A stretch of 64,000 nucleotides of DNA, from contig JAWQFM010000030.1 in assembly GCA_033442325.1 (NCBI GenBank), forward strand, positions 240,450-304,449, read 5' to 3'. This document shows positions 1-64,000 of this stretch, piece after piece (positions within the stretch are counted from its first letter, which is position 1; every line of letters starts with the position of its first letter). The notes beneath the pieces were generated by a model that saw only the letters and a list, made by a program, of their open reading frames with translations, did no database searches and was not told the origin of the DNA. The DNA is from Salpingoeca rosetta. Its lineage: Eukaryota; Protista; Choanoflagellata. Made by a program: the position numbers and the translations under genes.

Positions 1-9
1 TCTGCACAG

Positions 10-1254
10 ACCGGGTTTGTGGCCGATGTGGCTGGCGACCGGCCAGGCACCGCGGCTGCTGTGCGCTTCCTCACAGACACGGACTTTGAGGGCAAGGGCA
101 TCATTCTGAATCGTGACGACAAGGACTGGTGGGCCATCACCCTGGCTGTGGACGGCACGATTGACGTTGTTGTGTCGCCGTGGTTCGCCCTGTCCCGCAC
201 CCCCGGCAACAACTTGGACGTGAAGCTGACGCTGTACGACAGCGCGTCGAGCGAGGTGGACGCCGCAAACCCCTCCTCCTTTACGGAGGCCACCATCCAA
301 ACGGCGCTGTTGCCTGCAGGCACGTACTACCTCGAAGTTGACGGCACGTACGACGGCAGCGTCATCACGTCCGATTATGGCTCTGCTGGCCAGTATTTCA
401 TCAGCGGCAGCATCTCCCCGGGCCCGCGCACCACCGTCACGTACACCCCGCTCCCAACATCCACCACGACGCAGGTGGGCTGCAGCAACGACGAGTACGA
501 GCCAAACAACCACTTCCAGGACGCCACTGCGCTGCCGCTTGGCGACACGGCGTTCTCCGCGCACCTGTGCCCTGGCGAGGCTGATTGGTACCGCACGCGC
601 GTGTGTCCTGGCGGCTCCCTCAGCATCAGCATCACGTTTGGCACGGGCGACTTTGACGCCTTCCTGTTCTCCCCTGACGGCACATATGTTGCCGTGGGCG
701 CAACAGACACGCCCAACGAGCTCGTGGCGTACACGGACAGCGGCTACGGCGGGTTCTACTATCTGGAGGTGTTCCCTTACTCTGGCAGCGGCGGTTACGA
801 GGTGGCCGTCACCATCACCGGCTGCGACTTCAGCACGACAACGAGCGTGGCCACCACAAGCGCGTTCCCACCGCTCACGTGCCCGGAGAACGACCAGTAC
901 GAGAACAACAACAAGAAGCGTCGCGCCTCTGACATCCCTCTCTCCACCACCATCTATGCCATCGCCTGCGAGACGGAGCAGGACTGGTACAAGCTTGAGA
1001 CGTGCAAGGGCGCGACCGTGACTGCGACCATTGAGATTGAGCCCAGCACCGTCGGCGACATCAACTTGTCCATTCGCAACCGCCGTGGCAAGCAGGTGTC
1101 CCTCACGCGCCTTCGCAATGGCGAGACGAGCGGTGTTGTCACCACCACGGCAGGTAGGAACGGCAACCACTATGTCACCATCGCCAGCAAGGACGGCAAG
1201 AACCCCATCTACAGCCTTGTTGTTGAGACAACAGAAACACCCCCATGCTCATAA
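10..1254 (+). CDS. Last exon of a probably secreted protein with three bacterial-type pre-peptidase C-terminal (PPC-like) domains; likely peptidase C-terminus (5' part outside window)
   Basis: Acceptor cacag at 5-9, open frame to TAA at 1254. Repeated PPC hallmarks: DxDWW/DWY, LDVKLTLYD, AGTYYLEV, SDYGSAGQY, DEYEPNN/DQYENNN; Thr-rich linkers between domains. Confidence 0.7.
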   Translation, partial: TGFVADVAGDRPGTAAAVRFLTDTDFEGKGIILNRDDKDWWAITLAVDGTIDVVVSPWFALSRTPGNNLDVKLTLYDSASSEVDAANPSSFTEATIQTALLPAGTYYLEVDGTYDGSVITSDYGSAGQYFISGSISPGPRTTVTYTPLPTSTTTQVGCSNDEYEPNNHFQDATALPLGDTAFSAHLCPGEADWYRTRVCPGGSLSISITFGTGDFDAFLFSPDGTYVAVGATDTPNELVAYTDSGYGGFYYLEVFPYSGSGGYEVAVTITGCDFSTTTSVATTSAFPPLTCPENDQYENNNKKRRASDIPLSTTIYAIACETEQDWYKLETCKGATVTATIEIEPSTVGDINLSIRNRRGKQVSLTRLRNGETSGVVTTTAGRNGNHYVTIASKDGKNPIYSLVVETTETPPCS

Positions 1255-1694
1255 ACACAGGGAGAGAGAGGGTGTGTGATGTGTGATGTTTGTGTGATGT
1301 GTGATGTTTTGTGTGTGTGTGTAAATGTGTGTGTGTGGCATGAACTCCAGATTGCGTGTCACATCACAACGTGCGGTTGCTTGTTGAAGTGTTCTGTTGA
1401 TTGTGTGGCTTTCCCCTCCCATCTTTGTTTTGCTTCCGTTCCTCCCTTCCGTTACTTGACTACGTGAGTGCATGTTCAGTTCTCTCTTGTTCTGTTTCAA
1501 GCAAGAAGACTCCAATACAGATCTTGTGTGGGAAGAAGAAATGCGCAAGCGACGCGACAAACACAAGTGAGTGAGAGGTGAGGGAAGGAGAAGGGGGGGG
1601 AGAGGGTGAAGGCGTGGAAGGGAAGAGAGGAAAGGTGTCTTCTGCAAGCTTGCAAAGCGTTTGGGCAAGGCAAACAAACCACACGAACACACCA

Positions 1695-1709
1695 TTTGAA
1701 TTTGGCGGC
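1695..1709 (+). promoter_or_regulatory. Candidate CHR/E2F-like promoter element TTTGAATTTGGCGGC
   Basis: About 275 bp upstream of the kinesin ATG; the identical 15-mer occurs at 52038-52052. Confidence 0.4.
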
Positions 1710-1878
1710 AGTTTTTGATGTTGTTGGGAAGACGACACACAAACAACAGCCGATACGAAAGCAGAAGAGGTGTGGAGGAAGGAAGGAGAGGTTGAGGACG
1801 TGCGAAGAGAAGCACGCCACCACCAGCCAGAGAGTGTGTGTGGACAAGGACACAAGCAGGAGAAAGAGACAGAGAGCG

Positions 1879-1913
<35 letters not shown>

Positions 1914-1983
1914 CACGCAACGGCTGCGTGTGTGCGTGTGTGCGTGCGCGTGAGTGGCGTGTGCCTTGAGCAGGGGCGGCACT

Positions 1984-14105
<12,122 letters not shown>

Positions 14106-14170
14106 TGATGCGTTTGCTTTTTGAGATCGATCGTAGCTGGGAGAGGTAGGAAGGATGATTTGACAACAAA

Positions 14171-14244
<74 letters not shown>

Positions 14245-14436
14245 CACTGCGAGGTACCACAAGATCTGTCCAACAGCCCATTACCTGTCGACGTCCAATT
14301 GCTGGTATCCTAAACGTTCACCGTATCAAAAGCTATTCTAGGATGCCGCGGGTAGAATAATAGCAGATTTTGGTCAAGGCACATCGTCCACAATCAGGTC
14401 CGTTCAAGGGTGTTGCCCGGCATGTTAGTACACAAC

Positions 14437-14509
<73 letters not shown>

Positions 14510-15239
14510 CCTCACACGCGCCCACTTCACATGATGTTGACTTCTTCATTGCAGCATCTGCACGACGACGAAAGTCCCACGCGTGGTCTTGAGAATGAAC
14601 AAAGCACACTCGTGCACCAGGTTCTCGGTCTTTGTTCTTCTCGTCGTTGTTTCCTGTCCTTCCTTTTTTGATGCTTTCTTTGCAGGCTTCATTTTTTTCC
14701 TGTCTTTCTGTTCTGTCTGTTCATACTTTGCCAAGTGCGCTCTCTGGCGTGCTTGCTTGCAACGAAGCTACTTCAGCTGTTCATACACCACCATTACACA
14801 AGATACCACTATCGCTATCATCATCATCAGCAGCAGCAGCATCAGCATGCTGCCTGAAGAGGAATGACCTCGGAGGAAGATGAGAAAGAGAGGTGTCACA
14901 TGCTGCTTCATCTTGTCTCGTACTTGCTGTGTCTTGTCTTTCTTCTTCATTCATGTATTTGTTTGAGTTGTACGTTTTGTTTGTGATTTGAATGGCGAAA
15001 ACGAAGCACACGTACGCGACACAAACGACAACGACGCTGAGGTGGAACGCCTGAACAGAACAGACTTTCAGCAGTCATCAACGAAGATCCCACACAAGGT
15101 TGTGTTTGGAAAGGGGGGATGTTGCTGGTGAGGACGGCCTTGAAACGTTGGCGGTTGCCGCAGTCGTGCTTTGCTGTTTTGAGATGCACACGGATGCCAC
15201 AGTGGCGCAGTCAGGGAGGATGAGGCTGTATTGCGGCGA

Positions 15240-16090
15240 CTAATCCTGCTTCCTCTCAGGGCGGCGGGCCTCCGCTTCGACGTGAATGCGCGCCGCGATG
15301 GACAAGATAACGCTGATGCGCTTGTCCGACGCTTCAGGGTCGCAGATCAGCTTGCTGAATTCGGCGTGCAATGTGGGAACTGCAACACCTCGCACTCTGT
15401 CGTGTTCCTCTTGTTCCAGACGCTCGAAGAAGCTGTGCAAAGCGTCTCTGTCGTCATACTCATCGATGAGCTTGAGGAGCTCATTCAGGGTCGAGGCCTC
15501 GTCTTCTGCAATTGCACGACAACATCGGCACCGGAACAAGCGATGAAACAAGAGGTGGAATGAGATAAATGGGGACAATCCAATTCAAAGCCAGACAAGC
15601 TGGACTACTCGCACACGCACACACATACAAACAAGCGCTTGAACTCACCAGCCCCCTCTTCGTCAGGCTTGAGGTCAACTGTCTCTGCTGGTGTCGCCAT
15701 GTCAAGTTCACGGTGAGAAATGGCATCTTGTGATACTTCACCTGTTCAACAACCAAGCAATCACACAGGCATGTGCACACACGCACATACACACACAAAG
15801 CAGTCATGCCTTTCACATGAGAACTACGGCACCAAATCGTGATCTCATATGAAATATGCGACGTCCGACATTCATAGATGAAATGCCAGCACAAACCACA
15901 TTCTCAAGAAAGTAACCAGATGACACACACACACACACACACCTTTGCTTTTCTTAGAACTGGCAGAATCGCTCTGTGGTAGGCGCTTGTTGTTGGTCCT
16001 CCCCAGTTTGGTTGGGACGGAATGTGTGGCGTGTCCGCTGATGGCGTGCTGTTCGCCATCTTGGCGCATTGCCATGATGAGGTCGCTCAT
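15240..16090 (-). CDS. Three-exon orphan protein (~170 aa) with an acidic helical C-terminus
   Basis: MSDLIMAM...KKSK G|gt, ag|EVSQDAISH...DEEGA G|gtgagt and ag|EDEASTLNELLKLIDEYDD...RKQD* join through phase-1 junctions. No recognisable domain. Confidence 0.5.
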
Positions 16091-17194
16091 GATTGTCGCG
16101 CGTTGCGTGTTTGTTCGCCGCGACAAGCAAATGGTAGCAAGGGGTAAAGGCGGGTGAGTGGTCGTTGTAGCTTGGTCTTGACGTTTGCACTTGCCACTGT
16201 TGATTGTGGATGCAGAGCGCAGATGAGGAAATGAAGCGACGGCACAGAGACACGCAACCACACCACAGCCCTGGCGTGGAAAGAAGTGGTCCTAAGAATC
16301 CGTTACGTGCAAAGGTTTTGCTCTTCCTGCAATTATTTCTACCGTGTTTGACGCAAGCAACAGCTCATGCCGCGCGGTGAGAATCCGTCACTTTCCCAGT
16401 TTGGAACAGATGTCATCAGGTATCAAAAAAGGAGTGAGCCAATTCCGACTTCGTCACCGTGGCCAAATTCTGCCTCGACACCTCCTGCTTGAGAACATCG
16501 CTTTGATACCCGGGCAACCACAGAGGGGGAAAACAAGCTCTAAGTGCATGTGGGCAAGGAAGGGTGGATATGGAAGTTATCTTTTGAAAGCTGTGACATG
16601 GACGGCATTGCACAGTAGAGCTGGCATTGTTTCGTGTTCCCAAGTAGCCATTCACATGTCACAGCTGACGATGGAAGATTTCGGACCTTCGCAACCCAAC
16701 TACAAAGGTTCGAGAAAAAAAAGTGCTGGAAGTGTTTCCCACCCGAAGGTTGCAGAAGCCGTCCTGAGCGGTGTGTGTGTTTGTGCGTGTGTCTGTGTGC
16801 GTGTGTCTGTGTGCGTGTGTGTGTCAGCTTGTTGTTTGTGAGCTTGTCAACAAGCAGCCTGTCCTTGCCCTGAACAGACACAGTGCAAGCATACACAAGC
16901 CACAACAGCACAACTCGAAAGCGAAAACTCGTATCGGCCTTTCTGTCGTCTGTGTGTGACCACACAGACACACAACGATCAACACCACGAATAACCTGCA
17001 CCATAAACACGCAACCCTCTCTTTACAAACAGCACAATCAACAGGCAAGCAAGGTAGGGCAGACTCAATCAATCAATACAATCAATCTAGTATCGGCCAG
17101 TGGAGTCACTGCTAGCGTGCCGCCTCGCCTGTCATTCGTGCTGCGACGACCAAAACGCCCATCGGTGACCAACCTCTTGCTACCACGAGCCGCT

Positions 17195-18108
17195 ATGAGT
17201 GAAACCAGCGATCAAGGTACAGGTGCCGCTTGTGTGCTCTTGTTTGCATCAAGCTTCCATTATGCCTCTTCTGTGAGACAAATGACTGTTGCCGCTTCTC
17301 GTCATCTTCTTCATACAACCGCCTGCTTCTCGACTTGGTTGTAGTGAGGGCAGTTATAGCTGACTGGGATGGTCGACATGACAACACCAAGGGTCGTGAG
17401 GCTAAAGCACATCATGCGCATCAAACATTTCGATATGCAGCACCACTCTCAACCCTTTCCGGTGGTCGCGGGGTGGTGACGCTGGCAACTACTCGCGTTC
17501 CTCCCACGCCACTGCCGTCTCTTCTTGTTGACGGCAATGACGGGTTTGAATTTACGTCGTACCTCCAAGCTGTTCACATTCGCTCGGCCACACTCCAGCC
17601 TTCCCGTCATGCCGACGCGCTTGCACGAACGATCCGCCCCGAGAAGATGGCTGCATTTCGAAGAATCATAAAACAATATGTTGCCTCGAGTGGAGACACA
17701 GCCGCCCCAGCGTGGCGGATTGTGAGAGATGACGAGCGCCGCCTTGCGAGTGTCACACCAAACAGGTTTCTCGTTGTCTCCAATAGGAAGCTTCTCAAAG
17801 ACCATGGCTTTGTGTATGCCCTCCCCCTGGACCACCGCGGCAGGCACAGGACTGACGCCTTCTACACACTGGATCATCGCGAACGCCGTGAGGATCTCTG
17901 CATCGATTTGCTCTTGATTCACGCTACAGCAGCATTTCATATTATCCGCCCTGTAACCTGGATACGTTCATATTCATCTCATTTCCGTCACACATCGCGG
18001 TACAACTGTCTCACAGAGCTCAACGGTATCCAAGGCAACCCAGAAAAACAAAGCATTCGCCGCGACGCCCACGCTCAAGTCAAGCGCATGCTTGGCCTGA
18101 AGTCTTGA
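17195..18108 (+). CDS. Two-exon hypothetical protein (~260 aa) with a PemK/MazF-like motif
   Basis: ATG 17195 (MSETSDQ), phase-1 intron to acceptor ttgtag at ~17344, then a non-repetitive open frame to TGA 18108. Contains NRFLVVSNRKLLKDHGFVYALPL. Confidence 0.55.
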
Positions 18109-18565
18109 AGTGAACTTCGTCGCACCCTTCCCATCCTTGCGTTCCCCTGCACCCCTGTGCCTTTTGTGTTTGTTGCCCAATCTGATGATGTCTTTCACCG
18201 AATCTGCCCGAAATGGTGTTTGTTCTTTTCTGGACATGTCATTCACCCCTCCTCACTTGTTGGTTGCACTGTGGAACCATCCGTCCAATGTACTTGAGAT
18301 GTGTCATTTGTTTGTACTTGTGCTCTGTTTCAGCTCGTGCACTCGTGTCATGCTCCTGTATCAGTCGTACCTGTGTTCCCGTCTTGCCTCAATTGCTTGA
18401 CTATCAGTCTGTCGACTCTGCCCACCCCTCCCACCTTTGTCTCTTCACGGTCACTGCTACCTCTCCTTCCCGCCCGCCTTCGTGTTCATTCATGTCTTTA
18501 TGTTTAGTCCCTTCCTGCCTCGACCTCGACTCCTAAGCCCGCATGCGCCTGTTTGCTCTCCCCAG

Positions 18566-18596
<31 letters not shown>

Positions 18597-19036
18597 GCAA
18601 TTGACCCTCAATTCATTCACGCTCGCAGTTCATTTCAATCCACCACAACGCCATGTCGCCTTCACTCCAGTCATCGATCGTGATCTTCAATACACTTAGC
18701 CCATTCACACAAAACCAAGCGGCAAAACGCAGGCAGCAAGCAAACAATCATGGCCAAACACCACAGCGCGCGGAAGGTGCAGTCGTAACACAAGGAAGGA
18801 AAAAAAAGGAGAGAGGAAAGAAAACAGCGCAGTCGCATCACCCATCACAGCATCACACCACACTACCACACGAACCATCAATCAATCAACCGACCAACCC
18901 ACAAAACGCAGACAGCAGCAGTGTAGTCCAACACACGCACAAACCAAGAAGAGAAGGTATCTGTCTAATCATTTTCCCACCACCACCACCACCACCACCA
19001 CAACAACAACAACAACAACGTGCCCCCCCCACCCCA

Positions 19037-19587
19037 TCACTTCTTCTGCTTGGCGCGCTTCGTTGCACCACCACTGCCGCCACCGCGTCGCTTGCCGCCA
19101 CCGCCACGGCCACTGCCACCACGACCAGCACCGCCACGGCGCTTGTTGCCGCGTGCACCGCCCTTGCTGTGGCCGCCGCTGCTGCCATCCACGCTGCCCT
19201 CCGATGGCGCGTCTGTGCGGATCACGGTTTCCGTCGCTGCAAGCAGGTCTGTGTCGTCCACGCGCGACGTACCGAGCGAGCTGCCTGGGAGGGTGAGGTT
19301 GCGGGCCTTGCGCGTGCGTGTGCGTCTGCCCGGCGCCCCGTACGGCGATGGCGCCGGCTGGAGATGAAGCTCACCGCCACTCGGGACATCAGACGATGCA
19401 CTGGACTGCTGCTGCTGCTGCTGCTGTTGCTGTTGACTGCGCAGGGCGGACGACGATGATGAGGCCGCAGCAGCGGCCTCGTCCACTGATGCACGGAGAG
19501 GGAACAAACGAGATGATAGGGGAATGTGAAGGGGTGGGGGAAGGAAGAGATGAGCTGTGAGAGCGCTTCTTGCTTGCGTCATGGACA

Positions 19588-19627
<40 letters not shown>

Positions 19628-22600
19628 CACGCACGCACACGCACGCACGCACACACACACACACACACACACGAAGATACTCACGGCTGAAGCGGCGCGG
19701 GGAAAAGGAGGAAAATCCGAGCGGGGAGTAGAGGTAGTTTGTGAAAGGCGATGGCTGGCCAATCAAGAACTGGGGTGACGCGAGCAGGATGGAGGGGTGA
19801 CCCGTGCCATCGCCGCTTGGGGAGCGCAGCTGCTTCTGTGGCGTCACGCTGCCGGTCTGCGCGCTGGTGCCGGCGAGCGGGCTGAACGGAGGATGAAACG
19901 AAGACTGCAGACACACGATTATGTCAGCAAGCGGGGTGTGCGTGTGTGCGTGTGTGTGTGAGAGAGGCGGTGGCGGAGGGATGATGAAAGGAAAAGCACG
20001 TGCATGCATGTCAACACAGGTGCGATCGATGCTTTGACAGAACATAAAATAAAAATAAGTATAGCAGAATTGTAGCTCGTGCTGTGCAGGTCCGAGCATG
20101 TGAAAGCTCATCCCAATTGCAAATGTACTGAATGGCGGGCGTTACTTACCAAATCAGGCGTGGCAAATGCCTCAAACGCGGTGGGTGAGTTGAGGTTGAT
20201 GGCAGGGAGACTTCCAGTCTGTGTTCGTGCGTGTGTACGTGTGCGTGAGTGTGGATGGATATGCAGACGAGCACGAGCAAAACAAAGGCACGACCAGAAG
20301 CGAGCACTGCGCAACACCGCAAACTACACCGCACCACACAACACATTACACAATACACACAATACATTACACACAGACACGCGCCTACCTTGAGCGGCGA
20401 GAACATCTCTGGGAAGAAAGCAGCGGGAAGGCGCGCTTGATCTGCAGCCAAGAGCACACACGTTGTGAGCACTCGAAGCCCGCAGCGCAGTTGCATAGCA
20501 TACCTACACTTTCACCCCCCCCCTCACACACGCACACAAACAACACGTCGCGCACCTTGTGCATTTGATGTCTTCGGCGGAGACTTGGGAGCGTCGTCGC
20601 CTTCTTGTTGCTGCTGCTGTGGTGATGATGATGAGTCATTGGTTACGTTTGGCGTTGGCGGCGCCTGCAACTGGCCGCTGTCCCACGCCTGATAGTAATG
20701 ACGACAGCAACAATGACACATGTGCGCCAGTGGTGATCCGGGGTGAGGAACGGAGGACAAAGACAAGTTGTACGGGAGGGGATGCAGTCGTGAAGAGCGT
20801 GATGACCACGGCTGCCTTCAAGTCACGCACAGACAAACAGACAAAGGAGTGCGTGCACATACACGCACGCACCTGCTGAAGAAATTGCATGCACTGGGCG
20901 TGTGCGTTTGCATCCGGGGGGCGAAGCGGTGACGGCCCGGTCATGTTGAGCGCAGACGCCAGCGACGGTGGCTGGAACCCTGCTGGTGTGGTGGGTCAAC
21001 ACATACGCGTGCGTGCGTGAGTGAGTGAGTGAGTGAGTGAGTGAGTGAGTGAGTGAGTGAGTGAGTGTGTGTGTGAGTGAGTGTGTGAGAGTGAGTGTGT
21101 GTGTGTGTGTGTGTGCGTGAGCGAGTGAGTGAGTGAGTGTGTGTGTGTACAGTTGCGGTTTTGTAACGGCTGCATCTCACCACATCAGACATCAGCAGCG
21201 CATGGCATGTGTGGTATTTACCATGTGGTTGCGGTGGTGGAGGAGGAAGCGTAGATCCTGTCCATCCAACAAGCAAACACAACACACAATAATGTGAACA
21301 TGAGCAATGCGAAGGCGACAAAATACGTCCTCCACCACCACCAAGAAACAAGTTTTGCTTCGCGTCTTTAGTTGACTCACCTGCTGTTTCATCCCTGTCT
21401 CTGCCGTCACCAGCAAAGAACGACTGCTTGCGTGACTGCGCACCATCTTCCTCTCCCACCACCGGCCTGTCCTGCTTGCGGTATTGCTCTCCAATGCGTG
21501 CAAGCATCGAGGATGCCTGTGAGTGCGACATCTGCCAGGGCACATTCGACTGTGCCCGCTCGCCCTGCTGTTGCCCTGCCTCCATTGCTTCACGTCCATG
21601 TGCCGCCGCTGTTTGGCTATCTGATACTGTTGCTGCCGATGCAGATGCGGAAGCAGCAGCCGTTGTCCCAGTCACCGAACCGTGTGTTTGTGTCGGCCCG
21701 TAGGCCTGCCCGGCACCCATGCCTTGCATCTGTGCGAGCAACGAGGCAACAACGGCCAAGTTCTGCGCCTGTTGCGGTGCCGGCTGCGGTGCATTCTGCT
21801 GCTGCAGACACAAAGAACACCCATGGGGATTGCATGCATGCACGAAAGTGGTGCGATGAGCGACACATTCGAAGCGAAGGCTTCGATTGACAACTATTGC
21901 TGTCGTTGGCAGCGCGCGCACACACACACACACACAGGCACACAGGCACACACACACACACGCGCACACACACACAGGCACACGCGCACATGCAGAGCAC
22001 CACTCACCCCTCCTTGCATGTGCTGATAAATGAGGCGGAGGTGGTTGGCAACCTGGAACAAGCGCAGCCCAATACGAAGAGAAGCAACAGCGGTCAGCAA
22101 CAAGCAGAGAACCACCACTCTTTTGCCTGCAGGCAACCACACGTGCACTCGTCCATCTCCTTTGAGCACCACGTCTACAATAAACCAACCAACCAAGCAA
22201 ACAAACAACGCACCGATGGGCTGATGCCGTGCATCAGTGTCGCGTGCGCGCTCGTTGGATCCGCGCTGGTGTGACCGTTTCCGTTTGCAGTCGCTGCCGC
22301 AGCAGCTGGGGAAGTGTTGTTGTTGGTGTTGTTGTTGTTGTTGTTGGTGTTGTTGTTGTTGTTGTTGGTGGTGGCCAGGTGTCCGCTGCCGTTGGTGGAT
22401 GTGGTGGCGGAGAGAGACGATGAGGAGCCAAGGCCTCGATCCGTTGGTGCGGTAGAGGTCGACCTACGATCGCAGCAGCACAGCAGTGGTGGTGGAGGTG
22501 GTGGTTGCCGTGGTGGTTGTGAGTCGACAGCTTCGCAAGAAGATCGCGGGAACGGTGACACACATCATGTGCGGCACGTGCGTTGAAAGACGGTTGACAG

Positions 22601-22678
22601 ATGCATGCAATGCATCAAAAACTCACTGTTGTTGTTTTGTCTCCTCCCTGCAAGTTCACGTCCGATGAAGAGCGCATG

Positions 22679-22710
<32 letters not shown>

Positions 22711-23179
22711 TTCCAGGAAAGGTAAGTTCAAATATCCATGCTTGCAAGCAACCTGAAGGACATGACACCGTGAGCACGCCTGAAGACGTGCGCGCCTGCG
22801 ACATTGCAGACATTCAGTGGACGTACTCTTTGGCAAGTGGGGATACACCGAGCGCGGTGGTGGCGGTTGAAACAGAACTGCGAACGACAGCAGGTGGAGT
22901 TGCGTTCTGCACAGAGAGAGAGGGGGGGGGGGCGACATGGTGGGTGAATGTGTGAGAATGAGAATGAGAGTGTGTGAGAGTAAATGCGTTTGAATAAGAG
23001 TGTGTGAGAGAAACGCACGCACGCACGCACGCACAATAAAGGCACAACGTGAGCGTGGCGTGCGGTTGAGTGTCCAACAACCAAGCGCACATCATCCACA
23101 GCACGCGACACTCAACAACACGAACCGTGGTTGATGTGGCTGCGCTGTTGTGGGTGGGGGTCGTGGTTGTGGCGGACGG

Positions 23180-23217
<38 letters not shown>

Positions 23218-23711
23218 GATGATGTGTGACGGCGGTAGTCTGAGGGGAGAGCAGAGGCAGCCCCATCATCTGCGCCTGTGCACTCGACAGCGGCGTGGAT
23301 TGGTACCCTGCAGGCAACGCCGATTGGGGTGCAATTTGCGTGGGCCAGAGGATGACGAGGGAGGAGGTGGTGGTGGTGGTGGTGAGCATGGACAAATGGT
23401 AACAAGAAGTGGAAAGGTGGAACTTAAAGAAAAGGCCGAGCGTCAACACACAGACACACATGCCTCATTCATTTTTCGATACGCACTCTCGCACGCGTGC
23501 GCACTCCCCCAATTCCCTTTACACACGCACACACGCACGCACGCACGCACACACCTGCGGCGAGGAGTTGCTTTGTCATGTCTGACTGCGGCTGTCCGCT
23601 GCCAGCCGGTGGTGGCATCATGAACAGCTGCATCAGGTTTGGCGGCATCGTACGCGTCCGATCAGGACCAACCTGCATCATGGCAATGTGTGTGTGTGTG
23701 TGCGCGCGCGT

Positions 23712-23781
<70 letters not shown>

Positions 23782-25122
23782 ACACAAGTATGTAAGCACA
23801 CAAGCTGCACATGTACATCAGAAAAAAGTGCAGCATTCACAGTCAAAGTAAAGCCTTTACAAGTCCCGAGATATCTCTTCCTCCTCCACCACCACCACCA
23901 CCACCACCACCACACGCACCATGGCACCCATCGGGTTGCTCGTGTTTGCGCTGGGCCGCTGACTGCGCGGGCGCGATTTCTTGCCTCTGCACGCACATAC
24001 AATCACAATCACACGCACACGCACACACATGTGAGTGCCATCGATTCAACCTGCGGCCAGGCAACACAACACCGACTATCCTCTGCGCCTCCCTCAGTCC
24101 ACTGCCACAACACACAACACCCCCAAGACCCCAGAGAGGCCAACGCACGTGCTGGTGGTGTCCAGGCGCTTCCTGCTGTTTCGCTTCTGTACGCGGTTCA
24201 TTCTTCGCTCCCTCTCCTCGCGCAGATACCTGCACCCACAGTCACACGTGCATGCGTGTGCGTGTGAGTGAGTGTGTCAAAAAACAGAGCACTCGTAGTC
24301 AACGGAAACAAGTACTGCGCCAACAACAACACCAACACAACCGTCACTACTCCAAGTTCCCCTGCCCTTGCGCTTTCATCGCCCGCCTACCTGCGCCCGT
24401 TCTTGGAGAGGTTCCCCGCTTCCAGCGTGTCCTTGAACTCCTTCATCTTGCCGGCGCCAAGGTCGCACACCACTTCTGTCAACGCGTGACATGCACAAGG
24501 AAGACGTGTCAATGGGGCACCGCACCAATCAATCTCACGTTAAGCAACACCAATACCACACGCCCTCCCCTCCCTCGCTGCAACCACCGTGTACACTGCT
24601 GCCATCACACACGCCACGTGCCATGCATGCACCTGGCAAGCGAAAGCCGTTGTAGGCGTCCCATCGTCGCCACAGCTCTTGCATGTATGGCTTCTTCGAA
24701 GGATCAGACTCAAACCCGCAATCCTGCCAGTGGGGAAAGGAATAAGCAATGGGAGGTGAGCTCTGTGTGTGCTGTGCTCGTGTGTGTTTGGTGCTACACG
24801 CTGAGCACCAGCCAACTCTGGTGTATCATGGATTCTTCATGAGCCACATACATACACATCGCCCTTGCACGCTCACATTGAACTCTCCCATGGCACTCGC
24901 TCACATAGAACTCTCCCATGGCACTCGCTCACATAGAACTCTCCCATGGCACTCGCACAACCCCCCCCCCCCAACACAAACACACACACGTACCACGAGG
25001 TATCGGGCGAGGATGGACTTTGGGTATTTGAGCAGGTCGGCCTCGTCGATGGTGTAGGTGACCCTTCGTCTCGGCGTCTTTCGAATCCGCGCGCCGGCGT
25101 CGTTTACAGCCATGCTCATCAT
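19037..25122 (-). CDS. Multi-exon Gln/Ser/Pro-rich protein with an N-terminal ordered region and basic patches; possible nuclear regulator (may be more than one gene)
   Basis: The first exons join in phase (MMSMAV...ARYLV / DCGFESDPSKKPYMQELWRRWDAYNGFRLP / EVVCDLGAG...KNGR / RYLREERERRMNRVQKRNSRKR). Downstream exons are poly-Q and SP-rich; C-terminus is KRR...KRAKQKK*. Middle junctions were not all verified. Confidence 0.5.
24871..24955. repeat. 28-bp tandem repeat x3, intronic
   Basis: Unit gctcacatagaactctcccatggcactc, head-to-tail with no spacers. Confidence 0.9.
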
Positions 25123-25657
25123 GACGGTCGGTTGAATGGTAGCTGGTGTAGCAAGCAAGGAGTGCACGAGCACATCACATCAACGGCAGGGAGAGCGTGT
25201 GTGTGTATGTGCGTGTGTGTCGCAACGTGAGCATCTTGACGACCCTGCAACGGTGGCTGATGGGGAAGCAGCCACATGCACTGTGTGCGCGTGTGTACGT
25301 GTGCCTGTGCCTGTGACCATGTTGCACCCCACCACCTTTCATTAGCACCTTCAACACCACCTTCATCATCATCACCTCGGCCACACACACACACACACAC
25401 ACACATACATACACACACACACACACACACCCCTTTGTTCGTGGAAGGAATACAAAGAAGGGGGGTGGAGCGAGCAACAAGACAACCAGGGCTGGTTGGA
25501 GACAAGGTCGTCAAGACAACTGGCAACGGCACCAACAAGCAGCAGGCAAGAAAGAGCCAAGGCAGACACGCACAGCCCGTTCAACGAACGTGAGGCAATC
25601 ACAGAGAAAAGTGAGCGGGCACGGCCAATGCAAGCGAAGGCAAGCACGTCAACAACC

Positions 25658-25718
<61 letters not shown>

Positions 25719-26815
25719 CACACAACACACACACACACACAACACAACGCGAACAACACACGGGTGCCACGCCGCCAGGCTTATGAACTGGCCACCAAGA
25801 TGAGCGCAGCTCTCCAACCGAAGGCGCAGCAACACACCAACCCATCAATCAAACACATCAACCACGCACGCGCGCCGTGCCAGGATCAGTGTGCAAACAC
25901 CACGCAGCCGACCAGCAAGCAGCGCCAAGGCAGTGTGTCGAACCCTGACAACCTCAACACACACACACACCTTGAGGATGGCAATGGCCAGCAAGACGAC
26001 GGCGGCAACGAGCACAGCACACGGTCAGGGAGGCCAGCACACACGGGCAGCGTGTTCCCCAACAACGGTTCGCTTGTTGAATGAGGGTGTCAGACCAAGC
26101 GAGCGTTGTGGCTATCAGTTGGCTCGCTTCCTCAGCTCTCAGCGTGGATGTGCAAGCAAGCAAGCAAGCCAGCACACAGCTTCTTGTCCTTCTTTCTGGT
26201 GGTCGGACAGACAACAGAAGGAAGCAGCGAGGGAGAGACCAGCAAGTGAACGTTGGACGTTGGCGGGGGGGTGGCTGGGTTGGCTGGGTTTGCCTCATTC
26301 TGGCGGCGTTCTTCACTTGCACTGCAACGGTTCATCCGCCCGTCAAAGCATCCACCAACCGCCACCAACGATTGACCTGGTCAGGTTTCGCTGCTGGGTT
26401 TGGGTGCGTTGTGTGGCTTGTGGTGTGTGGCGGGAGAGGCAGAAGTTCGTTGTGCGGTGTTTTGCTTGCTTGCAAGCACGCAACGCACTCAACCGAATGA
26501 TGTTTGGGATTTTGGTGTGGAATGTAGATTTCGCACGCGGCATGCGGGTGAAATGCGCATCAAAACCTTGTATCCACCATGCGACCATGCAATCATTTTC
26601 AAACGATCAGCGGCACAGGTCGATTCGTTGGAAAAGTCAAATTTGACCTTCACAGCAACGGCCCAAAGACAAAATTGCCCTGGCTTGACAACACAAACTC
26701 CCCAAAACAACAACCCTCATCAAATACAACAACCCCAACCAACTACACAACAACAACACAACAACAAACAGCAACACCTCGCACGAACAAACAAACCATC
26801 AAAGAAGCAAGGAGG

Positions 26816-27320
26816 ATGAGAGCACCCTTGATGGTGGCAGTGCTGCTGCTACCGCTGCTCTGCATGGTGGTCACGACGACAACAGCTGGTCAGTCTCAGC
26901 CTGTGTTGTTGTTGTTGTTTAAGTTGTTGTTGTTTAAGTTGTTGTTGCTGTTGTTGTTCGTTGTCTCCTCCTTCTCCTGCCTCCTCCTCCTCCCTCTCCT
27001 CCTTCTTCTGCCTCCTCCTCCTCCCTCTCCTCCTTCTTCTGCCTCCTCCTCCTTCCTCCTTTCTTGTGTCGTGCGCTTCCTTTCCGTGCTTCCGTGATTG
27101 TGTGTGTGTGTGTGTGTGTGTTTGTCCTCCACATGCACTCGCGTGACGCTCACGTCCGGCCATCACGCAGACACCGCCCCTGACGATGCAACGTGCAAGG
27201 ATGGAGCGAAGCTGTTCCGTGACGACGCCAACGAGATTGTCGGCTGCTACAAGTCCTTTTCCCGCGCACTCACATGGACCCAGGCCAAAGCCCTGTGCGA
27301 GGTGCGCGCTCATGCCTTTT

Positions 27321-27389
<69 letters not shown>

Positions 27390-29874
27390 CACATGGTGCA
27401 AGAACAGTGTGCGTGGGTACTGTTGTTGCGTCCTTCTTCCCGCTGCATCAAGGTCGTTCACGTAAACAACAACAACAACAACAACACAAACACGTTTGTT
27501 ACTGCATTACTGCGTGCTCCAGCAAGCGACAGGGTTTGCCGGTGAACTGGCGCCCGCACGAAGTGAGGCCGAACAAAGCTTCCTGCTCGGCATCGCCCCA
27601 CGTGAGTTTTGGATTGGCGCAAACTCCCTCGAAGCCGACGGCATCTGGCGTTGGGCTGGCCTCAGCATGGTGCGTCGTCGTGTTGGGTCGCGTTGTGTGT
27701 TGCGGTGTGTCGTAGCGGGTGTTTGCGCCCCTTTTGTATTCTTGTCGACACGGCTTGCGGTGATGCACTGCCCAAACACCAACACTCACCAACCAACCAA
27801 CCAACCAACCAACCAACAAACCAACAAACCAACCCACCTCCTGCCGTCCTCCTTTCCTTTGCATCTCAGGCTGTGGCATTCGACGCGGCGTGGGTCAATG
27901 TGGAGAGCAGGGACTGGAACGAGCGGCAGAACCAAGTCATCAGGGTTGTCGAGGACAGGGATACGGGAAACGTCACATGGTACTACGCCACACCGAACCT
28001 CGAAACCTTTCCCGTCGTCTGCCGCAAGCAAGGTGTGTGTGTGTGTGTATGTGTGTGTGTGTGTTGGAGGGAAGGGGTTAAGGGTGGGGGCTGCTGGGCA
28101 GAAGTGCAAGTCGAGATGCTGCACTACATGTGAATGTTGCGGTTACACGCCTCCTCACGCCCAGAGACGCACACACACACACAATCACACAAACACACAC
28201 AATATCACACACGCACACACACAATATCACAAACACACATGCACGCACACACACACACACACAAACACACATGCACGCACGTGCACGCAATCATACTTTT
28301 CCTCCACGCCTTAGCGTGCGGTCCAAACGAAGACATTGTGGGGGGCATCTGCAGCCCGAATGCCCCGACCGTCTCATCATCTTCGGGGCCACGTGCGTGG
28401 ATCGCCGCCGCCGTGCTCATCCCGCTCATTGTCGTGGCAGCTGCCGGCATCGTCATGTACGCATACAAGTACAACCCTGACCTGTACGACCGCATTGTGG
28501 ACGCAGTGTGCTGTCGCACGTGCACGTGCGCGTGGCTGGACGACACTGGCGCAGACCCGCACACCCACGTGGAGGAGCTGATGATTGAGAACGAGAAACT
28601 CCGCTCGCAGCTCGCCAGCGCACGTGCGAGCTCACAGTGGAACGGGAATGGACTGGAGCTTGCAGGCAACGGCAGTCGGCCAGAGAGCCGGACAAGCATG
28701 GGCTCGTTCAAGCCGGCCTCGCTCGGGTTGGCGCCCGGTATGATGATGGCAAACAGCAACGTGCTCAACAACAACAACAACAGCAACAACAACGCCATCG
28801 GCAGTCATGACGACATTGGAGGTGGCAGCCTGATTCACAGCAACGGCGCGGTTATGAGTCCCTTGTCGTCGCCACGCAAAGGCAGTGGCGTTGCCAGCGG
28901 GGCGGCTGTTGTGCCGTTTGAAAAGATTGCGGAAGCGAGCGAGACGAGCCACCAACAGCTCACCGCTGCAGCCAACAGCAGCGACGCAAACGGTTTCAAC
29001 AGCAACACTGACGACAACAACACTGTCGACAACAACAACAGCAACAACAACAACAACAACAGCACCGGCCATGCGTTTGCCACGACGCCTGGTGGAGGTG
29101 TTGGGGGTACTGCCCTGGGACCCAAGCGGTCGTTTGGTGATCGGCTCAAAGACTCACGCCGCGCCCCCAACGCCCGCATCCGCATCCGCCCCCTGAACAC
29201 CGCCAACACCAGCACGAGCACTACTGGTGGCGGAGGCGGTGCTGTCGATGGCACGAAGAACAACGCTGGCAGCACTTCAGGAAACAACAGCAGTGACAAC
29301 GACAGCAGCAACGGCACCACCAACGCGAGTCGCGGTGTGCGTGTGCCGGTGGTTCGTGGTGGGCTGCCCCCACGTCGCGTGCCCAGCGTTGCCGGTGCCG
29401 TTGGCCGAATTGCGCTTCCAAACCGCTTGCCAAACAACCGCACTGGGAACAGTAGCGGCGGTAGCGGTGGAGGGGGCGTGGTGTTGCCTGCAAGGACGGT
29501 CCCGAGCAGAACGCGGGTCACAGCGCCGCTGCCCGTGGTGACAGCAAACAGGGGAGAGGTTGTGAGCCGGAGTGGTGCTCATGCTACAGTGGACGAAGAG
29601 AAGAAGGAGAAGGTGGAGGATGAGGGGAAGGAGGAGGAAGGAAAGGGGGACAACGACAGGAAGCAGATGGCAGATGAGGACGGTCAGGGCAGCAGGGTGG
29701 CTGTCCAATCACAGCCAACATCATCACGCAAGGCGGGCAGCAATAGTGGCGATGAGAGTGGTGACGAAGGTGACAAGAAGAGCGTGGAACAGGAGCAACA
29801 AGAGGAGGAGAAGGAGGAGGAGGATGTCGGTGGCGCTGACGATGAAGAGAACGGCAGTCGTGGTGGTGATGGTG

Positions 29875-29906
<32 letters not shown>

Positions 29907-30459
29907 GGTGGTGGTGATGGGGTGGAGGAGATTCATCTTGATCAACCACAGCGACGTCGATCGTCAACCGGCATCCGCGCCAAATTGCCAAACCTGTGGG
30001 TACACACGTGCACTGCAGCAACAGCACCATGGTGTGGTGGTGGTGGTGTCGGTGGAATGGACGGGAGGGGTAGGGGAGACGAAGCAGCATGCTTGGTGGT
30101 GGTGAGTGGTATGTCGCTTTGTCAACGCCTGTAGTGTATCTGTACTCACTTCACTCATACACACACACGCGCACACTCACTCAATCACACTCACTCACTC
30201 ACTCACACACACGCGCACACTCACTCAATCACTCACTCACACACGCGCACACTCACTCAATCACTCACTCACACACACACACGCACACACACACACACGC
30301 ACACACACACACACATACATACTCTCCACCCACCATGACACACCACGATCACCCTGTGTGTTCAGGCGGAAGCTGTCTGCTGTTGTCACTCCGGCGCCAA
30401 CCAGCGATGTATCGTCCGTCACCCCAATACAGACATCGTACGGTGGCCATTGGCTATGA
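26816..30459 (+). CDS. Type I transmembrane protein with one C-type lectin-like domain and a long disordered cytoplasmic tail
   Basis: Signal peptide MRAPLMVAVLLLPLLCMVV; CTLD motifs CYKSFSRALTWTQAKALCE, GELA, EQSFL, FWIGA, GIWRW, VVCRK; TM WIAAAVLIPLIVVAAAGIVMYAY; six phase-consistent exons ending SYGGHWL*. Confidence 0.8.
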
Positions 30460-30913
30460 ATGAATGGATGGATGGATGGATGGATGGATGGTTGTGACGC
30501 TGTGTGTTCGGTGGTGAAGTGAGTGAAGTGCTTGGATTTGGTGCTGTTACTTGACCTTGCTGTGTTGTTTGTTGCCTTCTCTGCGTCCCAGCACTCACGT
30601 CACTGTGCATGTTCGTATGCTCTTTCCCCTTCCACACACAACGTGACACTCTCGCGCGGCAGAAACGAGCTTGACACCACTTCCTCGGACGCGTAACGCA
30701 ACAAGACATCGCAACAACAATGCATGCTGGGAGGGGATTAGGGGGCCACGCGATGTGGACGGAGGGCACAAGCAATTCGCACTGCAACTGTGTGTTGTGT
30801 CAGTACTGTAACTTGATATGTGTGTGTGTGTGTGGGGGGGGGGGAGGTTGTATTCTCTTCGTGACAGCACGTGGCACAATGGAATGTGCCACTGCCATTC
30901 GACATGTCACGTG

Positions 30914-31021
30914 TTGTATTGTTGGTGTGCGTTGCGGCACTTGAGTGTTGTTCTGGTCAGATATGCATTGTATTGTTGGTGTGCGTTGCGGCACTTGAGT
31001 GTTGTTCTGGTCAGATATGCA
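30914..31021. repeat. Perfect 54-bp tandem duplication between convergent genes
   Basis: ttgtattgttggtgtgcgttgcggcacttgagtgttgttctggtcagatatgca at 30914-30967 and 30968-31021. Confidence 0.95.
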
Positions 31022-31389
31022 CAAGGTTTAATTTCTTCCTTCTGACAGTGGCCTGTGTGTGTGCACGTGCATGTGTGCGTGTGCGACGCATGAAGCGAGC
31101 CAGCGGCTACAGATGAACTATTGCAATAAAGATGACAGCCAAACACACACGTCACAACAGCGTGTTCGCATCAAGACGTGAATGCCACGGTGCTGCAACA
31201 CAGGTGCGGTGCATACAGCAAAAGGCAGCCAGGAAGGCAAACCAGACGCATTAATGTACACAGACACACACACACACACAGACAGACACACACACTGACA
31301 CACACTGACACACACACACGCAGACACACACACACACAGACAGACACACACACATACACAGACAAACAGCAGTGCGCTGTGCGTGTGGT

Positions 31390-31611
31390 TCAGCGCGTGC
31401 TCCTGTGCCAGGCAAAGGCAGTGGCGCCGGCGGCGATGGCGACGACAGCGGCGGTGAGGAGCTGCATCTGACGCTTCATGGCCGCAACCTCCCCGACCAA
31501 CTCGCTGTTGCGCTGGTGGTGGTGGTGGTGGTGGTAGCGTGTCCGTATGTAAGTGTTTGCAAGTGTGTGAGTGGGAAAGTATGTGAGTGAGTGAAGTAAG
31601 TGAAGCGAGTG

Positions 31612-31688
<77 letters not shown>

Positions 31689-32048
31689 TACGCAATGAGC
31701 ATGCGAAAACGTTGAAGGTGGAAAGACCAAAGTTATCACAGTGCAAGACATCCAACCAACCCCTGTGGTCACAAAAGTCACAGTCATTACGCCATTACAC
31801 CACCAACAGCACCAGCAACATCATCCATGAATCAGCGACATGCAGCTCACCCGCAGCAGCTGTTGGTTGTACGTCTTGAGCACAGACGGGTCACGGTGCA
31901 TGCCCTGAATCATACGCGCAGACACACACGTACACAGAGTGAGAGGTTGCGTGGATCAGACGCCGCGCATCAAAGGTTAACAATTGTGCAACGGCACACA
32001 GCAACAAGAGCCATTGGCACAGATCGACACACAGACAGCCAGTCAGAC

Positions 32049-32083
<35 letters not shown>

Positions 32084-32276
32084 ATGTTGCTTGTCTTACA
32101 TCGCAGAATGGTGGCTTCTTGGTGAACCTGAGACCAAGCAACGACAAGGATTAAGCACGCAGGGTCGATGGAGTGGTGGGTCAGTTGTACAGGCAGGCGA
32201 ACACAAACGGGAGATGTAACAGAGCCACGTCAGCCATGCATACCAGGAAAGAAGACAGACACAGCGACAGACTCAG

Positions 32277-32308
<32 letters not shown>

Positions 32309-33196
32309 CTACACAGATACGCATGCACAGACAGACAGACACACACACACATAGCTACACAGATACGCATGCACAGACAGACAGACACACACACACACAC
32401 ACACACACGATACTCACTTGCACTGGCAGAGGCCGCGGACCTCGGTCTTCTCCGCCACAAACTTGAGCGGCTCAAAGCCCGTGCCCTTGTGCGAGCCATC
32501 GCAGAACGGCTGGTTCTGCGACCGGCCTAAGCATGAACAAACAACACACAGCGGGCAAGCGGAGCGTCAGCGCGCGTGTGTCTCGGTGTGAGTCGTGCAT
32601 GTGTGTCAGATGTCTGTGTTCGCGCGCACGTGTGTGTCTTCGCATGCATGGGGAAGAGCGCGTCTGTGAGCTGAGTTACAATGCAGCAAGAACGCGCGTG
32701 TGTGTGTTGAGGGGGGGGGGGCGGTTGACGTACCGCATGCGCACCAGAAGTATGTCTTGCCCTCCTCCTGTTCCCATGGCATAAAGCGGACATGCGAATG
32801 ACAACGAAGAAGAAGACGGGTGAGCTCACATCAACACGTACTCGCAGTTGTGACACGACAGCAAAGCACGAAGCGACACAACGTCTGGACGCACCAGCTG
32901 CACTTTCTTGCTGTGGCCAGCCGCCACGATGGGCACGGGGCCTGTGGCGAGGTTGGGAAGTGCATTTGTGGCAGGAGGCAGGAGATGTGAGTTTGGGAGT
33001 GTTGGGGATGAAGAGGAGCAGGGAGGCAGGGTGATGGACGGGGAGGAGAGAGGGAGATAGAGATGGAGGAGACATGGAAGGTACAGACAAACACACCACA
33101 AGACACAGACACACAGACACAGACACACAGTCACAGGCACATCAAGTGTGAAGCAACACCTTCGGGCTGCTGCTGCGTCTTCTTCTTGCTGCTCAT
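31390..33196 (-). CDS. CDGSH iron-sulfur protein with two CDGSH motifs (CISD3/MiNT-like) plus a C-terminal coiled coil and transmembrane anchor
   Basis: Seven exons give MSSKKKTQQQPEGPVPIVAAGHSKKVQLEEGKTYFWCACGRSQNQPFCDGSHKGTGFEPLKFVAEKTEVRGLCQCKFTKKPPFCDGMHRDPSVLKTYNQQLLRRNSELVGEVAAMKRQMQLLTAAVVAIAAGATAFAWHRSTR*. Confidence 0.88.
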
Positions 33197-33418
33197 CGTG
33201 CGTGCTTCGTGATGTGAATGCAGAAAAATAGTAAAAATCTTCATCCATTTTTCTACAATCAACGCTGTCTGTGTTTGTGTTTTTTGTGTCCTGTCATCCC
33301 CGCGACCCTTACCTCCTCTCATCACCCTCACCTCCTCTCATCACCCTCACCTCCACTCGACCATACACTTGACCATCCACTTGACCTTGCATCTCATCTC
33401 GACACTCGCGTCATCACC
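33197..33418. promoter_or_regulatory. Compact bidirectional promoter region (CDGSH gene / PEX16)
   Basis: 222 bp between divergent ATGs; contains a cctcctctcatcaccctca direct repeat and two CTTGACC. Confidence 0.55.
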
Positions 33419-38052
<4,634 letters not shown>

Positions 38053-38489
38053 TGCTCGCTGCTGTTGGTGACTGGTGCCACTGAATGGTGGTGGTGACTG
38101 GTGGTGACTGGTGGTGATGACAATGTTGTGATTGGTGTGGCCGTCACCATTGTTGTGCGTTGTTCACGTTGATGGAATGTGTGCGCATTCGTTCGTTCGT
38201 TCGTTCTCCCCTTTGTCGTCTTCATGCGTTGTGTGCACTCCGCACATGCTCTGTTACGTGTTCCTTTACACTTGTTCCTTCATGTGCACCCGACTAAACA
38301 GCCGCGCGAACCAGACTGCACAGCAGACAACAGCGTGGGCAACAGACGCTCCCCACGTACACAGACACACAGACACACAGACACACACACGAACACAACA
38401 AACACAACAAACACAACACCAACAAACACAGTGTACAACTTCACCTACACCCCCCCCCCCCCCCCCACCCCCACCACACACAGCACCCC

Positions 38490-41840
<3,351 letters not shown>

Positions 41841-42596
41841 GTCGTGTGTCTGTCCTGGTGTCCTGCTGTTTGTCGTCGTTTGTGTTTGGCTAGAAACTTG
41901 TGCAAAAACTTGCAGCACATTTCCGCACTCGCCAAACACAAACACACAAACACAAACACAAACACAAACGTCCACGACTTGCTTGCTTGCTTGTCTTTCT
42001 TCTTTGTCTTCATGTCACATCATGTCACCACACGCTCATGTGTTTTGGATCTTTCTTTGTCGATGGACCTGAAGGAAGGGGGGAGGAACAGGAGCAAATA
42101 TCCCTGACATAGACGTGTGGGTTGCCAAGTCAATACTACTATGCTACGACAAGAGACAAGTCGACAAAACGAGGGCAACATGCACCACCCACACAAAGGG
42201 TCAAACTCAATAAAAGGTCAAACGACACACAAAAGCACACGTGCATTGGCCGACCTGGCTATCTGGCGAGAAGAACAACAAGTAGAAGAAACGATGCACA
42301 AGAAGAAGCGGCAAGAGAAGAATGAATCAAAAAAATGAACAAAATGGGCTCATGAAGAGCAGGAAATGTAACTGCTGCTGCTGTTGTTGCTGCTGGTGCA
42401 AACGATCAAGCAGATGTAACGGACTCAAATAAAGGGAGGGAAGATGTATGTGGGTGTGGGTGTCGGTGTGCACATGGGAGAAATACAAACATCCATGGAT
42501 TTGTGCTGTGAAAGCCTCTCTTCTTCTTCACACACCTCACCCACACACGCGCACCCGCATACAAGCATGCGTATAAGTGTGCCATTGTGTTGCCAC

Positions 42597-44281
42597 TCAG
42601 ACAAATGTGGAGCGCGTGGAGGTGCCACGGCGCATGAACGAGCGAACAGAGGCACGACTCGTGTTGAGCAGAGTGGTACGGTTCAGACGGCTGCTGCTGC
42701 TGCGGTTCAACACCGATGACTGGTTGTGGAGGGACACAGGCAGCGTTGTGTTGAGACCACCCCCACCACCGCGGGTCGTGAACGGCGCCTTTGATGATGA
42801 CGACGACGACGACAAAGGCCAGGGGCCGCGGCGCGATACAAAAGACCGCTGCATGGTCGACGGCTGCCGGCGTGGGCGTCCAAACTGCCGCACCTGTTGC
42901 TGCTGTTGATGTTGCTGCTGTTTGTCATGGTGTGGCATGAGCGTGTAGGAAGCGTTGGCAGCGCTGCTTGGGCCATCTGTGTTGGTGTGCTGCATTGCCC
43001 CAAACCCCTTGGCTTTGAGTTGCTGCTGCTGTTGCTGACGTTGGTTCAGTAGCTGCTTGCGTGGATGGATGCCAACGACGGAGGAGGGCTCGCTCGGAAC
43101 CTGGAGCGCTTGCTTTGGCGTCTTGGTTTGCTTGCAAGCATCAGCGTCATCAGCGCCGCGGTTGAGTGGGAGGTGGAAGACGGCAAGTGGAGAGCCCGCC
43201 TTGCGCTGCCCGGCCACCGACGCCTGCGTGGGATGCAGTTTCAACGGTGACTTGCACTGCTTCTGTTGCTGCTGTTGCTGTGATGCCTGCATCTTTGACG
43301 GCTGCACAAACGTAAACGCACCCTTTTGCTGCTGGGGTTGTTTCTGCTGCTGTTGCAGTTTCTGAATGGCGTGTTGGGAGACAGGCACCGATGCATCCAC
43401 GGACGCTGCTGATGACAACCCCGACGATGACGATGACGACAGGACTGGTGATTGCAGGGCCGACGCACTTGCTGCTGATGCTGCCGGTGTCTTGGGTTTC
43501 GCACCGCTGCCGCCAACGTCCACAGCGCTGTCGCCCTTGGCAAAGGTGAAGGTGGTGGCAAACGCCGCACGAATCGCAGCCGTGTCCACACCAGCACCGC
43601 TGCTGCGCTCAAGCGCCATGGCCAGCTGCTTTGCAGACGACCCACGCACCGCTTCTTTGCTGTTGGTGGTGGACGTGGAATTCTGCTGCAGGTCGGTTGT
43701 GTCCACGTGGTGCTGGCTGCCGCGCGCGCTGCTCACGGCGGAGCGGGTGGCGTGCATGTCCAGACCACTGTCCTTGTCGCGCACGAGGAACAGCCCCCGC
43801 GAAGGACGCTGGCTCGCTGGAACGCTTGGCACGGGCCCAGAGATGCTTGACCGCCCACTCTCCGCCGGCACTGCCGTTGACGACGTTGTCGATGTTGCCG
43901 AAGCAGGCGCCACTGTACTCGTCGGCGTGAACGCGGAGCCAGTGGTGAACACCGATGTCACAGATGCAGCTGACTTGGGCGGCGCAACAGCATCGGAATG
44001 CTGTTGCTGGTCATCGGAAGCACAGTGCTGACTCAGAGCTTGCAAGCCAAGCTGCTCGAGAGATGAGCGCACGTGCTCATCCGTTGCATCTGCACATCGT
44101 GAACACGACAAGATGCGTCATCAAGCGGTGAAGGGATGAATGGGTGAGTGAGATGGTGGCGGGGCTCATTCAATTGAAGGAGTGAGTGAGCACAAGGCCA
44201 AGAACAATCAATGTACAGGGACGAGAACGTGCATTTTCACAACAACAACAACAACAACAACAGCAGCAGCAGCAACAACAG

Positions 44282-44316
<35 letters not shown>

Positions 44317-46993
44317 GGACAAAGACGGGAACCCACCATGGCTGTATCGTGGTGCCTTGCTCGAGCCGTAAATGGCCGCCTCAATTGCAGCGGTGGACAT
44401 TTCATCCAGTGCATTGCCGCCGTTATCCTCGTCGTCGTCTTCATCCTCGGAGGACTGCCATTGTCGACATACAGGCTTTGGTGAGTCACAACAAACACGA
44501 AGCTTAGGGTAGGTAGCAGGTGCATGCACTTGTATGTATCAGCACACGTCAGCCCCGCACACACACACACACACACACATCACAACCTGTTGCCCCTCTC
44601 TGCACCCTTCGGCCCTCCCTCCTCTTCACTCCAACTGCTTCATCCTACCGATCCGAATTCATCGCTGTCGTAGCTGGTGAGGGTTTGCACGGTCGTCTGA
44701 TCCAGTTTCGGCGATTGCACGAGCATCACCTCGCTCACGCCGCCACTGGCCTCACCATCACTCGTCTTTGTCGGCGACAGGACAATGCTGGTTGTGCTGA
44801 GGTTGTGGGCGTCACTTCTCGCCATCTCAGCAAAGCTGGCGTTGTTGCTGCCGGCGTTGTAGGCATTATCAACTTCCACGTTTGACGCTGACGATGGCGC
44901 AATGCCCGTGGCGCCTGCAGCTGTTGCGAGTGTGTGTGGTGGGGTGGGCGTGGCCTTGTCTGCAAGCACGTTCCGCGTGGATGGCCCAAACAGCAGCGGG
45001 CTTTCGCTCTGGAACGACGCGTTGTGTGTCCTCGGCGATGCCAGCAATGCCTGGTCAAGTCCATCCCCATCATTACCACCATCACCGCTCGTGTTCCCGT
45101 TACCAGCACCAACGCCGTAACCAAAGTTGCTGCGACGCGCAATCGCACTCGCACGTGACGGGGACGCTGCGACTGAAGCAGTGGCAGGAGCCGTCTGGTT
45201 GAGTGTGTTGGTGTTGGTGGCATAACCAGCGCTGCTGGTGTGCATGACACGTGCTGCGTTCGGGGAGGAGGAAGACCCAAGCACATGCTGGTTCGTTGCC
45301 GGTGTGCGTTCGTCAAACACCAACTGCTGACGTGAAGACTGTGCACTGCCGCCAGCGCCGCGACCAAACCACCCATGTTGTTGTTGCTGTTGTTGTTGTT
45401 GCTGCTGTTGTTGCTGGTGTTGTTGTTGAGGGCTAAGCGGGAACTGAAACCTGTTGATGAGGTGAGGATGCTGCTGCTGCTGTTGCTGCTGTGATTGTGC
45501 CTGGACGTTGGAAGAGTGCAGGGGGCTGTTGTATGCCGTGGTGTTCGCTGATGCCGGGGCAAGTGCAGATCGCAGGGGCGACAGTGCTGATGAGAGTGGC
45601 AGCTCCGGCATGGAGGCGGATCCAAGGCCACGCAGCGGTGACGGCGGTGCAAACGGCGATGGTGAAAACGGGTGCACACGCCCTTGCTGCTGCTGCTGCT
45701 GCTGCTGGTGGTGGTGGTGATAAACAGCACCGCTGCCACCATTCAGGTGGGCTGGAATGACAAGTTGCGGTTGGCTTCGCTGGGTGACAGGACCACCCGT
45801 GTATGGCAGCGTCATGTCCACGGATTTGACACCAGCACTTCGCAGCGGCGACCCAGGACTGCTGCCCCACCGCCGTCGTGGCGACTTGTGCTGCTGCTGC
45901 TGTTGGTGGTGCCATGCGTGCGGGGTCTGTGCAGCGGAGGCGCTGGCGTTGTTGGGCGCATTGGCACCAGCACTGATACCACCGGCACGACGGCTGCTGT
46001 GGGCTGATGCGGGGGCAGACGTGTTGAGCAAGTCAAGCACGCTCGCATTGGCAGCATCACGCGTGTCATCATGGCTGTATGCAAAGTGGCTGGGGAGGGT
46101 CACGGAGAGTGGTGAGGTACCGCAATCGCGCATGACAACAGCACCAGCACGCCGGCGGTGGCTTCCGTGTTTGGACACACCACCACGCGATGGGGACGCT
46201 GCTGCTGATGATGACGACGACACAGCCACCAAACGCTCCACATCGCTGCCGAGGGAGGAAGGATTCGTGCTTGCGGGGAAGCGGAGAACAGGGACACCTT
46301 TCTGGTTGACCAGAAACAGCTCAAAGTTGTCCTTGACAAAGATGCCGTGTGGAGACTGTTCACGAAGCGTGTTGCGCAAATAGCGGAACAGCGGGCTCGC
46401 ATCAGGCCCGTTGACACGCACCTGCATTGGTGGTGTTGCGGTGAGGAGTTGGGTGGGGGGGGGGGACAAGTGCGATGGGAGTGGAGGGAGGGGTGGGATG
46501 TACGTCAGTTGTGTTGAAGGCGAAAGATCAAGAACATGCACATGTCTTTGAGCTTGATGCATGTATCGTGCACATCCATACATACACACACACACGCACG
46601 CACACATATCACATGGCAAGCGCACGCACCGTCTTGTGCACATCAAAGGTGATGTTGAGATCCTCAATCATTGCGCGCGTGTCCTCCTCGTCGTCATCTT
46701 CGCCTTCAAATTGGACGCACGGGAACGCACAGATGCAAAGCCCACGGTCCTTGAACCTGCGGAGACAAAGAACAGAAAGATGATACAGAAGCGAAGGGGG
46801 GGGGGGGAGCAAAACGATTGTGCAAAAGGATAATAAGAGGGGGGAGGGAGTGAGTGTTTGGGTGTGAAGGGGAGAGTTGTGACGTGTGATAGGCGGGGGA
46901 TTTGATGGGGGCAAGATAATCTCTCGCAACGTTGGCGCACGCATGAAGGCGATGAAGTCGACCACACACATACACATACACACACACACACAA

Positions 46994-47063
<70 letters not shown>

Positions 47064-47831
47064 GTTGTAGAGGCTTTGCAGCTGCGTCATCTTCTTTGTC
47101 GCTTCCTTGTCCTTGCACGATACGTTGGTGATAAGTAGGACAGTATCCTTGTACACGTCCATGGAGAGTGGCTTGTTCGCGCGAGTGAACACGGAATACT
47201 GATACACGTTCTTTGCCAGGGAGAAGTCATCCTGAAACAACGCATGCGCAAGTTAGTGTGTGTAGGTGCGAGTGAGAGTGAGAGTGAGTGTGTGCGTGCG
47301 TGAGAGAGTGCGTGTGTGTGAACAGGAACACGTCACATGTGTTAGGGTGCGTGCGTGCGTGAGCGAGAAGCACTTGATCAGATGTAAGAGTGGCACTTGC
47401 AAGCCCATCTCCGCCTGCCCTCACTGCACACACACACACACACACACACACGCCATTTCCTCACTTTTGCCGTCTCGTGGTACTCTGCACCGGCCTCCAC
47501 CAGCGCGTGTATCCACATCTCTTGCTCCTCGGGCGAGCGCGCCGATGCCTGCAGGCAAATGTGCTTGTGGTCGGGGCCTGTCACGCCCAGCACAAAGCCG
47601 TTCTTCGTCTTGTTGGGCTGTGCATAGCGCACGCGAAAGGGCGCGGGCTTGCTGAAGAGGCGCACAAACCCCAGCGGCTGTGATGACCGCTCGGAGCTGA
47701 AGTGGTAGATGATGACGCGTGATGGCGATGGTGCAGAGAGAACGCAGAACAGCTTCTTCCACCCGAGGCGCCGGCTCTTCCGGCGCACGGACAGCCACCC
47801 ATACATCAGCGTCTACGTGTTGGTGTGTGTT

Positions 47832-47874
<43 letters not shown>

Positions 47875-48361
47875 GTTTGTGAGGGGGAGGGGGGAAGAGG
47901 ATGAGAGGAGGCGCAAGTATTGACATGTGTGCGCGAGTGCAAAACACAACGCGACGAGTCAAAGCAATACAAGAATGCATGCAAGGCATCATTAGGAGTG
48001 TCAGTAGCAAAACAAGCAAGGAGGCCATGTTTTGCACCCGCACGTGTTCTTCGGCAATCAGCGAGCGAACGGAGGGCAGATGATGGTGCTCTGGTCCAGT
48101 CAACCTGATGTGTCGCATCAGGTAGGAGAGAAGGTAGGTAGAGTCATATGAGCATGGTGCCATATGAAATGATTGCGTCATCCGGTTTCTTGTGTCCCCT
48201 GGTCACGCACTGGTAAGTCCATGTAACACAACACGACACAGGACAACACACAACACAACACGCACCTGAAGACGAGGGATGGCGAGTCTGCGAAATCCTT
48301 TGCGTCTGGAATGGAGTGGATGAGATTTCCAACGACCAGCAGTTGGCCGGTTTGGATCGCC

Positions 48362-48408
<47 letters not shown>

Positions 48409-49072
48409 TGCATGCGTGTGTGTATGTGAGTATACGACGAATTGTTGAGGTATTCAAGAGAAGACCACTGGATAGCATCGAGTAGATGTGCTTTGAGCCA
48501 TGTGTGCACACTGCAAAAGCGACCATCATTTTTGCTCAGGAGCAGCGCATGTATGTCAATGACCACAGCACGCACATGGCGATAAACAAAAGTGCAAACC
48601 CACAAGAAAAGGGCCGACCCGCACCAAGCAGAACACACATGCAACCACACCTCTTCGCGTGTGTCTGCACGATCCGTGGCCACGAGCCAGTTGACAATGT
48701 CAGCGCCCGTCTGTGCGCATGGGGAGTGATTGTTCGTGTATGTCAAACGAGGCAGTTTATGTGAGGGAGTAAGTCAAGAAAAAAAGCAATGTCGCGCACA
48801 ACACGCGACAAAGAACACGCACAGGCGTTGACACTCACACACGCTGTCATGCACACGCTTGGAAGCCATCACCACCCAACATCCTGCTGCACCATGACGA
48901 CAGCGATCAGCAGCACGTGCTGACTCACCATGGCGTGTTTGGAGTGGGAGAGGAGAGACACGCGTCTGTTTCCTGCCAAACCGGAAGTGCGGAGCTCATC
49001 TGCCGTCCGCTGGATGGAAGCGCGGACCTGCACATACGTAAACACACGAAAACACACGTGAACACATGCAAG

Positions 49073-49112
<40 letters not shown>

Positions 49113-49411
49113 TGCGCGCGCGCGCGCAATAATCATCACACAAACCCACCCAACCAAGCATACCACACCCAACCAAGCACCCGTTCACCCATACACACCC
49201 ATCCGCACCCACACGGTTAAATGCGCACCTCGTCTGGGAGGCTGTCCCATTGCGCGGAGAGCTGCAGCGGTCGCGGTGACGGCGTCAGCACAAGTTCCTC
49301 CAGCGTGCTGCTGCGCTTCCGCCTCCGACCAGCGGGAACACTTACGGGCGGTGGCGGTACAGACAGCGTGAGCGATGACTTGTGGCCTGCCCTCTTCTTA
49401 GCGGCACTGGT

Positions 49412-49453
<42 letters not shown>

Positions 49454-50560
49454 TGCTGTGGATGAGGTTGTGGACGCTGCTGTGGTGGCGTACGATGCTG
49501 CTGTGCTCATGTTGCTTAGGGTACTGGTCATGGGGTTGCTCGAATGGCTGGTGGTGCTGTACACACCGCTGCCGCTGCCGCTGCTGTTGCTGTTGCTGCT
49601 GTGGCTGTGGCTGTGGCGGATGCCGCTGGCAGTGGACGTCGTTTGGTTGGTGTCGCTGCGCGCACCGCTCGTCCGGCTCACGCTGTCGTCAACAGCACCG
49701 CTGCCACGTCCACAATGAACATGTTCATGCTCATCATCACCATCACCATCCTCGCCATCCGTGTCAGCGACGAGGTCACGTACTGCCTGCCACGCGCCAT
49801 CAAAGTCGCTGAAGGCATCATCGCTGTCGTGGACGGTGGACGATGCTGCAGGTGTCACCAGTAGCACGTGCGCTGTGTTGCCGCTGCTGCCGCTGCGGCT
49901 GGCGCTGTCGCTGTCGTTGGTGTGTGCGGCACCGCTATCGCTGTGGCTTCTGGCTGTGGCTCCCTTTGCCTTCTTGTTGCGCTTGCGTTCCTTCTTCTGT
50001 TGTTTCCGTTGTTTCTTCAGCTGCTTCTTGTCCTTCTTTGTCTCCTTCTTCTTGGATGTCAGAGCGGCAGCATCGTCATCGCGCTTGCTGTCGTCGTCAT
50101 TGTCGCTGCTGCCAGCAGCATGGGTGGTGGTGGTGGTGGTGGTGTTGATACCGGTGATGGAAGATGGGGGCGGCCTCGGTACGTCCACATCTTTCATTAC
50201 TGCAGCGGTCGTTTGTGTGGTGGCCGTGGTGTTGGCGAGTGGGGGAGCGTTGTATGTTGCTTCGTATGCGTTGGTTGTGTTTGAGGTGGGCGATACCTCT
50301 GCATCCAGCACATCTCCTCGTCCTCCTCCTCGAACCTCCTCCTGCTGCTGCTGCTGCTGCTGTGGGAGGGTGTCAGTCTTGGCGGGAGGTGGTGCGGTGT
50401 CGCCTGTTCCGCCCACGCTGATAGCGGACGAGAACATTTGCGGAATTGATCGGTTCATGTGTTCTTGTGGCGTCTGGTGCTGGTGGTGCTGCTGTAGTTG
50501 GTGCTGCTGTAGTTGGTGTTGTTGGTGTTGGTGTTGTTGTTGTTGGTGGTTCTGTACCAT
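42597..50560 (-). CDS. Multi-exon DEP + PH + glutathione-peroxidase-fold protein with long disordered termini (5' end uncertain)
   Basis: DEP ~49030-48266 (TGADIVNWLV..TREEAIQTGQLLVVGNLIHSI..FADS..FR); PH ~47812-47465 (YGWLSVR..WKKLFCVL..PLGFVRL..EQEMWIHAL); GPx ~47232-46225 (VLLITNVS, AFPCVQF, VNGPDASPLFRYL, NFELFLVNQKG). Downstream exons stay in phase to RSTFV* at 42597. Confidence 0.8.
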
Positions 50561-50595
50561 GTCCAAACCAAAAGCGCCTTCCTGTCAAGGATTGT

Positions 50596-50668
<73 letters not shown>

Positions 50669-52037
50669 AATGATGTGAGGATGTGAGTGACAAGGGTTTG
50701 ACGCGGGGAGGTGGTCATCACGTGAGTGGGGAAAACGCTCGCAGCAAGGGAACGAAGATGTGGTGGGCACGAACCAGATTCAAAGAGAGAGGGAGTGAGA
50801 GATGAGTGAGAGGGGGGGAGGAGAGAGCAACCAGGAGGAAACACACAAAATGATCATTGCAGGCAAGCTGTCACTGCCATTCATGCATGTGTGTGTGTGT
50901 GTGTGTGTGCGCGCGTCTTTCACTCACACACACACACACTTGTGCACCGACCAGTGATGGGAAAAAAGGCAACACACACGCACACACTCTCTCATGAACA
51001 CGCAGAAAGAGGATGCAGTTGCAGCAGGAGCCAACATGAAACCCACGGTCGTGCTCATCACTGACCACGGCAGCTGCACAACAACACAACAACGGCACTC
51101 TCGTTGTCACAACCACAATAGCAGCCGCCTCTGTCGACCCCTCCTCCAACACAACCACATTAGCTCTGTGTACCTCTTGTTGCTTGTCTGGTCTCTCGCC
51201 AGCGCAGGTCAGGATGGCGGTGTGCGAGAGTGTGGCGGGAAAAGTGCTCTGCGCCGCCGAATCCCGTATGTCGTCACTCAGGTGATTGGCTGCTTGTTGT
51301 GGTGACTGACAAAAAAGCCACCAACAACCAACCGCTGGTGTGCTGTGGGTCGGAGATGTTGCTGCGCACACGCACAACAAACCACAATGAAACGACAGCA
51401 GCTGCAGCTGATGATGATGATGCAAAGTCACACGCAGTCTTTGCTTTTCCGTTTGGTTGTGTGGTTGGGCCGTGCCCCTCTCCACCGTTCTTCTGTCAGC
51501 TTTCGCTCAAATGTCACTGCCACTTTTCGCTGTTGCCACAACCAGTACGGCTTTGGGAGTCGCAGGGTTGTGTTCGTCGTCTCGTTGCCTCTCTTCGCTG
51601 GTTGTCTCTCTCTCCGCCTCCGACCTCTGGTTTGTGTTGTTGATGTGAAGACGCACAACCACAACCACTCGCCACCACTCGCCACCACTCGAAACCGTTG
51701 TTGCTGGGGTTGTGTGTGATTGCGAATGTGCTGGTCAGGTTTTAGGGCACGTTTTGCTTCGAATCTGCCTTGGTGGCGTTGAGGAGCTCACTTCGCCACC
51801 ACACACGCCGTCAGGCAAAAGTCCTCTTGCGTCTGTGCCTGGGTCTTTGCTGGCTTGCTTGCCTGTCTCCCTCTCCTCCTCCTCTGCTTGCTTGGTTGGT
51901 TGCTGTACCTTGCTTGCTTGTCCGTTCAAGGACTTGCTCGACGATGATGCTGATGGTGCTGGTGTTGTTGTTGATGCTGGTGCGGCACAACGGGCAGGAG
52001 AGGAGGTGCAGCGTCCGTTAAGGATGCGTGAATGCAG

Positions 52038-52052
52038 TTTGAATTTGGCGGC
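52038..52052 (+). promoter_or_regulatory. Candidate CHR/E2F-like promoter element TTTGAATTTGGCGGC
   Basis: About 340 bp upstream of ATG 52392; identical to 1695-1709. Confidence 0.4.
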
Positions 52053-52274
52053 GGTGGTGGGGCTCGAAATTTTTTCGGGCAGCGAAAATATCGATTGTGG
52101 TGTCGCGTATGTGCACAGGAAAGACAAATCTGCCTTTGTTGAAAAGTCAAACTTGCCTTCCAGTCAATCAAGCCAGAGAGAACGAGAGAAGGTGGCGGCG
52201 CCGCACAACAAACACAAACACCACCCACCAAAGACACACACAACACACACACACACACTCACACACACGCACAC

Positions 52275-52312
<38 letters not shown>

Positions 52313-52391
52313 ACACGCACACACTCACACACACACTCACACACACACTCACACACACACACACACACTCACACTCACCCTCACACGTGAT

Positions 52392-54463
52392 ATGGAAGAG
52401 CCACAGTCACCGCCACAGGCGCAGCAGCCGCCAGATGAGCCTGCACCACCACGTCCCGTGCCACGACCAAGGCGGCGATCATCGGCCTCATTGCAACCAC
52501 AGCAACAACACGTGGAACAGCAACCACGAGACGTGGAACAAACACAGCCAGAGCAGGCACAAAGCATGCACCCACAAACACAGCAGCAACAAGAAGAAGA
52601 CCAACCACACATTCCACAGCAAGAGACACCGGTACACAGCCATGCTGAGGATGGCGGCCAAAACGACGCTGCTCACACCACCCATGATGCTGCTGACACA
52701 ACCACTGATGCTGCCGATATCGCCGATGATGCTGGTGTTGCGGAAGATGGACCCCAGGCCAAGCTCAGGATGCAGCGAAGCAACCCCATGTTGACCAACG
52801 TAGTGCGACACAGCGTCACCAGCTCATATGGCGTGCACAGCACTCGCCCTCGCGTGCAAAAGGTACACCTGACGCTGCACACATATGCACGTGTGTGTGT
52901 GTGTGCGTGTGTGTGTTGGACACTTGTGGAATGAATGACTGTGCTTGTGGTTGCGTTTTGTTGTGTTTCTTGTGGGTGACTGTATGACTCGACCTGTGCG
53001 CCCGCGGTTGCGCGCGCCGTTGTTCTCACACCACCCGCCCTGCACGGCAGGTGCGCAAGTCATATGCGGAGCGAAAGCTGGAACGCATGGAGGAAGAAGC
53101 GCGGCAAGCACGGTTGGTGGAGGAGCAGCTGGAGCGTGAGCGAATGGCCAAGGAACAGGCCGAGAAAGAGCAGGCACAGCAGGCAGAGAGGGAGAGGGAG
53201 GAACAGGAGAGAGAAGAGAGGGAGAGGGAGGAGTTGGAACGCCTGCGCGCGTTGAAGCCAACAGCACCGCCAGCACCCGTCCATGTGGCCGAAGAAGGCA
53301 CCAGCGGTGACAGCACCGACCATATCCATGGCAGTGGCCACAGTGATGGCGGCCATGATGACAGCAATGAAGACGACAACTACAGCAGCAGCTCCAGTGA
53401 CAACGACGACGAAGATGAGGTGGAGGTGGAGTTGGAAGAAGGAGAAGAAGAAGGAGGAAGGGCAGGGGAGGGCGACGATAGCGCCACCACCGACTCCTCC
53501 GTGCAGCCGCCAGCACACCACCCCGGTGACGTGTTTGGCGGCGGCGGTGACGATGAGGACATTCCCCCGCCCAGCCCCGCGTGCTCCAACCTGCTGGCAC
53601 CAACAGACGAGCTGGCCAAGCGGTGTGCCGTGTTGCATCGCGCCCTGGCGTCCCCTGCGCAGCCTCGGCGACAGTGCAGCAGCACCTCCGCCCTTGCGCA
53701 GGCGTCGTCATCGTCATCGACATCCTCGCTCACGGTCGACACAGCAGCGCCACCCGCCACCTCTGCGTCTGCACCGGCCACGCGCCTCACATCCTCCTCC
53801 GAGTCAACGGCATCGCTCCAGCAGCAGGGCGAAGCACCCGCTGATGCGCACGACACAGCATCATCACCATCACAAGACACAGCACCGCCATCATCATTGC
53901 CACAAGACACATCATTTTCATCGTCACATGCATCGCCAACATCGACGGCAGCGGCGGCCGTTGCGCGCATGCGTTCCTCCACATCGTCGTCGTCGTCAGC
54001 AGTTGCAGCACGCGAGGCGCGACGCGCAAGCAGGGCACAGCAGCAGGGCGACCAGTTGCAGGGCGTCCCGGAGGACAGCGCTGTGCAGCAGCAGCAGCCA
54101 TTGCCTGCAGGCATGCAAGCGCGGCCCATGTCTGTGCTGGACATGAACCTTGATCTCTCCCCGGAGGAGCTGACCTTGATTGGAAAGGAGTGCCTGTCCC
54201 TGCAAACGACGGTTGGCGAGGTGAAGGTTGCCATTTTGGAGCACAAGCCCATCCCGCACAACTTGATTGCGTCAGACGTGAAACACCTGGAGCAGCGTGT
54301 GCAGCTGCTGGGTGGAAACACCACGTCCTTCCTGCAAAAGCGGCGTGCCAGCATCAGGGAAACGCCAGAGCAACGCAAGGTGTGCTTGTGTGCGTGCGTG
54401 TGTGCGCATGTGTGTGCGTATGTGTGTGCGTGCGTGTGTGCGTGTGTGCGTGAGTGAGTGTGT

Positions 54464-54515
<52 letters not shown>

Positions 54516-54760
54516 TCGTGTGTGTGTGTGTGTGTGAGTGTGGTATGGACAAGGCAGAATGTAAACCTGCCATCTCTCAACTGCATCGCTCACCCTACTT
54601 CGGAAACCACCACCATCATCACCATCACCATCACCGCCACCACCACCATTACCACTGATGACAGGCGCGGATACAGCACGAGCAGATTATGATGGCGCTT
54701 GAGCGAATGCGCATCGCACAGGAGATGCATGAGGAAAACGTCCGCCTCGCCGCGCAGATG

Positions 54761-54827
<67 letters not shown>

Positions 54828-55121
54828 ACCTGTGTGTCTGTGTGTTACATCTGTGTCTGTGTCTTTGTTGGACTGAGTACATGCACATGTGTGCGCGCGC
54901 GCGGGTTTGCACTTTCATGCATGCACGCAAAGGGTTGCGGGTGGTTCAAGCCATCACGGCACTCACGAGTGCCTTTTGTTTAATGAATAGGGAACAAGAG
55001 CGTGAGCTTGGCAAGAAGAAGAAGCGCAAGGTATCAGCTTGTGCGAGTGTGTGACGCTGGTATGCTTGCGTGTTACCTGACAGCCTCGTTTCTTGCAGTG
55101 TGAAGAAGCCGACTATCTTAT

Positions 55122-55189
<68 letters not shown>

Positions 55190-56297
55190 ACGCACTGTTG
55201 CAGAACAAGCCGAAGAAGGTGAAGAAGAAAGAGCTGAAGCGTCTGCTGGCGATTGTGACAGACAGCACCCCAGTTTATGCTGTTGGAACCACATACAAGT
55301 CGCTTCGCTCGCGTGACAAGAAGTTCCTCTCCTTTGACATGAACGAGAAGATTGACATTCTCAGGTGAGGTGGAGCGTAGATGGGGGCAAGGGGCGGGGC
55401 GATGAGTGTTGCGGTTGCTGCTACTGTGTGTGCCTCTTTGTCTCTTTGTCTGCGTGTGTGTGTATGTGTGTGTGTGTGGGTCTCGTTGTCTCTTTGTCTC
55501 TTTGTCTGCGTGCGTTTGCGTGCGTGTGTGTGTGTTTTTGTCTCTTTGTCTCTTTGTCTGCGTGCGTTTGCGTGCGTGTGTGTTGGTGTGTTGCGTAGGT
55601 TAATGAATGCTTTTTCGCACACGTGCGATTCTTCATCTAACACTGCTCCCTTCGCCTTTCTTTTCCATGCTCCGCTCCATCCATCCGTCCGTCCATATTC
55701 CTTTGCTTCAGCATTGATGGCACGCCGTCTGGCCTCTGGGTCTCGCGGAACAAGGACGGACAGGTGTGTGTTTGTGATTGTGATTGTGATTGTGTGTGTG
55801 TGTGTGTTATGCACTGGTGCACTGGTGTACCGAAACCCACCCTCCTATGCCCCGTCTGTAATCCTATCCATCCCTTTCTATGCTTGTCGCTGCCCCTCTT
55901 CTCTCGCCCCTATTTTGTGTTCCCCTTCATGTCCCATTCTTCTCTCCGCCCCGCCCCCCCCCACAACTTCCGCCAGCCACAAACGTGACTCATTTCTTCA
56001 CCCCCCCCCCCCACCGACGCTCACCATTCCTCCCTCCGCCCCCCCCCCCCTTCTTCTCCCTCTCCTCTTCCCAATTAGGTCGGCTTCGTGTACACGGACC
56101 ATTTTCGCATCGAGGCGTCATACGTGAACGAGCGCATGCGTTCCAGCAGCACGACGTCCATCACCAACGCCAACGCCGCCATCACTGCCACTACCAGTGC
56201 GCACGAAGGGGACGGCGGCAGTGGCGTTGGTGGCGCTGGGAGCGACACTGTGGCTGCTGACGGTGTTGACACGCCCACAACTGCACCAGAGGCGTGA
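52392..56297 (+). CDS. Adaptor-like protein: Pro/acidic disordered region, coiled coils and a C-terminal helically extended SH3 domain
   Basis: Exons 55204-55364, 55712-55763 and 56079-56297 give KKKELKRLLAIVTDSTPVYAVGTTYKSLRSRDKKFLSFDMNEKIDILSIDGTPSGLWVSRNKDGQVGFVYTDHFRIE; E/R-rich helix at 53051-53250. Confidence 0.72.
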
Positions 56298-56556
56298 TTC
56301 TGTGTGTGTGCGTGTGTACATGTGTATGTGTGTGTGCATGTGTGCATGCATGTGTGTGCATGTGTGCATGTGTGCATGTGTGTGTGTGTGTTGTCCTGTA
56401 CTTCTTCTTCTCTGTCTCCTTGCTTGCTTGCTTGCCCTGTGTTACCCTTCTTGCCTGTGGTGCATCGCAGACAACACAAACCCACAACCAAACCAACCAA
56501 ACCAACCGAACCAACCAGCCAACCAAAACCACAACCAAAACAACCAACCAACGAAG

Positions 56557-57885
56557 ATGCGACCACGCCCACGCCCCTGCTGCTGCTTGTTGCTTGTTGT
56601 AGTTGTACCCCTCCTCCTCCTCCTGGTCCATCACTGCACTCTTGCCGTCAGCGGCGGTGGCTTGCTCATGGCGGATGAGCAAGGCAACGTGCACCTCAAC
56701 ACAACAAGCAGTGGTGTCAGTCCAGCTGCCAGGGGGCAGGCGCCCAAAGTGGTGCTGAACGGAGTGGATGTGGTGGGCCAGCTGTCGTCAATGGCACGGC
56801 AGACGCAAGCGCTGCAACGCTACTGCGCGCTCCGGCCCCACGCTGTCGACACCACCAGCATCGCAGGCCTCACGGGCACGCGCAAGTGGCAGGGCGGTGT
56901 GCTTGTGCCACGAAACAACAGCAATACTGGCAGCACCACCAACAGCGGCACTGCCGGCACCACCAGTCGCAGTGGCCACGGCACCATCTATGCCATCCCC
57001 AACCTGGCGGACCAAGTGCTGATCATTGACACGCGCACGCGCACAGTAGACACCACGTCCATCACCGGCATCAACGCCGTGGTCGGCCCTGTGGGCGGCG
57101 GCAAGTGGACTGGCGGCGTGCTTGCGCGCAACGGCTTGATTTACTGCACGCCAACAGGCGCGGCCGCTGTGCTCATCATCAACCCCACCACCAACACCAT
57201 CGACCTCACGTCCATTGCCAACCTGCCGAGCGTTCCCAACAAGTGGGTGAAGGGCGCCCTGCTTCCCAACGGCCTCATCTACGCCCCACCTGCTGACGTT
57301 GACAGCATGCTCATCATCGACCCACAGAGCAACACCGCAGACTTGACCAGCATCAGCAGCCTCCCGTCTGGCGAGAAGAAGTGGACGGACATCGTGCTTG
57401 CAGGCAATGGCATGCTCTACTGCATCCCGGGCGCAGCCACCTCCGTGCTTATCGTCGACCCATCCACAAACGCCTTTAATCACACCACCATCGGCGGGTT
57501 CTCCACAACCATCTGGAAATGGGTTGGTGGCGTGCTTGCAGGCAACGGCAAGGTCTACGGCATCCCCTACAACCACCGCGGCGTGCTTGTCATTGACCCG
57601 GCCACCAACACGGCCGACACCACGGCTCTTGGCACGCACGCTGGCATGCTTCCGCTTTGGGCTGGCGGCGTGCTCAGCGAGGACAAGTCGACCATCTACG
57701 GCGTTCCGTTTTCGTCCACGTCCGTGCTGCTCATCGACACGTTGCGGAACACCACCGACACAACAACACTTGCGGGGCTCTCTGACCAGGAGTGGAAGTG
57801 GTCCTTTGGCGTGCTTGCAGGCAACACTGTCTTTGGTATTCCCTTTCAAGCTGACCATGCCCTCATCATCCCCTCACTCTGCTGA
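56557..57885 (+). CDS. Intronless secreted/signal-anchored protein with seven ~47-aa repeats (probable 7-bladed beta-propeller)
   Basis: Hydrophobic N-terminus LLLVVVVPLLLLLV; repeat KWxGGVLAxNGxIYxIPxxAxxVLIIDPxTNTxDxTxI occurs seven times. Confidence 0.85.
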   Translation: MRPRPRPCCCLLLVVVVPLLLLLVHHCTLAVSGGGLLMADEQGNVHLNTTSSGVSPAARGQAPKVVLNGVDVVGQLSSMARQTQALQRYCALRPHAVDTTSIAGLTGTRKWQGGVLVPRNNSNTGSTTNSGTAGTTSRSGHGTIYAIPNLADQVLIIDTRTRTVDTTSITGINAVVGPVGGGKWTGGVLARNGLIYCTPTGAAAVLIINPTTNTIDLTSIANLPSVPNKWVKGALLPNGLIYAPPADVDSMLIIDPQSNTADLTSISSLPSGEKKWTDIVLAGNGMLYCIPGAATSVLIVDPSTNAFNHTTIGGFSTTIWKWVGGVLAGNGKVYGIPYNHRGVLVIDPATNTADTTALGTHAGMLPLWAGGVLSEDKSTIYGVPFSSTSVLLIDTLRNTTDTTTLAGLSDQEWKWSFGVLAGNTVFGIPFQADHALIIPSLC

Positions 57886-58195
57886 CTAAATTGTTGTGCG
57901 TGTGTGTGTGTGTGTGTGTTGTGTGTTGTGTGTATGTGTGTGTGTGTGTGCGTGTGTATGTGTGTGTGCGTGTGTTGTGTGTAGGTGTGTGCGTGTGTTG
58001 TGTGCAGGTGTGTGCGTGCGTGTGTATGGCATTTGGCATTCTCCTCGCTGTGCAAGTGTGTTGTTTCTGTGAGGGCGTACAATGTGGGACTGCGAATATC
58101 TCATATTGGCACAAGCGCTAACTGCCAAATGAAAAGGCTTAACTGTATTGCCAAAAAGAACGAATTCAGGCACACAGACATACACGCGCGCGCAC

Positions 58196-58226
<31 letters not shown>

Positions 58227-58310
58227 TTTGAGATACACGCACGTGTACCACACATGTGAACACACAAGGCACACACACTTATGTCAACACACATGCATTG
58301 CTTTTCTTGC

Positions 58311-60047
58311 CTAGTCTTCCTGGTCTTCTATGACCTCAAATTTCAGCAGGTGCTCGCGCAGCACCTTGGGCTGGGTGACGTGTGAGAGGTTGCGAAGACT
58401 GTAGCCGTACTGGTTCAGCTCATCCTCATACTTGGCGATGAGGTTCTGGCAGGTTGGTGAGGACATGTCCACCAGCGCATTCCAGTCGTCGACCCAGCGC
58501 ATGGCGCTTCCAAACGACACCTGCACGTGGTGCCGGTCGCCGTGGTATCCAAGCAGCTTCCGTTGTGACTGAGGACGAAGCTGGTCTGCCTGTGGATGGC
58601 TGTTCGGACTTTGGCTTGCAGAGCGGCTTTGAAGATGCCCCGCTGCTGATGCGGATGGATCAGAGCCGCCTGGTGAGTTGCGGCGTGTGCGGCCGCGCCT
58701 TGCTGCTGCTGCCGCCACTGCTGGCCGTGGGTGTGACTGCTTGCCCTGCAGGTGCACCTTGTTGGGCAGCCCAAGGAAGCGCTCCATCTCCGCCATGTAG
58801 CCCTGCGCCATGGCCTGACTGCGGCCCACAAAGTCCTCCAGCTGGATGACGGCCACGTGCTCAATGTGCTCCATGTCCTCGCGTGCAAGCCGGTACAGCT
58901 GCAGCCAATGCGCGATAAACTCCTCACCGCAGTCTGGCACACCTTCCTCGCGATACTGCGGGCGCATGTATCGGAAGTGGGCGCAACCGAGGGGATGGCG
59001 AATGGTCATCAGAAACGACACGCGGTCCCCGGTGAAGAGCGCCTGCAGAAACCGCATCTTCAGCATGTGCGGGGGCGACTTCTCAAGCAGCACGGGCTTG
59101 CGGAGATCCCAGAACTTTGCCCACGCGTTGAAGATGGCCAGTCGGTTGTCGTCTGTGACAAAATCGCTCTCCTCCGTGACACGGCTCCTGGGGTCGAAGC
59201 CGTAGCCCAGGTCGCCGCCCGTGCGCGCCGCTGACGGGTACACGTGCTGGAGGTGCTGTCCCTCGTTTTCCGGAACATTGGTATCTGCCAAGTGCGAGCC
59301 AGTGTCAGAGTGTCGTCACGAGATCACATTATGCATGCATGCATGTGAGTTTTGAGGGTTTTGAGTGTTGGGTGAAATGACTCGAGGGGATATATGTAAG
59401 CGAAGCTCTGAAGCTGGGGGAGGTGGGGGGGGGGGATAGGACAGGGAGGCGAGGGCGCGGCTCAATGGCCTCGGTGGCTCGAGCGGTGCGTTGGGTCATG
59501 TCACCGGAGGAACCATTATTAGCATCTCACATCACGGCATGCGTGGAGGCGTGGGTGACGTCAGGCAAGACGAAGAAAGGAGAGGAACAAGATCACGACA
59601 GCATGACAGCGACCACTCGCTGTATCCTCACCAAGCAGACAAGAGACGCTAGGGTGTTGGCATATGACAAGGTCCAAGATGGTGGTTCCACTGCGAGCAT
59701 GTGCGTGTGTATGCGTGTGAGGTTGGAGGGTTGGACGTTTCGTGAGGGCTGGTGATGTGGACGTGTGTACTCACAATCGGCAACACGGCAGGAAGCAATT
59801 GCGCTAGGCATGAATATACGACGACATGCCAACTGCCTGACAGCAGAAGCAAGTGCGCGAGCGTGAAACGAAAGGGCAAAACGCACAGTACACACCTGTG
59901 GTGGGCTCCTACAACAAAGAGAAACGAGTGATTGGCCATCTGTGGTGGAAGGTCAGACGAGGAGGAGAGCAGCGGCGCTGCCCCGGCAGGCACATCCGCC
60001 GTCAGCGCCAGCGCCAGCGCCAGCACAACCACAGCAGCCTTCATCAT
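58311..60047 (-). CDS. Secretory-pathway sulfotransferase (Sulfotransfer_3/TPST-like fold), three exons
   Basis: Signal peptide MMKAAVVVLALALAL; 5'-PSB loop FLFVVGAHHSGTTIL...HP split by a phase-2 intron; VPENEGQHLQ, LLEKSPPH, 3'-PB motif IRHPL. Confidence 0.85.
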
Positions 60048-60280
60048 TGTCGTGTGCCTGGTGGTGCGCTGTGTTGTTATTTTATTCGAGCGTGGAAGCG
60101 CCTGGTGCCTGGGTGGCTTGGTTGGCTGGGGAGAAGTCGTTGTAAATTTAGCTTCCTGCGTGTGGCGAAGGATGCATTGGGAAGCCAACAAAGCTTTGTG
60201 TTGCGTGTGTTGGCGCACACGTAAATATGCATCAAATTACAACCCACCCCATTGATTTTATTGTTGCTTCAGCACCACAG

Positions 60281-61547
60281 GGCCCGTTCACAGCGAGTAA
60301 TTGTGGGTAGTTTTGGGTCGAATACTGCGTTCACGGCCACGCAATGTGGAGTAATTGGTTGATCCGACGTAATTGCAAATTACCATCCCCCGACTTGTGA
60401 AAGGGTGGTAATTTGGGGTAATGGCGCCGACGGTTGTGCGAAGTCCGGTAACCGTCAGTCGAACCCGTTGCACCGATCGAGCCAACTGAGGACGGTAACT
60501 GTCACCTTCCCCCAATATGAGCGTGTTTGGAGAGGGTACAGCCACGAGTACCCACGCCTTTGCTCGTCTACTCGTCTACGTCGCTGCACAGTACAAGCCA
60601 CGACGGTCGTAGGAGCAGCGCACGTTTCCGAGGTACGTTTTGATCCCAGTATGCATGGCAAACTGCGTTGTATGGCTCTCCCGCATACTCATATACGCGC
60701 GCGCATATGTGTGTGTGTGTGTCGCTCGTTCTTGTCGATGGTGCTGCCGTCCATTAGGCGTGAGAAGGACATCTTTGGCTTGCCAAATGAGACGTTTCGC
60801 CAGAACTTCCGTGTCACCAAGGATCAGTTCTGGGAGTTGCTTGATGTCATTTCTCCGCACCTCCCCAAACGCCCTGGGACTGACGTGCCCGATCGCGTCG
60901 TCCTTGTCGGCCTGCTGTGGATGTTTGCTCACGGCTGCTCTCTTCAGGTGCGTGCGTGTTGCGTGTTGTTCCCGTTGATGATCTTTCCCGTAGGTACTTT
61001 GGCCACCTCGCTCACGCGTTGTTTCCGCACGTGTGCTTTGTTCAGGCTGTGCAGTTCTCAATTGGGATCAGCAAGTCCATGTGCAGTACGCACTTCCCCG
61101 CGTTCGCCAAGGCGATCATCGATGGACTCGACAACATCTCGTTTCCAACTGGGGAAGAGCTGAAGGAGGAACAGCGGCGATGGGCTCAGGATGACTTCCT
61201 CGAGGGCTGTGTCACGGCTGCCGATGGCGTGCACATCAGATACACCCCAACGACGAATGGCCACGAGGTCCGTGAATGACTTACAGTGCCCTGTACTCTA
61301 TTCCCACTGCTTGCTTGGGCCTCTGCTCTGTGTCCCCATCGTGTCGTTCATTCATATAGCGCCCGCTCTCGTCTCACACCGCTCACGTCCGACACATGGC
61401 ATGTGCCCACAACGTCGCACTTGCGCATACTTGTGTGTGTGCGATACAGGAGCGTTGGCGAAACAGAAAGGGCTTCAAGTCCCAGAACGTCCTTGTTTGC
61501 GCCTCGTTCGACAGACAGGTTCGCTGTTCTTGTGCGTGCGTGTGTGT

Positions 61548-61618
<71 letters not shown>

Positions 61619-62700
61619 TGTGTCTCTGTGTCTGTGTCTGTGTCTCTGTGTCTGTGCGATGTGTGTGTGTGCGAAGCTGTGCCGCCAATTACCGACCCAG
61701 GTCACCTCATAGCCTGCCATGATGCGCATCGCACCACAAAGATACAGCACGTCGTCGTTGGCTGTGAGGGCAGCTGCCACGACGCGAGTGTCGTGGCAAC
61801 TGCTGACCTCACCTCCAAGCTGCCTGAAGGGAGCTTCGGACTATTCGACGCTGCCATGCGCCTGACCCATAAACGGTGAGTGGCCGCTCGCGTGTGTGTG
61901 AGAGCGTGTGCATGCGTGTGTCTGTGTGCATGCGTGTGTGAGAGTGTGTGCATGCGTGTGTCTGTGTGCATGCGTGTGTGAGAGTGTGTGCATGCGTGTG
62001 TCTGTGTGTGTCTGTGTGTGTGTGTTTGTGTCTGTGTGTGTCAATCGTGTTTGTGCGGTGTTTAAATCGGTGAAGCCTGTTGCCTCACACCGTATGTGTG
62101 CGCGGGCGTGTGCGTGTAGATGGCTGACGCCCATTCGTGGAGTCACCTATCACCTGGACACGTTCAAGTCCCGGGGAGGACCGCAGTCGGATGAGGAAAT
62201 ATTCAACTACATGGTAGGGTCCACGCATGTCGGCTGCACATGAGTGCACAAACACACACGCACATGCACACGCACATGCACACGCACATGCACACGCACA
62301 TACACACGCACATGCACACACACACATGCACACGCATACGCACATACGCACACACAAGCACGCACGCACACACACGCACACACACGCACGCACGCACGCA
62401 CATGCGTGCACACAAGCACACACATGCATACATGCATTCACTGAGCAGTGTGTATGCAAGGTTGCGTGTGTAGATGTGCGTGCGGGCGTTGTTACATGAG
62501 TGCATGCTTTGGCGGGTAGTTCGTTCTATTACGCTCCGTCGTACACAGCAACAAATACAATGCCAACTCAGAGACACAACAGACATAGTCAAACCAGGTT
62601 GAATATGGAAGCAGAGACAGAAAGAGTGGTGTTAAGACGACTTCTTGTCCTGCCGGCGACGCAAGCTCCGCACGGCAGCCACGAGGGTCCCAATGCAGTC
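60281..62700 (+). mobile_element. PIF/Harbinger-superfamily DNA transposon, left end (right end not identified in window)
   Basis: CAG (60278-60280, a CWG-type target) followed by TIR-like GGCCCGTTCACAG, clustered subterminal GTAATT motifs, then a DDE transposase gene. Confidence 0.75.
60517..62212 (+). pseudogene. Intron-containing Harbinger/HARBI1-type DDE transposase with an in-frame TAG in predicted exon 1; C-terminal exon uncertain
   Basis: FRQNFRVTKDQFWELL, GISKS, GCVTAADGVHI, NRKGFKSQNVL, GCEGSCHDASV, LFDAAM, WLTPIRGVTYHL, EEIFNY. Exon 1 (60517-60632) joins in phase but has TAG at 60610-60612. Confidence 0.7.
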
Positions 62701-62711
62701 CCTGGGGCGCG

Positions 62712-63007
62712 AGCGTGTGTGTGTATGTCGTGTGCGTGCGTGCGTGCGTGCATGAGTGCGTGCGTGCATGAGTGTGTGCGTGTGAGTGTGTGTGTGTGTG
62801 TGTGTGCGTGCATGAGTGTGTGTGTGTGTGTGTGCGCGCGTGCATGAGTGTGTGTGTGTGTGTGTGCGTGTGTGTGTGTGCGTACGTGTGTGTGTGCGTG
62901 TGTGCGCGCGTGCATGAGTGAGTGTGAGTGAGTGTGTGTGTGCGCGTGCATGAGTGAGTGTGTGCGTGCATGAGTGCGTGTGTGTGTGTGTGCGCGTGCA
63001 TGAGTGC

Positions 63008-63038
<31 letters not shown>

Positions 63039-64000
63039 CATGAGTGTGTGTGTGTGTGTGTGCGTGTGTGCGTACGTGTGAGAGAGTGTGTGTGCGCGCG
63101 TGCATGAGTGTGTGCGTGTGAGTGTGAGTGTATGTGTATGCGTGTGAGTGTGTGCGTACGTGTGTGTGTGTGCGTGTGTGTGCGTGTGAGTGTGAGTGTA
63201 TGTGTATGCGTGTGAGTGTATGTGTATGCGTGTGAGTGTGTGCGTGCGTGTGTGTGTGTGTGTGAGAGTATGTGTATGTGTGTGAGTGTGTGCGTGCGTG
63301 TGTGGGTGTGCGTGTGTGTGCGTGCATGAGTGCGTGTGCGCGCGTGCATGAGTGAGTGTGAGTGAGTGTGTGTGCGCGCGTGCATGAGTGTGTGCGTGTG
63401 AGTGTGAGTGTATGTGTATGCGTGTGAGTGTGTGCGTACGTGTGTGTGTGTGCGTGTGCGTACGTGTGAGTGTGTGTGTGTGTGCGTGCGTGTGAGTGTA
63501 CGTGTATGCGTGTGAGTGTGTGCGTGCGTGTGTGTGTGTGTGTGTGAGAGTATGTGTATGTGTGTGAGTGTGTGCGTGCGTGTGTGGGTGTGCGTGTGTG
63601 TGCGTGCATGAGTGCGTGTGTGTGTGTGCGCGTGCATGAGTGTGTGTGTGTGCGTGTGTGCGCGCGTGCATGAGTGCGTGTGCGAGTGCGCGTGCATGAG
63701 TGAGTGTGTGCGTGTGAGTGCGCGTGCATGAGTGAGTGTGTGCGTGTGAGTGTGAGTGTACGTGTATGCGTGTGAGTGTGTGCGTACGTGTGTGTGTGTG
63801 TGCGTGTGTGAGTGCATGAGTGTGTGCGTGCGTGCATGAGTACGTGCGTGCGTGCATGAGTGCGAGTGTGTGTGTGCATGAGTGTGTGCGTGCGTGCATG
63901 AGTGCGAGTGTGTGCGTGCATGAGTGTGTGCGTGTGAGTGTGCGTGTGCATGAGTGAGTGTGTGTGTGTGTGTGTGCGTGCGTGCATGAGTGCGTGTGTA
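62712..64000. repeat. Complex GT-derived satellite with recurring GCGTGCATGAGT units and longer-period block duplications
   Basis: More than 1.2 kb running to the window end; blocks such as 63081-63330 recur near 63371-63620. Confidence 0.9.

Follow-up and report, generated by a model that had tools for sequence, protein, structure and literature searches.

The closest described relatives of the domain considered here are the glutathione peroxidases (GPx) of the monomeric GPX4/PHGPx type (PDB 2obi, 6hkq; S. mansoni 2v1m/2wgr), in which a domain of about 170 amino acids stands alone. The tetrad positions of GPx structures (Sec or Cys, Gln, Trp and Asn) lie within hydrogen-bonding distance of each other. 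A GPx fold may also be used for signalling by protein-protein contact and not for bulk detoxification, as in yeast Gpx3/Orp1 (Hyr1, PDB 3cmi), a single-domain protein that requires its peroxidatic Cys. Calsequestrin has a fold of the thioredoxin type but no longer the redox cysteines, and its acidic residues bind Ca2+. Pleckstrin and other DEP/PH proteins carry DEP and PH domains side by side as a membrane-targeting pair, and pseudo-enzymes are common in signalling. To our knowledge, no GPx fold has been placed in a DEP-PH scaffold with a PDZ-type end, and full-text literature searches found no description of such a scaffold or of the DEP-PH-GPx combination.

We analysed a window of 64,000 nucleotides from the choanoflagellate Salpingoeca rosetta (contig JAWQFM010000030.1; positions below count from the first letter of this stretch). 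It contains a minus-strand gene of 11 exons (42597-50560) for a protein of approximately 1891 amino acids. In our judgement this is probably an expressed, lineage-conserved choanoflagellate scaffold, whose GPX4-type domain (monomeric and phospholipid-hydroperoxide peroxidase-like) has evolved into a module without catalysis. The S. rosetta domain resembles GPX4 in fold and in monomeric type, and it keeps the catalytic Asn along with the motifs FPC..Q, VNG and NF.KFL. It has Asp where GPX4 has Sec/Cys and again where GPX4 has Trp, and Glu or Gly in place of Gln; its Gln loop is one residue shorter, and it sits in a large multidomain protein. Orp1 is among the sequence and fold matches, yet the S. 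rosetta protein lacks the peroxidatic Cys that Orp1 requires. The predicted DEP domain and PH are paired as in pleckstrin, but here a thioredoxin-fold domain follows them. Calsequestrin has no sequence relation to this protein, and its cation binding is a property of surface and polymer, not of a remodelled active-site pocket.

All introns of the gene are GT..AG, and the exons splice into a single open frame. The protein consists of a low-complexity N-terminus, a predicted DEP domain, PH, the GPX4-type domain, a disordered tail of approximately 1060 amino acids and a C-terminal STFV. The first-pass annotation had put the DEP, PH and GPx-like parts on one transcript, with cDNA as the check. RNA-like contigs from three studies bear this out: in them the exons of DEP, PH and GPx are parts of a single transcript, and the contigs (1.7-1.9 kb) lead from exon 1 through all three domains into the tail. 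Exon 1 (49229..50560) is an open frame for a low-complexity, poly-Gln and Ser/Thr-rich region of approximately 444 amino acids, with a presumed start ATG at 50560-50558 and a GT donor at 49228; it matched no Pfam family. Its joint to exon 2 (49229/49027) is present in RNA-like contigs of 3 runs. DEP is spread over four exons, namely exon 2 (48929..49027; the DEP start, with AG/GT sites and contig joints at 49027 and 48929), exon 3 (48651..48710; the core, TGADIVNWLV..., with contig joint 48710/48929), exon 4 (48266..48360; splice sites and contig joint 48266/48104) and exon 5 (48044..48104; the DEP end and a linker). The contigs support a donor at 48043 for exon 5. A donor 6 nt downstream, at 48037, was rejected, the contig piece by the 48104 joint being 59 nt long (48044-48102). 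By the arithmetic of the contig record, the 48043 donor puts the PH exon 6 nt earlier than a 48038 model does, and the frame is kept.

Exon 6 (47465..47812) holds a complete PH domain and a conserved helix (W..A.V..GA.Y.E) that leads into the GPx-like domain, and it lies with its neighbouring exons on one RNA-like contig. The GPx-like domain takes up exon 7 (47062..47231; the N-terminal third), exon 8 (46630..46756; the middle, with the FPCVQFEGEDDDEED loop) and the beginning of exon 9 (44649..46421), where its C-terminal third extends from 46421 to approximately 46225 and is followed by the disordered, Ser/Ala/Gln-rich tail. Contigs show the joint 46421/46630 and reach 45732. Exon 10 (44337..44454) encodes an acidic tail segment, and exon 11 (42597..44089) the remaining tail, which ends in ...RRGTSTRSTFV before a stop at 42597-42599. 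An in-frame stop at 44640 is not the protein end, because it is spliced out by an intron (joint 44649/44454) that is seen in three runs. The last intron (44090-44336) preserves the frame, and the contig bin 44000-44199 covers 90 bases, which correspond to 44000-44089. We discarded the idea that the (TGC)n run at 44230-44328 encodes poly-Cys, as the run falls within this intron. One raw-read RNA run (X19) has nearly zero depth on the domain exons; its reads lie mainly on CAG-type repeats.

The PH exon scores 32.6 bits against Pfam PH (PF00169; cut-off 25.1) and covers profile positions 3-103 of 105. For DEP (PF00610), split as it is over four exons, a single exon of 20 amino acids matches with E 0.025 (profile positions 19-38); the DEP region of the gene is 37-38% identical to the DEP domains of its orthologues, which pass Pfam at 45-75 bits. 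Exons 7 and 8 match Pfam GSHPx (PF00255) colinearly, with 22.0 bits (profile positions 1-46) and 21.3 bits (49-89). Once spliced, the GPx-like domain reaches 111.6 bits against a profile that we built from 117 canonical GPx, and Pfam GSHPx matches the domains of the orthologues with 58.9 and 98.6 bits.

What has happened to the active site? The first-pass annotation had read Sec/Cys to Asp, Gln to Glu and Trp to Asp, with the Asn kept and a new Cys two residues before the lost one. Aligning the spliced frame with hmmalign puts the Asp of TNVSCKD (GAC, 47109-47111) in the Sec/Cys column and, at high posterior, the Asp of VKDNF (46329-46331) in the Trp column, and both codons are exact. The codon map also contains the kept Asn (46326-46328), which is invariant in every family member compared, and the Cys (47115-47117). 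The Gln to Glu claim stands in part. The Gln is gone and the Glu codon of FPCVQFEGED (46699-46701) is exact, but the Glu lies at or beside the Gln position and is placed in the Gln column only at low posterior; with the one-residue gap on the other side, Gly falls in the Gln column and the Glu is the usual Glu that follows Gln. Under either placement the catalytic Gln is lost, and the loop FEGEDDDEED contains no Gln. From FPxxQ to [VI]NG this loop has 29 residues in the S. rosetta gene, against 31 in canonical GPx and 30 in three relatives described below (P0010, P0006 and P0001). In canonical GPx the three replaced positions are near-invariant (Cys 114/114, Trp 117/117, Gln 108/109), and the substitutions are therefore far from chance variation. 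It is the absence of these residues that leads us to call the domain putatively non-catalytic. The genome of S. rosetta keeps canonical GPx genes, among them one whose Sec position is an in-frame TGA and another that has Cys, so the peroxidase function is covered elsewhere.

Other organisms encode the same architecture. Searching with the PH exon recovered proteins of S. infusionum (P0001) and S. urceolata (P0006) with Pfam DEP, PH and GSHPx domains. Two genomic contigs (L009 and L010) also encode DEP-PH-GPx, and at least four other organisms thus have the architecture. The comparison covered five family members, two of them partial. Identity between orthologues is 34-40% in the GPx-like domain, 37-42% in DEP, 31-38% in PH and 25-28% in the tail; constraint on the GPx-like domain is about as strong as on DEP and PH. 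A further protein, P0010 (403 amino acids; transcript contigs L017-L020), has a DEP-like region, a weak PH (21.4 bits, below the Pfam cut-off) and a canonical Cys-GPx. Its N-terminal 240 amino acids are colinear with DEP and PH of S. urceolata (E 5e-4), and it shares with the S. rosetta protein the domain order and the conserved PH-to-GPx helix (W...AGA.Y.E). Unlike the S. rosetta protein, it has an intact tetrad (C/Q/W/N) and neither the disordered tail nor the PDZ-type end. P0010 is a probable tail-less relative, of moderate kinship, and probably retains enzymatic activity.

With the PH exon as query, an exhaustive phmmer search produced 8 matches, among which P0003 and P0005 were set aside as repeat proteins and P0008 as an unrelated triple-PH protein. 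Word-indexed protein searches with residues 170-560 of the S. infusionum protein and with the full-length family alignment each matched that protein alone; a second alignment retrieved P0006, P0010 and many canonical GPx of 160-200 amino acids. The matches of these word-indexed searches included no protein from the S. rosetta genome itself. When metagenomes were scanned with the PH exon of a Tara relative, 337 patterns matched and none was a confirmed relative. The large clusters of the ESM Atlas, searched by shape, yielded matches to the GPx domain only and no DEP-PH-GPx cluster. By language-model features only, a 541-amino-acid Oomycota GPx cluster in the same atlas is like P0006 and P0010 (0.95-0.96).

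The family shows how the tetrad varies. It reads C/Q/W/N in P0010, C/E/D/N in S. urceolata, D/E/D/N in S. rosetta, D/K/A/N in S. infusionum and D/E-or-Q/G/N in L010; L009 appears to have Ser in place of Asp. Asp at the Sec position is thus found in 3/5 members, S. urceolata also has the Glu and the second Asp, and the Trp-position Asp of the S. rosetta gene becomes Ala or Gly in two lineages. The four choanoflagellate GPx-like domains form one clade (SH-aLRT 94), within which the three Asp-bearing domains are a subclade (95) with the Cys-bearing S. urceolata domain as its sister; the GPx domain of P0010 branches beside the clade (support 75). Scores against the canonical profile fall stepwise, from 233 for canonical GPx to 201 for P0010, 154 for S. 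urceolata and 104-112 for the Asp clade. The first-pass annotation had suggested that the three acids mark a repurposed site; that they form a conserved functional unit is not supported, since only the Asn is invariant among the orthologues. The protein appears instead to be a pseudo-peroxidase remodelled in steps, and on the alignments the acidic residues are the present state of a remodelled pocket in the S. rosetta lineage, not a conserved triad.

On a parsimony reading of one unrooted tree, the substitutions may have occurred in the following order. The family ancestor would have been an active fusion of a DEP-like region, PH and Cys-GPx, a state that would persist in P0010 with its full tetrad and no tail. 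The first changes would have been those of Gln to Glu and of Trp to Asp while the Cys stayed, as in S. urceolata, followed by Cys to Asp in the common ancestor of the S. rosetta gene, S. infusionum and the L010 organism, and finally by drift of the Trp-position Asp to Ala or Gly in two lineages. The protein would probably be placed at the membrane by DEP and PH and docked to a PDZ scaffold by its C-terminus, and the dead GPx domain, no longer a peroxidase, would offer a surface that binds either a membrane lipid or a redox partner of former times.

Could some redox activity remain? The Cys two residues before the Asp (SCKD), or the FPC and C-I-C cysteines, might sustain a peroxidase or thiol-disulfide activity; this Cys is present in the S. 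rosetta gene and in L010 (ACLD), and the domain has several further Cys. Yet S. infusionum (AATD) and S. urceolata lack it, the FPC Cys is Ser in two members, and the activating Gln and Trp are gone in all tail-bearing members, all of which makes a residual enzyme very improbable.

The presence of Asp at the Sec position in three diverged lineages hints at selection on the pocket itself, and the shared Asp, together with the Glu and Asp common with S. urceolata, may be better explained by a new, specific site than by a surface that is merely passive. We think it rather unlikely, all the same, that the remodelled pocket has a function of its own, whether as a site for a cation or a basic lipid head group at the membrane or with the Asp as a fixed mimic of the hyperoxidised enzyme. 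In the first case, Asp/Glu/Asp and Asn would form a new selected site in the old active-site pocket, on the membrane-facing side, and bind a basic ligand or a cation such as Ca2+ or Mg2+. Its attraction is that near-invariant C/Q/W positions now hold carboxylates beside a conserved Asn, that the Asp is common to three lineages of one clade and the other two acids are shared with S. urceolata, and that the loop next to it, EGEDDDEED, is strongly acidic; given the spacing of the tetrad in GPx structures, the carboxylates would be close if the fold is kept, as it is in an orthologue. But the trio is not conserved (S. infusionum and L010 depart from it), the Glu assignment hangs on the gap placement, and a Pfam search of single exons matched no metal-binding motif or family. 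We regard such a site as unlikely.

The second would have the Asp imitate a permanently hyperoxidised, sulfinate-like Cys and lock the domain in a conformation or partner-binding mode that an ancestral redox-sensing GPx took only after meeting peroxide. There is a precedent, in that changing the peroxidatic Cys of a plant peroxiredoxin to Asp, a change proposed to mimic the hyperoxidised state, gives it chaperone activity (PMC6316004). The Cys to Asp change arose once and was retained in three lineages, and the Cys-bearing S. urceolata domain and canonical P0010 show a redox-active ancestry. However, the argument is a pure analogy from peroxiredoxins, L009 appears to carry Ser, and yeast Gpx3/Orp1 and other sensors of the GPx type rely on a sulfenic acid and a disulfide relay, not a sulfinate; we therefore hold this second proposal to be decidedly improbable.

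If the domain is only a passive structural one, the family is an ordinary and useful addition to choanoflagellate-specific domain shuffles. If the pocket were functional, the closest relatives of animals would have made what was once a peroxide sensor into a signalling adaptor that is constitutive and independent of redox state, and the living intermediates C/Q/W/N, C/E/D/N and D/E/D/N would document each step. Within one architecture, the family presents a rare series of grades: an apparently active enzyme, a Cys form without Gln and Trp, and the Asp forms. Stepwise pseudo-enzymisation can thus be tested directly, and for S. rosetta there are published methods of genome editing and tagging. 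As choanoflagellates are the sister group of animals, the protein could show the co-option of a redox enzyme into membrane signalling complexes before animals.

Structure prediction for the S. infusionum GPx-like domain gave a pLDDT of 93.2 and a pTM of 0.90, and the best PDB matches of the model are S. mansoni PHGPx and human GPX4 (TM 0.92-0.93, rmsd 1.5-1.7). The GPx (thioredoxin-type) fold is thus predicted to be retained, as tested on this orthologue. Repurposing rather than decay had been proposed at the outset, and the confident fold and the conservation of the domain at the level of DEP and PH both speak for it. Is the GPx-like part nevertheless a decaying remnant, or the fusion an artefact of the gene model? 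Its catalytic residues are lost and its family branches are long (0.6-0.86, against a canonical GPx median of 0.27). However, in three studies a single transcript contig links all the exons, four other organisms have the architecture too, and the domain is as conserved as its neighbours DEP and PH and folds confidently in an orthologue; we find the absence of any function hardly credible. Docking of the PH and GPx-like domains of S. infusionum gave an ipSAE of 0.37 (best of 3 controls 0.00), a mark reached by 51/78 solved complexes and 2/108 mismatched pairs, although values of 0.60 or less were found for 5/78 solved complexes and for all 4 mismatches that passed. The docking runs agree in at least 85% of contacts, with partner pLDDT of at least 89. 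Taken together, these values weakly support a predicted contact between the two domains in this species.

The tail of the S. rosetta protein matched no Pfam family. Its acidic Y-x-SDEFGSS motif and basic RRxxS stretches may be linear motifs under regulation. Exon 10, together with the end of exon 9, encodes the conserved motif YDSDEFGSSSED, which matches YASDEFGSSTEE of S. infusionum across the junction. The protein ends in RSTFV and a stop, and its free C-terminus has the [S/T]-x-hydrophobic pattern of class I PDZ-type ends; S. rosetta has PDZ scaffolds of post-synaptic type. The first-pass annotation had already pointed to STFV as such an end, and it is conserved in both complete orthologues, which end in RSTAV and QMTFV, so that all three complete proteins end in [ST]-x-V.

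The best-supported reading of the 11-exon, minus-strand gene at window 42597-50560 is that it encodes a conserved choanoflagellate scaffold in which a GPX4-type glutathione peroxidase (GPx) domain, formerly active, is now a non-catalytic module. Full-text literature searches gave no description of the DEP-PH-GPx protein or its family, and the large clusters of the ESM Atlas, compared by shape, held no DEP-PH-GPx arrangement.

The window is eukaryotic, at approximately 56% GC; its introns are short, with GT..AG ends, and most of them contain microsatellites. It comes from an assembly of 55.4 Mb in 68 contigs. Splicing of the minus strand at GT..AG sites yields a single open frame. Exon 1 (50560-49229) encodes a low-complexity N-terminus, exons 2 to 5 (49027-48929, 48710-48651, 48360-48266, 48104-48044) the DEP domain, and exon 6 (47812-47465) the PH domain. 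Exons 7 (47231-47062) and 8 (46756-46630) belong to the GPx-like domain, and exon 9 (46421-44649) holds its remainder and then the tail; exon 10 (44454-44337) and exon 11 (44089-42597), which terminates in RSTFV and a stop codon, follow. As a transcript check, we compared public runs with window 44000-49999. Three runs from different studies (X4, X5 and X9, labelled as RNA by a guess) contain contigs of 1.7-1.9 kb without introns, which extend from exon 1 (49401-49229) to exon 9 (45732) and include all DEP exons, the PH exon and both short GPx exons. The DEP, PH and GPx exons are thus joined in one transcript, and the possibility that the GPx exons lie on a separate one, raised in the first-pass annotation, is not borne out. 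Contig joints match the predicted splice sites at 49229/49027, 48929/48710, 48266/48104 and 46630/46421. The joint 44649/44454 is present in all three runs, whereby an in-frame stop at 44640 is spliced out. The contigs are interrupted only at CAG-type repeats. Depth in the 44000-44199 bin amounts to 90 covered bases, in agreement with an acceptor at 44090/44089, over which the frame is preserved into the STFV-ending ORF. Exon 5 ends at 48044, as given by a 59-nt contig piece beside the 48104 joint and by the record coordinates, and the predicted protein is therefore 1891 amino acids long. At window 48038-48044 there are two GT donors, both in frame and separated by 6 nt (GTGCGG/GTGCAA); the upstream donor (48043) is used in assembled transcripts from three studies, and Val-Arg is dropped from the DEP-PH linker.

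The PH exon matches Pfam PH at 32.6 bits (cut-off 25.1), exons 7 and 8 give colinear matches to Pfam GSHPx (profile 1-46 and 49-89), and DEP is a weak Pfam match on one 20-amino-acid exon. Neither the N-terminus nor the tail contains any other recognised Pfam family. With the PH exon as query, exhaustive phmmer searching of 1.84 billion representatives yielded just eight matches, and the nearest relatives of the protein come from Salpingoeca species. Two complete relatives have Pfam DEP, PH and GSHPx in identical order: P0001 (1308 amino acids; Salpingoeca infusionum) and P0006 (788 amino acids; S. urceolata). P0004 and P0009 are truncated models from a third organism (contig L009), and a genomic contig of a fourth, L010, encodes DEP, PH and the greater part of the GPx-like domain. 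A closer relative is known from its PH exon on short marine metagenome contigs (L011-L016), some of them from Tara samples; this exon is 48% identical to that of this gene over 156 aligned residues, and the identity is 63% over the final 41 residues, which P0002 matches. These contigs (approximately 650-730 nt; ENA/Tara) represent an uncultured relative with a Ser/Gly/Asn-rich insertion of approximately 35 residues in the PH loop after ...PFRVRY. A profile search added P0010 (403 amino acids; contigs L017-L020). This protein lacks the tail and combines a DEP-like region with a weak PH match (21.4 bits) and a Cys-GPx that is canonical throughout. Its first 240 residues are colinear with DEP and PH of the S. 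urceolata protein (E 5e-4), and it possibly represents the active ancestor in a living organism. The transcript contigs of P0010 come from four runs of one project. In the ESM Atlas, a GPx cluster of 541 amino acids from oomycetes is similar to P0006 and P0010, by language-model features only.

How far has the catalytic site changed? A profile of canonical GPx, built here from 117 sequences, matches the spliced GPx-like domain at 111.6 bits. The canonical set is nearly invariant at the replaced positions (Cys in 114/114, Trp in 117/117, Gln in 108/109), so the replacements in this gene are highly unusual. The first-pass annotation had read the tetrad (Sec/Cys, Gln, Trp, Asn) as Asp, Glu, Asp and a retained Asn. 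Every codon it cited is exact in the spliced frame, and hmmalign places both Asp residues in the Cys and Trp columns at high posterior, with Asn kept. Of the Gln-to-Glu replacement, the loss of Gln stands: the loop reads EGEDDDEED, with no Gln wherever the gap is placed. The Glu call depends on that gap, the column being either Glu or Gly. From FPxxQ to [VI]NG there are 29 residues in this gene and L010, 30 in P0010, P0006 and P0001, and 31 in canonical GPx. Residual redox activity of a domain with these replacements is unlikely; the Cys upstream of the lost catalytic residue (SCKD) recurs only in L010.

Across the family the tetrad reads C, Q, W, N in P0010; C, E, D, N in S. urceolata; D, E (or G), D, N in this gene; D, K, A, N in S. 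infusionum; and D, Q or E, G, N in L010. The partial sequence of L009 covers only the Sec/Cys position of the tetrad, which appears to be S. In a maximum likelihood tree the four choanoflagellate GPx-like domains form a clade (SH-aLRT 94), within which the three Asp-bearing domains group together (95) and S. urceolata is their sister; P0010 adjoins the clade (support 75). The simplest reading of these sequences is that the tetrad was remodelled stepwise. Gln to Glu and Trp to Asp would have come first, with Cys still in place; Cys to Asp would have followed as a single event, and the Asp at the Trp position would have been lost later, twice. On this stepwise reading each acid of this gene therefore has an older ancestry. 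Asp/Glu/Asp fails as a conserved trio, since the relatives have C/E/D, D/K/A and D/Q-or-E/G. It is possible that the three residues make a cation site in this lineage, but conservation across the relatives lends that no support. In a second, speculative reading, the Asp would imitate a peroxidatic Cys in its hyperoxidised state, by analogy with a proposal for mutant peroxiredoxins (PMC6316004).

Pairwise identities among this gene, S. infusionum and S. urceolata are 34-40% in the GPx-like domain, 37-42% in DEP, 31-38% in PH and 25-28% in the tail. The S. infusionum GPx-like domain has a confidently predicted fold (pLDDT 93.2, pTM 0.90), the Gln loop being its sole weak stretch. The model superimposes on S. 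mansoni PHGPx and human GPX4 with TM 0.92-0.93 and rmsd 1.5-1.7 A, and is closer to these than to tetrameric GPX1. Beside such identities and such a fold, and with the exons joined in assembled contigs, a decaying domain or a gene-model artefact is unlikely, and a conserved non-catalytic module is the reading we prefer. The S. urceolata DEP-PH-GPx core is predicted at pLDDT 86.6 and pTM 0.71. PH and the GPx-like domain of S. infusionum, modelled as two chains, gave ipSAE 0.37 (best of three controls 0.00), with at least 85% of contacts agreeing between runs and partner pLDDT of at least 89. The mark used was reached by 51/78 solved complexes and 2/108 mismatched pairs; with scores not above 0.60, just 5 of these 78 complexes reached it, as did each of the 4 mismatches that passed. 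The models thus hint, weakly, that PH may dock onto the GPx-like domain in S. infusionum.

Canonical GPx genes are also present in the same genome. One (C17: 394367-394829; L002 1501-2359) reads NTASG*GL, its in-frame TGA coinciding with the Sec position. FVKW/NYTKF is kept, and the gene probably encodes a selenoprotein. Another (C9: 1440013-1440868; L003) is a Cys-GPx with NVASECGV and VQWNF, and a third locus among them lies at C26: 249901-250125 (L001).

The class I PDZ-type C-terminus noted at first pass is confirmed: the protein ends in RSTFV and a stop, and all three complete proteins share the motif type (RSTFV, RSTAV, QMTFV). From what such domain families do, DEP and PH would target the protein to membranes, and the C-terminus would dock it to a PDZ scaffold. 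The complete proteins also share an acidic tail motif; its S. infusionum form is YASDEFGSSTEE, and that of this gene is YDSDEFGSSSED, which straddles the exon 9/10 junction. The splice is supported because the conserved motif spans it. This Y-x-SDEFGSS-acidic motif (window 44649-44662 and 44433-44454) resembles a casein-kinase-2-type site. Near the C-terminus, S. infusionum and S. urceolata have a basic Ser-rich stretch (GSSRATMLNKSL and GSMRASRLNRSL), to which this gene has a weaker match, RTTLLNTSRASV. Its basic RRxxS-rich stretch (window 42600-42680) lies directly before the PDZ-type end.

Most of the ten introns (window 44090-49228) begin G/T-rich, with runs up to a (TG)n of approximately 60 nt at 47061-47000, and their 3' ends are mostly C/A-rich, e.g., (CA)n before 47813. 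Intron 48361-48650 terminates in (CAT)17, and a (TGC)n run occupies 44230-44328 inside intron 44090-44336.
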